A model generated the notes under the pieces. It saw nothing but the letters and a program-made list of their open reading frames with translations. It had not been told where the DNA came from and made no database searches. This document shows, one piece after another, positions 1 through 53,608 of a stretch of 53,608 nucleotides of DNA; position 1 is the stretch's first letter, and every line of letters begins with the position of its first letter. The position numbers and the translations under genes are program-made. Source of the DNA: a virus (taxonomy: Duplodnaviria > Caudoviricetes); the IMG/VR virus record IMGVR_UViG_3300032093_000184, positions 1-53,608 of that record; one strand, given 5' to 3'.

Positions 1-1
1 A

Positions 2-451
2 TTGGGGCAGCTTGCAGATCACCTAGGCAAGTTCTTTGATGCTGTTGACCAAGTTGAAGCGCTGTTCTACGAAGAAGAAAAGCAATCAACGGAGGTCTAC
101 AAAGGAGAGGTATCAGCAAGTCGTCGCGCATTGCAGCGTGTGCTTATCCGGTCAAGGCTGGAGGCATTGCAAGTTGAGTTACGCGAGATGATGGTTTACC
201 AGACCCCTCCAGAATTGGGTAATTTGTGGACACGCTTTGAAGAAATGCGGGCACAAATTGGAAAAGAGCAAGAAGTAGCAAGAGCAAAAGAGGAGACGCA
301 AAGAGCGATTGCAAGGCACAAGCGAAAGCTGGTCATTTCTAAGTGGCAAGATAGAGCGCTGTATTTCGTCGTAGTTTTTATCATGGCATTGGAGATATGG
401 GGTCTTCTAATCACAATAGCGATGACACGACGTTCGTCATCGTCTTGGTAA
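2..451 (+). CDS. Coiled-coil protein with C-terminal transmembrane helix, 5'-truncated (probably the continuation of the ORF starting near 53518)
   Basis: Open frame from the window edge with no real start or SD; hydrophobic segment ALYFVVVFIMALEIWGLLITIAM; sits just ahead of the lysis genes. Confidence 0.75.
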   Translation: MGQLADHLGKFFDAVDQVEALFYEEEKQSTEVYKGEVSASRRALQRVLIRSRLEALQVELREMMVYQTPPELGNLWTRFEEMRAQIGKEQEVARAKEETQRAIARHKRKLVISKWQDRALYFVVVFIMALEIWGLLITIAMTRRSSSSW

Positions 452-609
452 TCTTGTCAATGATTATTTTGTTGGCAGTGCCGTTTTGCGTTTGGGTGTA
501 CATGGAGACAGTTGAGCAGCGGGCAATGGTAGAAGTATCCATACGCAGGTTTAACAAGATGCAGAAACAACTTGAAGACGAACAAAAGAAACAAGGGGAA
601 AGCAAATGA
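397..609 (+). CDS. Small membrane protein (one TM helix plus charged tail) in the lysis region
   Basis: GGAG just upstream of ATG; TM segment FVIVLVILSMIILLAVPFCVWVY; ATGA overlap with the next gene. Confidence 0.7.
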   Translation: MGSSNHNSDDTTFVIVLVILSMIILLAVPFCVWVYMETVEQRAMVEVSIRRFNKMQKQLEDEQKKQGESK

Positions 610-1118
610 TTCCAATCTTAGGAGCACTGCTCGGCACACTGGCCGAAAATGGCTTAGGCCTTCTGTCCTCTGCTATCCAAGCCAAGGGTAAAGAAGTTGT
701 AGAGAAAACTCTCGGCGTAAAGATTCCTGACAACCCTACGCCTGAAGATGTAGCAAAACTACGGCAGATGCAATTTGACCACGAAGAACGTCTGCTTGAA
801 CTCGGTATCGAAAAAGCACGGCTTGAACAAGAAGAACTCAAAGCATTGCTGGCGGCTCAGGCCAACGAGGAAAACAATGTATCCCAACGCTGGGATGCTG
901 ATATGGCATCTGACTCTTGGTTGTCCAAGAACATCCGTCCCATGAGTCTTATAGCTATTTTTGTAGGCTACTTTTTGTTCTCCATGATGTCCGCCTTTGG
1001 GTATAACGCCAACGAGTCCTATGTCAATCTGCTGGGGCAGTGGGGTATGCTCATCATGGGCGCTTACTTTGGCGGTAGGACTATTGAGAAACTGGCAGAA
1101 ATGAGGGGTAAAAAATGA
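606..1118 (+). CDS. Holin, 3TM/GTA-holin-like
   Basis: DMASDSWLSKNIRP motif followed by two TM helices and a YFGGRTIEK tail; immediately upstream of the endolysin. Confidence 0.75.
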   Translation: MIPILGALLGTLAENGLGLLSSAIQAKGKEVVEKTLGVKIPDNPTPEDVAKLRQMQFDHEERLLELGIEKARLEQEELKALLAAQANEENNVSQRWDADMASDSWLSKNIRPMSLIAIFVGYFLFSMMSAFGYNANESYVNLLGQWGMLIMGAYFGGRTIEKLAEMRGKK

Positions 1119-1453
1119 GCCTTAGCCAAGAGCAAGCTGCGTTCTTATTGGACGCCTGCAAACTAATTCAATACGCCACCGAGCAAGGCTTCATGGTTAC
1201 GGGTGGTGAGTTAGCTCGTACCCCTGAGCAACAAGCTATCTACGTAAAGACGGGGCGCTCAAAGACGCTGAACAGCATCCACTTAAAACGATGCGCCATT
1301 GACCTAAATTTTTTTAAAGACGGTAAAATCATCTGGGACAAGGATGTCCTTGCCCCCCTTGGCACTTACTGGGAAAGCCTGTATCCTAAGAACCGTTGGG
1401 GCGGCAACTTCAAATCTCTTGTAGATTGCCCACACTTTGAACGGAACGTCTAA
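1115..1453 (+). CDS. Endolysin, M15-family Zn peptidase
   Basis: RTPEQQ, SIHLKRCAID (SxHx6D zinc motif) and WGGNF..VDCPHFE. Confidence 0.9.
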   Translation: MSLSQEQAAFLLDACKLIQYATEQGFMVTGGELARTPEQQAIYVKTGRSKTLNSIHLKRCAIDLNFFKDGKIIWDKDVLAPLGTYWESLYPKNRWGGNFKSLVDCPHFERNV

Positions 1454-4069
1454 ATGGCAGCGGTAAAACTCCTTAAGTTCTTAGGTGAAGCACCGAAGAT
1501 TTCTTCGGAGTTGTTGCCCGATGGTGCGGCACAGTTAGCGTATAACACCAAGTTGTACTCAGGTGACTTGCTGCCTTACCGCCTACCTTTGTTTGTCTCG
1601 AACCTCAACCGTATTGGGGAAGTCAAAACAATCCATGCGCTGAAGAACCCGTCTACTGGGGCAATAAACTGGCTATCGTGGATGACTGACGTAGACATCG
1701 TGACTGCCTCGTCCTCTGAGGATCAAGAACAGCGGTTCTACTACACCGGGGATGGCGTACCCAAGGTCTCTAACTACGAACTGGCAATCACAGGTGCAGA
1801 GCCTTACCCCAATGGGTACTATGAACTTGGGCTGCCGTTGCCAACAACCAAGGTAACGACTTCGGCTGCATCCGCACCGAACGCCACAACATCTACCTAT
1901 GCACGTGACTCAGGCAACACTGCGACTATTGTGACGGGTAGTGCACATGGATTGCGCACAGGTAATATTGTCACTATCTCTGGGTTTACATCTGCTGTAG
2001 GCAAGATATTCAACGCAACCAACGTGGCGGTCACCGTCACAAACTCAACAACTTTTACGTATTACTCGCCGGGTGATGCCGTCACATCCACATCAGACAC
2101 TAGCGGAAAAGTAGCTTTGGCGGGTAATACGCAAATTCGTTCCTATGTGTACACGTGGTACACACCGTGGGATGAGGAGTCGATTGGCTCTGACCCATCG
2201 GAGAATCTGTACATCAAAGAAGGTCAGACGGTTACAGTGACCAACCTACCGACGGCAAAGCCCGCTGGTAGCAACACGTTCATACGTGGGGTAAAGCTGT
2301 ATCGCACAGTCCCATCTGCCGCTGGCACGCAGTATTTCCTGCTCAAGACTTTATGGTTTCCAACAACACTTGCTCGTGTGCAACGCACATCCAATGTGTC
2401 CCGGGTTACTCTATCTAATCACCACAATCTGGCGATTGATGATCGCTTTAAGATTAGCGGGTGCACAGACTCGACTTTCAATATCACAGGCGGTATTGTC
2501 ACTGACGTTATTGATGACTACACATTTGAGTACGCTCAGACTGCGGGTAACGTAGCAGATAAAGCTGAGACCGCAGGTACTATGTACCAAGATGCTGCCC
2601 AGAAGCTAACAGACACAGCGCGGTACTGGGGCGACGGTAGCTACTCATTTACTGACGACTTTGATGTGTCTCTGCTCAATGAGTCCTTAATAACCGACAA
2701 CTACGATCCTCCTCCTGAGAACATGAAGGGGATTACGGCTGTTCAGAACAGCATCTTGATTGGGTTCTTTGACAACCAGCTATGCTTTTCGGAGCTAGGT
2801 AAGCCGCACGCTTGGCCTCAGGAGTATCGCCTGACGTTTGAGTCCGCCATTGTTGGCGTGGCCTCCGTCGGTGGTTTTATCCTTGTGTTGACTGAGGAGT
2901 ATCCGTACCAAGTCTCGGGCGGTGATCCTGCGACTATGGCAACGGCAAGGATTGACACACTCTTTCCCTGCCTATCAAAACGATCTATTGTGAACATGGG
3001 TTACGGCGTGTCGTACGTCACGCATGGCGGCGTTGCCATCTACTCCCCCTCAACAGGTATCGACTTGTTGACCAAGTATGTGCACGACTGGGATACATGG
3101 GGTGCATCTCTAGACACCACGACTGTTACAGCCAAGTACTACAACGGTAAGTACTTTGCCTCGCACTCTACAGATTCGTTTATCTTTGAGCGTGACGAAC
3201 GTATTGGTGGGTTCTTTGTATCCATCAACTACAAGTTCTCCGCTGCCTACAACGACCCAGAGACCAACAAGTTCTACTATGTTGCAGACACCTTGGGTAA
3301 TATCTACGAGTGGGACGCAGACACTCAGCCATTGGCGTCAATGGAGTGGAAATCCAAGACTGTGGTCACCAAGGATTACCTTAATCTAGGCGCTGCCCGA
3401 GTGATTGCAGACTACGCAACCACAGATGCTGAAGCTGAAGCTATTGCAGCTTATAACGCTGGTGTGCCTGCGTTCAACGCTCAGGTCTGGGTAGACTATT
3501 CCAACCCAGTAGCCACTGTGTCCTACGCTCGTGCATCTAACGTAGCAACGATTGTGACCGCTGCGGCGCATGGAATGATTACAGGGTCGAAGGTGGACGT
3601 GTCTGGCTTCACCGGGGGCGCTGCATCGACATTCAACACACAACAAACTGTGGTGACAGTTACCAACGCAACGACGTTTACTTACGCCAGCGTAGGCTCG
3701 ACTATCACTACGACTGCGGATGCAACAGGTACAGTTTCATCCCTCAAAGGTCTGGGCGATATGAACGGCCCATACGACCGAGTTACCAGTGGTGGTATTC
3801 GTATTGAGACATCTGGAGCACTCAACTCTACAGTGGTTAATGGAGATAACTTTACCCGTACGTACAAAACTGTAACTGGCGTGTTACCTGTCACGTTCCG
3901 CCTATGGGCGAACAAAGTACTGATTTTCCAAGGCACTGTGTCTAGTAGCGACATCTTCCGTTTGCCATCTGGGTATCGTTCAGATACCTTTGAGATGGCA
4001 GTTTCTGGGTCAGCCCGTGTGCGAGCAATCCACATAGGTGAAACCCCCTTCGGCTTGAGGGCTGCATAA
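1454..4069 (+). CDS. Tail nozzle / tubular-B-like virion protein with three inserted beta-rich repeats
   Basis: 871 aa; propeller-like core (YDPPP..MKGI, LCFSE..PHAWP, PCLSKRSIV, WKSK); located before the ejection genes. Confidence 0.7.
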   Translation: MAAVKLLKFLGEAPKISSELLPDGAAQLAYNTKLYSGDLLPYRLPLFVSNLNRIGEVKTIHALKNPSTGAINWLSWMTDVDIVTASSSEDQEQRFYYTGDGVPKVSNYELAITGAEPYPNGYYELGLPLPTTKVTTSAASAPNATTSTYARDSGNTATIVTGSAHGLRTGNIVTISGFTSAVGKIFNATNVAVTVTNSTTFTYYSPGDAVTSTSDTSGKVALAGNTQIRSYVYTWYTPWDEESIGSDPSENLYIKEGQTVTVTNLPTAKPAGSNTFIRGVKLYRTVPSAAGTQYFLLKTLWFPTTLARVQRTSNVSRVTLSNHHNLAIDDRFKISGCTDSTFNITGGIVTDVIDDYTFEYAQTAGNVADKAETAGTMYQDAAQKLTDTARYWGDGSYSFTDDFDVSLLNESLITDNYDPPPENMKGITAVQNSILIGFFDNQLCFSELGKPHAWPQEYRLTFESAIVGVASVGGFILVLTEEYPYQVSGGDPATMATARIDTLFPCLSKRSIVNMGYGVSYVTHGGVAIYSPSTGIDLLTKYVHDWDTWGASLDTTTVTAKYYNGKYFASHSTDSFIFERDERIGGFFVSINYKFSAAYNDPETNKFYYVADTLGNIYEWDADTQPLASMEWKSKTVVTKDYLNLGAARVIADYATTDAEAEAIAAYNAGVPAFNAQVWVDYSNPVATVSYARASNVATIVTAAAHGMITGSKVDVSGFTGGAASTFNTQQTVVTVTNATTFTYASVGSTITTTADATGTVSSLKGLGDMNGPYDRVTSGGIRIETSGALNSTVVNGDNFTRTYKTVTGVLPVTFRLWANKVLIFQGTVSSSDIFRLPSGYRSDTFEMAVSGSARVRAIHIGETPFGLRAA

Positions 4070-4416
4070 TGGCAAGATTCTCCGCTGTTCCCGCCGTACC
4101 CCAAGGCGGTCTTACCGACTGGCAAGCGGTGTTATTTAGTTCTTTGAAAGAGAACGTAGAGCTTTTAATTGGCGCTCGTGGCGAGTCTGACTCTGCCAGT
4201 AGAGCGCTTGTTAAGGGGCAAGTTACAGTAAATGAGGCGTCGCAGCAAAATTTATTACGTGTCACCGCAGAAGGTAAAGGGTATACTATCAGCGGACAGA
4301 ACGTAGCAGATTTAGACGACGTTGGAAAATTAATCAAGGATGTACAGGAACTTGCGAACGACCTCGCGTATACCCGCAGCGTACTGAATACATTGATTAG
4401 ACAACTGAAAGGTTAA
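4069..4416 (+). CDS. Hypothetical virion protein with C-terminal coiled coil
   Basis: TAATG coupling with the upstream gene; heptad pattern at the C-terminus. Confidence 0.7.
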   Translation: MARFSAVPAVPQGGLTDWQAVLFSSLKENVELLIGARGESDSASRALVKGQVTVNEASQQNLLRVTAEGKGYTISGQNVADLDDVGKLIKDVQELANDLAYTRSVLNTLIRQLKG

Positions 4417-4418
4417 TC

Positions 4419-5432
4419 ATGGCAAATGGAAAGAATCCTATTTTAGAGATGCTTAATAGACAAAGCGTCCCAGCATCCGTACCCCAAAGTACTGCTGCCC
4501 CTTCTGTTGCAAGCCCCCTTAGCATGGGTCTGACTGGTGCAGTCGCTGCCCCACAGATGCCAATGCAAGCGCCGATGGCTGCACCTGCTACAACATCTTT
4601 AGATTTACCTGCTGGGCTGCAAAGTTTAATTGGCGGTGCACCCCCAATGGTAAATGAAGCTGCGTTGCAGACAATCCCAACTGGAACTGTTGCGTCTAAC
4701 CCCCAGTTCCCAGCACTAGATTTTCGTATGCAACCAACTTACGCACAGGGAGGCATGGTAGGTATGAATGGACAACCTGATATGACTGGAGCCGCTGGCA
4801 TGAAACCCGGCGCAGGTGGAAGCCGTATGTCACAAGCAATGATGGATCAACAGATCAACGACATGATGCGCAAGAACCCGCAGATGGTTCAGCAGATTCA
4901 GAACGCTATTATGGCTGGTCTCCAGTCAGGGGAGTTAACCCAACAAGAACTCAATATGGGAGTTCAACTCGCAACTGTAGCTGTCCAGAACCCCGAGATG
5001 TACCCCTATGTTAGAAACTTTGCTATTCAGCAAGGACTGGCTGATGAACAATCACTTTCTCCCCAGTACGACGAAGGCTTGCTGTTTGTAATTTTGTTGG
5101 CCGCACGTATCGCTCAACAGAATATGGGTGGACAGAACATGATCCAAGGTGGTAGTCCAGCAATGGCTGGAGGTCAACCGCAGATGGCGATGGCTGGTGG
5201 TGGACATGTTGGCGACCGTATGGCGCAGCAACACAATGCTCAGGCACGAACTCTTGTTGCTCACGCTGGTGATGGCACTCAGGGCGGTAAAGTTGTTGGC
5301 CCCGGCCACGACACAAGCGACAACATTACGATTGCTGTTTCGCCCGGAGAGTACGTGATTCCTGCCAAAATCGTTAAGATGAAGGGTAAGGAATTCTTTG
5401 ATTCACTTTTGGAAAAATATAAGGATGCTTGA
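4419..5432 (+). CDS. Putative internal virion / ejection protein
   Basis: M/Q/P/G-rich; YAQGGMV and GGKVVGPGHDTSDNI..SPGEYVIPA motifs, typical of phage ejection and tape-measure proteins. Confidence 0.7.
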   Translation: MANGKNPILEMLNRQSVPASVPQSTAAPSVASPLSMGLTGAVAAPQMPMQAPMAAPATTSLDLPAGLQSLIGGAPPMVNEAALQTIPTGTVASNPQFPALDFRMQPTYAQGGMVGMNGQPDMTGAAGMKPGAGGSRMSQAMMDQQINDMMRKNPQMVQQIQNAIMAGLQSGELTQQELNMGVQLATVAVQNPEMYPYVRNFAIQQGLADEQSLSPQYDEGLLFVILLAARIAQQNMGGQNMIQGGSPAMAGGQPQMAMAGGGHVGDRMAQQHNAQARTLVAHAGDGTQGGKVVGPGHDTSDNITIAVSPGEYVIPAKIVKMKGKEFFDSLLEKYKDA

Positions 5433-5917
5433 TGGCACATCCACCGGGGTTTGACCCAGTTCCTCTCGATGAGTTCGATGCGTTATTGCTCTCTACAAAA
5501 GAGCAGTTCGATAAGTACTGGTCTACGGCAAAGCCGCTTATTGAGAAGTGTATTAAAAGATCAATGCACGGGGAACTTACGGCGGATGATGTTTACACAA
5601 TGGCACTTCAACAGAAAGTGTATGTGTTTGTTGTCAAGTGTGACAAAGGAATTATGCCAGCCGTAAAGCTGGCTTTGGTTCTTGAGATCGTCAACTATCC
5701 ACGTTTACCCGCCATGAATATCTTGGCGTTAGGTGGCGAGGAACTTGATGCGCTCTACGAGAGGTATTGGAAACGCCTGTGTGGATGGGCGTATATGAAC
5801 GGTGTCCGAGCTATTGAGGGATGGGTGTCCCCAGCAATGGAGCGGGTAATTTCAAAATATGGATTTAAGCATGTGTATACACATATGCGACTCGATTTGA
5901 CGGAGGACACAAAATGA
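5429..5917 (+). CDS. GNAT-like small protein of the ejection-gene cluster
   Basis: Size and position match the acetyltransferase-like gene that precedes pilot proteins in podoviruses; ILALGG..WAYMNGVRAIEGW..YGF pattern. Confidence 0.55.
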   Translation: MMAHPPGFDPVPLDEFDALLLSTKEQFDKYWSTAKPLIEKCIKRSMHGELTADDVYTMALQQKVYVFVVKCDKGIMPAVKLALVLEIVNYPRLPAMNILALGGEELDALYERYWKRLCGWAYMNGVRAIEGWVSPAMERVISKYGFKHVYTHMRLDLTEDTK

Positions 5918-7575
5918 ATCACGTAGCTCGTATGCCGGGGCGCTTTAATGACCGCTCGATGGCGCTGATGGGTATTCCCGATTTACCAGAGTCGGCTTTT
6001 GGTGGAGACCTTCCACCATTCCAACGTACCGCACTTGTTCGCATGATGGGTATTAAACCCCAAGGCGGTGGCGGTGGCGGTGGCCTTATGAAAGTTGTTG
6101 CTGTTGTAGCGGCTATTGCGATTCCATTTGCCGCTCCAGTGATTGCTTCTTCAATTGGTTTGTCAGCAGGTATTGCTGCGGCTACTTCTTTCTCAGCGGC
6201 TACTTCCGCAGCCATTGGTTCAGCGATTGTTGGTGCTGGACTTGGCGCTGTAAGTGCTTCAGTCACTGGCGGTAACGTAGGCCGAGGCGCTCTGATGGGT
6301 GCAATCGGTGGCGGTATCGGCGGCTACACTTCTGTTCCTGCCTCTGCATCTGGCTCTCCTAGCGCCTACAGTCTTAGCCCCAATACAAGTGGTACAGCCA
6401 CGGGGTTGAGTATGCCTAGCGCAACTACACCGTCCTTAGCTGGCTCTCCTTCGTTGGGTTCTAACCTTTCGTTTACTCCCGATTACAGTCTTGCTTCTGG
6501 TATGACTCCAACTGCCCCCGGTATGGGCGGAACTGGTTTAGTGTATGGCGGCGGTGGTTATGGATTGAATCCAGCCGAAGCTGGCCTCACCCTTGGCGGT
6601 ACTACACAGAGTGGACTTTCCGCAGGATTGTCTAGCCAACCTACTAACCCATACTCGCTGTCTGGTATGAGTTCTACGGCTGGCGCACCTACGGCTGCTG
6701 CTGATCCATATTCTTTGGCGAATACTTCTTACGCTGGACAAGGTAGCAACTTGCCTCTATCCAGTCAGTACGGTAACCTGTCTCCTACTGACTACAGCGT
6801 TACTGGCAGTGTTGCAACACCTTCCACTGCTGGTCTTAACACCGCTGGTGCTTCTGAGTTTGGTCTTAAAGCAACTACCGCAAGTGCGGGTGGTTTGGGT
6901 AATGCAGCCGCTGCAACCACCGCAGGTACAACAGCAGCTACAGCAGCCGAGAAACTTACGTTTACTCAAGCCTTGGCAAAAGTTCCTGAAGCATTGCAAG
7001 CTAAGTTCACTGATCCTAAAGCACTGGCTGACCTCACTATGCGTGCGGGTGCACAGTTGTTGACTGGTCAGTTGTCTGACGCTGGTCTGTCCAATGAAGA
7101 AAAACAACTGCTGCAAGCTCGCGTTGAAGAAATGAAGCAGAATAAAGAGATCAATAACGAGTTGTTCCAGACTCAGTTGCGTGAAGCCTACGACCTGTTG
7201 GGTCGCAGTGACTACTTTGATCCGGGCTATTTCGGTCAGCAGTATGCTGGTGCAGCTAAGCAACGTACTTCAGCACAGAAAGAAGCAGCACTTCGCAAAG
7301 TCAATCCTCGCAACAAAGGTAGCCGTGCTGCGCTTGAGCGCCAGTACAACTTGCAATCTGCTCGTGAGGAAGCTACTGCATACGACAAGGGTTCGATGTA
7401 TGGCTTTGACGCTGGTTTGAAATTAACTCAGCAAGCTCTAAACGCTTTGCCTAAGAGTGCGCCAACCTCCAGTGCTGACGCTTCTGCATTGAGTACCGCA
7501 TATGGCAACATTGAGGAACGCAAACGCAAGAGCCAAGAAGGATTGAACAAAACCCTTGGCCCATTGTTCACCTAA
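5914..7575 (+). CDS. DNA ejection / pilot protein
   Basis: Gly/Ala-rich hydrophobic N-terminal helices, S/T/G-rich linker and helical C-terminus; SD GGAGG. Confidence 0.7.
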   Translation: MNHVARMPGRFNDRSMALMGIPDLPESAFGGDLPPFQRTALVRMMGIKPQGGGGGGGLMKVVAVVAAIAIPFAAPVIASSIGLSAGIAAATSFSAATSAAIGSAIVGAGLGAVSASVTGGNVGRGALMGAIGGGIGGYTSVPASASGSPSAYSLSPNTSGTATGLSMPSATTPSLAGSPSLGSNLSFTPDYSLASGMTPTAPGMGGTGLVYGGGGYGLNPAEAGLTLGGTTQSGLSAGLSSQPTNPYSLSGMSSTAGAPTAAADPYSLANTSYAGQGSNLPLSSQYGNLSPTDYSVTGSVATPSTAGLNTAGASEFGLKATTASAGGLGNAAAATTAGTTAATAAEKLTFTQALAKVPEALQAKFTDPKALADLTMRAGAQLLTGQLSDAGLSNEEKQLLQARVEEMKQNKEINNELFQTQLREAYDLLGRSDYFDPGYFGQQYAGAAKQRTSAQKEAALRKVNPRNKGSRAALERQYNLQSAREEATAYDKGSMYGFDAGLKLTQQALNALPKSAPTSSADASALSTAYGNIEERKRKSQEGLNKTLGPLFT

Positions 7576-7586
7576 TAGGGGGCCGT

Positions 7587-9977
7587 ATGGCAATGTCATT
7601 TGGAGGCTCATTTCAAACGGGGCCAGATTCGCTCTACGCAGGTGCTGACCTCTACCGCAAGAACGAACAGGAAAATCTCAGAATGGCGGAACTCCGCCGC
7701 ATGGAGGAAGCTCGTAAGCAGTTAGCCGCCGATGAACTTCTGAATCAAAACGTACCTGATGTCCGTGCAAGTTGGTCATCTGGGATGACGGATGTTGTCA
7801 ATGCACCTGCACCTGCACCTGCACGAGCACCCGTTCAAGCACCACTCAATTTGCCACCTGCGCAGCAACCTGTTGTGGGTCGTGTAGACGAACCGCCTCC
7901 CGGTGCATCTAGCATACGCCGCATGACGCCTGAGGAGGTAGACCGCCTCAAGAAACAACAAGCTGGTACTCTACCCGTAGCGGAAATGACTGCTGCGGAG
8001 TTTCAGTCACTATCTCCAGCAGATCGTCTTAAACGCTTGCAGATAGAGAATGACAACCGCCGCATTAAAACGTTGGCTGCTGCTTCGGGCAAAGTTCCTG
8101 CCGCCGCCGCTGATATTTTTACATTTCCCGTTACCGCAGGTGCTCAGTTTGTTGAGGGGGCGGCCAATCTAGTAGACTTTGCCCGATTTGGTAGAGCCAT
8201 AGGTCTTTACGATCCTGACGTAACCAGTGTTACTGTCCCCGGTTCTGGTTCACTTACACCCTACTACGACAAGATTCGCCAAGCTGAAGCTAACAATAAA
8301 CCGCTGACTGAGAAAGAACTGCTTGAGCAACTCAAGCAAAAAGATGCTGCCCGCGCTAAGGACGCCAAAGCAAAGAGCGAGAAGATTGCCCAAGAGGAAA
8401 CACGGTTAAGTTCTGAGAAGGCCAACAAACGCCTTACCGATCTGGTGAACTTAGCACCACAGGCTTTGCAGAAGGAAGATACAAAGTACCTTGTTGGTCG
8501 TTCGCAAGAGTTGGGTGTTGATCCAGCGGCTGCGGTTGCCATCTATGGTATTGAATCATCATATGGGGCAGCCAAAGGAGCTAGTACTGCTGGTGCAAAA
8601 GGCTCAATGCAAGTCATGGATAAGACATTCAAGGGAATGAAGACATGGTTCACTGATCCTAAGAACATTGAAGCCTACAACATTTCTCCTGAGTTGCAAC
8701 AAGCGGCTGCGGCTATGGTTCGTGGTACACCTCAGGGTGAGATGGACGCTGGCCTATTGGTATTGAAGTACAACGAGTTGATCGGTGTGCCTAAAAATCT
8801 TTGGGGCGCTGGCTACCAAGGTAACGCAAACCAAGTTCTGAAGAAGGGTGCTCCCCTTAACGCAACTGATGGTGGCATGACCAACAGTGACTACAACGGT
8901 GTGTATGTTGGGTTGTACAACAACATCTCCCGAGCACTGGGTATAAATTCAACCCTGATGGCAACTGCCCCAGCCGGTGGGAAACAAACTGCGGCTGCAC
9001 CTACGTCGGTACGCCCCGGCGGTAATATGACAGAGGCACAGATTGCAGCACTACAAGCAGACCCGTTAGCGCTTAATAAAAATCCTCCCTCTGCTGCACC
9101 TGCTGCACCTGCTGCGCCTGCTACGGCTGTAGTAACGCAGAGTAGACCTCCTGCCGCACCTGTGCTTACACAAGAACAAAATCGTCCAGCATCAACAACT
9201 TCAGTAGTAGCCCAGCGAGTTGCGGCTGAACCTGTGCCACAGTTTGTAGAGCCAAAAGAAATCTATAACGCAAGCTCTTACGCAAAGCCGCTCGAAGTTG
9301 GTTTGCTCCGCCGTGAACAGACCAAGCGTATGGCTGACATTATGATGCGCACGGGCAATGTGTACAAAGCAATGGAGTTGCGTGGCGTTCTCGATACGAT
9401 GGACAACCAGTTGTACAAGATGCAAGGCGACCAAGGCGTTGCTGAGTTCTTGCAGTCAGGTGGGCGTGACGCAAACCGCATGATGGGTGTGTACAGCTAC
9501 TACACCAACCAACAGTATCAACTGCAACCTCGACGCGATGGTTTGTTTAATCTTGTTGCCAACGGTCAAGTAGTCTCCCAAGGTATGCCCGCAGAGAAAG
9601 TTGTTGAGCGTATTCGCCTGACACTAGACGAAGGGTTTCGTCAACAGCAAGCTGCTATCGCTGGCAAGTTGTTTGACTCTGACATCAAGATTCGAGAGCA
9701 AAACGCTAAGACGATGGGCGAATACATCAAGGATATTGGCATCAAGACTATTGAGGGTAAGACTCAACTGGATGTCGAGAAGCTCAAGATGATGAAGTAC
9801 GATGTCAAACCGACAGGCGCTGGTGATGGCACAGTTGTTATCACACCTCCATTCGGAGCACCATTCGTATTTAACCCATCGGGCACGACAGTAAAGATTG
9901 ACAATATTGAGATACAGTCATTCGCAGCAAGACCAATTACAGGTATGCCCAGCCTAAGCTGGGCCAACAAAGGATGA
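7587..9977 (+). CDS. Ejection protein with lytic transglycosylase (SLT-like) domain
   Basis: GVDPAAAVAIYGIESSYG..GAKGSMQVM..GAGYQG correspond to SLT motifs I-III, with the catalytic Glu present. Confidence 0.8.
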   Translation: MAMSFGGSFQTGPDSLYAGADLYRKNEQENLRMAELRRMEEARKQLAADELLNQNVPDVRASWSSGMTDVVNAPAPAPARAPVQAPLNLPPAQQPVVGRVDEPPPGASSIRRMTPEEVDRLKKQQAGTLPVAEMTAAEFQSLSPADRLKRLQIENDNRRIKTLAAASGKVPAAAADIFTFPVTAGAQFVEGAANLVDFARFGRAIGLYDPDVTSVTVPGSGSLTPYYDKIRQAEANNKPLTEKELLEQLKQKDAARAKDAKAKSEKIAQEETRLSSEKANKRLTDLVNLAPQALQKEDTKYLVGRSQELGVDPAAAVAIYGIESSYGAAKGASTAGAKGSMQVMDKTFKGMKTWFTDPKNIEAYNISPELQQAAAAMVRGTPQGEMDAGLLVLKYNELIGVPKNLWGAGYQGNANQVLKKGAPLNATDGGMTNSDYNGVYVGLYNNISRALGINSTLMATAPAGGKQTAAAPTSVRPGGNMTEAQIAALQADPLALNKNPPSAAPAAPAAPATAVVTQSRPPAAPVLTQEQNRPASTTSVVAQRVAAEPVPQFVEPKEIYNASSYAKPLEVGLLRREQTKRMADIMMRTGNVYKAMELRGVLDTMDNQLYKMQGDQGVAEFLQSGGRDANRMMGVYSYYTNQQYQLQPRRDGLFNLVANGQVVSQGMPAEKVVERIRLTLDEGFRQQQAAIAGKLFDSDIKIREQNAKTMGEYIKDIGIKTIEGKTQLDVEKLKMMKYDVKPTGAGDGTVVITPPFGAPFVFNPSGTTVKIDNIEIQSFAARPITGMPSLSWANKG

Positions 9978-9985
9978 GGTGAGTT

Positions 9986-12900
9986 ATGGCTAAAGCCGGG
10001 TTGAGTTTCAGCAGCCCCTTGTATGGGGGCACAGATACTGACGTATCACGGTTTGCCACCGCAGAATATATGGGGAATCCTGCTGCAAGCTCTGGGCTTA
10101 ACGGCATCGGGGGGACTTCGCTTGCTAGTATGGCAGCGCTGACTGAGCAGATTGTGAAGTCAAGCCAGTTCGAGATGCCGACGTTGAAGAATCCTCCGGC
10201 CATTGCGTTCAGCCCATCACAGAAGAAGTTGTTTGTACAAGGCCAAGAGTTTGCGGCTGATGACGCTACTCGTGCGCTTCAGTCTGAATCTTTGCTACGC
10301 GGCCCTTCTACTGCAATGCCGCAAGGCGGCGACTGGGTTCCGCTGGATGAGGCCGCGTATTCTCAGTACCTTGACTCGATTAAAAATCCCAGCATGGGTC
10401 GCCTTGCCAAGAAGAACTTTGGCATTGGTGTTGACAACATGCAGTTGCTTGCTGGTCGGGCACTACAACTGGGTGGCGCTGAACAACTTGGCGGGTCTAT
10501 TGTCGAACAGCAACAGGAAGATTTAGGGAAAACCCTACCATTCCAACGCGAGTTCACGGACATTGGCTCTAAGCCATACGGTCAAAGCCGTGGTGTTCTT
10601 GACTGGTTTGTAGCCAACCTTGCGCAGCAAGGGCCGAACTTGGTGGAGTCCGTAGTGACTGCCGCCGCAGGCTTTGCCGCTGGTACTGCTACTGCTGGCC
10701 CTCTTGCCAGTGTCCCCGGTGCGCTTGCAGCCTTGGCTGGTAAAGCAGAAGCCAAGCAAGCCATTCTTGCTGCGGCAAAAAAATATGCAGCAGGTCAAGC
10801 AACCAAAGAAGAACTCAAAATCCTAAGTAACGCCGCTGGTGTTTTAGGTGCAGCGACTACTTCACTGGCACAGAACTACGCAACTGGCGCTGCTGACATC
10901 TATGGTGAGCAACGTGACCAAGGGGTTGGCGCAGAGGATATGCGTGCCCGTGTCAATGCGTTGATGGGTGCTTTCCCTTATGCAGCGTTGGAGTCCTTAC
11001 CTGAATTTATGCTTGCCAGCCGAGTGCTTGGTGGCGGTAAAGGTATTGGCTCAAGCTGGGGCATGGCTCCCGGCGCTACACGCTTGCAACGTGGTGCTGG
11101 CTATGCTGGTCGTGCAGCAGTCGGCGGTGTTGCTGGCGGTACGTTAGAAGGACTTACTGAGACTGGTCAGGAAGGGTTGCTCCTTGGCATATCAGAACAA
11201 GACTTCTCTAACCCTGAGAATATAAACCGCTTGATTAACTCCTTTGCCGCTGGCTTCGGAGTGGGTGGCCCGATTGGTGCTATCGCCAATTTGAAAGGTA
11301 CAGCACCTGCCAACATCCTTACTGGGGAAAGTACTGATCCCACTGGTAAAGCTACAGGCACTGGTCTTGCTCCATACAATCCACCTCCTGCACCCCCCGG
11401 TCGTCCGTTCACTGATGTGCAGTTCATGGGGGCTATTCCTCCTGAACCTCCTGCACTTGGTGGCCCAAGCCCAACTACGCCACAACTTCCCGGCCCTACT
11501 CCTCCTGTATCCCCAATGGGTGGGCCAGTCATTATGGCTGGCATGGGGCCAAACGCTGCGGATGTCACGCGGCAAGATGTTCTGTTGCGTCAGCAGGGTA
11601 ACGTCCCGCCCGGTGCAACACCCGGCTCACAAGGCGTGCTGGATATTTTCGGTGGAACTATTCCTGCTCAGGAGTTGGCTGCACGTATGCAGCCACAGCA
11701 ACCACTCCCCGGCTTGCCTGCGCCGTCTGCTCCCCCCGTGGTCGATCCTCGTCAGGGTGCATTGCAGTTCGGTGGCCCAGCCCCTCAAGCTCCTGCTAAC
11801 CCAATCTTGGCGCAGCGGATGCAGGCGGCTCTTGCGTCACAACAACGTGCACAAGAATTCCAAGCTGCGCAAGCACAGCGGGCCGCCCAAGAGGAGGCAA
11901 TCAAACAGCAACAACTTGATAGATTACAGAACGAGGCTCGAATCCAGCAGCAGTTGGACTTGATGACGCAATCTCAGCAGCCTGCTCCGCAGTCAATGCC
12001 GATGCGTCCGATCCCTGTTTCTCAACCACAACAACTCCCACTGTTCAAACGTGGTGAGTTACCCCGTCCTTCACGGGCTGAGGGATTGCGTCGTGGCGTA
12101 GGTATGCAGACACCTGCGACACAGACGTTGACTATCCCTCCCACCGCTGGTGAATTCCAGCGTGCTGGACAAGGCATCCTGTTTAATCAACAGGGTCAGC
12201 CATCTATGCAGGCACTTAAGAGTGCAGGCAAGAAACAACCACTGCCCAAGCCAACGGTGGCAAAAGGCGTTACTCAGGCAAAACCTACGGGTAAACCCGT
12301 AACTGCCGTCACCGTGGCAAAGGCCGCGTCCAATCTGAAAAAGGGAGCACCCGATGCCACTCAAAAAGGGAAGCAGCAACAAGGTAGTGTCAGCCAACGT
12401 AAGCAAGATAATGCGGGAGTACAAGGCGGGGGGCAAGCTGGGAACCAGCCCACGACCCAAGTCCAAGGCGGCGGCACTCAAGCAGGCGGTGGCGGCAAGT
12501 CTCTCCAGCGCGGGTCGCAGCAAACCCAAAAAGTAACACCCGCAACAACAGCCCTTAAGAAAGGGTCTGAACCAAAAAAAGTCGAGGCGGCAAAACCCGC
12601 CGCCAAACCAAAGGTTGAGAAGCTGAGTCCTGCCGAGGCATGGGAGGACAGGAAACCAGAGGGCGGCGTAGCGTACAGCACGCTTTCAGATGCGCAGAAG
12701 AGACGCTGGGCAACTGAGAATTACTACGACCGTGCCACCATGTCGTTGGCTGATGAGATTAATGCTCAGGCTATACCGCTACCTGCTGAAGAAGAACTGG
12801 CAGACTTGTCTTACATGGAATTGTTGGATGAGGATATTGCTACGGCTGAGTCCACCACAGATGCAAGTGCGTTCCGTGATGCGATTGAGAACATCATGTT

Positions 12901-15900
12901 CCATGCCTACTTTGATACTGACTCCAACAATGAGAAAGCTGGTGTCATTGATAAGGCGCAGATGTTCTTGCTTGAGACTGGCTTTACCGAAGATCAGCGT
13001 GGCATCATGGACACCGCATTGCTGGATGTCGTCAATGACCGACTGGAAGTCGGGGCTGCTTACACCCGTGGTAATCTAAAGGGCACACTAAAGCCTTGGT
13101 TTACCTATGCGCAGATGCGCAACTTGCTCCCAAGCATTGGATCAAAGCTCATTGGGTTGTCCGACACGCAAGTGGCTGAGTTGTTGCAAGCTCGCCAGAT
13201 CAGTGAGCAAAACGTACCTGTATCTGTTTACAAGAAGTACAAGACCTCGCTGCCTGCTGGTGAGTCAGTTGTCAATACCAAGAAGGTCACCTCACTCAAC
13301 CGCATTGTTGACCAGTCTGGTGCAAAACTGGCAAACTTCATCCGCGATTTAGTAACCCGCGTTAGGGAAATCCCTACGCTGACCAAGGAAGTGGTGTTTG
13401 GTTCTGAGCGTTTTGCCAACATCAAAGCACTGACCAAGCAGTTGTACAGTGAACTCGATGAAGCTGGCCGCAACTACATGCTGCCTGATGGAAGCAAAGT
13501 CAAAGACTACTTCAACGACAAGGGTGAGGCAAAGCTCATCAAGTCTGATGGTCGCTACATCCTAAGCCAAGTTGAACTTACTGAAGAACAGCAACGTGCC
13601 CGTGAAGAAGAACGCCGTGCTGAGTTGCGTGCATTAGGTGAAGCAGCCGCAGCAGAGTCAAAGGCAGAGCAAGATATTATCAACGCCCGTAAGCGTGGTG
13701 CACGTGGTAGCGAAACTGTGCAGGATTGGGATAAACCCGAAGGTAACTTCTACCGTGATGATGGCACGCCAATGGGTTCTGCTATCCCACTTGGTCGTGT
13801 GAAGTTGTTGGTCAAAGGTTTCTTGGCAAAGCTCAAGGTCAAACCTACTGTCCATGTGTACGCCAATGTTGCTGACTTGCAGGCTCGCAATCCTGAGTTG
13901 TATCAGCGTGCCGCTGCTGCTCGTAAGCAAGGTGACTTCGACACAACCAATGCCGTGGGTTACTCCTTCGGCCCTGAAGTCATCATCTTCTCCGACTTTG
14001 TTCGTACTGAACAACAGTTGAAATTTGTACTGGCTCACGAAACCATTGGTCACTTTGGTTTCAAAGGTGTGATGGGTCAGTCTGAATTGAACAAGGTACT
14101 GAATCGTATATATCAAACTGACCCTGATGTGCAGGCCGCAGTTGACGCAATGGTCGAAACCCAAGGAATGGATAGGCTGGAAGCCATAGAGGAATATCTG
14201 GCTGACAACGCTGCTGACCTAGATGTATCAATCATCGCAAGGTTGTGGAACGCCTTGAAGAACGCCCTGAACAAACTTGGCTTTAGCTTCAAAGACGACG
14301 AAGCTCGCCAGCTTGTGAACCTTGCACGCCGCTATGTGCGTGAAGGCAGCACGGGCAACTTCTTCAGCGCCTCATCCTTTGTGGGCCACATGGAGGACAT
14401 GGAACAAACAGTAGCAGACGGTAAATACGCACGTAATTTTGCTGGCAACATCGGCTCACGAGGCATGGCAATGAACGCCTTGAATCGTAGGCACGGCCCC
14501 GGTGCTGGTATGTTTGGGTCGATGGACGCCTTCCAGAAAGGGCTGTTCGGCAAGACAGGAGATGTTGGTGTAAACGTAGGCAAGATACTTGAGAAGGTAC
14601 AGACCCTCGACAACATGGCTCGCAAGAGCTATGGCCTCAATCAGATATTCCGTATCTTTGAACAACGAAGTCAGAAGGCTCGCGCTCTACTCTCCAAGTA
14701 CTCACGCTACATGGCGTTCACCCACACACCACGTGTGTTTGGATTCGGTGGCGGCGTGTCTGAGGAGGAGAAACAACAAGCTGGGGAACTTGCTGCATAC
14801 GCTGCGCTGTTCAAGTCACGCCAGTTGACTGATGAGTTGATGGAGTCATACGGCTCCATGATTACTAAAGACGCAATGGGTAATGTCACTGTTGACCCAC
14901 GTGTGCGCCAGTTGTTAGAGAAGGCAGGCACTGTGACTGCGGAAGAATTCCGCAAGGGTTTTGATGTAGAACTCGGCACTGGTGAAAGAATCAAGTACCA
15001 GTTCAATGTTGATGAGAACAGCCCAGTGTGGCGTGTCTACACTGAGATGCGTGAGACAGTAAACGACGCAGCAGTAGATTTGCTGCTATCAAACTATGAA
15101 GCATCTCAAGCAGAACAGCAACGGGTGTTCAATGAACTCGCTGGTATGAAAGGACTCAAGGCTGAGTTCTCTGCACAAGACCTTGCTGCTATCCGCAAAG
15201 TAATTGAGATGTATCAGAACATCCGCTATGGTGGTAGCCGCATTGCAAACGCTTCCGTCGAAGTACAAAAGGGTGCAGACCAGCGCTCTGAGAAATTCAT
15301 CTACAACTTTGGTCGTGCGCTATTCAATGACGATGTGTTTGACGCATGGATGAAGAACCCACGTATCTCTGGTGAGATGCTCAAAGATTTTGAAGAGTTT
15401 CAGAAGGCTGAGTACGACGATATTCGCGCCGCTATCCCCGCAATTCGTGACAAGATTCGTAACAAAGAGCAAGCCTTTGCAATTCAGAAGGCTGTGCAAG
15501 ACATCTTCTTGTTTGATTTGCAGACACGCAACGCGGAATTCTACGCAAAGCGCACCATCCTTGGCTCATACGTTCCGTTCAGCCGCCGTGGTGAGTACCA
15601 AGCTAGGGTGGCAGCGTTCGATGCTCAAGGTAACCCAGTGCGTTTGGATGAGAACATCCGTGACGCCATGCCCTACTTCCAGTTTGAGACTGAGAGTGAA
15701 GCAACCGCTGCACGCGAGGCATTGGAGAATGAGTTCGGCAATGGGCAAGAGTGGATTCTTAAAGATGAGTACGGCGCAGAGATCAAAGTAACTCTGCGTG
15801 CAGAATCTTCAGAAGCCGCAGTCAGCCCATCTTTAACTGAAGCCGTGAACTTCAATGAGTTCATCTATGTGCTGAACCGCTTGAACGTAAACATCACACC

Positions 15901-17965
15901 AACCGCACGTGAACGTATTGTCAAGACACTGACGAATCAAAACGACCGTGCTCGTAAGAACTTACAACGTAGTGGTAATCCCGGATGGGACAGCGACATC
16001 GTGCGTTCTGTGTCTGAGCATCTAGAGATGGTGGCTCACGTTGCCGCCAAGAAAATCTACCGCCACCGTCTTGATGACATCATGCTCAACAATTCGTCAT
16101 GGCTTGGTGACCCACAGAAGCTCAAGGATTTGCAGGCTGCGATTGATACAGCAACTACTGACGGGCAGCGTGTTAGAGCGCAACGTGCGTACGATGAGTA
16201 TGCGTTCATGTACAAGTACATGGCTCCTAAAGCTGCTGGCGTTACGGTCAATGGTGAACCTACACTGGGACAAGGTGAGCGCTATCGTGAAGAAGCCAAG
16301 AAACTTATTCGCTGGTACAACGACTCATCCAATATTAACGACAGCACCGAAGATATGTTGTCGGGGGAAGCTGGCTCGTTCCTAAAACTAATCACAGTGT
16401 TGATGCAGTTGGGTGGTTCAGTTGCATCCGCAGCCGTGAACTTTGTATCTCTGCTTACCCACAGTACACCATACCTGTCCTACTACAACGCCAAGCGTGG
16501 TTATGGCGGCGGTTACGGTGAGGCCAAAGCCGTGACCTCCCTCTACCGTGCGGCCCTTGATGCAGGCAGTTACAAGCTGGAGGACGCTGGGTTCTTGAAT
16601 GACTTGCTGGTCAATGGTGGGTACGACAAGTATGGACTGACAGAGGATGAGACTAAGTTCTTGTTTGATGCCACTGAGCAGGGCACATTGCAGGCGGCTC
16701 AGTTCAACGCACTGGTGGGTACAGCACGTGGCAAGGTGTTTAACAATAAAGCACAAGCAGGTATTAAGGCATGGATGGCTATGTTCTCCTATACAGAGCA
16801 GGCCAACCGCCGAATCACTGCACTGGCAGCGTACCGCCTTGAGAAAGAACGTGCACTGTCACAAGGGTTGAGCGAAGAACAAGCAATCGCTGAGGCTACT
16901 GAGGCAGCACGGATTGCGGTCAACACATCGCAAGGTGAGTACGCCATGTTCAACCGACCAGAGATGGCACGTGGCAACGTAGCTCAATACATATTCATGT
17001 ACAAGCAGTTCGTAATCATCACCGTCCAACTGCTGCGTAACATGCCAGTTCGTGGGCAGTTGTTGATGCTTGGCTTACTGTTGATGATGAGTGGTCTGAA
17101 GGGCATACCATTTGCTGACGACCTCGCTGACATTGTTGACACAATCGCGCAGATGCTCGGCCTCAAAGTGGCAAGCATCGAGAAAGCTACTGCTGAATGG
17201 GTTGATAGTGTGGCCCCGGGAATGTCGCCGTATGTCATGCGTGGTTTGATTGACCGTGCAGTCGGTGCGACTGTATCTACCCGCTTGGGTATGGGCGATC
17301 TAGTTCCGTTGACTGGTGCTCTTAAAGCTGGCGCAGACCCTGCACGTGAGATCGGTGACTTTGCTGGCCCAGTGTTCAGCGGTATCAGTGGGCTGGTATC
17401 AATGGCAGGTGGTTTGGCTAAGTATGGTGCTGAGGTAACGGGCCTGCGTGATGACACTACATCCCTCAACACATTGATGCGAGAGTCCCCAATAGCTGCG
17501 CTGCGGTCTGTCGGAGACAGTTTTGCGTACCTGTCAAGTGGTGACATCACGAACGTACGTGGTCAGATGGTTGCCAAGGATGCACAAGCGCACGTAATTC
17601 TTGCTCGACTACTCGGCTTCTACCCAGCGATAGCCACTCAGCAGAACGATATTGTTCGTATGTCCAAGCAAGTCAATGAATACGGCAAGGCGGTCAAAGC
17701 AGAATATGTTGCTGCGTATGTGAAGGCTCGGGCTGCCGGTGACCAAGAGGCAGCAGATAATATTGCATCCGCAGTAAGCCAGTGGAATGAGGATTCCAAG
17801 GGTACAGGTTTGGAAGTGACTAAGTTCTTGCAGTCTGCCAATCGTGCATATCGTGAGGCTCAGCGTCCAACTGCGTTGCGCTACATGAAGTCAGCGCCAA
17901 GGGCTATGCGTCCTGAGACCATAGAGTTGTTGAGACTCTACGGACTAGACGATGAGATCATGTAA
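9986..17965 (+). CDS. Giant internal virion / polyvalent protein with a zincin-like metallopeptidase domain
   Basis: 2659 aa; LAHETIGHFG (HExxGH) at 14036-14053 with downstream EEYLA; C-terminal helical region (E..NR..LAAYRL, NRP, FMYKQF) typical of large podophage ejection proteins. Confidence 0.8.
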   Translation: MAKAGLSFSSPLYGGTDTDVSRFATAEYMGNPAASSGLNGIGGTSLASMAALTEQIVKSSQFEMPTLKNPPAIAFSPSQKKLFVQGQEFAADDATRALQSESLLRGPSTAMPQGGDWVPLDEAAYSQYLDSIKNPSMGRLAKKNFGIGVDNMQLLAGRALQLGGAEQLGGSIVEQQQEDLGKTLPFQREFTDIGSKPYGQSRGVLDWFVANLAQQGPNLVESVVTAAAGFAAGTATAGPLASVPGALAALAGKAEAKQAILAAAKKYAAGQATKEELKILSNAAGVLGAATTSLAQNYATGAADIYGEQRDQGVGAEDMRARVNALMGAFPYAALESLPEFMLASRVLGGGKGIGSSWGMAPGATRLQRGAGYAGRAAVGGVAGGTLEGLTETGQEGLLLGISEQDFSNPENINRLINSFAAGFGVGGPIGAIANLKGTAPANILTGESTDPTGKATGTGLAPYNPPPAPPGRPFTDVQFMGAIPPEPPALGGPSPTTPQLPGPTPPVSPMGGPVIMAGMGPNAADVTRQDVLLRQQGNVPPGATPGSQGVLDIFGGTIPAQELAARMQPQQPLPGLPAPSAPPVVDPRQGALQFGGPAPQAPANPILAQRMQAALASQQRAQEFQAAQAQRAAQEEAIKQQQLDRLQNEARIQQQLDLMTQSQQPAPQSMPMRPIPVSQPQQLPLFKRGELPRPSRAEGLRRGVGMQTPATQTLTIPPTAGEFQRAGQGILFNQQGQPSMQALKSAGKKQPLPKPTVAKGVTQAKPTGKPVTAVTVAKAASNLKKGAPDATQKGKQQQGSVSQRKQDNAGVQGGGQAGNQPTTQVQGGGTQAGGGGKSLQRGSQQTQKVTPATTALKKGSEPKKVEAAKPAAKPKVEKLSPAEAWEDRKPEGGVAYSTLSDAQKRRWATENYYDRATMSLADEINAQAIPLPAEEELADLSYMELLDEDIATAESTTDASAFRDAIENIMFHAYFDTDSNNEKAGVIDKAQMFLLETGFTEDQRGIMDTALLDVVNDRLEVGAAYTRGNLKGTLKPWFTYAQMRNLLPSIGSKLIGLSDTQVAELLQARQISEQNVPVSVYKKYKTSLPAGESVVNTKKVTSLNRIVDQSGAKLANFIRDLVTRVREIPTLTKEVVFGSERFANIKALTKQLYSELDEAGRNYMLPDGSKVKDYFNDKGEAKLIKSDGRYILSQVELTEEQQRAREEERRAELRALGEAAAAESKAEQDIINARKRGARGSETVQDWDKPEGNFYRDDGTPMGSAIPLGRVKLLVKGFLAKLKVKPTVHVYANVADLQARNPELYQRAAAARKQGDFDTTNAVGYSFGPEVIIFSDFVRTEQQLKFVLAHETIGHFGFKGVMGQSELNKVLNRIYQTDPDVQAAVDAMVETQGMDRLEAIEEYLADNAADLDVSIIARLWNALKNALNKLGFSFKDDEARQLVNLARRYVREGSTGNFFSASSFVGHMEDMEQTVADGKYARNFAGNIGSRGMAMNALNRRHGPGAGMFGSMDAFQKGLFGKTGDVGVNVGKILEKVQTLDNMARKSYGLNQIFRIFEQRSQKARALLSKYSRYMAFTHTPRVFGFGGGVSEEEKQQAGELAAYAALFKSRQLTDELMESYGSMITKDAMGNVTVDPRVRQLLEKAGTVTAEEFRKGFDVELGTGERIKYQFNVDENSPVWRVYTEMRETVNDAAVDLLLSNYEASQAEQQRVFNELAGMKGLKAEFSAQDLAAIRKVIEMYQNIRYGGSRIANASVEVQKGADQRSEKFIYNFGRALFNDDVFDAWMKNPRISGEMLKDFEEFQKAEYDDIRAAIPAIRDKIRNKEQAFAIQKAVQDIFLFDLQTRNAEFYAKRTILGSYVPFSRRGEYQARVAAFDAQGNPVRLDENIRDAMPYFQFETESEATAAREALENEFGNGQEWILKDEYGAEIKVTLRAESSEAAVSPSLTEAVNFNEFIYVLNRLNVNITPTARERIVKTLTNQNDRARKNLQRSGNPGWDSDIVRSVSEHLEMVAHVAAKKIYRHRLDDIMLNNSSWLGDPQKLKDLQAAIDTATTDGQRVRAQRAYDEYAFMYKYMAPKAAGVTVNGEPTLGQGERYREEAKKLIRWYNDSSNINDSTEDMLSGEAGSFLKLITVLMQLGGSVASAAVNFVSLLTHSTPYLSYYNAKRGYGGGYGEAKAVTSLYRAALDAGSYKLEDAGFLNDLLVNGGYDKYGLTEDETKFLFDATEQGTLQAAQFNALVGTARGKVFNNKAQAGIKAWMAMFSYTEQANRRITALAAYRLEKERALSQGLSEEQAIAEATEAARIAVNTSQGEYAMFNRPEMARGNVAQYIFMYKQFVIITVQLLRNMPVRGQLLMLGLLLMMSGLKGIPFADDLADIVDTIAQMLGLKVASIEKATAEWVDSVAPGMSPYVMRGLIDRAVGATVSTRLGMGDLVPLTGALKAGADPAREIGDFAGPVFSGISGLVSMAGGLAKYGAEVTGLRDDTTSLNTLMRESPIAALRSVGDSFAYLSSGDITNVRGQMVAKDAQAHVILARLLGFYPAIATQQNDIVRMSKQVNEYGKAVKAEYVAAYVKARAAGDQEAADNIASAVSQWNEDSKGTGLEVTKFLQSANRAYREAQRPTALRYMKSAPRAMRPETIELLRLYGLDDEIM
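12354..12536 (+). CDS. Small basic protein nested in the +1 frame of the giant ORF (DUF6496-like)
   Basis: SD AAGGGAG at 12341-12347, 6 nt before ATG; MPLKKGSS..VSANV..MREYKAG..KQAVAASLS.AG resembles a common stand-alone phage family. Confidence 0.75.
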   Translation: MPLKKGSSNKVVSANVSKIMREYKAGGKLGTSPRPKSKAAALKQAVAASLSSAGRSKPKK

Positions 17966-20806
17966 TCAGACTGCTCTCATTTGACCGAAAGTTAGATCAG
18001 CGGCAATCTCGTCTGCATCACTCAAGATTCCTACAAGTTTGGGGTGATTCAGATTGAGGCCAAGGACATATGCCTGACCCAGTTTGATGGGGGTGTCCTT
18101 ACCAAGAAACGCTTTCTCTGATTTGGGTGTAGCAACCACGTTCTCAAACTGCATTTGTTGCATGAACGATTTGTAGTCGCCGCCGTTCTGTGCCAACCAT
18201 CTGCGGAAGTGGGTGCGGTCAACAAGCACAACACCTTTATCAAACTTGTCTGCCGCAGTACGTCTATATGTGTCGAACCGAACACGGATGTCAGCACGTG
18301 GCATCCTTGAGTAATCCACAATACCTTTGTCTGTGCCTGTGTGCATCACAGTAACAGCGGCTCCAGCACTGTCGTTTAGATAGTTGGAGAATAGATCGAA
18401 CGCATCCATCTTGTTCTCGACCACACTACGTCTGATTGCACCCAGTTGTTTCAAGACCCACTCAGTACCAAGGGTGTAGTCGTACTTGATAATTCCCCAT
18501 TCAACACATAAGCGTGAGGCTAAGTCTGAGAGGATGATGGCTTGTTCCCAGTAGCGTTCCTGTCCTACAAAGTTGGCTTTGTACTTCTTGTGGAAGTCAG
18601 CCGTGGCATGGTCAATCGCGGCGCGTACCCCATCGGCTCCAAGTTCCAACAACTTCTTTACGAATAAGCGTCCTGCGTGTCCGTAGTTGGTGTGGATAAA
18701 CTGGTGAATCTTGCGACCGCCTGTACTGTCTCTTGTAAATAGTTCGTGCAGTGGTATATCAATCTCAAGAAGCCGTGCCATTTGTGCGTCAGTCTCAAGC
18801 CCAGATGCAACCAGCTTAGATTGCAGAGACTTATTGGTGGATACAAGCACAGGCATTGCCCATGTCTTTGCGTCACGTTCTTCGGCGTTGCGGTTCAGTC
18901 GTGCCTTGTCTCTACCTTGGGACACCCAGTATGCAAAGTCACCAACCTCTTTGTCTACCATCAAGGTAACTTCGTCAATGGTCATCGGCATGTGGGCATA
19001 GATACCCATACGTCCAAACAAAGTGTTCTGTGTGAACTTGGCGGCAAAGTGTAGTTTGTCAGGGTCACCATAAATTGATTGCACCCACATCTGTATCAAT
19101 GATTTGCCTCCACCTGATGGGCCAAACAATGAGACAGTCAAACCCTTAAGGCCAGTGAACGCATACAGGGGGGCAGATAGTCCGACACCAAGTGCAAACA
19201 TGTGCCAGTGCAATCCTGTTTTCTCAAGCACACTGGTGAAGTCTGCCCACTGTTGAGCGTCCCCCGATACACCATACAACTCGTTGCCAAGTCTTTGAGT
19301 GCCAGCGGACAGGCTGATGTTTTCTTCACTGACTGAACCGTCAGGCTCTCGGCGCAGAAGCGTGTCACCAATCACAAACTGGGAGAAGTTTTCTTTCCAT
19401 CCCATTGTGGCGTACAGATTGGTCATCGCACGTTTCTGCCGCAATTCATCCATGTATGAACGTAGCATAAGTTGGAAGTACTCCGTCTGTCTTTTGTTGT
19501 TGAGGACAATGCCTTGATCGGCAATGGTGGAAGCGAACTCTCTATGTCCGTCTGTGAGATGCGCTTGTCTTAGAGCAAGTTCTTGCCAACCTTTATGCTG
19601 ACGATTCCAGTGGTAGCGCACAGTCTCGTAACCAAGACCTTCATCACGACCATAGCCCACGGGGTAGATGTCGAACGAACATACGTCAATATCTGTCTCG
19701 TCAATGGTCATCTTGATGCCATCAGCGGTGCGCTTAAACCCACGTGGCATGGGTACATCAAACGCCGCCTTGTCCAACGCATCTTGTGGTGGTGCAATCT
19801 GTTGGTACTGCAACCCAAGAGCGGCAGGACTCTTTATCTTGTCCTTAAATTTGCATCCCTTACATCCCCCGGGACGGTTGATGTCCCACGTATCACAACG
19901 TGTTGGCCCATCTGTGTTGTCTTTCCACTGGATCAGCTTTTGCAATGTTCGTTGTGCATCAAACTTTGGGTGGTTCTGACTCCACTCAATAGCCGTAGCC
20001 TCAGGCTCAACACAAAATGCGGCTATTCCCAGTAGGCTATACCACTGGGGTTCTTTGACCTCACCTTGGTTCTCTACTGCCCACTTGACCTGTTGGCATT
20101 TCTTAACGACAACCGCACCAATGGTAGGTGGGAACTCAGTCTTGACTGCCATGTCTTGTAGCAACTTACTGCCAGTTGTATTACGTGGCAGGCTCACCTC
20201 GTGAGCTAGGTGGGAAACAAGGCAAGACTTCAGCAACTCATGGCTCACTGGCTCAGCGTCTACCAGTAACTTAACCTCGTTACCATTCTTAGGATTGTGT
20301 GTCCCAATGGGGCGTAACACCAATGCACTATTGGCAGTTAGCCCTGCGTCAATATGAAACTCATTCGCAATCGCCGCTGACTTCATTGCTTCAGCGATTG
20401 GCTTCCATCTAGCTGGTTCGAGTTCTTCCGTCAGACACCAATAGACATGTAGTCCGTTGCCTGAGAATACGATCATGGGCTTAGGCAAGTTCATTGTTTG
20501 AATGAATGTACCTAGCGCAACAAGTCCTTCCTTCCACGATGGATACGGCTTGTTGTTCCCACAGTCAACGTCCAAGGCGACAACCTTAATCGCTCGGACA
20601 TTATCTTGTTTGCGGCTTCCCTTCTCCTTAAATGCGGAGATGGCGAAGTACGTGTTGTTGCCTGTTTGGTCAAGGCCAGCTACTGCCTTTGCGAGTTCGT
20701 CTACTGTAGAAAAGAATCCTTGCCTATTGCCATCAGGATTGATGACTGTCGTGACATAAAAACCTTCCGACGGTAGAACCCGCTGGAGATGTTCCAACGT
20801 GTTCAT
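17966..20806 (-). CDS. Primase-helicase (N-terminal AEP/RepB-like primase, DUF927 and P-loop helicase)
   Basis: ALDVDC, FSGNGLHVYW, LRPIGTHN; Cys cluster C..GCKGC; Walker A GPSGGGKS; Walker B MTIDE. Confidence 0.85.
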   Translation of the reverse strand: MNTLEHLQRVLPSEGFYVTTVINPDGNRQGFFSTVDELAKAVAGLDQTGNNTYFAISAFKEKGSRKQDNVRAIKVVALDVDCGNNKPYPSWKEGLVALGTFIQTMNLPKPMIVFSGNGLHVYWCLTEELEPARWKPIAEAMKSAAIANEFHIDAGLTANSALVLRPIGTHNPKNGNEVKLLVDAEPVSHELLKSCLVSHLAHEVSLPRNTTGSKLLQDMAVKTEFPPTIGAVVVKKCQQVKWAVENQGEVKEPQWYSLLGIAAFCVEPEATAIEWSQNHPKFDAQRTLQKLIQWKDNTDGPTRCDTWDINRPGGCKGCKFKDKIKSPAALGLQYQQIAPPQDALDKAAFDVPMPRGFKRTADGIKMTIDETDIDVCSFDIYPVGYGRDEGLGYETVRYHWNRQHKGWQELALRQAHLTDGHREFASTIADQGIVLNNKRQTEYFQLMLRSYMDELRQKRAMTNLYATMGWKENFSQFVIGDTLLRREPDGSVSEENISLSAGTQRLGNELYGVSGDAQQWADFTSVLEKTGLHWHMFALGVGLSAPLYAFTGLKGLTVSLFGPSGGGKSLIQMWVQSIYGDPDKLHFAAKFTQNTLFGRMGIYAHMPMTIDEVTLMVDKEVGDFAYWVSQGRDKARLNRNAEERDAKTWAMPVLVSTNKSLQSKLVASGLETDAQMARLLEIDIPLHELFTRDSTGGRKIHQFIHTNYGHAGRLFVKKLLELGADGVRAAIDHATADFHKKYKANFVGQERYWEQAIILSDLASRLCVEWGIIKYDYTLGTEWVLKQLGAIRRSVVENKMDAFDLFSNYLNDSAGAAVTVMHTGTDKGIVDYSRMPRADIRVRFDTYRRTAADKFDKGVVLVDRTHFRRWLAQNGGDYKSFMQQMQFENVVATPKSEKAFLGKDTPIKLGQAYVLGLNLNHPKLVGILSDADEIAADLTFGQMRAV

Positions 20807-20818
20807 GTGCCCCTGTCA

Positions 20819-20840
20819 GTGAGGGGATTTCTCCCCTCAC
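20819..20840 (-). promoter_or_regulatory. Perfect 9-bp hairpin with a GAAA loop, just upstream of the primase ribosome-binding site
   Basis: Minus strand GTGAGGGGA-GAAA-TCCCCTCAC with no U-tract. Confidence 0.6.
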
Positions 20841-20844
20841 CCCC

Positions 20845-21132
20845 TCAGTTATAGTTACCCAATATCTCAACGAGACGCTCTTTCCTCTGCTTCTGTTCCA
20901 TCGCAATCACCTCAGGCATAGGCCACTGGTGTTCGGACATTACTGCAAGCAGTTTGCGTAGCATTGCCCTTACTGACTGATCGTTGGACTGGCGGATTTT
21001 CTTGCCTCTCACCCATCCATAATAAGTCATGCGGGACACTCCTAGCAACTGGGATAAATCCGTAGTTGTCAGGAGCATATGCCTGCGAAGCGACTCGACC
21101 TTTGTAAAGTCGAGAGGCGGTTTAGGCGTCAT
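20845..21132 (-). CDS. XRE/Cro-like HTH DNA-binding protein
   Basis: LRRHMLLTTTDLSQLLGVSRMTYYGWVRG helix-turn-helix pattern. Confidence 0.8.
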   Translation of the reverse strand: MTPKPPLDFTKVESLRRHMLLTTTDLSQLLGVSRMTYYGWVRGKKIRQSNDQSVRAMLRKLLAVMSEHQWPMPEVIAMEQKQRKERLVEILGNYN

Positions 21133-22081
21133 CTGCGTTCACCTCACCTACAAGGGCAGCGATCTCGTCAGCCAAAGATGTTGCTGCTTGTGTGTTCGCA
21201 GGGGCCGCAGCAGCAGGGGTAGCTTTCGCCGCAGGTTTAGATGCACCGAAACCACGCTTTGGGGTAGCCGCTTGTGTAGGTGCAGGGGCAGGTGCAGGTT
21301 CTACTGGTTCAGCAACCTTAGGAGCGGGTTTCGGGGCAACTGGTTTGGTGGCAATCTTTGGCACTTCAACTGCTTGCCTTGGATTCTCACCAGTAATCTC
21401 ACGGATTTCGGCAGACCCAAACAACTTGTCAACTGCGTCTTGCGACTCATCGTCAAGGAATCCAGCCAACCCAAACTTTAATTTAGGGAAGGATGCGTCT
21501 GTGTCAAATGTGATCTTGGTCTTGACAATCTCAGGTGGGATACCACGCATAGAGAGTTCTTTGACGTAGGCATTGAAGCCCTTGAGTGCGGCAGGTGTAA
21601 CTTGCAGGAGATACACAGGGCCAGCAGGGTCATCAGCCGACACTACAGCAAGACGTTTCTGATCGGAGCAAGCCTTGATTTGTTGTCCGTTCTCAGCAAT
21701 CTTAGAACCCCATGCGTTCTGTGGGCAAGAAGCACAAAGATCATTCTGTGGGTCTGTCGATGACTGGTCAGGGCCAATGCCATCAAGCGAGAAGCAGTCA
21801 GGTGCAACTGGCTCAGAATCTTTTGTCCATGCCTTGGCGTACCAAGTCTTTGACAGGCGAGGGTTTGCACCAACGATCACTACTTCTAGTGCGGTGCTAT
21901 CCAATACAGTCTCGTTGCCGCCTTCGACAATACGGAAACGGCTACCCTTGATGCTGATACGTGGGAATGATTCACCACTACTGATACCGCCCATAAGGGA
22001 TTGTGCCAATACGGATGGCACACCGATACGACCAGCGAGGTGGGCGGGGACTTGGATGTTTGCGGGGATGATGTTGCTCAT
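21122..22081 (-). CDS. Putative single-stranded DNA-binding protein
   Basis: FPRISIKGSRF, PDCFS.DG, CASCPQN.WGS..KAC; Pro/Ala linker and acidic C-terminus; position in the replication cluster. Confidence 0.6.
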   Translation of the reverse strand: MSNIIPANIQVPAHLAGRIGVPSVLAQSLMGGISSGESFPRISIKGSRFRIVEGGNETVLDSTALEVVIVGANPRLSKTWYAKAWTKDSEPVAPDCFSLDGIGPDQSSTDPQNDLCASCPQNAWGSKIAENGQQIKACSDQKRLAVVSADDPAGPVYLLQVTPAALKGFNAYVKELSMRGIPPEIVKTKITFDTDASFPKLKFGLAGFLDDESQDAVDKLFGSAEIREITGENPRQAVEVPKIATKPVAPKPAPKVAEPVEPAPAPAPTQAATPKRGFGASKPAAKATPAAAAPANTQAATSLADEIAALVGEVNADDA

Positions 22082-22105
22082 AGATATTCTCCTTAAGTGA
22101 GCGGG

Positions 22106-22333
22106 TTAAATGCGATTGGTCGCACGTTTGGATTTGGCGAAACCGCCTTGCATTGCCACTGCACGTGCTTTCTCAGCGGCAAGGTGTTCTTCTACATACT
22201 CGTTGTCAATGGCGTTGCCGAGGGGTTCAATGTTTAGCTTGCGTTTTACTTTGGTAGCAGTAGCGTGTTCTGTTAATGCTAGGTGCGTACCTTCATATGC
22301 GGCTTGCTTAATCCACTCTCTAATAAATTTCAT
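22106..22333 (-). CDS. Hypothetical protein
   Basis: Fills the gap in the operon; AGGA upstream of ATG. Confidence 0.55.
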   Translation of the reverse strand: MKFIREWIKQAAYEGTHLALTEHATATKVKRKLNIEPLGNAIDNEYVEEHLAAEKARAVAMQGGFAKSKRATNRI

Positions 22334-22336
22334 GGT

Positions 22337-22741
22337 TCAGTCCTCAACTTTCATTGTTGGTTTACGAACAGTGACGTCTATCTTTGTTCCATAGGTCACA
22401 CCTGCGGGTACTGCCTTGTTACGTTCAATGTACCCACGTACTGCAATCTTGCTTACACGTTTCTCCAGCATGTCGAACGCTTCATTTGTCTTAACAAATT
22501 CCAGTACGGCATCCCAGTCGGCTACGTTGGCGTAGTCTGTAGTGGTTAAGAACGCAGTGCCATGTTTACCTTTGAATGAGGTAACGCCCTGTGCATCTGC
22601 TTGCTCTTTAAGCCACGCTTCTATCTTCTCCATCTTCGCTTTGAGGTCTGATACTCGGCTCTTTATCTCGGCTTCGATGGCGTCCTTCTCGTTACGTAGT
22701 TTCATGTACGTAGCAATTACGTCGTCTACTCTGACAGTCAT
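22337..22741 (-). CDS. Conserved-type phage replication-cluster protein with N-terminal coiled coil
   Basis: YMKLR..K coiled coil, DWD..EFV..LEKRVSK..VPAGV; tightly packed in the operon. Confidence 0.7.
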   Translation of the reverse strand: MTVRVDDVIATYMKLRNEKDAIEAEIKSRVSDLKAKMEKIEAWLKEQADAQGVTSFKGKHGTAFLTTTDYANVADWDAVLEFVKTNEAFDMLEKRVSKIAVRGYIERNKAVPAGVTYGTKIDVTVRKPTMKVED

Positions 22742-22744
22742 GTG

Positions 22745-24298
22745 TCACCTTCTTGTCTGTTGTTGGATTAAATCAAGAAGCAATCCTTGAAGCTTTTGTT
22801 TATTCTTCAAGCGTTCGTACATTTTGTGTTCAAGGTCTGTTGCCTCTATGTGTACGACATTGGATATTTGCCTCTTACCTATGCGCTCAATGCGCCCATT
22901 CGCTTGAACATATTGCTCGTTGCTATTGATCGGGCCATACCATATGATCGTTGACGCACTCGTTAGAGTAAGTCCATGCGCCATTGTTGCGGGATGAGCA
23001 ATCAATACATGCGGTATCTTGGCATGTTGGAAGTCGTGAAAGATTTGGTTACGCTTACTTGAGGATACCTCGCCGTTCACAACTGCAACCGACCAGTGCT
23101 TGCTGAGTTCTTTCTCAAGCATGTGCAATGTGCCAGTGAGTGGTACAAATAAAATTACTTTTTCTCCTGCTTCTTCTATCACCTCCTTTACTAAGTTAAT
23201 ACGTGGACTGCAATCAATACCAATGTTCTGTCCATCATCACCATAGGCTACGCCGCAAGCGATCTGAACTAACTTCTGAATCTTGACTGCCTCATTGACC
23301 GCAGTGATCGTTCCCTCTGCGCTCATCTCCGTCACAAAATGTTTAAGCATCTGTGAGTAATGCTTCTTCTGTTCCGCAGTGAGTTCTACTTGACGAGTCT
23401 GAATGATTGTGTCGGGCAACTCAAAACATTCATCACGTGTGTACCTGACCGCAGGTTGTAGGATGTGCTTCACAATCTCTACGCTCTCAGGTCTTGGCAC
23501 AAATTTCCACTGACCAATCTTCATCATCACCTGTTCTCTGAACGCCGTATACGTCTTGGTGCAGAACGGTGACCCAACCAACTTGGCAAGTGCCCATGCG
23601 TCTGTCGGGTCATTGGGTGTCGGTGTGCCAGTCATCAGCCACAAACGTGTTGGCAGATTGTTCGCCATCCATTTGCGGAATATCTTGAAGCGTTGTGTTG
23701 ATGGGTTGCGTAGCACTGCCGCCTCGTCAACGATCACCAAGTCAAACTTACCATGTGCTTCTTCACAGATGATAGGGAATCCATCGTGGTTAATGATGTA
23801 GAAGTCAGCCTCAGTGTTCAGTAGCTTGCGGCGCTTCTCAGATGTTCCATGAAGCACAACAAATTTACGGTGCACAAACCCTGTAAAGATAGCGTCAGCC
23901 CACACACGTTCAAGCGTAGACAGTGGAGAGATGATGAGCACCTTCTTGATCTGCTTGGTCTGTATCAAATAGTCAGCCGCCCACAATGCAGATTGTGTCT
24001 TGCCAGTACCGATCTCGTTGAGTACCAACCCACAGTGGTTAAGCGTAAGGAACGCCGCCGTCTGCCGTTGGTGCTCATAGGGTTTGTACTGACCACACCA
24101 GTTGTAGTAGTGCAGTATGGGCGATGGTGCTTTGATGCCAAGGTTACGCAGAACCCTGACCTCATCCAGTCTATGCGGTGCTACCACAAGTGGCACACCA
24201 CGTACCGTGTAGGGCTTGGCAGTAGGAATACTGTCGAGAACCCTATTCGGATTGTTTAATTTCATAGCAAGTGTTCTTGCTTGTTCCACCACTACCAT
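22745..24298 (-). CDS. SNF2-like superfamily 2 helicase
   Basis: EIGTGKT, IVDEA, MTGTP, AHGLTL and QANGRIERIG motifs. Confidence 0.9.
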   Translation of the reverse strand: MVVVEQARTLAMKLNNPNRVLDSIPTAKPYTVRGVPLVVAPHRLDEVRVLRNLGIKAPSPILHYYNWCGQYKPYEHQRQTAAFLTLNHCGLVLNEIGTGKTQSALWAADYLIQTKQIKKVLIISPLSTLERVWADAIFTGFVHRKFVVLHGTSEKRRKLLNTEADFYIINHDGFPIICEEAHGKFDLVIVDEAAVLRNPSTQRFKIFRKWMANNLPTRLWLMTGTPTPNDPTDAWALAKLVGSPFCTKTYTAFREQVMMKIGQWKFVPRPESVEIVKHILQPAVRYTRDECFELPDTIIQTRQVELTAEQKKHYSQMLKHFVTEMSAEGTITAVNEAVKIQKLVQIACGVAYGDDGQNIGIDCSPRINLVKEVIEEAGEKVILFVPLTGTLHMLEKELSKHWSVAVVNGEVSSSKRNQIFHDFQHAKIPHVLIAHPATMAHGLTLTSASTIIWYGPINSNEQYVQANGRIERIGKRQISNVVHIEATDLEHKMYERLKNKQKLQGLLLDLIQQQTRR

Positions 24299-24302
24299 GT
24301 CA

Positions 24303-24611
24303 TCACCTGTAAAGTTTTTCTTCTAATGCTTGCTCAAGTGAGTGGAGGGAGTCAGCGTCATACACTAAGAACCACCATCCACCTGCTCGTTGTATTTCTT
24401 CACCACACTTGACCTGCAATACCGTTGGCTTCTTGGTCTTGTCAGCCTTGACCTCAATGCCAATGAACTTGCCCTTCGCAATCGCAATGATGTCGGGGAT
24501 ACCTGCCTTACCAAAGCCATTACTGGCGGGGAAGAAGTACCACACATCGTGCTTCTTAAGTAACTCAACAACCTTACGCTTTATCTTGCCTTCGGGGGTC
24601 AGTGAACTCAT
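24303..24611 (-). CDS. VRR-NUC nuclease (putative Holliday-junction resolvase)
   Basis: PEGKIK, GIPDII, FIGIEVKA, PT.LQ and AGG motifs. Confidence 0.85.
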   Translation of the reverse strand: MSSLTPEGKIKRKVVELLKKHDVWYFFPASNGFGKAGIPDIIAIAKGKFIGIEVKADKTKKPTVLQVKCGEEIQRAGGWWFLVYDADSLHSLEQALEEKLYR

Positions 24612-24645
24612 ATATTACTCCTCTTTACATGAATGTCAAGTAGGG

Positions 24646-25305
24646 TTAAACCCTAGCATAGTCACAATTATGTCGGGCAGGGCAATAGCGGCACAAGCCA
24701 CTTGGTTTGGCAGGCCAGTTGTCGTGTTCCAGTGAGTCGTTGATGCGTTGGATACGCTTCATAACCTCAGCCCATATCGTGTTGACACCACTGCGGTAGT
24801 ACACCTCGGTATCCATAGCCATATCCTTCAGCCACACTAGGGAAGTCTTGACCCTTGTCACCTCAGGATAGTGCTTGAATACTTGGGCGGCGAACAGTTG
24901 CATTTGGAATTGGTCGGCGTTTCTCTTGCCTGTTTTCCAGTCCATCACTACGGCAATCTCGCCAGTGATTACAAGGATGTCAAGTTTAGATCGTAGCCAA
25001 GCGTCAGGCTCCCACCAAGTTGTTGGTGTAAGGTTGTCGGTTAGGACTAGCTCTTTCTCTATGCACAGTTCACCACCTTGGGCGATGCGTTCGACTGAGG
25101 AACATAGGGATTCGTAATGGGCTACCTCTTGCGGTAAGAGGGTGTTCTCTTTGAGTCGTGTCTCAAGGAAAGCATGAACTCGTTCGCCATACTTACTGGC
25201 TTCACCCCCTTCGTCTATCACATCCTTAACAATACGTTGTCGGAAGTAACGCAATGGGCAGTTCTCGTACAGTTTGATGGACGAGTAAGAGTGGCTAAGG
25301 CGCAT
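24646..25305 (-). CDS. PD-(D/E)xK RecB/Cas4-like exonuclease
   Basis: SYSS...YENCP, G..VH..LE, KLDIL, DWKTGK, QMQLF and C-terminal CRYCP...C. Confidence 0.85.
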   Translation of the reverse strand: MRLSHSYSSIKLYENCPLRYFRQRIVKDVIDEGGEASKYGERVHAFLETRLKENTLLPQEVAHYESLCSSVERIAQGGELCIEKELVLTDNLTPTTWWEPDAWLRSKLDILVITGEIAVVMDWKTGKRNADQFQMQLFAAQVFKHYPEVTRVKTSLVWLKDMAMDTEVYYRSGVNTIWAEVMKRIQRINDSLEHDNWPAKPSGLCRYCPARHNCDYARV

Positions 25306-25358
25306 AGGTCATAGCCCCGAGGGGTGTCCTCAGGGTTCTCTGTTTGATTGGAAGTTTT

Positions 25359-25387
25359 AGTATAGCCTACTCTGACATCCGTTGCAA
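25359..25387 (-). promoter_or_regulatory. Sigma70-like promoter upstream of the exonuclease gene
   Basis: TTGCAA-17 bp-TATACT on the minus strand. Confidence 0.55.
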
Positions 25388-25594
25388 CACATCGAACTTT
25401 GCCAGTTCTAGGGCGGCAACTAGCGACATGGTGTCAATCAGATTTGTAGAGTAGCGATGGTAGTTGTCACCAATCTTCACAAGCACCATGAGATTGGATG
25501 CGTCCTCGTTCTCCTGCACTTTGTTGATGATTGCCTCAAGCAGTGAGAGGGCTTCAGCGTTACGTGGTGCACGTTTGATTTCAGCGATAGTCAT
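25367..25594 (-). CDS. Hypothetical protein
   Basis: TAATG coupling to the polymerase stop; GGAG upstream. Confidence 0.65.
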   Translation of the reverse strand: MTIAEIKRAPRNAEALSLLEAIINKVQENEDASNLMVLVKIGDNYHRYSTNLIDTMSLVAALELAKFDVLQRMSE

Positions 25595-27471
25595 TAGGTT
25601 TCTCCGTAATTGTTTGCAGTACCCGCCTCACATGCAACTGGCAACGTGCTTGCCCAGCTTGGAGGGGTAGACATGATCTCGACAATAAGTTTCTCTGCGT
25701 GTTGCGCCTGTTCTTCAGGGGCAGTGATGATGATCTCATCGTGGACTTGGAAAGCCACATGGTAGTGTTGACCAATGGCAGTCATCTGTTCGGACACAAC
25801 AATACGAGCGAGTGCTTGAATCAAATTCTCTGTGACCTTGCCACCATAGATGCGAGTCCAACTTATATCATCCGTTGCCCCAGTAATGACACGATCTTTG
25901 ACTGCCTTGCGGTAGGTACGTGCATCAGCGATGTATTCAAACCCGCTGTTGGTCTGCCGTAGTGCAGGGTATTTAATCTGCAACTTGTTGGGGAGTGTGA
26001 TGCCTGTGTTGTCGTAACTAACCAGAGGATGTATGTTGCCGCTACCACCTTGGGTCATGCCAGTCAGTGCGTGTCCGCACCTCTGCCATAGTGCCACAAT
26101 CTTGTGGTTCTTCTGTCGGTAGAGTCGCACAATACGATCAGCTTCGTTAAGGTCGATGACTACGTTCACACCACCTTGCCCGATCTCAAGGGTGCGTCTG
26201 AACTTCTCTGCGCCCATGCCATAGCCAAGACCAAGGATACAGGTCTTACCTACGAATCGTTCTATCTTGTCCCCCTTGGAAATCTTGCGCCCATACACAT
26301 CGGATGCGAACTCACTATATACATCCCGCCCTTCGGCAAACGCTTGGACTAACTCCTCTTGCCCTGCAATCCACGCAACCATTCGGGCCTCAATCTGTGA
26401 TGAATCACAAGCCACAAGAACTTGTCCCTTGGGTGCTCGTAGTGCCCGCCTGATCTTGTTGTTCCCACGTGCAGGTAGGTTCTGCAAGTTCAGCTTATCG
26501 CCACCACTGAATCGCCCTGTGTGCGCACCATAATAGTTGAGCATGATGGGCAAGCATCCCCGCTGAGCGACACCCAGTAGGGCTTCGGTTCGGGTTTCTT
26601 CGATGGTTGATTTGACACCTAAGCGAGCGGCGACTGCGTTCTGCACACGCTCATCAGGATGTTCCAGTAAGTCGGTAAACGCTTTGTCCGTCTTACTAAA
26701 TGCCCACGCCTGTTTGCCTGTACGTGCGCTGACCTTACTCGGGGGTTCGACACCAAGGTTAATAAGATACTTAGAGAATATCTCGTTACTCATTAGCGTC
26801 TTGGTCAACACTTCCTTGGTGACACCAGTCAGCCCCATGTCTGCGATCAGTCCATCCTTTCGGGCAATTACTTCCTCAAGATGTTCACGCAAGAGAAGCA
26901 CATCCAACTCGATGGTCGGCTCGGTGTACATGCGTAGCGTTTGGTCGATGACCAGCAACTCGCTGACAGGGAAACCTTTCTTCATCTTGTTGAACAAAGC
27001 GTGGGTCAACTCCACATCGTTCTTGCAGTACTCTCCGTATCGTGCAAGTTCTTCGGGTGTGAAGTCTGCCTTGCGTTTGCCCAGTGCTTGGACAACCTCA
27101 TCACCTTTCTTACCTAGCCCATAGTAGGTAGTGAGTGCGGCAAGGCTTCCCCCTACTGTGAGATTGTGCAGGGGTCTTGCCATGCTCAGCGTGTCAAGCC
27201 ACAACTTAGGCTTGATGCCAAAGTGCCACGATAGGATTGCCCCATCGAACGCAGTATGGTGACAGAGGATTGCCTTGTTGCGGTAGTCAAGACTGTTGAG
27301 GAATTTCCCCACGTTGTCTCCGCTATACCAGTCTGTGGGGTAGTCGTTTACCTTCACGCCTACACCGATGACCTCAAAGCGAGGGTCACGTACGTACGCC
27401 TCCGTGGTCATCTTAGACAGGGAATACTCCTTGTCGTAGTAAGTTTCAAAGTCAATGGTTACTATGTCCAT
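25594..27471 (-). CDS. polA: Family A DNA polymerase with 3'-5' exonuclease
   Basis: ExoI IDFET, ExoII HHTAFD, ExoIII YCKND; HTGRFSG..NLQN; motif A DSSQIEAR; motif B RFVGKTCILGLGYG; motif C VHDE. Confidence 0.95.
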   Translation of the reverse strand: MDIVTIDFETYYDKEYSLSKMTTEAYVRDPRFEVIGVGVKVNDYPTDWYSGDNVGKFLNSLDYRNKAILCHHTAFDGAILSWHFGIKPKLWLDTLSMARPLHNLTVGGSLAALTTYYGLGKKGDEVVQALGKRKADFTPEELARYGEYCKNDVELTHALFNKMKKGFPVSELLVIDQTLRMYTEPTIELDVLLLREHLEEVIARKDGLIADMGLTGVTKEVLTKTLMSNEIFSKYLINLGVEPPSKVSARTGKQAWAFSKTDKAFTDLLEHPDERVQNAVAARLGVKSTIEETRTEALLGVAQRGCLPIMLNYYGAHTGRFSGGDKLNLQNLPARGNNKIRRALRAPKGQVLVACDSSQIEARMVAWIAGQEELVQAFAEGRDVYSEFASDVYGRKISKGDKIERFVGKTCILGLGYGMGAEKFRRTLEIGQGGVNVVIDLNEADRIVRLYRQKNHKIVALWQRCGHALTGMTQGGSGNIHPLVSYDNTGITLPNKLQIKYPALRQTNSGFEYIADARTYRKAVKDRVITGATDDISWTRIYGGKVTENLIQALARIVVSEQMTAIGQHYHVAFQVHDEIIITAPEEQAQHAEKLIVEIMSTPPSWASTLPVACEAGTANNYGET

Positions 27472-27478
27472 GTCACCC

Positions 27479-27580
27479 TCAATTATTTTTTATAAACACA
27501 AACATAAATGCGATTAGTGCTAGGGCTAGTAGAAGTCCTATGCCCACAAGTATGCCCCCATAGAACGATAGGCTACACAT
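27479..27580 (-). CDS. 33-aa membrane peptide (not in the ORF track)
   Basis: Hand translation MCSLSFYGGILVGIGLLLALALIAFMFVFIKNN; overlaps the DUF3310 stop; GAGG upstream. Confidence 0.55.
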   Translation of the reverse strand: MCSLSFYGGILVGIGLLLALALIAFMFVFIKNN

Positions 27581-27980
27581 CCTTACTTACCTCAATTAGT
27601 TTGTGGATGTAGTGCTCTGCTTTCTTAATGTCGTCCAGCCCACCCTTGACATCGCATCGTGCAAGATATTTGATAGCGTTACCCCGCAAGAATCCTGCGA
27701 ATTGTTCGGGTGTCATCCATGACTCCATTGCTACCCAAGGTTGCACGGCCATGTCTTTGTAATGAGAACCACCAACTTGTTGTAGGTCGGCAGTCTGCGT
27801 TACCGCGTCGGTGATCTGTGGATTGACTACCTCACCTAGCATAGAACCACTGAGCACACGCTTACGTATGCCGTACACCTGCGGCATGTGCATACCAAAC
27901 TTAGCACCAACATCTTTCGGTACTGCATTGGGATGCTTCAAAAAATACTCTGATACTTTTGCTGATTTAGTTTTCTTCAT
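27573..27980 (-). CDS. DUF3310-family protein with N-terminal HTH-like extension
   Basis: QVGGSHYK..QPW..FLRGNAIKYLAR..KGGLDDIKKA.HY; start moved to ATG 27980 because of the AAGGAG SD. Confidence 0.8.
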   Translation of the reverse strand: MKKTKSAKVSEYFLKHPNAVPKDVGAKFGMHMPQVYGIRKRVLSGSMLGEVVNPQITDAVTQTADLQQVGGSHYKDMAVQPWVAMESWMTPEQFAGFLRGNAIKYLARCDVKGGLDDIKKAEHYIHKLIEVSKDV

Positions 27981-28134
27981 CTTCTTTCTCCTTGGGTTTA
28001 ATGACACGTGTTACTGTTTCTAATGTGGTAAAGCGATGCTCGTTGGCGCACTCATACCTACGATACACCGTATTAGCAGGGCGAGATCGGGTTTCTTTAA
28101 CAAACACCCATGTGTTGCACTCAGGACACTTCAC
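27967..28134 (-). CDS. Zinc-ribbon protein, NrdR-N/Ogr-like (not in the ORF track)
   Basis: Hand translation from GTG: MKCPECNTWVFVKETRSRPANTVYRRYECANEHRFTTLE. Confidence 0.75.
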   Translation of the reverse strand: MKCPECNTWVFVKETRSRPANTVYRRYECANEHRFTTLETVTRVIKPKEKEDEEN

Positions 28135-29014
28135 TTTTTGCTTTCTCTTGTTCTATGGATTTGTATATCGCACCATACTCATCTTCGTCATCACCGAACA
28201 CACCGAATTTACGGCGTAGTTGTACGCTTAGTTCAGCACACACGTTATCAGCCGCTTGTAGCGTTGTCTCTTTACTGATAGTGATGTGGTAGTACGCTCT
28301 GCCTTGTACGCTCTGAGCGAAACCATGTAACAACTCTGTTGGGTGTTGATTATTTTTAATTGAATCGAACAACAAGTCAATCCATTTTTCGTTAGACCAG
28401 TCGGGTTGAACCCAGTCGTATCTAGTCTTACTAAGTGTGCGTTCTGCTATAACATCTTGGCAGATGGTATCGAGTACACCTAGCTTGGCACGTAACTTCA
28501 GTCCCCGCTTGAACACACGCAATGCTCGTAACCATTCGGTACGTTTAGCAGGAACAACTTGTACGTCAGTAGTTGGCTTGGCGTTCATGCACTCACCAGT
28601 ATCAAGATTGAATTTGATGCCGTTGAATACTTCGATACCTTCAGCTTTCATAGCCTCTCGCCATTGTTCCCATCGGTGAGAACCACCATAAAAGCTTATT
28701 CTCTTAGTGTGTATCACACGATGGCGACCAGTAGCTACCCTCTCCCACCCGATAGGTATCGCTCGGGCTAGTGCTTGGCTTAGTGTGATGGAATAGTTCT
28801 TTGCTTGAGCACTCGTCATGGTAAACGTCAACGTGTTGTCAGGTGCAAAGACACAGATAGTCTTGTTGTCCATGCGCAGTTCAAAGTTCTCGTCTACTTT
28901 ATGTAGGCGACACCATCCTTTGACTGGCTTACCCTTGTCAGGGAAACGGCATGTACCATACAGGCGCTTAGCCTGATCGTATGTTTGTATTGCGGCTTGA
29001 TGATAGTAGGTCAT
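28121..29014 (-). CDS. Hypothetical protein, 297 aa
   Basis: Long ORF with GGAGGT SD, coupled to its neighbours. Confidence 0.75.
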   Translation of the reverse strand: MTYYHQAAIQTYDQAKRLYGTCRFPDKGKPVKGWCRLHKVDENFELRMDNKTICVFAPDNTLTFTMTSAQAKNYSITLSQALARAIPIGWERVATGRHRVIHTKRISFYGGSHRWEQWREAMKAEGIEVFNGIKFNLDTGECMNAKPTTDVQVVPAKRTEWLRALRVFKRGLKLRAKLGVLDTICQDVIAERTLSKTRYDWVQPDWSNEKWIDLLFDSIKNNQHPTELLHGFAQSVQGRAYYHITISKETTLQAADNVCAELSVQLRRKFGVFGDDEDEYGAIYKSIEQEKAKSEVS

Positions 29015-29238
29015 CGGATTACCTCCACGTTGTGATGTTTAAGGGCTTCTTCGAGGGCTTCTCGAATTGATTGGCGTATGATTTTCTTCATACGCTTTAC
29101 TTGATACTCATGGTATGCCTTGGTGTACTTGTACAGACTGAGGTTGGTATACATACCCCCCTCACGTCCCTTGGAATAGTCTGCACCCGCTTCCATAGCA
29201 AGGCGTACCATTAGCTTTGTTGATATACGTGACTGCAT
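29011..29238 (-). CDS. Hypothetical protein
   Basis: Tight operon packing with an ATGA overlap. Confidence 0.6.
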   Translation of the reverse strand: MQSRISTKLMVRLAMEAGADYSKGREGGMYTNLSLYKYTKAYHEYQVKRMKKIIRQSIREALEEALKHHNVEVIR

Positions 29239-29239
29239 A

Positions 29240-29860
29240 TCAGCGTGTGAGTTTGTGGGCTACTACAGTAGCAGTCAGAGTACCAAGGTCAACATTGACT
29301 ACGACCTCTTTCTTCTCACGCTCTACTACTTGGCGGTGTCTATCCTTGTAGTCCTCAGGTATCAAGTCCCACAGTGGAGGCCACATCTTCAACGCAGGAG
29401 ATAGCGTTGCATGTGCCTTGATAACTTCCTTGACGGCGCTAACAAAGTCTGTTTTCTTCTGCGCTATTGCTTTGATATCGTTGCGGTAGTCCTCAATCTC
29501 TTGGGCTATCTCCTCCCACTCGTTACCAACTAACTCGTAGCCGTAGTAGTCCTTGTTTTTAGCAGGTACATCTTTGGGTAGGGTGTGGGGTACAGGGCGT
29601 GAGTTAGTCATCTTGCACTCCAACCCACCAACATCTGTACCATTGATTCGTGCTACCTTCATGCTAGAAGTTTCGGTGAAGAAGCACACTGGTAGTGCGT
29701 TCATAGCAGGGATGTATTTACGATGGATGATTTCGTAGATACGATCACCCCACGTTGTGTTGATGTTGTCCCTTGTCGCATTTATCTGCTTGTTAAACAT
29801 ATTCTCTGCGTTCTTTACGATTGCATCTTGTAAGTCTTTACTAAATCTGACTGTAGCCAT
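29240..29860 (-). CDS. Hypothetical protein, possibly Nmad5-like
   Basis: AAGGAG SD; N-terminal VRFSKDLQDAI and C-terminal TL..ALKMWP resemble that family (weak). Confidence 0.6.
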   Translation of the reverse strand: MATVRFSKDLQDAIVKNAENMFNKQINATRDNINTTWGDRIYEIIHRKYIPAMNALPVCFFTETSSMKVARINGTDVGGLECKMTNSRPVPHTLPKDVPAKNKDYYGYELVGNEWEEIAQEIEDYRNDIKAIAQKKTDFVSAVKEVIKAHATLSPALKMWPPLWDLIPEDYKDRHRQVVEREKKEVVVNVDLGTLTATVVAHKLTR

Positions 29861-29861
29861 G

Positions 29862-30005
29862 TCACTCTCCTTTTGTTAGTTGATACACCATCTCGTTGGC
29901 TTCCGCCAACTTGTTTTCAATGTCGTACATAACGACAAACTCTTGGTCAGGGTACAGTTCCCTGATAGTGTCTGCTAAGGTTTGCAGACTCCGAACGATT
30001 CTCAT
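29862..30005 (-). CDS. 47-aa hypothetical protein (not in the ORF track)
   Basis: Hand translation MRIVRSLQTLADTIRELYPDQEFVVMYDIENKLAEANEMVYQLTKGE; fills the gap between neighbouring genes. Confidence 0.5.
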   Translation of the reverse strand: MRIVRSLQTLADTIRELYPDQEFVVMYDIENKLAEANEMVYQLTKGE

Positions 30006-30195
30006 TTTTAACTCGGACTCTAATACCATCTTCATGCCTTTCTATTTCTACGTTGCCATCGGCAACATCATGTACCAAAGCAGAGAGTAAAACCCCTGCA
30101 CGAATATGACTCCGTATCTCAGAGCGTAGGTACGAGATGTAAACACCCATACCTACGAACAAACACACGGCAAACAACTCGCCGTATGTAATCAC
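29947..30195 (-). CDS. Small protein with an N-terminal TM helix
   Basis: ELFAVCLFVGMGVYISYL; overlaps the vWA gene stop. Confidence 0.6.
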   Translation of the reverse strand: MITYGELFAVCLFVGMGVYISYLRSEIRSHIRAGVLLSALVHDVADGNVEIERHEDGIRVRVKNENRSESANLSRHYQGTVP

Positions 30196-31361
30196 ATCAG
30201 CACCACTTCTCCGAAAGGTGCAGTGCCCTCATCGGTAGATACCCACAGTACAGGGCAGTTGGGTTCGTTGCCGAAGTCATCACAACACAGGTCAGTCAGG
30301 AACACTACTGCGATAGGTTCGATGCCGTGTTCCTCGATGTACTCAAACACAGGGCTAAACGCAGTACCTCCACCGCCGTGTGGCTTGATGTCTAACTCAT
30401 CATCTACACCATACGATTCGTAGTGGCTCACCTCGCTATCAAAGTACACCACATGGATACGTGTTGGGAACATGTCCTCCTTGACTGTACGAATCTCAGC
30501 AGAGAACTGATTGATAATGTCTTGAGTGATTGAACCTGAGCAGTCCACTGCAAACAACACCTCACCCATCACCTCACCACTGGTGCTTGGTAGGTACATA
30601 CCCTGCGCTATAAAGCGGCGGTTAGGTCTAGCCCATGAGCGGTTATCGTTCTTACACTTGACAAGGAAGCGTTGCATCACATCACGCCAGTCAACCTTAG
30701 GTCTGAGTACCTCGTCAACCAGTCGTTCCATACCTGCACTCAACTTGCCCATCATCTTTGCGGCTTGTGCCGCTTGTGCTACCTTGACTTTCCACTCGGC
30801 TTGCTCTTGTGCTTGCTCGGCTTGTGAACCCTCAGCATCTTCACAGTTGTCGAGAGGGTCGCCATCTCCGCCGTACCCACCACCTCCACCACCCTCATCA
30901 TCTTCAAGGATGTTGTAGATACCATCGGATGTTCCGTTGCCTGCTTGGTAGATAGCATCGCTGAGTAAGCCACGCTCAGGCATCTTGCCAATGTTGTCAT
31001 CGACTAGCAACTTGTTGATTACGTAGTCAGCCGCTTTGTTCCAACGGCGGTGTTGTCTCTCTTGTCTGCGGTAGTTGTGCTCAAGCATCGGATGTAAACA
31101 CTCATGTGCTACAAGGAACTTCAACTCCTCATCTGTCAACTCGCTACAGAAGTCAGGGTTAAACTGCACACGCTTGCCATTCGTTGAGGCAGTCGGTATG
31201 TCACGGCTCAATACGAACGGCATGTTGAGTGCCACAGTACCAATGAACGGATGCTCAAGTATGAGTGCAGTCTTTGCTTTCGCAAGACGTATCCTCATCT
31301 TGGCTTCTTCTTGTGGGGTGATTGGTTTCACCTCCTCTTTAGGCATTACGCTAGTCATCAT
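30192..31361 (-). CDS. Metallopeptidase (HExxH) plus vWA domain protein, DUF2201-like
   Basis: VAHECLHPMLEH; WNKAADYVIN; MIDAS DCSGS; GGGGTAF; FLTD. Confidence 0.85.
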   Translation of the reverse strand: MMTSVMPKEEVKPITPQEEAKMRIRLAKAKTALILEHPFIGTVALNMPFVLSRDIPTASTNGKRVQFNPDFCSELTDEELKFLVAHECLHPMLEHNYRRQERQHRRWNKAADYVINKLLVDDNIGKMPERGLLSDAIYQAGNGTSDGIYNILEDDEGGGGGGYGGDGDPLDNCEDAEGSQAEQAQEQAEWKVKVAQAAQAAKMMGKLSAGMERLVDEVLRPKVDWRDVMQRFLVKCKNDNRSWARPNRRFIAQGMYLPSTSGEVMGEVLFAVDCSGSITQDIINQFSAEIRTVKEDMFPTRIHVVYFDSEVSHYESYGVDDELDIKPHGGGGTAFSPVFEYIEEHGIEPIAVVFLTDLCCDDFGNEPNCPVLWVSTDEGTAPFGEVVLM

Positions 31362-32206
31362 TTACCTCCCATGAAAACGGACATCTTGTCCATGATTGCT
31401 TTGGCTTCTGCCGCTGTATCACGGCGAAGATCGGGGTCGTTACGTAGAGCATCAGGATGCTTGAGCAACGTGGTTTCAACTTCTTGTCGAAGTGTTTCTA
31501 GGTTGGGGTCATCCATGAAGTTCAAGCGAGACAGTAAGTCACACTGTTCACGGATGTTCTCAACCATGCTATCTCGGAAGATAGACTTGGGGTCAGCTAG
31601 TTTCTCAGCCATGTGCTTGACCTTATCGTAGATGCGTTGCCACACCTCGATCATTGCCTTGCTCTGTGCATCAGCAACTCTACGCTCAACGTCTTGTTGG
31701 ATGCGGGACAGTTCCTCTGAAGCTATCGACACACGGAAGTCACTGCTTGGTACAGGGAATATCGCTACGTCAAGATTGAACTTGTTGCCTATGTCATCAG
31801 GACTTGGGTAGTCATTGGCATCGTACAGACCGATAAGTAAACGCTTGGCATCTAGTACCAGTTGGGGATACTCATTACGGAAGTCAGACACAAGGCTATA
31901 CCACTCGTTCTTTTCCTTGCGGAACTCAGTCATAAAGTTGAGGTAGTTGGATGTGGGTAGCATCATCGTGCCATCTAAACCCCACGGCAACGTGTTGTCA
32001 TAGAACTTGGTACGGATGTGTGTTGACTTCTTGTGTACACGATCAAGTAGATCGTTCATTGGAAGCAAGACCTTGTTGTACCGACCCACATCTATGGTTG
32101 TCCCATGAGATGAGGCTACGTCACGTGTTACCCGCTTGTCGAACTTACGAGCAGTCCACTGTGATATGGATAGTTGCACTAGCAACGCTCTATCATTTAG
32201 ATTCAT
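31358..32206 (-). CDS. DUF3150-like helical phage protein
   Basis: Start moved to ATG 32206 (TAGGAG SD); W.ARK.D, TLPW, YP motifs; lies between the AAA ATPase and vWA genes. Confidence 0.65.
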   Translation of the reverse strand: MNLNDRALLVQLSISQWTARKFDKRVTRDVASSHGTTIDVGRYNKVLLPMNDLLDRVHKKSTHIRTKFYDNTLPWGLDGTMMLPTSNYLNFMTEFRKEKNEWYSLVSDFRNEYPQLVLDAKRLLIGLYDANDYPSPDDIGNKFNLDVAIFPVPSSDFRVSIASEELSRIQQDVERRVADAQSKAMIEVWQRIYDKVKHMAEKLADPKSIFRDSMVENIREQCDLLSRLNFMDDPNLETLRQEVETTLLKHPDALRNDPDLRRDTAAEAKAIMDKMSVFMGGK

Positions 32207-32238
32207 ACTGTCACTCCTAGTTGGTTGGTAAAAAGGGA

Positions 32239-32340
32239 GGGATGCAAACCATCCGAGTAACACAGGTTGCAAGACAAAGCCATCTGCATTTTGATGGGAT
32301 GCCTGAGCGGTAGTGTTACGAAGGGAGTAGTCTGCATCCC
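32239..32340 (-). ncRNA. Candidate structured RNA element (long imperfect hairpin)
   Basis: Nested pairings GGGAUGCAGACU/GGUUUGCAUCCC, GUAACAC/GUGUUAC, CAGG/CCUG, CCAUC/GAUGG, followed by UCCCUUUUU. Confidence 0.55.
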
Positions 32341-32345
32341 AAACA

Positions 32346-33332
32346 TCAGAACAATACTTCTTGGTGTTGTATCGACCACTTGGTAAACGCTTGAGTGTTG
32401 GCTAACTCAGGCTTCTTACGTGCCGCATAGCTGATCGTTAGCACACTGAACTCAGGTGGCATACGTTCGGCATAGGTACAAACACGTTCAAAGTTGTTCT
32501 CAGTAGCACGTTCAGCAATAGCACCGCTGAGTGCATACAACGTAGCAGGGTCAGTTGGTACTGCCGCAGTTGTTGGGTTGAGAAGAATGTTGTCAGGGTT
32601 CGGTAGCTTACGGAAGATTTTGATAAAGCCTACGAACTCAGCGGCACAACCCTCACCGACTGCACCTTTGAACGACTCGTACTCTGCTTCAGCAGGCACA
32701 GTACCAAGCACATCAGATACACCCTCTACCCAAGAGCGAGGTGTAGCGTTCTGGTCACGCTGTGGGTCATAGTCATGCAACAAGTTGGGACGAAAGCGAA
32801 TGAACGAAATCAACTCAGGCTTGACGTTGTTCTGTAGTGCCCATGCAGTCCAGTCATCAAGGTGTGTATCGAGATCGTAGACTGTCTCACGATTACGCAA
32901 GTGACCAAGCACTCGGTTAGCACCTGCCCTGTCAGACTGGCGGTTACCAGTGGAGATTACCTGCCATCCATCAGGCATCGGTGTGCCGTGGAGAGTACGT
33001 GCTTGACAGATGTTGGCTAAGACTTTCTGTAGATCACTGCTTGCTTGGTTGCGATAATCGAACAACAGGATGCCACGCTCAGGTGCTTTGCCCTTGACAG
33101 GAAACCAGTCAGGCAACTTGTAGTTCAGCTTGTCCTCTCCGTTGGGGAACAGGATACCGAAGTCCTCCACAAGCATGGTTGGCATGTGACGTTCGATGCA
33201 AGGAACACCGAGTTCCTCAGCAACTTGTTGCACGATGGTTGTCTTACCACCGCCGGGACTACCCTCGATACAGATAGTGCGTTGGATGGGGAATAGAGAC
33301 TTGATTGTCTCCTTAAGTAGGGTGGCTCGCAT
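32346..33332 (-). CDS. MoxR-like AAA+ ATPase
   Basis: Walker A GSPGGGKT; Walker B ILLFDY (atypical); STGNR..D; LRNR; TPRSW. Confidence 0.85.
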   Translation of the reverse strand: MRATLLKETIKSLFPIQRTICIEGSPGGGKTTIVQQVAEELGVPCIERHMPTMLVEDFGILFPNGEDKLNYKLPDWFPVKGKAPERGILLFDYRNQASSDLQKVLANICQARTLHGTPMPDGWQVISTGNRQSDRAGANRVLGHLRNRETVYDLDTHLDDWTAWALQNNVKPELISFIRFRPNLLHDYDPQRDQNATPRSWVEGVSDVLGTVPAEAEYESFKGAVGEGCAAEFVGFIKIFRKLPNPDNILLNPTTAAVPTDPATLYALSGAIAERATENNFERVCTYAERMPPEFSVLTISYAARKKPELANTQAFTKWSIQHQEVLF

Positions 33333-33499
33333 TAGTGGACTCCTCTGTAAAGTCTATGGTCAGGGCCGTAGGAGACTTGTTGTCCCTCGGTTCGGGTTTT
33401 CTTGGCATCAGGCTTTGATGCAAAGTACATTGGATTACCGTTGTCATCCTTGACAATGGCTCCGCTCTTTCTGTGTTTCAGCACAAATAGACGTTTCAT
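33332..33499 (-). CDS. 55-aa basic hypothetical protein (not in the ORF track)
   Basis: AAGGAG SD; MKRLFVLKHRKSGAIV..MYFASKPDAKK..VSYGPDH; TAATG coupling to the ATPase gene. Confidence 0.7.
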   Translation of the reverse strand: MKRLFVLKHRKSGAIVKDDNGNPMYFASKPDAKKTRTEGQQVSYGPDHRLYRGVH

Positions 33500-33508
33500 A
33501 GCAACTCC

Positions 33509-33745
33509 TTAGTTACGATTGAGAGGGATAAACAAACACTCGTATGGATGACGTACCCCTTTAGCGTCAACATACGTTTCACCGCATCCAACAAGCCACT
33601 CAACTACGAGTAGCGTTGTGAACGCTGAGAACAGGAACATGAGTAGGACTGCACCTATCCCACGTAAGACTCGTTTGAATAACGAATCATTGATGGACAC
33701 ACCCATTGGCTTGAGTGGCTTAAACTTGAGTTTGTTTCTGAACAT
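33509..33745 (-). CDS. Small membrane protein
   Basis: GAGGT SD; one TM helix, then EWLVGCGETYVDA.G. Confidence 0.65.
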   Translation of the reverse strand: MFRNKLKFKPLKPMGVSINDSLFKRVLRGIGAVLLMFLFSAFTTLLVVEWLVGCGETYVDAKGVRHPYECLFIPLNRN

Positions 33746-33974
33746 TACTATCTACCTCATCAGTTGGTGGGACAAGTTCTTCGTATGGATTGCCGTTGAA
33801 CATACGAGCAATGGGAACAAAGGCAATGTCCCCCTCCACACGATTGACCATGCAGATGACTGCAACGGCTTCTCCTGTATTGACATCGGTACACTCCATG
33901 AGTGCAACGTCATCGTTATCGAACGCTTTACTCAGCGTCTTGAAGTTGGCAATATGCCCTTGTGCTAGGCTCAT
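33720..33974 (-). CDS. DUF6117-like protein
   Basis: NFKTL..A...DVALMEC.D..TGE...VIC..FVP.A....GNPYE..PP. Confidence 0.65.
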   Translation of the reverse strand: MSLAQGHIANFKTLSKAFDNDDVALMECTDVNTGEAVAVICMVNRVEGDIAFVPIARMFNGNPYEELVPPTDEVDSNVQKQTQV

Positions 33975-34192
33975 CGGTGTGACCCCCCTTTGTTGTTGAT
34001 ACCCTTGAGATCATCCATGTCAGTCAGCAACATGTAGTTGGACTTGTGCATAGGTGCTACTGTAAACTTACGTTGCTTGGCAATCTTCTCCCCACAAGCC
34101 ATGCAAGTGGGTCTTGCCATAGCCCTCCGTTGAGGCTCTACCCTTACGGCATAGCAGGAGACACAGATAGGTAAGTGATAGTCCTCACTCAT
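33971..34192 (-). CDS. Small Zn-finger protein
   Basis: CVSC...CMACGE, followed by PMHKSNY. Confidence 0.7.
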   Translation of the reverse strand: MSEDYHLPICVSCYAVRVEPQRRAMARPTCMACGEKIAKQRKFTVAPMHKSNYMLLTDMDDLKGINNKGGSHR

Positions 34193-34337
34193 ACTGTATC
34201 CCCCGAGGTTTACGCCAGTTGATGCGGCGGTAACTTATGTAGTCATCCCCTACCCTGCAATACTCTACAGAGTGAGGAAGGAACACAGGTAAACGAAAGA
34301 TAAGGCGATGAAGCCATGAATCTACTCTAACAATCAT
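34185..34337 (-). CDS. 50-aa hypothetical protein (not in the ORF track)
   Basis: GGAGGT SD; MIVRVDSWLHRLIFRLPVFLPHSVEYCRVGDDYISYRRINWRKPRGIQYE; overlaps the next start. Confidence 0.55.
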   Translation of the reverse strand: MIVRVDSWLHRLIFRLPVFLPHSVEYCRVGDDYISYRRINWRKPRGIQYE

Positions 34338-34351
34338 AAAGATACCTCCAC

Positions 34352-34381
34352 AAGAATAGGGTGTGAGTTGGACTCACACCC
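34352..34381 (-). terminator. Hairpin, possible intrinsic terminator or processing site
   Basis: GGGTGTGAGT-CCA-ACTCACACCC-TATTCTT. Confidence 0.55.
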
Positions 34382-34387
34382 CTTGTT

Positions 34388-34612
34388 TCATAAGTTGACA
34401 ATGACGAGTTTACGCATGTCACCGAACCGAATCATCACTCCGCTGTAGCCGTCTTGCTTCAGCGTTGATGACTCCCCCTTGCCAACATAACTGCCAGCAT
34501 AACCTGACAATCCCTGTACTACAAAGTCTTTGCCACTACGCCAAGCATCTACTGCTTCAGCCTTGTTCTTGTAGTCACGACCATAAGCAGGAGTTACATG
34601 AAGATGTTTCAT
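34388..34612 (-). CDS. Early hypothetical protein
   Basis: GAGGAG SD; TPAYGRDYK..W..GKDF motif. Confidence 0.7.
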   Translation of the reverse strand: MKHLHVTPAYGRDYKNKAEAVDAWRSGKDFVVQGLSGYAGSYVGKGESSTLKQDGYSGVMIRFGDMRKLVIVNL

Positions 34613-34623
34613 ACGTACTCCTC

Positions 34624-34908
34624 TTAAGCCAACTTAGTAATAGTCACCTTGCTAGGTGCTTTACGCTCAGGTAACAGAGCAACGTAAGGCTTACCAAAAC
34701 GATCACACATAAGTATCGGTGTATCACCAGTTACCTCAGGCTTGAAAACCCTAGGTGTCAACTTGTTCTTCTTCGCAACTTCCAAGATAGTTGTGTAAAG
34801 TTCTTGTGCATTGTCAGCATTGAAGCGACCCTCTGCATCAGGTTTTACAACGACTTCACCTTTGGTGTTGGAGAAGATGGAAACATTACCCTTAAAAATC
34901 ATTGCCAT
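34624..34908 (-). CDS. Early protein, paralogue A
   Basis: AAGGAG SD; aligns end to end with 36032-36331. Confidence 0.8.
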   Translation of the reverse strand: MAMIFKGNVSIFSNTKGEVVVKPDAEGRFNADNAQELYTTILEVAKKNKLTPRVFKPEVTGDTPILMCDRFGKPYVALLPERKAPSKVTITKLA

Positions 34909-34971
34909 GATTGGCTCCTTGTAAAGTAGGTTACTGAAAGTGCGGTAAGCAAAACGCCGACCGCTGAGGGC

Positions 34972-35000
34972 AGACTACCGCCGACCCGAAAAAACGTCAA
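34972..35000 (-). promoter_or_regulatory. Early sigma70-like promoter PE2
   Basis: TTGACG-17 bp-TAGTCT. Confidence 0.7.
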
Positions 35001-35030
35001 GTGCGGCCTCGTTCTCCAAGAGAATAGGTG

Positions 35031-35440
35031 TGTAAAGTATTGTTTAAGGCTGTAAACAATCTAAAAGATGTTGCTAACACAGGTGAACAATCTGTGTCAA
35101 GTTAGGGTGTTACAGATTGTTTGAAAAGGGTTGAAACCCGCATGAATACTGGTGTTGTGGGGTGTGTCAAGTTAAACAATCTAAATAATCTGTGGTTTTA
35201 GAAATGAAGTTGCACACCGCAAAAATAAAAATTTGTAGAGAGCATCTTGCTGAGGAAAGGGTATATAAAAAGTGTAGATTATACAGATTATATAGATTGT
35301 CTCTCTATGGATATTATTTGTAAGTGGTTGATTCCATTGGCTTTTTTAATTGTAAAGTGTAATGTTATACCATCTAAAAAGGGGTAAATTGCGTCAAGTT
35401 ATTTACAGATTGTTGGAAATTCACAGATTATTGTAAAGTT
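35031..35440. repeat. AT-rich non-coding array of AGATTRT/AYAATCT and TGTMAAGT repeats (candidate replication origin)
   Basis: Ten copies of the heptamer, at 35056, 35087, 35114, 35176, 35185, 35276, 35285, 35294, 35407 and 35425. Confidence 0.75.
35321..35333 (-). promoter_or_regulatory. IHF consensus site
   Basis: Minus strand AATCAACCACTTA fits WATCAANNNNTTR. Confidence 0.55.
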
Positions 35441-35603
35441 TCAACAGGTTATAGCCACGAAATTACAGGGAAAGTGTTCACATTGCGTGTAAATCAGGCT
35501 TTAAAGCGAGCCGCGACCCCCCGACGTATGGTTTATATAAGCTATATAAGAGGAATGATCCCCCTTGGTCGTGCTGTGTGGTGTGTGTAAGGTTTTTTAA
35601 GAC

Positions 35604-35628
35604 AAAAAAAGACCCGCTTTCGCGGGCC
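35604..35628 (-). terminator. Intrinsic terminator
   Basis: GGCCCGC-GAAA-GCGGGTC-TTTTTTT. Confidence 0.85.
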
Positions 35629-35633
35629 AGTGG

Positions 35634-35732
35634 TTAGAACAGTGCCATTGCAAGCCATAACAACACGTAAAGTATTGGTGCGATCAGTGCGGCGGCCAGT
35701 ATTGGGTGCTTCTCACAGAATTTTTCCATCAT
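35634..35732 (-). CDS. 32-aa membrane peptide (not in the ORF track)
   Basis: GGAG SD; MMEKFCEKHPILAAALIAPILYVLLWLAMALF. Confidence 0.65.
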   Translation of the reverse strand: MMEKFCEKHPILAAALIAPILYVLLWLAMALF

Positions 35733-35739
35733 TTTCTCC

Positions 35740-35766
35740 AGAAAGAGAGCCACTTTCGTGGCTCTC
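35740..35766 (-). terminator. Intrinsic terminator-like hairpin
   Basis: GAGAGCCAC-GAAA-GTGGCTCTC-TTTCT. Confidence 0.65.
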
Positions 35767-35770
35767 GGGG

Positions 35771-35968
35771 TTAGATCATCTTCAACTTCACCATCTCAGG
35801 CGGTATGCCATCGTCGATCAGTTCTTGTTGGAACCTTACAGCGGCGGCGTCTCGCTTGAAGCATTGAAAAAAGATACTGTCTCCAGCTTGCCAGCGAACT
35901 TGAAACCGATTAGGTTCTTGTTTGCGGGTTTTGCGTGTGCCTTTGTAGGGCAGGATGGTTACCTTCAT
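35771..35968 (-). CDS. Early hypothetical protein, 65 aa
   Basis: Start moved to ATG 35968 (GGAG SD); the longer ORF-track start would run through the terminator. Confidence 0.7.
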   Translation of the reverse strand: MKVTILPYKGTRKTRKQEPNRFQVRWQAGDSIFFQCFKRDAAAVRFQQELIDDGIPPEMVKLKMI

Positions 35969-35989
35969 AGTTTTCACTCCAGTATGGTT

Positions 35990-36021
35990 AAAAAAGAACC
36001 CGGGCACTGTCACTGCCCGGG
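35990..36021 (-). terminator. Intrinsic terminator
   Basis: CCCGGGCA-GTGACAG-TGCCCGGG-TTCTTTTTT. Confidence 0.85.
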
Positions 36022-36031
36022 GTAAAGGCTC

Positions 36032-36331
36032 TTAAGCCAACTTGGTCACTTTAGGACGGTTGGGCTGGTTGCCGTCTCGCTTTGGTAACACCGCGATGTA
36101 CGGGTTGCCGTAACGATTTGCCAACAAGACCGCTTCCGTTCCGCCTTCAGTTAAGAACAGCGAGTACTTGTTAATACTTGCTTTGTTCTTTTTGCCCAAC
36201 TCCAACATCTTTTGATGCAGAGCCGTTGCCTGAGTGCTGTCCCATGCGCCTTCGGGGTCACGCTTGAGAGCGATCTCACCCTTAGAGTTAAGAACAACGG
36301 AAACCTTCCCTTCAAAAGTTCTATTTGACAT
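36032..36331 (-). CDS. First early protein, paralogue B
   Basis: GGAGG SD; aligns with 34624-34908. Confidence 0.8.
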   Translation of the reverse strand: MSNRTFEGKVSVVLNSKGEIALKRDPEGAWDSTQATALHQKMLELGKKNKASINKYSLFLTEGGTEAVLLANRYGNPYIAVLPKRDGNQPNRPKVTKLA

Positions 36332-36353
36332 AGAATCCTCCAGTGTGACCTAT

Positions 36354-36365
36354 TGTTAAAGAGCA
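36354..36365 (-). promoter_or_regulatory. boxA antitermination element
   Basis: TGCTCTTTAACA, identical to the E. coli rrn boxA; preceded by the hairpin GGTAGG..CCTACC. Confidence 0.75.
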
Positions 36366-36420
36366 GGCGGTAGGTCAATTCGCCTACCCTATCAGCGGTG
36401 CGATCACCGCCGACAAATTC

Positions 36421-36449
36421 AGACTCTCACAACTAGACAAAAACGTCAA
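36421..36449 (-). promoter_or_regulatory. Early sigma70-like promoter PE1
   Basis: TTGACG-17 bp-GAGTCT; same layout as PE2. Confidence 0.6.
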
Positions 36450-36639
36450 GTATGCCGTTTTCACTAGGGAATAATGACCACAATGTTCAAAGGGTTATTT
36501 GTTTGGCTCGGCGCTTGTCAAAGCGGGAGGGGGGCACATGGACACGCGAGCGGACGCCCCGCCCCAGTTGTAGTAAACCTCATAAAGCAAGACCCAAAAA
36601 AAGGATCGTGTAAAGTTAGCTAATTTTTTCGGCTACCCC

Positions 36640-36668
36640 TTGACACATCCGTCTATCTGCCATAATCT
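36640..36668 (+). promoter_or_regulatory. Rightward promoter for the packaging genes
   Basis: TTGACA-17 bp-TAATCT (or 15 bp to CATAAT). Confidence 0.65.
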
Positions 36669-36674
36669 GCGCTC

Positions 36675-37151
36675 ATGGACAACCTACCACTTCACCACAC
36701 CAAATGGTCAGACAGGCTGGCGTTCGATATTGCTCTAACTTTGGAAGGTAGCGGAGAGACGCTGCAAGAAGTTATAGGGCGGCATCAGATTTCGTCTACC
36801 GATGTTCTGTCGTTCAATGCTGATCCCATCTTCCTCAAGAAGGTGGATGCCTACCGTGAGGAAATCCGCAGTAAAGGGATGACGTTCAAGCTCAAGGCGC
36901 GTGCGCAAGCTGAAGAACTCCTCACCACATCTTGGATGTTGATCCACGACTCAGCAGTTTCACCCGCAGTCAAGGCCGACCTGATTAAGTCCACGGTTAA
37001 GTGGGCAGGCTTGGAGCCAAAGGGTGAAGTTACCAACGAAGGCAATGGCGGCGGGGTTCGCATCAATATAAACTTGGGCGGCCAACAGCACGCGGTACAA
37101 ATTATTGACGACCAATCTGAGGTAATGGATGCAACTCCCATCGAACATTGA
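36675..37151 (+). CDS. Terminase small subunit (putative)
   Basis: First late gene, upstream of TerL; HTH-like N-terminus, helical core and C-terminal ININL strand. Confidence 0.65.
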   Translation: MDNLPLHHTKWSDRLAFDIALTLEGSGETLQEVIGRHQISSTDVLSFNADPIFLKKVDAYREEIRSKGMTFKLKARAQAEELLTTSWMLIHDSAVSPAVKADLIKSTVKWAGLEPKGEVTNEGNGGGVRININLGGQQHAVQIIDDQSEVMDATPIEH

Positions 37152-37338
37152 AGACCTATTTACCCAAACCTATGACGGCTTTAAAGCCGTGAAACTACGA
37201 AGCGCCTCCGAAGCCATCATGCTTGAGAACGCACTTGGTCGCGCCAGCGTTTCGTTCCAGACCAAGATCAGCCGCAGTAAGAAACATGGGCGTGAGTTCA
37301 TCGTTATGATTGTTCAACCACTTAACCAAGGAGTTTGA
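37129..37338 (+). CDS. Hypothetical protein
   Basis: GAGGT SD; fills the gap in the operon. Confidence 0.6.
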   Translation: MQLPSNIEDLFTQTYDGFKAVKLRSASEAIMLENALGRASVSFQTKISRSKKHGREFIVMIVQPLNQGV

Positions 37339-37339
37339 T

Positions 37340-37609
37340 ATGGAAGGTTACATCGGAGAAGTACGCGAGTTCGCGGGACAGTTTGCACCAAGACATTGGG
37401 CGTCGTGTGACGGACAGACTATAAACATCCGAGACTTCACCCCGTTGTTCGCCATCATTGGCACGACTTACGGCGGCGATGGTGTCAACAATTTCAAACT
37501 ACCTGATTGGCGTCCGACGAACGAGCATGGCACGAAAGTGCACGGCTGGGAAATTGGGCAGCCCAGCAAGATCATTTGCGTTGAAGGCATTTTCCCAGAT
37601 CGTCCGTAA
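37340..37609 (+). CDS. Stand-alone phage tail-collar domain protein
   Basis: AAGGAG SD; YIGEVREFAG.FAP..W..CDGQ....LFAIIGTTYGGDG..NFKLPD..IIC.EGIFP. Confidence 0.85.
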   Translation: MEGYIGEVREFAGQFAPRHWASCDGQTINIRDFTPLFAIIGTTYGGDGVNNFKLPDWRPTNEHGTKVHGWEIGQPSKIICVEGIFPDRP

Positions 37610-38997
37610 TGGCACTTGATATTGACTACACACCGCCGCCAACCGGCGAGAAGTTCATGGAGTCAGACCGCAAGATGCGGGTGTTGATGGGGCCGGTCGG
37701 CTCCGGCAAGTCCGTAACTTGTTCGTTTGAGATTGTGCGGCGAGCGTCGATGCAAGAACCCAACGCCCAAGGCATACGCAAAACACGGGCGGCGATTGTG
37801 CGTGAGACTGCACGCCAGTTGCAGGACACGACGATCAAGACGTTCCTCGATTGGTTTCCACCGGGAGTGTGCGGTGACTACATGCGTACCACCAAGACTT
37901 ACTTCTTTAAGGTGGGCGACATCGAGTGCGAGATTATGTTCCGAGCACTGGACGATGCAGACGACGTTGCCAACTTGAACTCGTTGGAGTTGTCCTTCGC
38001 TTGGTTCAATGAGTGCCGAGACATTCACCCCGACATCATGGACGCGATGTCCAAACGTATCGGACGATTTCCCTCGGCCAAAGACGGAGGCCCGACGTGG
38101 CATGGGATGTGGGGTGACACCAACCCACCGACTATGGATACGTGGTGGTACTACCAGATGGAGGGGCTGGACGTTAAGGACGGCGTATCTCCTAACAACA
38201 ACGGGTGGGATGTTTTTAAACAGCCCTCTGGACGTAGCGTGTATGCGGAGAATATCGAGAACTTGCCGGAAGGCTACTACGATACTCAGGGCCGCAGCGA
38301 AGAATACATCCGTGTATACATCGACGGGGAGTATGGGCTGTCATCGGCGGGTATGCCGGTGTACAAATACTTCAGGCCGGACTACCACATGGCTAAGCAA
38401 AAGCTCCGCCCCATCAGTAATGGAGTTCGCCCCATTGTTGTAGGGATGGACTTAGGGCTTACCCCAGCAGCCATCCTAGGGCAGCAAGACCCTCGGGGTC
38501 GTGCCCTGATACTTGCTGAGTGTGTATCGTTTGACATGGGCATCCAGCGTTTCGTGCGTACCATGCTCAAACCACTGATCTACGAACGGTTCGGTGGTGC
38601 GCCCATTATGGTCGTTACCGACCCAGCGGGCATACAACGGGCGCAAACCGATGAACGCTCGGCGGTGGACATCATCAAAGCAGAAGGACTAAGGGTTATC
38701 CCTGCTAAGACCAACAACATCTCAGCACGGATCAATGCGGTCGATGACTTCCTTATGCGTCAGGTGGACGGCGACCCAGCGTTTCTCGTAGACCCGGGGT
38801 GCACGCAGCTTAAAGCCGCCATGATGGGCGGGTATCGCTACAAGCCCAAGGGCGATGGCGATATTGACAAGAACAAACATTCGCACGTAGCTGAAGCGCT
38901 ACAGTATCTGATGCTGCATATCACCAGTGTTGGAGAAGGTACATCTTTACCTAGACGTAGAGAAGTCAAACAAGTTGCTTCAGCCGGATGGACATGA
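37609..38997 (+). CDS. terL: Terminase large subunit
   Basis: Walker A GPVGSGKS; Walker B WFNE; DTNPP; RNase H-like VGMDLG, DPAG and SHVAEALQY. Confidence 0.92.
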   Translation: MALDIDYTPPPTGEKFMESDRKMRVLMGPVGSGKSVTCSFEIVRRASMQEPNAQGIRKTRAAIVRETARQLQDTTIKTFLDWFPPGVCGDYMRTTKTYFFKVGDIECEIMFRALDDADDVANLNSLELSFAWFNECRDIHPDIMDAMSKRIGRFPSAKDGGPTWHGMWGDTNPPTMDTWWYYQMEGLDVKDGVSPNNNGWDVFKQPSGRSVYAENIENLPEGYYDTQGRSEEYIRVYIDGEYGLSSAGMPVYKYFRPDYHMAKQKLRPISNGVRPIVVGMDLGLTPAAILGQQDPRGRALILAECVSFDMGIQRFVRTMLKPLIYERFGGAPIMVVTDPAGIQRAQTDERSAVDIIKAEGLRVIPAKTNNISARINAVDDFLMRQVDGDPAFLVDPGCTQLKAAMMGGYRYKPKGDGDIDKNKHSHVAEALQYLMLHITSVGEGTSLPRRREVKQVASAGWT

Positions 38998-39003
38998 TAT
39001 GAT
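38975..39003 (+). promoter_or_regulatory. Promoter overlapping the end of terL
   Basis: TTGCTT-17 bp-TATGAT with an extended -10 TG. Confidence 0.5.
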
Positions 39004-39049
39004 TTCTTCACTGCTCCCGCAGTTGTCACCCTCCGTTCAGTTGGAGTTA

Positions 39050-39082
39050 CCCCCGTGGGCGAAAGTTCCGGGGGATTTTTTT
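39050..39082 (+). terminator. Intrinsic terminator
   Basis: CCCCCGTGGGC-GAAA-GTTCCGGGGG-ATTTTTTT. Confidence 0.8.
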
Positions 39083-39083
39083 G

Positions 39084-39114
39084 TTGACAACAGATTTGTG
39101 TATTGGTATACACT
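39084..39114 (+). promoter_or_regulatory. Promoter for the head genes
   Basis: TTGACA with TGGTATACACT at 17-19 bp spacing, immediately after the terminator. Confidence 0.6.
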
Positions 39115-39142
39115 AGCGATAAGAGCAACTTAGGAGGCGGCC

Positions 39143-39961
39143 TTGGCTAAACAAGTTGGTAAAAGTTTCACGATCATCTCGACGAATCCCAAAATGGCTT
39201 CGACGGGGATGACATCGCAAAGATATTCGCCCACCATCTCTAAACACGTGGTGATAATGCCCACGCCGGGTTCTGCCCCTTGGAATGTTGCAGTGAACGG
39301 TATGCCCCCAATTGGATATGCTGGCCCAGTAGTTAACCAGCCAATGAGGGAAACAGCGCCAGCACCGAACCCAACGGCTACACAGCCATCACCTAATATA
39401 CCTACGCCTGCTGCACCTGCACCTGCACCAGCACCAAAACCTAAAACTGGTCTCGAGTACGATCCCTACGACACTACACTGGAAGAAGCTGCAAAAGCGC
39501 CTACTGTGTTTCGTGGGCAAGCCCCGAAGATGGAAGCAATGCCTGACATTGCAAAACCTGCGGATGTTAAATTTTATGGTGAGGAGTACAAAAGTGATGC
39601 TCAAAAACTTGCTAATGAACGCCAAGCTGCGTATGAACGCCGCCTATCAAACGCTGCGATCCGCAGTGGTAACGCTATACCAACGATTGGTGAAGGCGGC
39701 AAAGTAACCGCTGGTGCTGCACCTGTCCAAACTGTTTCACGTGAAACAGAGGGGCTGCAACAACTGAAGACTGAACAGGGCCGACGCGCTGCTGCTCCGT
39801 CCCAACAAGCAAATGCTGTCGCGGCCATCAAAGACTCTAAGAGTGTATATGGAGCAGAAGAAATGCGGAACAAACTTGCGCAAAAGCTTACGCAAGGCAA
39901 AGTAATTATCCAGCAAACAATGGATGAATACTTGAAGAAACAGCAGAAAGATAAGAGGTAA
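39143..39961 (+). CDS. Hypothetical Pro/Ala-rich protein upstream of the portal gene
   Basis: TTG start with GGAGG SD; 272-aa open frame. Confidence 0.7.
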   Translation: MAKQVGKSFTIISTNPKMASTGMTSQRYSPTISKHVVIMPTPGSAPWNVAVNGMPPIGYAGPVVNQPMRETAPAPNPTATQPSPNIPTPAAPAPAPAPKPKTGLEYDPYDTTLEEAAKAPTVFRGQAPKMEAMPDIAKPADVKFYGEEYKSDAQKLANERQAAYERRLSNAAIRSGNAIPTIGEGGKVTAGAAPVQTVSRETEGLQQLKTEQGRRAAAPSQQANAVAAIKDSKSVYGAEEMRNKLAQKLTQGKVIIQQTMDEYLKKQQKDKR

Positions 39962-39965
39962 CAGA

Positions 39966-42020
39966 ATGGCGGGTCTGTCATTTCTTCGCGTTGTAAGTAA
40001 CTCTGATCTCTCTCGTCAACAGGACAAAGAGGCGTCGGATAAAGCTTTGGCGGAACGCCAGAGTCAGCCGTTGATCCTTGGGCTTACGGCTTATCTGCGT
40101 GAGTGCTGGGACGCTGCACAACAAGCGAAGAAACCCATTGAGCAGAAGATGCTTAAGGCGCTACGCCAGCGCAATGGTGAGTACGAAGACGATAAAGCTC
40201 GTGACATCAAAGCACAGGGCGGCTCTGACATATACATGATGATTACTGAAGTGAAGTGTCGTGCAGCCGAGTCTTGGCTGCGAGACATTTTGCTTGATAG
40301 CGGTACACCTCCTTGGGATATTCAGGCGACTCCAATCCCTGATATGTCTCCGCAGCAGTCGAAGGCTATCCAAGAAATTTTTGCGTACAAGGTTTTAAAA
40401 CTTGTCGAGGAAACTGGGCAAGCGCCTAACCCTGCTGCAATGAGCGAGATCAAAGAGATGGTCGCACAAGACTATCGCTTTAATATTTTGCAAGAAGCAC
40501 AGAACCGTGCCGACAAGATGAAGATCAAGATCAGCGACCAGTTTGCTCAAGGCGGCTGGGCTGAGGCCTTCAATGATTTTGTTACCGACTTGGTGACATA
40601 CCCTTCAGCATTTATCAAAGGGCCGGTTGTCCGTAGGCAACGTGCGCTCGGATGGGAAGCTGATCCTGTTACAGGCAAGACTATCGCCAAACCTATTGAG
40701 CGAATTGCGCCAGAACATGAACGAGTTGATCCGTTCCGTATCTATCCTGAGCCGGGCATTACCAACATTAAAGATGGCTACCTGTTTGAGCATCACCGCT
40801 TGAGCCGAATGGAACTTGCCGACTTGGTAGGTGTCCCCGGCTACGACGATGATGCTATTCGCAAAGTCCTTGATATTGGCAATGGTCAGTCTTGGATCAA
40901 CATGGATGTGGAGCTTCTCAAGCAGGAGCAAGAGCGTAAGTTCTATTCGCACATGCGCCCAACTGAGATGTTCGATGCCTTGGAGTTCTGGGGCAAAGTA
41001 TCTGGAAAGATGTTGATCGAGTGGGGGCTTACTGAGGAGGATGTTCCTGATTCTGCTCGTGAGTATGACACCAACATCTGGCAAGTAGGCAACTACACCA
41101 TCAAGGCTGTATTGAATTACGACCCCCTTGGTGAGAAGCCATACGCTAAAACCTCGTTTATCAAGTGCCCCGGCTCATTCTGGGGTAAGGCTATTCCCGA
41201 AGTCATTGAGGACGTGCAGAACGTCTGTAATGCTTCAGCACGGGCCTTGGTCAACAACATGGGTATTGCTTCTGGCCCACAGGTCGAAGTTAACCTTGAA
41301 CGGTTGCCGCCCAACGAGGACATCACACAGATTCACCCTTGGAAAATCTGGCAGACGCTCAACGATCCTATTGGTTCAAGTGCCCCTGCCGTACGGTTTA
41401 CGCAACCTGAAGACAATGCAAACACACTCATGGCTGTGTACGAGAGATTCAGCAAGTTGGCTGATGAGCACTCCGGTATTCCAGCGTACATGTATGGTGA
41501 CTTGAATGTACAAGGCGCTGGCCGTACTTCTTCTGGCTTGTCTATGCTGATGGGCGCATCCGGTAAGGGTATTCGCCAAGTCGTGATGCACATTGACAGC
41601 GATGTGATTAAGCCCATCGTGCAACGCCAGTTTGTGTACAACATGCGCTACGACGAGGACGAGTCCATCAAGGGCGACGCACAAGTCATGGCTAGAGGCG
41701 CAGTTAACTTGGCGGTCAAAGAGACCGTTAACGTGCGCCGTATCGAATTCCTTAATGCAACTGCCAATCAGATCGACATGGAGATTGTCGGTAAGGATGG
41801 TAGAGCAGCGATTCTTCGTGAGATCGCAAAAGGTCTACAAATGCCTGTGGATGACATCGTTCCATCTCGGGAGAAAACTGCGTTCCTTGGTAGGGCGCAG
41901 GCTCAGATTGCTGCACAGCAATCGCAACAAGAGCCTACACCTACTCAACCGGACGGTTCTCCCAAAGGTGGTATGGATGGAAACACAGTCAGTAACCGTG
42001 TAAGTGGGAGGGCGGCATGA
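39966..42020 (+). CDS. Portal protein
   Basis: 684 aa between TerL and scaffold; VDPF..YP.P, FWG, SFWGK, GAGRTSSGLSMLM; podovirus-type portal. Confidence 0.88.
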   Translation: MAGLSFLRVVSNSDLSRQQDKEASDKALAERQSQPLILGLTAYLRECWDAAQQAKKPIEQKMLKALRQRNGEYEDDKARDIKAQGGSDIYMMITEVKCRAAESWLRDILLDSGTPPWDIQATPIPDMSPQQSKAIQEIFAYKVLKLVEETGQAPNPAAMSEIKEMVAQDYRFNILQEAQNRADKMKIKISDQFAQGGWAEAFNDFVTDLVTYPSAFIKGPVVRRQRALGWEADPVTGKTIAKPIERIAPEHERVDPFRIYPEPGITNIKDGYLFEHHRLSRMELADLVGVPGYDDDAIRKVLDIGNGQSWINMDVELLKQEQERKFYSHMRPTEMFDALEFWGKVSGKMLIEWGLTEEDVPDSAREYDTNIWQVGNYTIKAVLNYDPLGEKPYAKTSFIKCPGSFWGKAIPEVIEDVQNVCNASARALVNNMGIASGPQVEVNLERLPPNEDITQIHPWKIWQTLNDPIGSSAPAVRFTQPEDNANTLMAVYERFSKLADEHSGIPAYMYGDLNVQGAGRTSSGLSMLMGASGKGIRQVVMHIDSDVIKPIVQRQFVYNMRYDEDESIKGDAQVMARGAVNLAVKETVNVRRIEFLNATANQIDMEIVGKDGRAAILREIAKGLQMPVDDIVPSREKTAFLGRAQAQIAAQQSQQEPTPTQPDGSPKGGMDGNTVSNRVSGRAA

Positions 42021-42238
42021 TCCGTCCTGACGACAAGGCCATGCAAGCGCTTGCGAACGTCTCGCGCCAGTACCCCGAAGTTCGGGACTGGCTTAAGATG
42101 TGGTATGAGCACGAGCTATCCAAGTTGCCACTCGCAGTAAACAACCCGGCAGTCCCACAGGGGCGCTGTCAGGTATTGGGCGAGGTATACAACCTCGTCA
42201 AAGATGCCCCTGATTTTGTAGCGGCAAAGTCAAAATGA
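42017..42238 (+). CDS. Small conserved-type protein following the portal gene
   Basis: ATGA overlap; QGR.QVL motif typical of this gene position. Confidence 0.7.
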   Translation: MIRPDDKAMQALANVSRQYPEVRDWLKMWYEHELSKLPLAVNNPAVPQGRCQVLGEVYNLVKDAPDFVAAKSK

Positions 42239-42277
42239 CTCGCCGTCTAGTTAACGCATACCAATAGGAGCGTAAAA

Positions 42278-43306
42278 ATGGCACTTCCAGAGCAAATTCG
42301 CAAACAGACCGAGGCTGTACAGGAGTTGTATAAGCAACTTAACGACGAGGAAAACCAAGGCTCACAAAATGACGCCAATGGAAACACTCCGTCCAACGAG
42401 TCCACTTATGACAATGACCCTTCTGCCGACGAGAATTCTGGCGTAAACGATGCTGCTCACCCTGCTGAAAACACAGAGCAACCGTCAGCAGGAACCCAAA
42501 GTTCAGAAGATGTTGTCCAGAAGTACAGAACCCTTCAAGGTATGTACAACGCAGAAGTCCCACGTTTGCACGCACATAACCGTGAAATGCAAGGGCGCGT
42601 TCAGCAGCTTGAACAACTACTTTCTTCGCTTTCCTCACAACAGCAACCCCAAGCACGCCAAGTCCAGCACGACCCCTTGGTCACCGACCAAGATGTGCAG
42701 GAGTATGGTGAGTCACTGGATGTTATGAGAAAAGTAAGCCGCGAGGAGTTAATGCCCGTGGCGCAGAAGATTGCACAGTTGGAAGGTATGCTTCGTCAAA
42801 TGCACACCAGCGTTGTACCTCAGGTACAAGCAGTGGCGCACCGACAAGCTGTTACCGCAGAGCAGAAATTCTGGGCAGATATAACTGATAATGTCCCTAA
42901 TTGGCGTGCAGTCAACGACACTCAAGCTTTTCAGTCTTGGTTGTTGGAGGTTGATCCGCTTACTGGGATTACTCGGCAGACGTATCTTGAAGACGCACAG
43001 CGTAATCTTGATACTCGTCGTGTTATTAGTTTCTTCCAAGCATGGGGTGAGATCAATGGACAGCCTACTGGTGCTCGCTCTAACCGAAATACGCAAGGTT
43101 CGGAATTGGAAAAACAGGTTGCACCGGGTCGCTCACGCGGCTCGAACCCGTCAAACAATTCCAGCGCCAAGACATACTCTGCTGATGACATCAAAACCTT
43201 TTTCAACGATGTCCGTTCGCAGAAGTACAAAGGGCGTGAAGCTGAGCGTGATCGAATCGAACGCGACATTTTCGCTGCACAGCGAGAAGGTCGTATTGTT
43301 GCTTAA
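42278..43306 (+). CDS. Capsid scaffolding protein
   Basis: Acidic disordered N-terminus, coiled coil, YRTLQGMY; lies directly before the capsid gene. Confidence 0.75.
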   Translation: MALPEQIRKQTEAVQELYKQLNDEENQGSQNDANGNTPSNESTYDNDPSADENSGVNDAAHPAENTEQPSAGTQSSEDVVQKYRTLQGMYNAEVPRLHAHNREMQGRVQQLEQLLSSLSSQQQPQARQVQHDPLVTDQDVQEYGESLDVMRKVSREELMPVAQKIAQLEGMLRQMHTSVVPQVQAVAHRQAVTAEQKFWADITDNVPNWRAVNDTQAFQSWLLEVDPLTGITRQTYLEDAQRNLDTRRVISFFQAWGEINGQPTGARSNRNTQGSELEKQVAPGRSRGSNPSNNSSAKTYSADDIKTFFNDVRSQKYKGREAERDRIERDIFAAQREGRIVA

Positions 43307-43325
43307 TTAGACAAGGAGTTTCATC

Positions 43326-44234
43326 ATGGCATATCCTAACGCCGCTGGCCGCCCACAGTACTCGGGCAACTTCATTCCAGAAATCTGGTCTGGCAAACTC
43401 ATTGAGAATTTCTACGACGCCACCGTGCTCGCAGCAATCTCTAACACTGACTATGAAGGCGAAATCCGCGCATATGGCGATACCGTCAATATCCGCACTT
43501 CTCCTGAAGTCACCATCCGCACTTATGTAAAAGGTCAGACTCTCCAAGTTGAGAATCCAGACAAAGCTAAGTTGCAGTTGTTGATCGACAAAGGCGAGTA
43601 CTTCTCCTGCATCGAAGACGACGTGGACAAAGTTCAATCGGACATCAACTTGATGGACACTTGGACTAAGGACGCATCTGAAAAGATGAAGATCAAGATT
43701 GACCAACGTGTGTTGACCGACATGCTGCCTGACATTTCTGCTTTGAATAAAGGTGCATCTGCCGGTCGTATTACTGGCAACATCAACTTGGGCACGACCG
43801 GTTCTCCTGTTGCGATTACTAAGACCAACGTCTTGGAGTACATCATTGACATGGGCACTGTGTTGGACGAAGCTAACGCTCCTGAGAGCGACCGATTCTT
43901 GGTTATCCCTGCTAAGATGGCTGGCTTTATCAAGAAGTCCGATCTGAAAGATGCTTCTATTACTGGTGACGCACAGTCCGTCATCCGTAACGGTCGCCTC
44001 GGCATGATCGACCGCTTCACCATTTACATGAGCCACAACCTGAGCGTGTCTAGCGGCAAGTTCAGCTTGATCTCTGGTCACAGAATGGGCTTCACCTTTG
44101 CCTCACAAATGACCAACATGGAAACCATCCGCTCTGAGTCCACCTTCGGTAATATCGTCCGTGGCTTGCAAGTGTATGGCTACAAAGTTGTCAAGCCTGA
44201 AGCTTTGACTCACGGCATTGTGACTCTGGCCTAA
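43326..44234 (+). CDS. Major capsid protein
   Basis: FIPEIWS.KL, YEGEI...GDTVNI, LDEANAP..DRFLV, VRGL.VYG.KVV.PEAL; strong codon bias and AAGGAG SD. Confidence 0.92.
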   Translation: MAYPNAAGRPQYSGNFIPEIWSGKLIENFYDATVLAAISNTDYEGEIRAYGDTVNIRTSPEVTIRTYVKGQTLQVENPDKAKLQLLIDKGEYFSCIEDDVDKVQSDINLMDTWTKDASEKMKIKIDQRVLTDMLPDISALNKGASAGRITGNINLGTTGSPVAITKTNVLEYIIDMGTVLDEANAPESDRFLVIPAKMAGFIKKSDLKDASITGDAQSVIRNGRLGMIDRFTIYMSHNLSVSSGKFSLISGHRMGFTFASQMTNMETIRSESTFGNIVRGLQVYGYKVVKPEALTHGIVTLA

Positions 44235-44240
44235 TCAATT

Positions 44241-44272
44241 AGGGGGCTTCGGCCCCCTCGTTTAACTTTTTT
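44241..44272 (+). terminator. Hairpin terminator after the capsid gene
   Basis: AGGGGGC-TTCG-GCCCCCT followed by a T-rich tail. Confidence 0.7.
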
Positions 44273-44283
44273 GGAGATTTAAA

Positions 44284-44757
44284 ATGGCTACATATACCGA
44301 CACCTTGGGCTTTAATAGAGGCTCAGCCGCCCTTCCCGCAAATGCTCTTAACAAAGTGCATCTGGTGGAGATGACTCTTGACTTTCCTGCAATCATTGCA
44401 GCACGTACTGCTGCTGGTGCAACTGCACTGGCTGCTTCTGACGTAATGGAAATTATCCCTATCCCCGCTGGCACTATTGTGTCTAACGTGGGTATGGTGG
44501 TTACCACTGCGGCTGGCGTGACTAGCACCATCTCTATCGGTGACGGTTCTGCCGCTGCTGGTTATTTGGCTGCAACCTCAGCAAACGCTACCGGTACTTC
44601 TGGCGGTGTTCCTGTGTTGTCGTCTGGTGCGTTTGCTCCTACCTTGAGTGGTGGCAAGGTTTACGCTGCTGCTGATACTATCGACATCACGCTTGGTACT
44701 GCTGTACCAGCCGCTGCTGTTGTGCGTGTCTTCGCAATGTTTACAGACATCAACTAA
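44284..44757 (+). CDS. Capsid decoration / cement protein (putative)
   Basis: Ala/Thr/Gly-rich beta protein after the capsid gene; IPAGT.V, IGDG. Confidence 0.65.
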   Translation: MATYTDTLGFNRGSAALPANALNKVHLVEMTLDFPAIIAARTAAGATALAASDVMEIIPIPAGTIVSNVGMVVTTAAGVTSTISIGDGSAAAGYLAATSANATGTSGGVPVLSSGAFAPTLSGGKVYAAADTIDITLGTAVPAAAVVRVFAMFTDIN

Positions 44758-44770
44758 ACGGCATTAGGAT

Positions 44771-44793
44771 AGGGGCTTCGGCCCCTTCCTTTT
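44771..44793 (+). terminator. Second cUUCGg hairpin
   Basis: AGGGGC-TTCG-GCCCCT-TCCTTTT, nearly identical to the hairpin at 44241. Confidence 0.65.
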
Positions 44794-44804
44794 AGGAGAA
44801 CAAT

Positions 44805-45083
44805 ATGTCAAATGTAACGGCTGTACATGTAGAAGCTACAGGCACTGTGGCTACTGGGCGGCGTCAACTACGTGGGTATCACACAATAAGTGGTGGTACT
44901 GCTGGTGATGTTATTTTTCGTGATGGTGGTTCTTCTGGCACTGTAAGATTGCAGTTCAATATCGGCACTGGTACGCAGCCTATTGTGATGTCAATTCCTG
45001 ACGACGGCATCTTATTCACCACCGATATTCACGTGACACTTCCTACATCAGCAAAAACTACGGTGTTCATTGAGGCTGTGTAA
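44805..45083 (+). CDS. Small beta-rich virion protein
   Basis: AGGAG SD; FRDGG.SG, IP.DGILF. Confidence 0.7.
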   Translation: MSNVTAVHVEATGTVATGRRQLRGYHTISGGTAGDVIFRDGGSSGTVRLQFNIGTGTQPIVMSIPDDGILFTTDIHVTLPTSAKTTVFIEAV

Positions 45084-45364
45084 TGGCTACCAAAGACTCA
45101 AGACTAGAGCGTGCTGGAGTATCGGGTTTTAACCAACCCAAGAAAACTCCGAATCACCCTACCAAAAGTCATGTAGTTGTGGCAAAGTCTGGTACTGAGG
45201 TCAAGACAATTCGGTTTGGGCAGCAAGGCGTAAAAGGTGCAGGAGCGAATCCTACAACTGACAGCGAAAAAGCCCGTAAGAAAAGTTTTGAAGCTCGTCA
45301 TGCAAAGAACATCGCCAAAGGCAAAATGTCTGCGGCTTACTGGGCGGATAAAGTTAAATGGTAG
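45083..45364 (+). CDS. Small basic protein
   Basis: KTIRFGQQG, SFEARH and SAAYWADKVKW motifs of a widespread phage family. Confidence 0.75.
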   Translation: MATKDSRLERAGVSGFNQPKKTPNHPTKSHVVVAKSGTEVKTIRFGQQGVKGAGANPTTDSEKARKKSFEARHAKNIAKGKMSAAYWADKVKW

Positions 45365-45546
45365 CTAAACCAAAATCTACTGTAAACGCCGCAGGTAACT
45401 ACACGAAGCCTGAGTTGCGTAAACGGATCGTGTCTCAGGTAAAGGCGGCAGCAGTACAGGGTACAGGTGCAGGCCAGTGGTCAGCACGTAAAGCACAACT
45501 TGTTGCCAAGAAATATAAAGCCGCCGGTGGCGGATATAAGGATTGA
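45358..45546 (+). CDS. Small basic protein (N-terminal half of a DUF5872-like protein)
   Basis: YTKPELR..GQWSARKAQL...YK..GGGY. Confidence 0.75.
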   Translation: MVAKPKSTVNAAGNYTKPELRKRIVSQVKAAAVQGTGAGQWSARKAQLVAKKYKAAGGGYKD

Positions 45547-45818
45547 TGATGGCATGGTCTGACGTTCTCAAGGCAGTTATCCCCGTCGTAGTGGCGGCGC
45601 TCGCTTGGCTTTTGGGTCAGGTCAATGATTTCTCCACCCGGTTGACTAGAGTTGAGGGCGCTATGCCCGCGCTAATCACTAAAGAGGGTGTCCCAACGGA
45701 TAGCCCAATCTCTGCCGAAAAGCGAGCAATGCAAAAAGAGGCGCTGATGACTCACATCAATGAGTTGCAGGTCAAGGTCAGGCTGTTGGAAGAACGTGAG
45801 AAACTGGGCAAAAAATGA
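45543..45818 (+). CDS. Small protein with a TM helix and coiled coil
   Basis: VLKAVIPVVVAALAWLLG; overlaps both neighbours. Confidence 0.65.
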   Translation: MMMAWSDVLKAVIPVVVAALAWLLGQVNDFSTRLTRVEGAMPALITKEGVPTDSPISAEKRAMQKEALMTHINELQVKVRLLEEREKLGKK

Positions 45819-46048
45819 AAGCCCCGCAAAAGTCTCTTAAAGATTGGGGTGACCAGAAATGGCGCACCAAAAGTGGCAAACCTTCAAGTAAGACCGGAGA
45901 ACGGTACTTACCTGAGGCTGCAATAAAAGCGTTGACCCCCGCAGAGTATGCGGCAACCACCAAAGCAAAACGCGATGGCAAAGAAAAAGGTCAGCAGTTT
46001 GTAAAACAACCCGCTAAAATAGCGAGTAAGACATCTAAATACCGATAG
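45815..46048 (+). CDS. Small basic protein (C-terminal half of a DUF5872-like protein)
   Basis: QKSLKDW..QKWRTK.G..RYLP..A...L...EY.AT..K..G...QFV. Confidence 0.75.
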   Translation: MKAPQKSLKDWGDQKWRTKSGKPSSKTGERYLPEAAIKALTPAEYAATTKAKRDGKEKGQQFVKQPAKIASKTSKYR

Positions 46049-46057
46049 GAGTTTTAA

Positions 46058-46303
46058 ATGGCACGTTTCCTAAGAAACAAGAAAGACGGTTTCATTTACG
46101 ACTGGAATCCCATCCTTGCAGAGAACTCTATGTGTGAGGAAGTGACTGAGGAAGAAGCTTTCCCCGAGAAGTTCATTCCGAAGAAACAAAAAGGGCGCAA
46201 GTCTGATCTTGACCTTACTACCCCCGAAGAAGCAATCCCTGAGGCTCCTCCTGTGACCAATGAGGAAGTCAATGCTGAAGCATCTCGAGGTCTACCTGAA
46301 TGA
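46058..46303 (+). CDS. Hypothetical acidic protein
   Basis: TAGGAG SD; overlaps the next gene. Confidence 0.7.
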   Translation: MARFLRNKKDGFIYDWNPILAENSMCEEVTEEEAFPEKFIPKKQKGRKSDLDLTTPEEAIPEAPPVTNEEVNAEASRGLPE

Positions 46304-46944
46304 TACTTAACACTGTAATCACTGAGGTTCGCAGATTACTGCAAGACATCAACTCACCGCAGCGCTATAGCGATGTGGTGTTGTTGGGCTTTGCGAATCA
46401 GGCGTTAAAGCGCATTGCTGTGCTTCGCCCAGACCTCTTTGCTTACATTGGGGCGATCCCTACCACTGCTGGGTCTGTCATTCAATCTATGCCGTCTGAT
46501 TCACTCCGAGTCATGGAGATATTCTCTGTGCAAGGTGGCAACGGTGTTACCGAGGTAAACCGTGAGGCGCTTGACCAGACGTACCCAACATGGATGAACG
46601 ATACCGCTGGGCCATGTGTGAACTGGATGCGCCATGTGCGTAACGCCAACAAGTTTTTCATCTACCCCAAAGCGCCAGCGGATCAGGTATTGATCGGGGA
46701 GTATTCGCAGACTCCTCCAGACTATGACGGCACAACAACTGTGACGTTGTTGTCAGATGGCTATTTCCCAGTCGTTGTTGACGCGACAGTGTTCTTGGCT
46801 GAGTCAGTTGATAACGAACACGTAAACTCACAACGTGCTGCCTTGTTCCAGCAGTCATTTACTCAAGCCTTGGGCGTTAGCGCACAGGGTAGGGTTATTA
46901 CTGATACCGAACAAGCTGGCCTCAAATCGACTGAGGTTGTCTAA
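46300..46944 (+). CDS. Head-tail adaptor protein (DUF6682-like)
   Basis: VRRLLQD..RYSD..LL...N.A...I..LRPD, LD...P.W, FFIYP. Confidence 0.7.
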   Translation: MILNTVITEVRRLLQDINSPQRYSDVVLLGFANQALKRIAVLRPDLFAYIGAIPTTAGSVIQSMPSDSLRVMEIFSVQGGNGVTEVNREALDQTYPTWMNDTAGPCVNWMRHVRNANKFFIYPKAPADQVLIGEYSQTPPDYDGTTTVTLLSDGYFPVVVDATVFLAESVDNEHVNSQRAALFQQSFTQALGVSAQGRVITDTEQAGLKSTEVV

Positions 46945-47597
46945 TGTCTGACCGCACATTCCTTTCACTGGTTACTCGTCTTGCACCTAGCGTGCCGGGA
47001 TGCCCACAGCCAATCGTCGAACAATATGTTCGTGATGCCGCTATTGAGGTGTGCGAAAGAACCCTGTCATGGCGCTATGAGCAGCCTAAGATCAGACTTA
47101 CGCCGGGAGTCTATGAGTACCCCTACGAGAATCCTACAGGGGCAGAGGTTCATGCGTTCCTATCAGTCTCGCTAAACGGCTCAAACATAGAGCCAGCGAC
47201 CCTTGAGCAGTTGACTCGCAAGTACCCAGCATGGCCTGATCTGACTCCTGAACAGTTGTCTACCCCGCAGAATGTCTGCCAGCTAGACTCTGACAATTTT
47301 GTACTTGCACCCGTACCAGATGCCACAGTTGTTTACGATCTGAAGATGATCGTAGCCCTTAAACCTTTGCGTACTTCATCAGCAATGTCAAAGTCTGTAC
47401 TGGATGATATTGAGAATGTTGTCATGCACGGAGCCTTACAGCATCTGTTGGTGCTGCCCAATAGAACGTGGACTGATCGTGAGTTAGCCTCATACCACGC
47501 CAAACAATACTCATTTAAAACGTCTGAGCGACGGGCTAGGGCCAATCTTGGTGCTGCTCGTGCGTCGATGACGGTTCAAATGCGTCCATTTGCATGA
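46944..47597 (+). CDS. Second adaptor / tail tubular protein A-like
   Basis: VPGCP...VRDAAIEVCERT..W, LAPVPD, HGAL..L. Confidence 0.7.
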   Translation: MSDRTFLSLVTRLAPSVPGCPQPIVEQYVRDAAIEVCERTLSWRYEQPKIRLTPGVYEYPYENPTGAEVHAFLSVSLNGSNIEPATLEQLTRKYPAWPDLTPEQLSTPQNVCQLDSDNFVLAPVPDATVVYDLKMIVALKPLRTSSAMSKSVLDDIENVVMHGALQHLLVLPNRTWTDRELASYHAKQYSFKTSERRARANLGAARASMTVQMRPFA

Positions 47598-47604
47598 GGT
47601 AATT

Positions 47605-47940
47605 ATGGCAACAGATGTCATCCGATTAGTAGAAGGCGACGAGAAGCCGCTTATCGTCCTCACCTTGACGGACGACATTACAGGCACGCCCATAGACCTA
47701 TCCTCTGCGTCAACAACTGTTAGTGTGAAATTCCGTAAGGCTGCTACTACAACTCTGCTTTCTACAATTTCTTGTACAAAGTTGAGTGGCGGCACTACTG
47801 GGCAGGTACAGTTCGGTTTCTCTGGCGGTGTGCTCGACGTCGACGCTGGTGCATACGAGGGCGAGGTTGTTGTAGATTACAACGGCGCTGTTCAGACAGT
47901 CTATGAAACATTGCGGTTTACGGTGAGAGCAAACTTCTAA
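47605..47940 (+). CDS. BppU-like Ig-fold tail protein
   Basis: GAGGT SD before ATG 47605; GD...LTL.D...PIDLS, G.YEGEV, RFTVR..F. Confidence 0.65.
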   Translation: MATDVIRLVEGDEKPLIVLTLTDDITGTPIDLSSASTTVSVKFRKAATTTLLSTISCTKLSGGTTGQVQFGFSGGVLDVDAGAYEGEVVVDYNGAVQTVYETLRFTVRANF

Positions 47941-49433
47941 TGTCCAACATCAAGGTATCTGCTGCTGTTACAGCGCTTGTTACCGCAGTTGCGGTGGCAG
48001 GGGCTATTGCTGTATCAGTCAGCCCCAATACCTATGCTGTTTCCGCACAGCCTGAGAACATCATACGGCTATCGGCATTTGTCGTGCCAATGGAATATTT
48101 GGAGGAGCAGACAGTCAGTGTGTCTGACTTCCGCCAGATCACAGTTGAGGTTGTAAAAGCTGACGAAGTTTTAATTGACGATACCGTGGCGTTTGCTCCT
48201 GAATTGGCCTTTGCAGACTCAGTTACTGTCGCGGACTCAGTGTTCAAGAATTTCACTGAGGCAGTTGACTTTGACCGCAACGATGCAGACGTAGACCCAG
48301 ACCCAGTTACGATGGCCGATGTTGCTACTCGGCAGGTGGATAAGGTTCTTGCAGATACCGCGACTACGACAGATGATAGTGTGCTGTCGCCCGGTAAAGT
48401 ACTCACAGATTCAGCTACTGTTGATGACGCAGTTAACACCCTAGCTGTTGGCAAAAGCCTGTCGGACACATCGACGATTACAGATACGTCACCAGTGTTT
48501 GACACAGCCAAAGTTGTTGTTGATAGTGCGTCGGCTACCGATGCAGCAGCGCTCAATGTAGATAAGGACGGTATTGCCGATACTGTTACGGCTTCAGACT
48601 CTCCATCTCTACAGCCTGATCTTGTCAAGATTGACTCGGTTACTGCTTCAGACTCAGTGAATACCCTAGATATAGGGAAAACCCTTACTGATTCTGCAAC
48701 AGCATCTGATGCTGCACCTGTGTTTAACATCGCACAAGTGCTTGCTGATACCGTCACTATGACCGATGTAGTCTACAAAGACTTCACGGAGATGGTGGAC
48801 TATGACCGCAATGACGCTGACGTAGACCCAGACCCAGTGACTGTTGCAGATACAACTGCTACAGACGTTGTAAAGGTTCTTACGGATACCGCTACATCAG
48901 CAGACTCAGTAGCATTGAATCCACAGTCTGTCCAGACTGACACGGTTACAGCCTCTGATACGGCAGTTTTTGATTTTGCGGATGTTCAGACTGACACGGC
49001 TACAGCTTCTGACGCTGCCCCCGTATTTGCTCAAAACAAGACAACCGCAGATGACTTTACAGCTTCTGACGATGCCCCTGTGTTCTTAATAAGCCCAGCT
49101 TACTCTGATACAGCAACAGCCTCTGACGCTGCACCTGTGTTCAACATTGCGGCAGCCCTATCAGACACCGCTACGATGGCAGATGCTGTAACTTTTGATC
49201 TGCTGCTCGGTATAACAACGCCGTTCTATGATTTTGCTTTTGCATCAGATGAGAAGTTTACGTACTACCCAGTGCTGGGTACAATTAACAGTCATCTGAT
49301 CCACGAACCCCTTGTAAACGGTGAATTTGTGCTGACAATTGACCCCAATGCTGATATCGTATATACGATCCGCACGGAGTCGGTTGAGTACACCTACAAC
49401 GGTTACGGACTCAACGAAAACCAACTCAACTAA
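47940..49433 (+). CDS. Acidic Asp/Thr/Ala repeat tail or fibre protein
   Basis: Many roughly 17-18-aa repeats of form (L/V)xD(T/S)(A/V)TxxD. Confidence 0.75.
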   Translation: MSNIKVSAAVTALVTAVAVAGAIAVSVSPNTYAVSAQPENIIRLSAFVVPMEYLEEQTVSVSDFRQITVEVVKADEVLIDDTVAFAPELAFADSVTVADSVFKNFTEAVDFDRNDADVDPDPVTMADVATRQVDKVLADTATTTDDSVLSPGKVLTDSATVDDAVNTLAVGKSLSDTSTITDTSPVFDTAKVVVDSASATDAAALNVDKDGIADTVTASDSPSLQPDLVKIDSVTASDSVNTLDIGKTLTDSATASDAAPVFNIAQVLADTVTMTDVVYKDFTEMVDYDRNDADVDPDPVTVADTTATDVVKVLTDTATSADSVALNPQSVQTDTVTASDTAVFDFADVQTDTATASDAAPVFAQNKTTADDFTASDDAPVFLISPAYSDTATASDAAPVFNIAAALSDTATMADAVTFDLLLGITTPFYDFAFASDEKFTYYPVLGTINSHLIHEPLVNGEFVLTIDPNADIVYTIRTESVEYTYNGYGLNENQLN

Positions 49434-49443
49434 GGAGTGAATT

Positions 49444-49890
49444 ATGTTCAACGACGCAATTAAGATGACGGGCAATTTAAAGCTCGTTCTTACCGATGAA
49501 AACGGTAACATCAAACAGGAAGAAGAAGTAAAAAACCTAGTGGTAACAGTAGGCAAAAACTACATCGCTTCCCGTATGAAGGATGCGACTGCAACCGCTA
49601 TGACCCATATGGAAGTCGGCACAAGCTCTACTGCTGCTGCCGTCGGTGATACGGCTCTAGTTGCTGCTGTTGCTAGTTCACGTGTTACGTTGACTTCGAC
49701 TACTGTGACTACCAACTCTGTTGCGTATGTTGCTTCGTTCCCAGCGGGTACGGGAACTGGCGCATTGACAGAAGCAGGTATTTTTAACGCTTCGTCTTCT
49801 GGTACTTTGTTGTGCCGTACAGTGTTCTCAGTTATCAACAAGGGCGCAGCCGATACGCTTGGCATCACTTGGACTGTGACTGTTAACTAA
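49444..49890 (+). CDS. Tail or fibre-anchoring structural protein
   Basis: NLVV..G, GT....A..DT.L, GALTEAGIFN, RTVF..INK, ITWT. Confidence 0.75.
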   Translation: MFNDAIKMTGNLKLVLTDENGNIKQEEEVKNLVVTVGKNYIASRMKDATATAMTHMEVGTSSTAAAVGDTALVAAVASSRVTLTSTTVTTNSVAYVASFPAGTGTGALTEAGIFNASSSGTLLCRTVFSVINKGAADTLGITWTVTVN

Positions 49891-49901
49891 GGAGTTCGGG
49901 A

Positions 49902-51197
49902 ATGGGCATTAAACTCTCAAATAACGCCTTTGCTACGTTGGCAGCGGGTATCAACTCGTCTGTAACTAGCATTACGGTGACATCAGGGCAGGGTGCTCGA
50001 TTCCCAAGTTTAACTGCGAGCGATTACTTCTACGCCACACTGATTGACACATCCAATAACTTGGAAATTGTCAAGTGTACGGCGCGCTCAACAGATGTGT
50101 TGACTGTTGTTCGTGGTCAAGAGTCTACAACTGCTCGTGCGTATAGCACGGGTGACCGCATCGAGATTCGCTTGACTGCGCAAACTTTCATTGATGCAAC
50201 CACAATTACATCATTAGAGCCACATAAAGTAAGTGACCAAGACAATACCGCCACTGGGTACTTTGATTTACCCACTGGTACAACTGCACAAAGACCGGGA
50301 AGTCCAGTTGCTGGCATGATGCGGTTTAACTCTACAATTGCACAAGCAGAAATTTATCAAGGCGGTGCATGGGTTGCTTTTGCTACTCAGTCAACGGCTA
50401 CTGTAGATTATCTTGTTGTTGCTGGCGGCGGTGGCGGTGGCTTGGACTACTATGGCTCAGGGCGAGGCGGCGGTGGCGGCGGTGGCGGCGGTTATAGAGC
50501 AGCTTCTAGTTTTGCTGTAGCTCCGGGAAATTCACTTACAGTAACTGTTGGCGCTGGAGGAGCACCGGGGAATACCGGAAACGTAGTTGGTACAAATGGC
50601 GGAAATTCTGTATTTAGTTCTATAACTTCTACGGGTGGCGGTGGCGGTGGCGGTCATAGCCCATCTGCAAACATAGTGGGTAATGCTGGTGGCTCTGGCG
50701 GCGGCGGCTCTAACGGCGTATCGGGCGGTGCAGGTACAGCAGGACAAGGTTTTGCTGGCGGCACAGGCGCTCCTGATTCCCCATTTTTGGGGGCTGGCGG
50801 TGGCGGTGCTAGTGCGGTAGGTGGAAGTGTAGGCTCTGCTCAAACTACTGGCGGTGCTGGCGGTGCTGGTACAGCATCCGCACTTTCTGGTTCATCAGTA
50901 ACTTATGCTGGTGGCGGTGGCGGTGGCGGTGGCAGTGGTACTACAGGCGGCGCAGGCGGCGCAGGCGGTGGCGGTGCAGGTGGTATTAGTTCTAATAATG
51001 GTACATCCGGAACTGTGAACACTGGTGGTGGCGGTGGCGGTGCAAGAGGAACTCCCGGTACTGGCGGTTCTGGTGTTGTAATTATTTCTTACCCAAATAA
51101 TTTCAAACTTGCTACAGCCACAGGTACTTATACCCAAACAAATACTAGTGGAAACTACGTTTTCATCTTTACTGGTTCTGGAACCATCACCTTCTAA
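49902..51197 (+). CDS. Tail fibre 1 with glycine-rich domain
   Basis: N-terminal anchor shared with 51581; LPTGTTAQRP..GMMRFN; YLVVAGGGGGG..GGSGVVIISYP. Confidence 0.8.
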   Translation: MGIKLSNNAFATLAAGINSSVTSITVTSGQGARFPSLTASDYFYATLIDTSNNLEIVKCTARSTDVLTVVRGQESTTARAYSTGDRIEIRLTAQTFIDATTITSLEPHKVSDQDNTATGYFDLPTGTTAQRPGSPVAGMMRFNSTIAQAEIYQGGAWVAFATQSTATVDYLVVAGGGGGGLDYYGSGRGGGGGGGGGYRAASSFAVAPGNSLTVTVGAGGAPGNTGNVVGTNGGNSVFSSITSTGGGGGGGHSPSANIVGNAGGSGGGGSNGVSGGAGTAGQGFAGGTGAPDSPFLGAGGGGASAVGGSVGSAQTTGGAGGAGTASALSGSSVTYAGGGGGGGGSGTTGGAGGAGGGGAGGISSNNGTSGTVNTGGGGGGARGTPGTGGSGVVIISYPNNFKLATATGTYTQTNTSGNYVFIFTGSGTITF

Positions 51198-51215
51198 CTA
51201 TAAAAGGAAAAACAT

Positions 51216-51578
51216 ATGTCACATTTTGCAAAAGTAGTAGACGGTTTGGTAACGCAAGTAATCGTTGCTGAACAAGAGTTTTTTGATACGTTCGTGGACT
51301 CTAGTCCCGGAACATGGATTCAGACAAGCTACAACACCCACGGTGGTGTTCATGCTAATGGCAACACGCCTCTGCGTAAGAACTATGCAGGCATCGGGTT
51401 TACCTACGACGCAGGTCGTGATGCGTTTATCCCACCGAAGCCATACAGCAAGTGGGTCTTGAATGAGACTACCTGCTTGTGGGATGCACCTACACAGATG
51501 CCTAATGATGGTGCAATCTATGAATGGGATGATGCCACAGGTAACTGGGTTGTAGTTCCTGAGACTGAAGGAATGTAA
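51216..51578 (+). CDS. Fibre-associated small protein
   Basis: MSHFAKV..V.QVIV, WIQTSYN, RKNYAGIG.TYD..RDAFIPPKPY..W; a family commonly found after Gly-rich fibres. Confidence 0.75.
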   Translation: MSHFAKVVDGLVTQVIVAEQEFFDTFVDSSPGTWIQTSYNTHGGVHANGNTPLRKNYAGIGFTYDAGRDAFIPPKPYSKWVLNETTCLWDAPTQMPNDGAIYEWDDATGNWVVVPETEGM

Positions 51579-51580
51579 TC

Positions 51581-52609
51581 ATGGGATTAAAAGTCACCAA
51601 CAACGCCTTTGGCACGCTGAACGCTAGTATCAACAGCAGTGCAACTACGATTGTTCTTGTAGCAGGACAGGGCGCACGCTTTCCTACGCTTAGCGCGGGT
51701 GACTATTTCTACGCCACCTTGATCGACACATCGAATAATCTGGAGATCGTGAAGTGTACGGCTCGTAGCACTGACACACTGACAGTCGTACGTGCGCAAG
51801 ACAGCACAACGGCTCGTGCTTATGCGACCAACGATAGGTTCGAGCTACGCCCAACGGCTGCACTGTTCAACGAGCTTGCTACGACTGCTGAAGGTGCATT
51901 ACCTAAGTCCGGTGGGGTAATGGCTAGTGGTGGTCGTATTCAGTTTCAGAACTCGGATGGGCACACTTTATACGGTATCAGAGGCACTAGATATGGATAT
52001 AGCGCATCATACCGTTCTCTGCAAATTGGTAACGGGGCAAACTCGGAAAACATTTCTCTTAATGTTGATGTAAGTGCAATTGCTGGCGGGGCGTTTACTG
52101 GGAATGGCAAAGATATTGTCGTACCAAACGGGGTAATGTTTTCTATGCCAAACTCTGGCAATACTGATTTTATTACGCCTATGCAGTTTGATTCGGGTGG
52201 TCGGGTGATAACTCCATTACGCCCCGCTTTCTGTGTCACCTCACCTAGTAATGGTAGTAGCAATGCTGTACAGACTTTTACAAATGTCTTACTCAATACA
52301 GGTTCGCATTACTCTACTAGCACAGGTAAGTTTACGGCCCCTGTTGCAGGAACTTATCTTTTTAACTGGCATATTCTTTCTAATGGTAACCAAGGATACC
52401 ACTATGGTTATTTAGAAAAGAACGGAAATATTTATGTTTACGCGCAGCAGTACAACTCTACGGGGGTAACTACAGGGTCTACAACTGGAGGGTCTGCGGT
52501 AATTAGTTTGGCGGCAAACGACACGATAGGATACTTCCACTACGGTGGGTCGTACACTCCTGCGTACAACGGAAGCTACTCTGTTTTTTCCGGGCTACTA
52601 CTTGGATAA
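51581..52609 (+). CDS. Tail fibre 2 with C-terminal C1q-like domain
   Basis: Shared N-terminal anchor; PAF..F..V..N.G.HY..STGKFTAPVAGTYLF..L.AND..FSGLL. Confidence 0.8.
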   Translation: MGLKVTNNAFGTLNASINSSATTIVLVAGQGARFPTLSAGDYFYATLIDTSNNLEIVKCTARSTDTLTVVRAQDSTTARAYATNDRFELRPTAALFNELATTAEGALPKSGGVMASGGRIQFQNSDGHTLYGIRGTRYGYSASYRSLQIGNGANSENISLNVDVSAIAGGAFTGNGKDIVVPNGVMFSMPNSGNTDFITPMQFDSGGRVITPLRPAFCVTSPSNGSSNAVQTFTNVLLNTGSHYSTSTGKFTAPVAGTYLFNWHILSNGNQGYHYGYLEKNGNIYVYAQQYNSTGVTTGSTTGGSAVISLAANDTIGYFHYGGSYTPAYNGSYSVFSGLLLG

Positions 52610-52624
52610 CTAAAGGACACCAAC

Positions 52625-52930
52625 ATGACAAATTACACAATCGCACTTACTGAAGCCGAAAACAAGGCTTTGTCTTACGCCGCCTTCGCGCAGCAAGATT
52701 GGATTGACAACGCAGTTCATGAGCGTTGCCGCATTGCTATTGAGGAAATCGTAGCTCTCACAGTACAGAAATGCCTTGAGACAAACACACAGATTCCCGG
52801 TAGCAAAGACGCAATGGTAGACCTAGCCTTTGAGCAAGGTTGGGTCAAGACTGCTGCTGAGCGTCAGGCTGAGTTTGAGGCTGAGCGTCTTGCACGCCTA
52901 GGCCAAGACGAGACAAACACGAATGTTTGA
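52625..52930 (+). CDS. Fibre-associated small protein
   Basis: AAGGA SD; QDWIDNAV..R.RIA..EI, VKTAA.R. Confidence 0.7.
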   Translation: MTNYTIALTEAENKALSYAAFAQQDWIDNAVHERCRIAIEEIVALTVQKCLETNTQIPGSKDAMVDLAFEQGWVKTAAERQAEFEAERLARLGQDETNTNV

Positions 52931-53111
52931 CGGACGCAGACTTCCTCTCGTTATGTTTCCGAACGGCTCATTGATGCGCTGTGAGGTTGTGCCTGAGGGC
53001 TGCGTTCTTGTAATTGAACCTGAGGAGCCGAAGGAGAGTGACTTTCCTGCGGTGATTGACCAAACACAAGCGGTACAGGAGGCCGATAGTGTCAACACTA
53101 CGCGAACTTGA
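52923..53111 (+). CDS. Hypothetical protein
   Basis: Overlaps both neighbours; weak SD. Confidence 0.45.
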   Translation: MFDGRRLPLVMFPNGSLMRCEVVPEGCVLVIEPEEPKESDFPAVIDQTQAVQEADSVNTTRT

Positions 53112-53268
53112 AGTGCAGATAACTTCGCATGAAGCTGTCTGTGCTGAGCGTTATCAAACATTTATCCAACGGGTTGACCGCTTGGAATCGTTAATCATCA
53201 AAACCGCTGGTGCTCTGATAGTCGGCATGGCGGGACTTCTTGCGGCTATTATCTTTAAAGGACTTTGA
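53089..53268 (+). CDS. Small coiled-coil plus TM protein (XhlA/holin-like)
   Basis: AGGAGG SD before GTG 53089; HEAVCAERY..RLE..TM helix. Confidence 0.7.
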   Translation: MSTLRELEVQITSHEAVCAERYQTFIQRVDRLESLIIKTAGALIVGMAGLLAAIIFKGL

Positions 53269-53269
53269 A

Positions 53270-53506
53270 ATGCCTATTAAACTAAAAGAGAAATCTCTAG
53301 ACGAGATGAAGAAAGATGCTATTAAAAATAGCGTCGATGTACGTGGCTATGCTAAAGGCGGCATGACTTTTAAACCCTGTGCCGGTTGCTCTAGTGCTGC
53401 AAAGTGCAAATCAATGGGGCAGTGCATGAAAAAAAGTGGCGCAGGTAAAAAGCCAATGGGCTACGCCAAAGGCGGCATGGTTCAGAAGATGCCCAAAGCC
53501 TGTTGA
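53270..53506 (+). CDS. Small basic Cys-rich protein with two GYAKGGM motifs
   Basis: AAGGA SD before ATG 53270; PCAGC....KC...G.C. Confidence 0.7.
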   Translation: MPIKLKEKSLDEMKKDAIKNSVDVRGYAKGGMTFKPCAGCSSAAKCKSMGQCMKKSGAGKKPMGYAKGGMVQKMPKAC

Positions 53507-53517
53507 TGGAGTGAGAT

Positions 53518-53608
53518 ATTGATCCCCTTACTCTACTGGCGATGGCTAGTGCCGCTGTTTCAGCGGTCAAGAAGGGGTGTCAGCTTTATAAGGATGTAAA
53601 GAGTGCTG
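53518..53608 (+). CDS. 3'-truncated ORF, probably the N-terminus of the gene that ends at 451
   Basis: (I/M)DPLTLLAMASAAVSAVKKGCQLYKDVKSA; GGAG 6 nt upstream of ATT. Confidence 0.6.
   Translation, partial: MDPLTLLAMASAAVSAVKKGCQLYKDVKSA

What the first reader, a model, noticed from the sequence alone, without database searches (positions are those of the whole stretch)
12341..12536. A complete small basic protein gene nested inside the giant ejection-protein gene
Seen: a 60-codon ORF in the +1 frame with its own SD (AAGGGAG, 6-nt spacer), encoding MPLKKGSSNKVVSANVSKIMREYKAGGKLGTSPRPKSKAAALKQAVAASLSSAGRSKPKK. The 2659-aa frame stays open through it and reads as Q/G-rich low-complexity linker (KGKQQQGSVSQ..GVQGGGQAGNQ..QAGGGGK). 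Knowledge, recalled rather than searched: MPLKKG.S..(I/V)S.N(I/V) and KVMREYKAG..KQA(I/V)A.ALS.AG are signatures of small Lys-rich proteins (DUF6496-like) that normally stand alone among phage head genes. Inference: an ancestral free gene was absorbed when the large gene fused or extended across it, and both frames are still used. The product could be a DNA-condensing core protein co-expressed with the ejection protein. Standard gene callers would miss it.
Basis: partly seen in the sequence, partly recalled or inferred. Interest (0 to 1): 0.85.

Follow-up and report, generated by a model that had tools for sequence, protein, structure and literature searches.

The report
Small gene nested in giant gene
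A complete 60-codon gene for a very basic small phage protein lies out of frame inside the flexible linker of a 2,659-codon virion-protein gene; related phages show that both readings are kept by selection and that this spot is a conserved slot holding one of two unrelated small genes.

Summary
ORF 12354-12536 (60 aa, pI 11.4) has its own AAGGGAG ribosome-binding site. It lies in the +1 frame of the open 2659-codon ORF 9986-17965. It is a true member of a large phage family of small basic proteins (MPLKKGSS...KQAVAxALSxAGKS). That family usually stands alone, most often overlapping the stop of the portal gene.

Selection keeps both frames:
- The nested frame carries the protein-level constraint: 16 of 55 amino-acid columns vary, against 36 of 55 in the giant frame, and serine codon families switch.
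- The giant frame is kept open by avoiding T-ending codons. The chance of an open frame under synonymous recoding is about 0.001. All 73 free-standing homologues have at least one stop in that frame.

The new result is that this position is a conserved slot in the PLxRFG giant genes. Of 42 full-length relatives, 12 carry this gene and 27 to 29 carry an unrelated small basic gene (MPFKSxAQ...) at the same site and in the same frame. One carries neither and none carries both.

Swaps break at the first 10-13 bases and at or within about 40 bases after the stop. Expression and function are untested. The likely function is a virion-associated partner protein. Three first-reader notes of this scan describe the same arrangement in other genomes.

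The parts
9986..17965 (+). Giant host ORF of 2659 codons. Its low-complexity N-terminal half runs to about residue 900. A C-terminal PLxRFG domain follows. It reads through the nested gene as a Q/G-rich linker (residues 790-851).
   Evidence: Homologous over its whole length to giants in related contigs: 95% aa identity (L005), 57% (L004), 33-48% (L001, L002, L090, L092).
12341..12347 (+). Shine-Dalgarno-like AAGGGAG, 6 nt before the nested ATG.
   Evidence: A GGAG/GAGG/AGGA core lies at -14 to -10 in 13 of 14 distinct upstream contexts of carriers, against a 6% background within the giant ORFs.
12354..12536 (+). Nested type-1 small basic protein gene: 60 aa, pI 11.35, 12 K and 3 R, two predicted helices (residues 9-24 and 38-52). 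It lies in the +1 frame of the giant ORF.
   Evidence: Homology. Selection.
12352..12553 (+). Exchangeable cassette. Against the 97%-identical relative L097 this stretch is replaced by 160 unrelated in-frame bases. Against L099 the break lies at 12366/12577.
   Evidence: The parallel pair L148/L151 breaks at +10 and +168 of the nested ORF.
12086..12685 (+). The most low-complexity part of the giant protein (residues 701-900, G/Q/P/A/S/T/K fraction 0.74-0.75), in which the nested gene lies.
14036..14053 (+). HETIGH (HExxH-type) motif in the giant protein, residue 1351. A possible zincin-like peptidase site, not tested by profile.
   Evidence: Context from PMC5512222, passages read.
16394..17863 (+). 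PLxRFG ('tail-700') domain of the giant protein, residues 2137-2626.
   Evidence: NCBIfam NF032893, 183.7 bits against a cut-off of 100. phrog_11358, E 5.3e-43.

Best explanation
A real small gene is lodged, with its own ribosome-binding site, start and stop, in the +1 frame of the disordered linker of a giant PLxRFG virion-protein gene.

Inferred mechanism:
- The late structural mRNA is read in two ways. Ribosomes that started at 9986 read through the region as a tolerant Q/G-rich spacer and go on to make the 2659-aa protein.
- Other ribosomes start internally at the AAGGGAG/ATG at 12354. They make a 60-aa, two-helix, very basic protein (pI 11.4) and stop at 12536.
- The small gene carries the amino-acid constraint. 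The giant frame needs only to stay open and in phase. This is achieved by purging T-ending codons before AA-, AG- and GA-starting codons.

The position is an old, conserved slot of this giant-gene family. It holds either this gene (type 1) or an unrelated small basic gene (type 2, MPFKSxAQ...), never both. Alleles are swapped by recombination, with breakpoints in the shared MPxK 5' end and at or shortly after the K-rich 3' end.

Most likely function (inferred, about 40%): a virion-associated small basic protein that acts with the packaged giant protein, the portal or the DNA. Examples would be an escort, a charge-neutralising partner or an internal protein. It would be made from the same message as its partner.
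For: Anatomy.

Homology to free-standing genes: 55-61% identity over 56-60 residues, tblastn E about 1e-15. 2641 representative clusters were found; the best 150 are all 55-323 aa, with the domain nearly always starting at residue 1.

Conserved island:
- The nested protein is 84-97% identical in contigs whose giant protein is only 33-57% identical.
- The DNA alignment shows that conservation begins at the SD and start and ends at the stop, with flanks that do not align.

Nested frame is the constrained one, from 11 distinct alleles:
- Variable nucleotide columns by nested codon position are 16/17/32.
- Variable amino-acid columns are 16 of 55 in the nested frame and 36 of 55 in the giant frame.
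- Pairwise differences that are synonymous only in the nested frame number 604 over 103 opportunities. Those synonymous only in the giant frame number 189 over 117.
- Serine switches between the AGC and TCA codon families.
- In the upstream flank, 10 of 10 differences from L005 fall on giant codon position 3.

Start signals: the start is ATG or GTG, the stop is always TAA, and an SD core is present in 13 of 14 distinct contexts against a 6% background.

Giant frame is kept open:
- There are 0 stops in all 8 carriers examined, and at least 1 stop in all 73 free-standing homologues.
- P(open) is 0.001.
- T ends 2 of 60 nested codons, and 0 of 22 at risk positions, against 29% genome-wide.

Extent of the arrangement:
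- All 15 loci with the exact 20-mer are nested.
- In all, the window plus 20 viral contigs show the arrangement.

Slot:
- Of 42 untruncated giants, 12 are type 1, 27 are type 2, 2 more are type 2 with an unclear start, 1 has neither and 0 have both.
- Type 2 shows the same signature: P(open) below 0.001, T-ending codons 0-4 of 45-84, and amino-acid identity 0.53 in the nested frame against 0.39 in the giant frame.
- The two families are unrelated by hhalign (probability 1.5%).

No other copy of type 1:
- The window has one copy only.
- Type 1 is absent from 5 of 5 non-carrier records, two of them 100% complete. The positive control found it in 5 of 5 carriers.

No sigma-70-like promoter lies on the + strand within 11800-12800.

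Virion link:
- Free type 1 sits at the portal gene.
- Free type 2 sits in structural modules, between portal and scaffold in L217.
- The PLxRFG giant of Pseudomonas phage H66 is annotated as verified by mass spectrometry as part of the virion.
Against: - There is no direct evidence that either product is made. No cultured phage with the arrangement was found. tblastn of the phage collection found nothing with the 60-aa query, possibly because of the low-complexity filter. The H66 giant has no nested homologue.
- Contigs from four RNA libraries cover the region, and one spans 12346-12718. Contigs cannot show frame, start or even transcription.
- Type-1 alleles are very alike even at synonymous sites. 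Nucleotide identity between the two deep giant clades has a median of 0.85, against 0.63 for type 2. Part of the 'conservation' may therefore be recent spread. The pairwise substitution counts are not phylogenetically independent.
- One relative (L097) has no nested gene at all, and complete genomes lack type 1. So type 1 is not individually essential.
- Pfam DUF6496 membership fails the curated threshold.
- The function is inferred from gene position and composition only. Fold searches gave nothing.
Confidence: 0.82

Rival explanations
1. The nested ORF is an untranslated relic. A small gene was recently copied into the linker and has simply not had time to decay. Only the giant protein is made.
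For: - Type-1 alleles are unusually similar between deeply split giant clades (median nucleotide identity 0.85), and their presence is patchy (at least 7 changes). Both are compatible with recent spread.
- No expression data exist.
- L097 does without any nested gene.
Against: - Among 11 distinct alleles the changes fall as expected for a coding frame. Serine codon-family switches keep Ser.
- The SD core is kept in 13 of 14 otherwise unrelated upstream contexts, the start is ATG or GTG, and the stop is always TAA.
- A divergent type-1 allele (L144, 62% aa identity) and the L032/L033 allele (58%) are still intact and nested.
- The older type-2 occupants have diverged to 44-62% identity and are still intact ORFs.
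Confidence: 0.06
2. The conserved island reflects a function of the giant protein's own linker peptide, or of the nucleic acid itself (an RNA structure or a recombination site). On this reading the +1 ORF is incidental.
For: - Nucleotide conservation is high at all three codon positions.
- The first 30 nt are identical between the window and L033, although the proteins are only 58% identical overall.
- Swap breakpoints sit at the ends of the ORF.
Against: - The giant-frame peptide varies at 36 of 55 columns, against 16 of 55 for the nested frame.
- Changes that are synonymous in the giant frame are accepted no more often than changes that alter both proteins: 189 over 117 opportunities against 431 over 237.
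- The nested frame, not the giant frame, is homologous to hundreds of free-standing genes.
- Relatives replace the whole stretch with unrelated linker or with a different nested gene.
Confidence: 0.04
3. The small domain is not made on its own. It is joined to the N-terminal 790 residues of the giant protein by a programmed +1 ribosomal frameshift, giving a shorter protein that ends at 12536.
For: An A-rich run (CTG AAA AAG GGA) lies just upstream, and the +1 frame ends with a stop soon after.
Against: - The +1 frame has a stop only 5 codons before the ATG in the window. The open stretch before the start is no more than 17 codons in the five close relatives examined.
- The upstream sequence is not conserved between carriers, so there is no shared slippery site.
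- The family always starts at Met1 or Val1 with its own SD, both free-standing and nested.
Confidence: 0.02
4. Both frames are translated, but the giant ORF product does not work as one protein. The linker with the nested gene is only a tether, cut after synthesis (for example by the HExxH domain) into an N-terminal and a C-terminal protein. On this reading the arrangement is a gene-order device for three products.
For: - The giant protein has an HETIGH motif.
- Autoproteolysis by such domains in large packaged phage proteins has been proposed (PMC5512222, passages read).
- The linker sequence is free to vary.
Against: Nothing here tests cleavage. This reading is compatible with the best explanation and refines it rather than replacing it.
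Confidence: 0.06

Closest known systems
Lambda Rz/Rz1 embedded spanin genes (recalled; review listings PMC5295617 and PMC6139136 seen only in search results)
   Same: A complete small gene with its own start lies wholly inside a larger gene on the same strand in the +1 frame, and both are thought to be translated from one late mRNA.
   Different: - The host gene here is a 2659-codon virion protein, and only its disordered linker is overlapped.
- The embedded gene belongs to an old family that usually stands alone.
- The slot holds either of two unrelated genes.
- No functional pairing has been shown.
Overprinted genes of small viruses, such as phiX174 B in A or E in D (recalled; review PMC8227390 seen as abstract only)
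   Same: One stretch of DNA codes in two frames, with an adaptive conflict between them.
   Different: In classical overprinting the new gene is born inside an old one. Here the embedded frame is the old, constrained one, and the host frame over it is the unconstrained, low-complexity reading.
Free-standing phage small basic proteins: phrog_2423 and the fringe of Pfam DUF6496 (PF20106)
   Same: Same sequence family. They share the N-terminal MPLKKGSSxK, the KQAVAxALSxAGKS helix and a length of 46-90 aa. Identity is 55-61% over the whole length.
   Different: Those genes stand alone, mostly overlapping the portal gene's stop. Many carry a C-terminal ...KKKDGNRPVKIY extension that the nested form lacks. 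Function is unknown in both. No paper mentions DUF6496.
PLxRFG ('tail-700', NF032893) giant structural proteins and polyvalent phage proteins (PMC5512222)
   Same: The host gene has the PLxRFG C-terminal domain above the curated cut-off. Like the H66 homologue, which is annotated as virion-borne, it sits at the end of the structural operon.
   Different: The cultured Pseudomonas phage H66 giant has no nested small gene. The polyvalent-protein paper has no occurrence of 'frameshift' or 'lysine-rich' among the terms I searched, and I did not read it in full.
Small basic capsid-internal proteins such as T4 IPI-III (recalled, not searched)
   Same: Small, very basic proteins encoded among head genes. 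This is the functional analogy I favour.
   Different: No homology, targeting signal or packaging was shown here.

Membership tests
Pfam DUF6496 (PF20106) | Whole-protein score at or above the gathering score of 24 bits | tested here: not met
   The score is 15.2 bits, E 0.029. Only 2 of 35 family members reach E<=0.01. The nearest Atlas clusters carry DUF6496 in only 13-17% of their members. I call it DUF6496-like at most.
phrog_2423 (phage protein of unknown function) | Significant match to the family profile | tested here: met
   E 9.9e-8 and 32.9 bits, but only over residues 1-22 of a 52-position profile. The free-standing relative in L038 matches at E 1.5e-13.
MPLKKGSS...KQAVAxALSxAGKS small basic phage proteins (type 1, defined here by alignment A2) | Full-length similarity to free-standing members, with the domain starting at residue 1 | tested here: met
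   Identity is 55-61% over residues 1-56/60, tblastn E 1e-14 to 1e-16. Invariant columns include M1 P2 L3 K5 G6 S8 K10 N15 A45 A47 A53. The profile finds 2641 clusters.
Embedded same-strand overlapping gene (Rz/Rz1-type architecture) | A complete ORF with its own RBS and start inside a larger open ORF, in another frame of the same strand | tested here: met
Embedded same-strand overlapping gene (Rz/Rz1-type architecture) | Both protein products shown to be made | not testable with these tools
   Only selection signatures are available, plus RNA-library contigs that cannot tell frames apart.
PLxRFG domain proteins (NCBIfam NF032893), for the host gene | Score at or above the curated cut-off of 100 bits | tested here: met
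   183.7 bits, residues 2137-2626
Polyvalent phage proteins with a zincin-like MPTase (PMC5512222), for the host gene | A recognisable MPTase domain with HExxH plus further effector domains in one polypeptide | tested here: inconclusive
   An HETIGH motif lies at residue 1351. Pfam gives no domain and PDB sequence search gives nothing. No profile of the MPTase clades was at hand.
Capsid-internal (packaged, ejected) small basic proteins | Presence in virions, or a capsid-targeting or cleavage signal | not testable with these tools
   Only the gene neighbourhood speaks for it.

The most novel reading that the evidence does not exclude
Giant ejection/virion-protein genes of several unrelated families carry an obligatory embedded-gene slot in their linker. 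The slot is filled by interchangeable, analogous small basic proteins (at least two unrelated families sharing an MPxK start and a Lys-rich tail). These proteins act as partners of the giant protein, for its packaging through or docking at the portal, or for its ejection. Embedding fixes co-expression and makes partner and host gene travel together. The shared ends serve as microhomology for cassette swapping between phages. If so, hundreds of uncalled genes of this kind exist in phage metagenomes.
Probability: 0.3. Interest if true: 0.88.

Novelty: new variant of a known kind. Interest (0 to 1): 0.78.

Why it matters
Embedded genes are known in phages, but mostly as young genes overprinted on old ones. 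Here the direction is reversed. An old, widely distributed small gene keeps its protein sequence, while a giant gene reads across it as a throw-away spacer. The cost is paid in codon choice: T-ending codons are almost abolished.

The position is conserved in 41 of 42 full-length giant genes and filled by either of two unrelated small genes, never both. This points to a functional tie between giant virion proteins and small basic partners that nobody has studied. It also gives a clean natural system for studying dual coding, internal initiation inside very long ORFs, and cassette exchange.

In practice, standard gene callers omit these genes. Two abundant families of phage small proteins are therefore under-counted, and their link to giant injected proteins is invisible in current annotations.

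Tried and rejected
- Fusion hypothesis. I first thought the giant's N-terminal 790 codons were the about-790-codon ORF that precedes the free-standing gene, joined by a CTT-to-CTC change that removes its TAA. I rejected this. That ORF is a portal protein, and its profile does not match the giant or its neighbours. The window has its own portal at 39966-42020, followed by an unrelated 73-aa ORF.
- In-frame fused forms of the small domain. None appears among the best 150 profile hits. None appears among proteins of 106-2000 aa. The tool itself calls the second result weak evidence.
- Structure. AlphaFold gives two helices (pLDDT 78.9). Foldseek against BFVD and PDB gave no match at E<=0.001 apart from a 43-aa viral relative at E 7e-3. 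PDB sequence searches were empty.
- Cultured relatives. blastn of the region and tblastn of the 60-aa protein against the phage collection found nothing. An 85-aa free-standing relative found three records, annotated as hypothetical. The H66 giant holds no nested homologue.
- Homology between the window's giant and the L033 giant, which also hosts a type-1 gene: BLASTP best E 0.057, and no PLxRFG domain in L033. I treat them as different giant families.
- The large proteins next to the free-standing genes have no PLxRFG domain.
- Internal promoter: none found by the simple scan.
- RNA. Four RNA-library runs were laid. They give short contigs only, with no starts or ends, so they are no evidence of transcription or frame. 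The parts without cover mean nothing.
- Literature. Searches for DUF6496 (0 papers), PLxRFG (5 papers, none on this) and three combinations of terms on embedded, nested or overlapping genes in phages turned up no description of this arrangement. Only listings and abstracts were seen, except for passages of PMC5512222. Supplements are closed.
Full report
OBSERVATION. The window reads AAGGGAG (12341-12347), a 6-nt spacer, ATG at 12354 and TAA at 12534-12536. The ORF listing gives ORF 12354..12536 (+, 60 aa) inside ORF 9986..17965 (+, 2659 aa). The nested frame is +1 relative to the giant frame. The product has pI 11.35, with 12 Lys, 3 Arg and 1 Glu. It overlaps giant residues 790-851, at the end of the most low-complexity part of the giant protein.

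THE SMALL GENE BELONGS TO A REAL FAMILY.
- Pfam gives only a sub-threshold DUF6496 hit: 15.2 bits against 24, E 0.029. Only 2 of 35 relatives reach E<=0.01.
- PHROGs gives phrog_2423 at E 9.9e-8, over the first 22 residues.
- A word-indexed protein search returned 16 proteins. Five are 80-98% identical and 59-74 aa long. Eleven are 46-75-aa stand-alone proteins of the form MPLKKGSS...PQKQAVAxALSxAGKSKPKK.
- A scan of IMG/VR found 378 loci that encode relatives, and the best 80 were kept.
- A profile of 35 members (A2) found 2641 representative clusters at E<=1e-3 among 1.84 billion proteins. The best 150 are all 55-323 aa, nearly always with the domain starting at residue 1.
- AlphaFold predicts two helices at residues 9-24 and 38-52, with pLDDT 78.9. 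Fold and PDB searches gave nothing useful.

WHERE THE FAMILY NORMALLY SITS.
- In 73 loci the gene is not nested.
- In 51 of these a long upstream ORF ends within the small gene's first seven codons. In 46 of them the stop is a TAA made by Leu3-Lys4 (CTT AAA).
- All 26 distinct long upstream ORFs are homologues of one protein, 56-100% identical. That protein matches the portal family phrog_1216 at E 6.5e-35.
- The gene order there is terminase, a large unknown protein, portal, small gene, then head genes.
- A GenBank record (Phage DSL-LC04) shows the same neighbourhood and annotates the gene as hypothetical.
- That portal is not related to the giant's N-terminus. I therefore dropped my first idea of a simple stop-codon loss.

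THE NESTED ARRANGEMENT RECURS, AND THE NESTED FRAME IS THE CONSTRAINED ONE.
- The window and seven loci (L001-L005, L032, L033) have the gene inside a 2536-2717-codon ORF. L003 is cut by the end of its contig.
- An exact 20-mer from the gene's 5' end found 15 loci, and all 15 are nested. Four further carriers came from the giant-gene search.
- In all, the window plus 20 viral contigs show the arrangement.
- The giants are homologous along their length, but at 95%, 57% and 33-48% amino-acid identity. The nested protein stays 84-97% identical.
- The DNA alignment shows an island of conservation. It starts at the SD and start codon and ends at the stop, between flanks that do not align.
- Eleven distinct alleles were compared:
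  - Variable nucleotide columns fall 16/17/32 on nested codon positions 1/2/3.
  - Amino-acid columns vary at 16 of 55 in the nested frame and at 36 of 55 in the giant frame.
  - Differences synonymous only in the nested frame number 604 (103 opportunities).
  - Differences synonymous only in the giant frame number 189 (117 opportunities).
  - Differences that change both proteins number 431 (237 opportunities).
  - Serine is kept through AGC-to-TCA family switches.
  - These pairwise counts are not phylogenetically independent.
- In the upstream flank, 10 of 10 differences from L005 lie on giant codon position 3. The periodicity therefore switches frame at the nested gene.
- The start is ATG or GTG and the stop is always TAA. 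A GGAG/GAGG/AGGA core lies 10-14 nt upstream in 13 of 14 distinct contexts, against 6% of positions in the giant ORFs.

THE GIANT FRAME IS KEPT OPEN.
- In the frame equivalent to the giant's, all 8 carriers have no stop. All 73 free-standing homologues have at least one, and commonly 2-5.
- I recoded the window's nested protein synonymously with the window's own codon usage. The giant frame stayed open in 0.103% of 100,000 trials, with a mean of 5.7 stops.
- The cause is visible. Only 2 of 60 nested codons end in T, and none of the 22 that precede an AA-, AG- or GA-starting codon does. Genome-wide the figure is 29%.
- So the giant reading is under selection to run through. Its amino acids, however, are not detectably constrained there.

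THE NEW FINDING: A CONSERVED SLOT WITH TWO ALTERNATIVE GENES.
- I searched IMG/VR with an alignment of the giant's C-terminal 986 residues (A4). This gave 79 loci. In 42 of them the giant ORF is untruncated, at 2264-3059 codons.
- Twelve of the 42 carry the type-1 gene, always in frame +1 at codon 766-925.
- Close relatives without it were revealing:
  - L097 (C-terminal part 97% identical) replaces 12352-12553 with 160 unrelated in-frame bases and has no nested ORF.
  - L099 keeps the SD and a GTG start but continues differently.
  - L151, L145 and L160, relatives of the carrier L148, have at the same place and in the same frame a different ORF with the same SD. It reads MPFKSQAQRKYLYANEPKVAAKFAKETPKGAKLPQKVKPSKPKKK.
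- tblastn with this type 2 found it in 33 loci of the giant family.
- Of the 42 full-length giants, 12 are type 1 and 27 are type 2. Two more are type 2 with an unclear start, one (L097) has neither, and none has both.
- Type 2 alleles are 44-96% identical to the reference allele (A5) and show the same dual-coding signature:
  - Nested-frame identity is 0.53, against 0.39 in the giant frame.
  - Codon position 2 is the least variable.
  - T-ending codons number 0-4 of 45-84, against 28-38% in the giant.
  - P(open) is below 0.001.
- Types 1 and 2 are unrelated by profile comparison (hhalign probability 1.5%).
- Type 2 is itself a large family: 398 viral loci were found. Of the best 80, 54 are free-standing and 26 are nested in the +1 frame of a long ORF. 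It matches phrog_1375 only weakly (5 of 26 members) and has no Pfam family.
- Free type-2 genes lie in structural modules. In L217 the gene lies between portal and scaffold. In L206 and L208 it follows tail-fibre genes.

HISTORY.
- I built a quick maximum-likelihood tree of the last 900 residues of the 42 full-length giants plus the window. The 37 truncated loci were left out. On this tree, presence of type 1 needs at least 7 changes. Near-identical giants differ in state, as in L096/L097 and L148/L151/L152.
- Between the two deep clades that hold type 1, type-1 alleles have a median nucleotide identity of 0.85 and amino-acid identity of 0.90. Type-2 alleles in the same slot have 0.63 and 0.49.
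- I read this as follows. Type 2 is the old resident that diverged together with its host gene. Type 1 spread later by cassette exchange. Stronger constraint on type 1 cannot be excluded.
- Two independent pairs of relatives break at the first 10-13 bases of the nested ORF, where both types encode MP(L/F)K. They break again at or up to about 40 bases after its K-rich end.
- More divergent type-1 genes are also nested. L144 is 62% identical, in a PLxRFG giant. L032/L033 is 58% identical, in a giant that shows no significant similarity to the window's and has no PLxRFG domain. The phenomenon is therefore not confined to one host-gene family.
- Type 1 is absent from 5 of 5 non-carrier records, two of them 100% complete. 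The same search found it in 5 of 5 carriers.

THE HOST GENE. Its C-terminus is the NCBIfam PLxRFG ('tail-700') domain, at 183.7 bits against a cut-off of 100. It also matches phrog_11358. The nearest cultured relatives are giant 'structural proteins' of Pseudomonas phages of the H66/F116 kind, at 25-29% identity. The H66 record notes that its protein was verified by mass spectrometry as part of the virion. It has no nested homologue. An HETIGH motif lies at residue 1351. Large packaged phage proteins with such peptidase motifs are discussed in PMC5512222 (passages read), but I could not test membership.

EXPRESSION. No sigma-70-like promoter lies on the + strand in 11800-12800, so the nested gene would be read from the giant gene's mRNA. 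The stretch occurs in 14 DNA runs at half or more of its sampled words. These runs are labelled freshwater, lake or 'fungus' metagenome. Six RNA-library runs hold small shares. Laying four of them gave short contigs. One covers 12346-12718. Two others have loose ends that match the L097-like and L099-like alleles. Contigs cannot show transcription, ends or frame, so this is no more than presence in RNA libraries.

VERDICT. Translation of both frames, and the role of the small protein, remain inferences. I favour a virion-associated partner of the giant protein, the portal or the DNA, at about 40%. Three first-reader notes of this scan describe the same arrangement in other genomes. Five literature searches found no published description.

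Noticed in passing
L151:7260-7397, L099:7323-7484 and 31 other loci: A second, unrelated family of small basic genes (MPFKSxAQxKWLYANKPxLAxxFExETPxxxKLP) occupies the same slot and frame in most relatives of the giant gene. It also occurs free-standing in structural modules of other phages: 54 free and 26 nested among the best 80 of 398 loci.
   Followed up: yes
L097:7390-7549: One close relative (97% identical in the C-terminal part) has no nested ORF at all. Instead it has an in-frame linker with the motif KLVERIKKGAFGGPTGVLGERLKQ. L099 carries the same motif next to its type-2 gene.
   Followed up: partly
window 12335-12349, 12360-12374 and 12554-12568: An LKKG-coding string (CTNAARAARGGN) occurs three times. 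It occurs in the giant frame just before the nested start, where it supplies the SD. It occurs in the nested frame as codons 3-6. It occurs again in the giant frame exactly where homology with L097 resumes. L097 also has the two giant-frame copies, so this is not a target-site duplication. It may be microhomology for cassette exchange.
   Followed up: partly
L033:10001-10168 (also L032): A 55-aa type-1 gene, 58% identical to the window's, is nested at codon 840 of a 2536-codon giant. That giant has no detectable similarity to the window's giant and no PLxRFG domain. It matches phrog_14770, phrog_616 and phrog_10691, and weakly a DarB-like family. The first 30 nt of the nested gene are identical to the window's.
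   Followed up: partly
window 42017-42238: The window's own portal gene (39966-42020) is followed, with an ATGA overlap, by an unrelated 73-aa ORF. This is the position where many other phages have the type-1 small gene.
   Followed up: no
free-standing type-1 genes, e.g. L008:10001-10258: Most free-standing forms carry a C-terminal extension ending ...(M)AKGG...VVKKKDGNRPVKIY, which all nested forms lack.
   Followed up: no
window 11600-13400, runs X15-X17: Contigs from lake and freshwater RNA libraries carry three allelic states of the slot: type 1, L097-like and L099-like. The variants therefore co-occur in such waters.
   Followed up: partly

Follow-up and report, generated by a model that had tools for sequence, protein, structure and literature searches.

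What does an exact copy of the ribosomal boxA of E. coli do in the leader of a phage's early genes? The question is raised by the 53.6-kb genome of an uncultured freshwater phage (the whole stretch of 53,608 nt analysed here, hereafter the window), whose early cassette lies on the minus strand and holds three terminator-like sites within 800 nt, separating two small genes. A preliminary description of this cassette had listed a promoter, leader hairpins, boxA, genes and terminators, and all of them are present where it placed them or within a few bases.

An rrn-type boxA in the early leader

The elements around boxA and the second promoter of the same type are as follows.

36421..36449, minus strand: PE1, predicted early promoter of sigma-70 type, read from the sequence and conserved in relatives
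36449-36444, minus strand: PE1 -35 box, TTGACG, with a 17-nt spacer to the -10 box
36429-36421, minus strand: PE1 -10 box, TGaGAGTCT, TG-extended
36353..36365, minus strand: boxA, TGCTCTTTAACAA, that is TGCTCTTTAACA(A), 13 nt, an exact match
36032..36331, minus strand: gene 1, an open reading frame for a 99-aa early protein
34971..35000, minus strand: PE2, second PE1-type promoter (TTGACG-17-TAGTCTG), found by motif search ahead of the gene 1 paralogue
34624..34908, minus strand: gene 1 paralogue, a 94-aa open reading frame, 40% identical by comparison

Transcription from PE1 is predicted to start at about 36414. A consensus promoter scan of the window did not list PE1, because its -10 element GAGTCT shares only A2 and T6 with TATAAT; the predicted promoter rests on conservation in relatives, whose leaders hold TTGAC[AG]-17/18-nAGTCTG, together with one RNA-library contig that terminates at 36407, in adapter sequence, near the predicted start. 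PE1-type sites number two in the window against 0.21 expected, and the conserved TTGAC-17-nAGTCTG lies about 50 nt upstream of boxA. PE2 directly heads the long run of downstream genes, and its leader is without boxA.

The leader word, which had been recognised as the boxA of E. coli rrn operons, is indeed identical over its 13 nt to that of rrnA, and it fits the rrn-type consensus (UGCUCUUUAACA, or GYTCTTTAANA) as given in the literature. It is the only exact copy in the window, where simple arithmetic predicts about 0.006 exact 12-mers in 2 x 53.6 kb, while matches with up to two mismatches were at chance level (7 against 5.8 expected, with 31 of 100 shuffles reaching 7). Downstream, boxA is followed by TAGGTCACACTGGAGG; the ribosome-binding site GGAGG (36341-36337, minus strand) begins 12 nt after boxA and lies 5 nt before the ATG of gene 1, itself 21 nt from the end of boxA.

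Conservation in related phages, the check that had been proposed for this word, was found in nearly all of them: in 42 of 43 related viral contigs the same leader holds a boxA-like word that departs from the 13-mer at no more than three positions. Over the 200 nt leading up to gene 1, the closest match was exact at 16 loci, off by one base at 17, by two at six and by three at three; the one other locus is truncated. The consensus GYTCTTTAANA was matched perfectly in the leader at 28 of 43 loci and only once outside those leaders, in 220,844 nt on both strands (0.84 expected), this single match lying at a palindromic contig end. Each of the five near-complete relatives had exactly one boxA site, and the reversed-pattern control gave none. 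No column of boxA varies in the alignment, and the hairpin arms beside it covary. As a feature of the sequence, a putative host-Nus-dependent element is thus well supported.

Of the 43 relatives, 15 deviate from the gamma-proteobacterial consensus, which could be explained by host-specific variants; since boxA variants should track the rrn boxA of the host, the word also gives a hint about the host. The phage variants include TGCTC, CGCTC, TTTTC, GGTTG, CGTTC..G and TACTC. Two relatives (L012 and L018) deviate at C4 of boxA, a position whose mutation inactivated the suhB boxA according to one study (PMC5725501). A leader boxA was found in none of five cultured phages related by terminase, the sole match lying inside coding sequence, and a near-identity DNA search of cultured phages with the window gave no match.

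Early genes, terminators and host Nus factors

Downstream of gene 1 the cassette continues with the following features.

35990..36021, minus strand: T1, intrinsic-terminator-like, 8-bp GC-rich stem with 7-nt loop (36021-35999) and TTCTTTTTT, the T-run reaching 35990
35771..35968, minus strand: gene 2, an open reading frame of 65 aa, the N-terminal tail basic and the AF2 model showing a small beta-beta-alpha-beta domain
~35738..35766, minus strand: middle hairpin read from the sequence, GAGAGCCAC-GAAA-GTGGCTCTC followed by TTTCTGG, weakly terminator-like
35634..35732, minus strand: open reading frame for a 32-aa hydrophobic peptide, with tblastn matches at 11 of 43 loci
35604..35628, minus strand: T2, strong and intrinsic-terminator-like, 7-bp stem with GAAA loop (35628-35611) and TTTTTTT, the T-run reaching 35604

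Gene 1 has 43 relatives at 51-100% identity, many of them sharing its two-copy layout, and its AF2 model has a pLDDT of 84; it belongs to no Pfam family, has one weak PHROG match of unknown function, gave no fold match in the PDB at E <= 0.001 and only two unnamed viral proteins in BFVD, and has homologues neither in cultured phages (tblastn) nor in 185,579 species genomes. The suggestion that its product helps antitermination drew no support: neither a family nor an informative fold match was found for it, and it lacks an arginine-rich motif. Gene 2 (AF2 model pLDDT 83; tblastn matches at 23 of 43 loci, at varying positions) had no fold match, and its only sequence matches in the PDB were artefactual ones to designer repeat proteins; an apparent likeness to AP2-type DNA-binding domains was unsupported. 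The statement that no N-like arginine-rich protein is evident held, as Pfam and PHROGs revealed no such disordered protein. Searches of the window likewise found no phage RNA polymerase or sigma factor and no tRNA gene; Sigma70_r2 was absent in a search with a valid control, the PF00940 search was silent for its control as well and is thus uninformative, and an open reading frame of 2659 aa had no PDB sequence match and no Pfam family, only a C-terminal match to an unannotated PHROG. This phage clade appears to rely on the host polymerase throughout, and the absence of relatives in the 185,579 species genomes suggests that the phage is virulent.

Terminator-like sites are a conserved part of this layout. 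In 37 of 43 sequences one of them, its stem varying between sequences, lies no more than 60 nt from the end of gene 1, and T2-like sites occur about 440-800 nt past the gene 1 start in relatives; the T-rich tail of the middle hairpin includes TCTTTCT. Beyond T2 stretches an untranslated spacer of about 700 nt whose transcript is rich in C and poor in G (at 35170-35093, for instance, the fractions are 0.33 for C and 0.10 for G), judged from its composition the kind of untranslated RNA on which Rho acts. As a side observation, four of the six sequences lacking T1 have a non-consensus boxA, in small numbers and among sequences that are not independent.

RNA libraries, in which DNA carry-over is possible, gave contigs over gene 1 in X15, X17 and X18, and a contig in X17 spans T1 from gene 1 into gene 2. 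Contigs of two studies end at 35775 and 35777, just ahead of the middle hairpin, a weak hint of a stop there. The depth of the X15 contig falls from 59.8 over gene 1 to 3.7 over gene 2, which would fit efficient termination at T1, though contig depth cannot rank genes. No contig from four runs covers 34998-35211 and none from X15, X17 or X18 lies in 35000-35775, which is no evidence against read-through.

We propose that boxA is a loading site for NusB/NusE that renders some early host-polymerase complexes resistant to Rho and partly resistant to terminators, a reading for which we see the chances as evenly balanced. Host RNA polymerase would initiate at PE1, the 5' hairpin and hairpin 2 would fold while the RNA emerges, and boxA would appear about 50 nt into the transcript. 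We infer that NusB/NusE would then bind and, with NusA, NusG and SuhB, turn a fraction of elongation complexes rrn-like, with less pausing, Rho resistance and hairpin terminators partly ignored. Such complexes would express gene 1, pass T1, the middle hairpin and T2, and could traverse the spacer toward the remaining leftward early and replication genes, while unmodified ones would halt at T1 or T2. boxA would thereby be used as in T7, without an N-like phage protein. In PMC13753749, boxA is described as enough to prompt complex formation. The caveat that rrn-type complexes would need an extra factor to pass intrinsic terminators has softened, as termination at the intrinsic terminator tR' of lambda was suppressed in vitro by an rrn complex containing SuhB (PMC6614801).

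Several findings count against antitermination. NusB/NusE would need to compete with the helix that pairs the 5' end of boxA (see below), a GT-rich boxC like that of rrn was not found after the leader boxA, PE2 heads its long run of genes without one, and to these are added the off-consensus relatives and the terminase-related cultured phages without a leader boxA. Finally, the gap between boxA and ribosome-binding site is only 12 nt, a layout that in E. coli suhB leads to repression.

This last point opens the main rival to antitermination, which fits the 12-nt gap and was absent from the readings of the preliminary description. As at suhB, NusB/NusE and their partners at boxA would tether the leader to the polymerase in a loop and keep ribosomes off the ribosome-binding site, so that abundant free Nus factors would repress gene 1 translation and the element would tune gene 1 rather than read-through, perhaps setting gene 1 apart from its boxA-less paralogue. 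We consider this unlikely but credible. Baniulyte et al. (2017, PMC5725501) defined Nus-regulated genes by a boxA no more than 50 nt upstream of the start codon, a range that includes our 12 and 21 nt, and the perfect GYTCTTTAANA of the leader lies, as in suhB-type genes, near the ribosome-binding site; in suhB the gap is 6 nt, repression having survived inserts of up to 100 nt. The restriction of boxA to gene 1, with none at the paralogue behind PE2, also speaks for it. Against it, gene 1 RNA offers no C-rich, G-poor stretch on which Rho could act after translational repression (C/G ratio 0.6-1.2 across 36340-36029, composition being a proxy for Rho action). The first early gene of a phage would also be expected to need strong expression, and the T7 precedent favours antitermination. 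The leader differs from suhB-type ones in heading a phage early gene that lacks rut-like composition and in the terminators and long untranslated spacer downstream. Repression and antitermination are not mutually exclusive.

Leader folding and access to boxA

The leader folds at -34.8 kcal/mol (z = -3.2), and none of 200 shuffles was equally stable. Its predicted helices are the following.

36390..36415, minus strand: hairpin 1, from folding, an 11-bp stem with loop AUCG at the 5' end of the transcript
36361..36389, minus strand: hairpin 2 form B, GGGUAGGCG (36389-36381) with CGCCUGCUC (36369-36361), minimum-energy and covarying helix
36369..36388, minus strand: hairpin 2 form A, GGTAGG (36388-36383) with the decoy arm CCTACC (36374-36369)
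36346..36352, minus strand: TAGGTCA, possible third helix with TGACCTA (36377-36371, in the form B loop), read by eye

A hairpin starting at the first transcript bases was present in the minimum-energy fold of all 21 distinct leaders, with differing stem sequences. For hairpin 2, the GGTAGG/CCTACC stem of the preliminary description (form A) can form, but the minimum-energy, covarying helix is form B, which takes in five bases of boxA: the last 5 nt of its 3' arm are the first 5 nt of boxA. The two forms are mutually exclusive. In form B, 99% of the cells across 11 distinct sequences were paired, with two pairs changed on both sides (six such cells) and energies of -11.8 to -16.8 kcal/mol; in form A all cells (100%) were paired, two pairs were likewise changed on both sides, and energies were -5.4 to -10.5 kcal/mol. 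Compensating changes thus maintain both helices. The first 3-5 nt of boxA were paired (P(unpaired) <=0.3) in the minimum-energy folds of 12 of the 21 leaders folded, namely the window and 11 other distinct leaders.

The strand 5' of boxA has two predicted partners, a decoy copy and the first five bases of boxA itself, and may in this way gate access to boxA; the alternative helices are a testable model for regulated access. The leader would then be a kinetic RNA switch: the strand GRGUAGGYG would first meet the decoy arm CCUACUC, transcribed earlier, and give form A, leaving boxA single-stranded and NusB/NusE loading possible; where NusB/NusE were scarce, the same strand would be displaced onto the 5' half of boxA (CRCCUGCUC), so that form B would hide boxA and the polymerase would remain sensitive to terminators. 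Were this true, read-through from the immediate-early cassette into later genes would report the free Nus-factor pool of the host, that is its growth state. We regard the switch as doubtful, and no sensor of this kind was found described for any boxA in the literature searched.

The same pairing bears on the idea that the conserved word is an RNA structure or protein site of the phage's own. It could belong, as 3' arm and tail, to a hairpin for pausing or processing, or be bound by an early phage protein, and would match boxA by convergence or incidentally. Such an origin has a slim chance of being right. In one subclade the covarying 3' arm of hairpin 2 is made up of the first 5 nt of boxA, and the candidate third helix could enclose the word; we judged that helix by eye, where alignment columns are shifted, and by that reading both sides are changed in L022 (GACCGG / CCGGTC) and pairing is weaker in L003, L004 and L009. 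Rfam gave no match for the whole window at gathering scores and only sub-threshold noise for 35550-36480. What argues against an origin independent of Nus factors is that the single-stranded part TTTAACAA is no less invariant than the paired part, and that the word is retained where hairpins differ or miss it (L017, L019, L035, L042 and L043). In addition, a collection-wide scan for the same word downstream of sigma-70-type -35 boxes gave at least 119 viral contigs, the reversed control giving 50. It is highly improbable, finally, that the leader RNA, made in abundance, is a decoy that titrates NusB/NusE off host rrn operons and so contributes to host shut-off, any influence on transcription of the phage itself being secondary: a seemingly strong promoter followed by an exact rrn boxA would suit this, as would the competition of transcribed boxA for a host factor in lambda, but a single copy per genome with its 5' half paired in a stable fold is a poor design for a sponge.

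Relation to known systems and to other phages

A boxA in an early leader is a real, and not unprecedented, way of borrowing host factors, and the antitermination reading is only partly new. The T7 boxA CGCTCTTTAACAA lies at 812-824, where it follows the A3 start by 62 nt and precedes gene 0.3 by 100 nt; that of T3 lies at 781-791, between A3 and R0.3; and SP6 has two perfect copies, of which the one at 656-666 directly adjoins a hairpin, the gene 1 ATG coming 45 nt later. These are virulent podophages, as our phage probably is, and they share with it early sigma-70-type promoter(s), predicted in our phage, then a hairpin, (C/T)GCTCTTTAACAA and the first early gene, without an N-like protein. 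Of the proposal that early read-through is tuned by the host Nus complex, boxA and the promoter-hairpin-boxA-terminator layout stood as conserved; the kind of system is not new. According to PMC3709561, T7 can dispense with Gp2 once the boxA behind its early promoters is mutated, the mutations acting as a loss of antitermination, and the paper mentions "boxA-antiterminated" host transcription; our literature searches for boxA in early leaders of lytic phages found only this statement on T7, with no mention of SP6. Long-leader relatives (L017, L019, L023 and L035) resemble the T7/T3 R0.3 site in having a large hairpin between boxA and gene. Unlike T7, the window has no long RNase III-type hairpin in the 21 nt between boxA and the ATG, and no phage RNA polymerase or Gp2-like function was found; the genes are unrelated and the terminase is of another type, boxA stands 12 nt from the ribosome-binding site with three terminator-like sites close behind, and for its 5' half pairing is predicted with a strand upstream, for which a decoy partner exists as well.

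The likeness to the E. coli rrn leader goes beyond the 13 nt, as boxA is immediately preceded by a hairpin and, in our phage, is placed a few tens of nt from a predicted sigma-70 promoter; comparison with rrnA confirmed that hairpin-then-boxA is the rrn order, as the preliminary description held. In contrast to rrn, the phage leader has no GT-rich boxC (TGTGTGGG about 15 nt after boxA in rrnA), a translated gene instead of structured rRNA lies downstream, and the hairpin overlaps boxA by 5 nt where the rrn hairpin ends 2 nt before it. With lambda nut, in which boxA precedes boxB, the leader shares a boxA near the promoter of an early phage transcript, but here the hairpins precede boxA, boxA is the full rrn consensus, and in place of an N-like arginine-rich disordered protein only the basic tail of gene 2, attached to a folded domain, was found. 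Since its boxA is identical to that of E. coli, the leader is directly testable in E. coli reporters.

If the antitermination reading is right, T7 is not peculiar in exploiting the ribosomal antitermination signal of its host without an N protein, for an unrelated clade of uncultured freshwater phages has adopted it too. To judge by the collection-wide scan, many viral contigs have a promoter-proximal boxA, and it could serve as a simple sequence marker for early transcription units of the host polymerase in unannotated phage genomes; the 407 putative boxA sites tabulated in PMC5725501 might include phage or prophage genes. Among the matches listed in our scan, C or T precedes the word in 109 of 121 sites, and a crude test for open frames classed 77 of the 121 as non-coding, compared with 7 of 50 control sites.

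Genome setting and elements of the early leader

The window consists of one IMG/VR virus record, 53,608 bases long with an estimated completeness of 98%, that carries terminase, portal and virion protein genes on the plus strand and, on the minus strand from ~36.4 kb down to 18 kb, genes for small early proteins followed by an ATPase, DNA polymerase, exonuclease, helicase and primase-helicase. A DNA search of cultured phages found no close relative; the best terminase identity was 43%, to Pseudomonas phage Rollin. Metagenome runs that contain window DNA bear freshwater, lake-water or fungus labels. Searches of the window for a T7-type RNA polymerase, a sigma factor or an N4-type virion polymerase came back negative, the PF00940 search being uninformative without a working positive control. 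A 2659-aa ORF (window 9986-17965) had no Pfam or PDB sequence match, and its C-terminal 500 aa alone matched the ends of two unannotated PHROG families, one 3431 positions long.

All the elements listed in the preliminary description were found on the minus strand, and the leader boxA together with them is confirmed, far beyond chance.

Elements of the early leader and cassette, in transcription order
36449-36444, minus: -35 box TTGACG of PE1, the early promoter before gene 1 (sequence)
17 nt, minus: PE1 spacer
36429-36421, minus: TG-extended -10 box TGaGAGTCT of PE1 (sequence)
36415-36390, minus: 5' hairpin, 11 bp (fold)
36389-36361, minus: second hairpin region (fold)
36365-36353, minus: boxA, TGCTCTTTAACAA (sequence)
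36341-36337, minus: GGAGG ribosome-binding site
36331-36032, minus: gene 1, 99 aa
36021-35990, minus: T1, terminator-like site
35968-35771, minus: gene 2, 65 aa
about 35766-35738, minus: weaker hairpin with TCTTTCT
35732-35634, minus: 32-aa hydrophobic ORF
35628-35604, minus: T2, terminator-like site

The boxA 12- and 13-mers occur once each in the genome, looser matches being at chance level (7 versus 5.8 expected), and the predicted fold of the 99-nt leader has an energy of -34.8 kcal/mol (z = -3.2 versus shuffles). Since GAGTCT agrees with TATAAT at two positions only, a generic scan did not list PE1, so that the promoter is assigned on the strength of its conservation: boxes TTGAC[AG] and nAGTCTG, at constant spacing, are common to relatives. 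A metatranscriptome contig ends at 36407, where it passes directly into Illumina adapter, a few bases downstream of the start predicted at ~36414; as a single contig, it is only a hint of the PE1 start.

A helper role found no support, whether for the gene 1 product, for which it was proposed, or for that of gene 2; neither gave a family or an informative fold match. Gene 2 does have a conserved basic N-terminal tail before a small folded domain. The gene 2 family (52-91 aa) is conserved across the aligned loci, with a basic tail PRKxRKQE and a motif RFxVKW...FKRDxAA, and its position relative to gene 1 varies among relatives.

Conservation and spread of the leader boxA

Relatives of gene 1, 51-100% identical, occur in 43 viral contigs. 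When the 200 nt upstream of gene 1 were searched for the boxA 13-mer, the closest word had no mismatch in 16 loci, one in 17, two in six and three in three, the 43rd locus having just 28 nt of upstream sequence. GYTCTTTAANA, which equals the published gamma-proteobacterial consensus, was matched perfectly in the leaders of 28/43 loci (18/31 distinct upstream sequences), and elsewhere in 220,844 nt, both strands, only once versus 0.84 expected. That sole match is the palindromic contig end of locus L021, at whose start (1-83) the segment from boxA to the ribosome-binding site is repeated perfectly in inverted orientation, probably an assembly artefact. Each of the five near-complete relatives (51-58 kb) has exactly one boxA site, always in the gene 1 leader, while the reversed pattern gave none in the same genomes. 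These counts include many near-duplicate loci, which are not independent events, although the range reaches 51% protein identity. BoxA is thus kept in the relatives' leaders, and the check for its absence there therefore does not refute the finding.

The surrounding layout is shared as well. A 5' hairpin from the first transcribed bases is in the minimum-energy fold of 21/21 distinct leaders, and a terminator-like hairpin with a T-run stands no more than 60 nt past gene 1 in 37/43 sequences, with differing stems in both cases; a second, stronger terminator-like site lies about 440-800 nt past the gene 1 start.

Across all viral contigs, we scanned for TTGACA followed after 45-75 nt by GCTCTTTAACAA, using the 12-mer written backwards as control. 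The true pattern occurred in at least 119 stretches, the control, scanned completely, in 50. Judged crudely, by the lack of any stop-free frame of at least 100 codons over the site, 77/121 true and 7/50 control sites among the matches listed were non-coding, and the base before G was C (84) or T (25) in 109/121 true sites but evenly spread in the control. Only 8/121 of the matches listed carried the promoter signature of this clade, with 110 distinct contexts; a share of the sites are probably lambdoid nut sites, counted together with the rest. At many listed promoter-proximal sites (e.g. L064, L104 and L060) a hairpin ends right at boxA.

Alternative pairing of boxA

The second hairpin was previously drawn as GGTAGG/CCTACC (form A). 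In an alignment of 11 distinct leaders from the window's subclade this helix held up in 100% of cells, with two pairs changed on both sides and energies of -5.4 to -10.5 kcal/mol, but the stable second hairpin is another one (form B), GGGUAGGCG paired with CGCCUGCUC, the last five bases of which are the first five of boxA (99% of cells paired; two pairs changed on both sides, in six cells; -11.8 to -16.8 kcal/mol). Forms A and B are mutually exclusive because they have the 5' strand in common. In form B, a C-G/U-A exchange switched repeatedly between close relatives, and in L041 an A-U to G-C change follows a T-to-C change at boxA position 1. A third pairing, TGACCTA/TAGGTCA, flanks boxA and is likewise changed on both sides in L022, as judged by eye because of shifted alignment columns.

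Folding to minimum energy pairs the first 3-5 nt of boxA in 12/21 distinct leaders and leaves boxA free in other subclades (L017, L019, L035, L042, L043), so the masking helix belongs to part of the family, not all. That the alternative helices, one with a decoy arm (CCTACC) and one with boxA, act as a kinetic gate on Nus-factor loading is a doubtful proposal. In the subclade with TTTTCTTTAACAA (L030, L034, L036, L037, L039), the minimum-energy fold pairs boxA-like UCUUUA with ribosome-binding-site UGGAGG, the pairs being weak and mostly wobble.

Known counterparts and possible functions

In E. coli rrnA, the leader runs boxB hairpin, 2 nt, TGCTCTTTAACAA, about 15 nt and a GT-rich boxC; the phage leader has the same boxA and an upstream hairpin but, unlike rrnA, no boxC. 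T7 carries CGCTCTTTAACAA at 812-824, 62 nt past the A3 start; a small hairpin precedes the word, and the R0.3 hairpin and gene 0.3 come after it. In T3 this word also lies between A3 and R0.3 (781-791). In SP6, TTGACA-17-TACATT is followed by a hairpin abutting TTGCTCTTTAACAA, 45 nt before the first gene; the first 1.6 kb (NC_004831) hold boxA words at 656-666, 926-936 and 1536-1546, two perfect, the second of these preceding gp2, and one further on with a single mismatch. We found no mention of boxA in SP6 in the open literature. A virulent podophage with an N-independent boxA behind its host-polymerase early promoters is thus of a known kind, that of T7, T3 and SP6. The window's system belongs to this kind instead of forming a new one; its clade is a new carrier, unrelated to those phages. 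None of five cultured phages related by terminase had a leader boxA. In one subclade (L017, L019, L020, L023, L035), boxA lies 91-100 nt before the ATG and the gap holds a long, nearly perfect hairpin (~60-80 nt) similar to R0.3, the RNase III site in T7 and T3, which likewise stands between boxA and gene.

Most probably the element functions as a boxA for host factors, and the interpretation offered in the preliminary description is partly supported. By analogy with rrn operons, host NusB/NusE with NusA, NusG and SuhB would join polymerases leaving PE1 at boxA, as inferred for T7; this is the preferred reading, to which we assign roughly even likelihood. The introduction of PMC3709561 states that T7 Gp2 becomes dispensable when the boxA antitermination element downstream of the early promoters is mutated (citing Savalia et al. 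2010), and that, with Gp2 missing, host transcription antiterminated through boxA interferes with infection. The earlier caveat that rrn-type complexes would not pass intrinsic terminators is softened, since PMC6614801 describes suppression of lambda tR' in vitro by the rrn complex with SuhB, relative to polymerase alone; as summarised in the recent PMC13753749, the complex shifts NusA from the exit tunnel and keeps Rho from acting. An RNA-library contig (X17) bridges T1. Past T2, transcription would yield ~700 nt of RNA that is untranslated, rich in C and poor in G (C 0.28, G 0.13 at 35599-35522; C 0.33, G 0.10 at 35170-35093), a setting in which Nus/boxA protection against Rho would matter.

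Against Nus loading stand the missing boxC, the half-pairing of boxA in a stable fold, the promoter PE2 (35000-34971), which directly heads the gene 1 paralogue and following genes without a boxA, and the mere 12 nt between boxA and the ribosome-binding site. The main rival, suhB-type control of gene 1, is unlikely overall; PMC5725501 describes translational repression in E. coli by Nus factors at a boxA lying 6 nt from the ribosome-binding site, and inserts as long as 100 nt did not abolish it. Antitermination and such repression could coexist. A Nus-independent structural role of the boxA word is improbable, and titration of host Nus factors by the leader very improbable.

The gene 1 paralogue (34908-34624, 40% identity) follows ~1.2-1.4 kb further downstream and has a PE-type promoter of its own, a two-copy layout kept in many relatives (L012, L014, L017, L022, L044 and others), boxA accompanying the first copy only. 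The ~700-nt non-coding spacer between T2 and PE2 (34900-35620) holds at least 10 copies of ACAGATTGT(T) in both orientations, which resembles an array of operators or iterons serving some DNA-binding protein; several copies lie just upstream of ACTTGAC -35-like boxes on the minus strand (~35397, 35172 and 35102).
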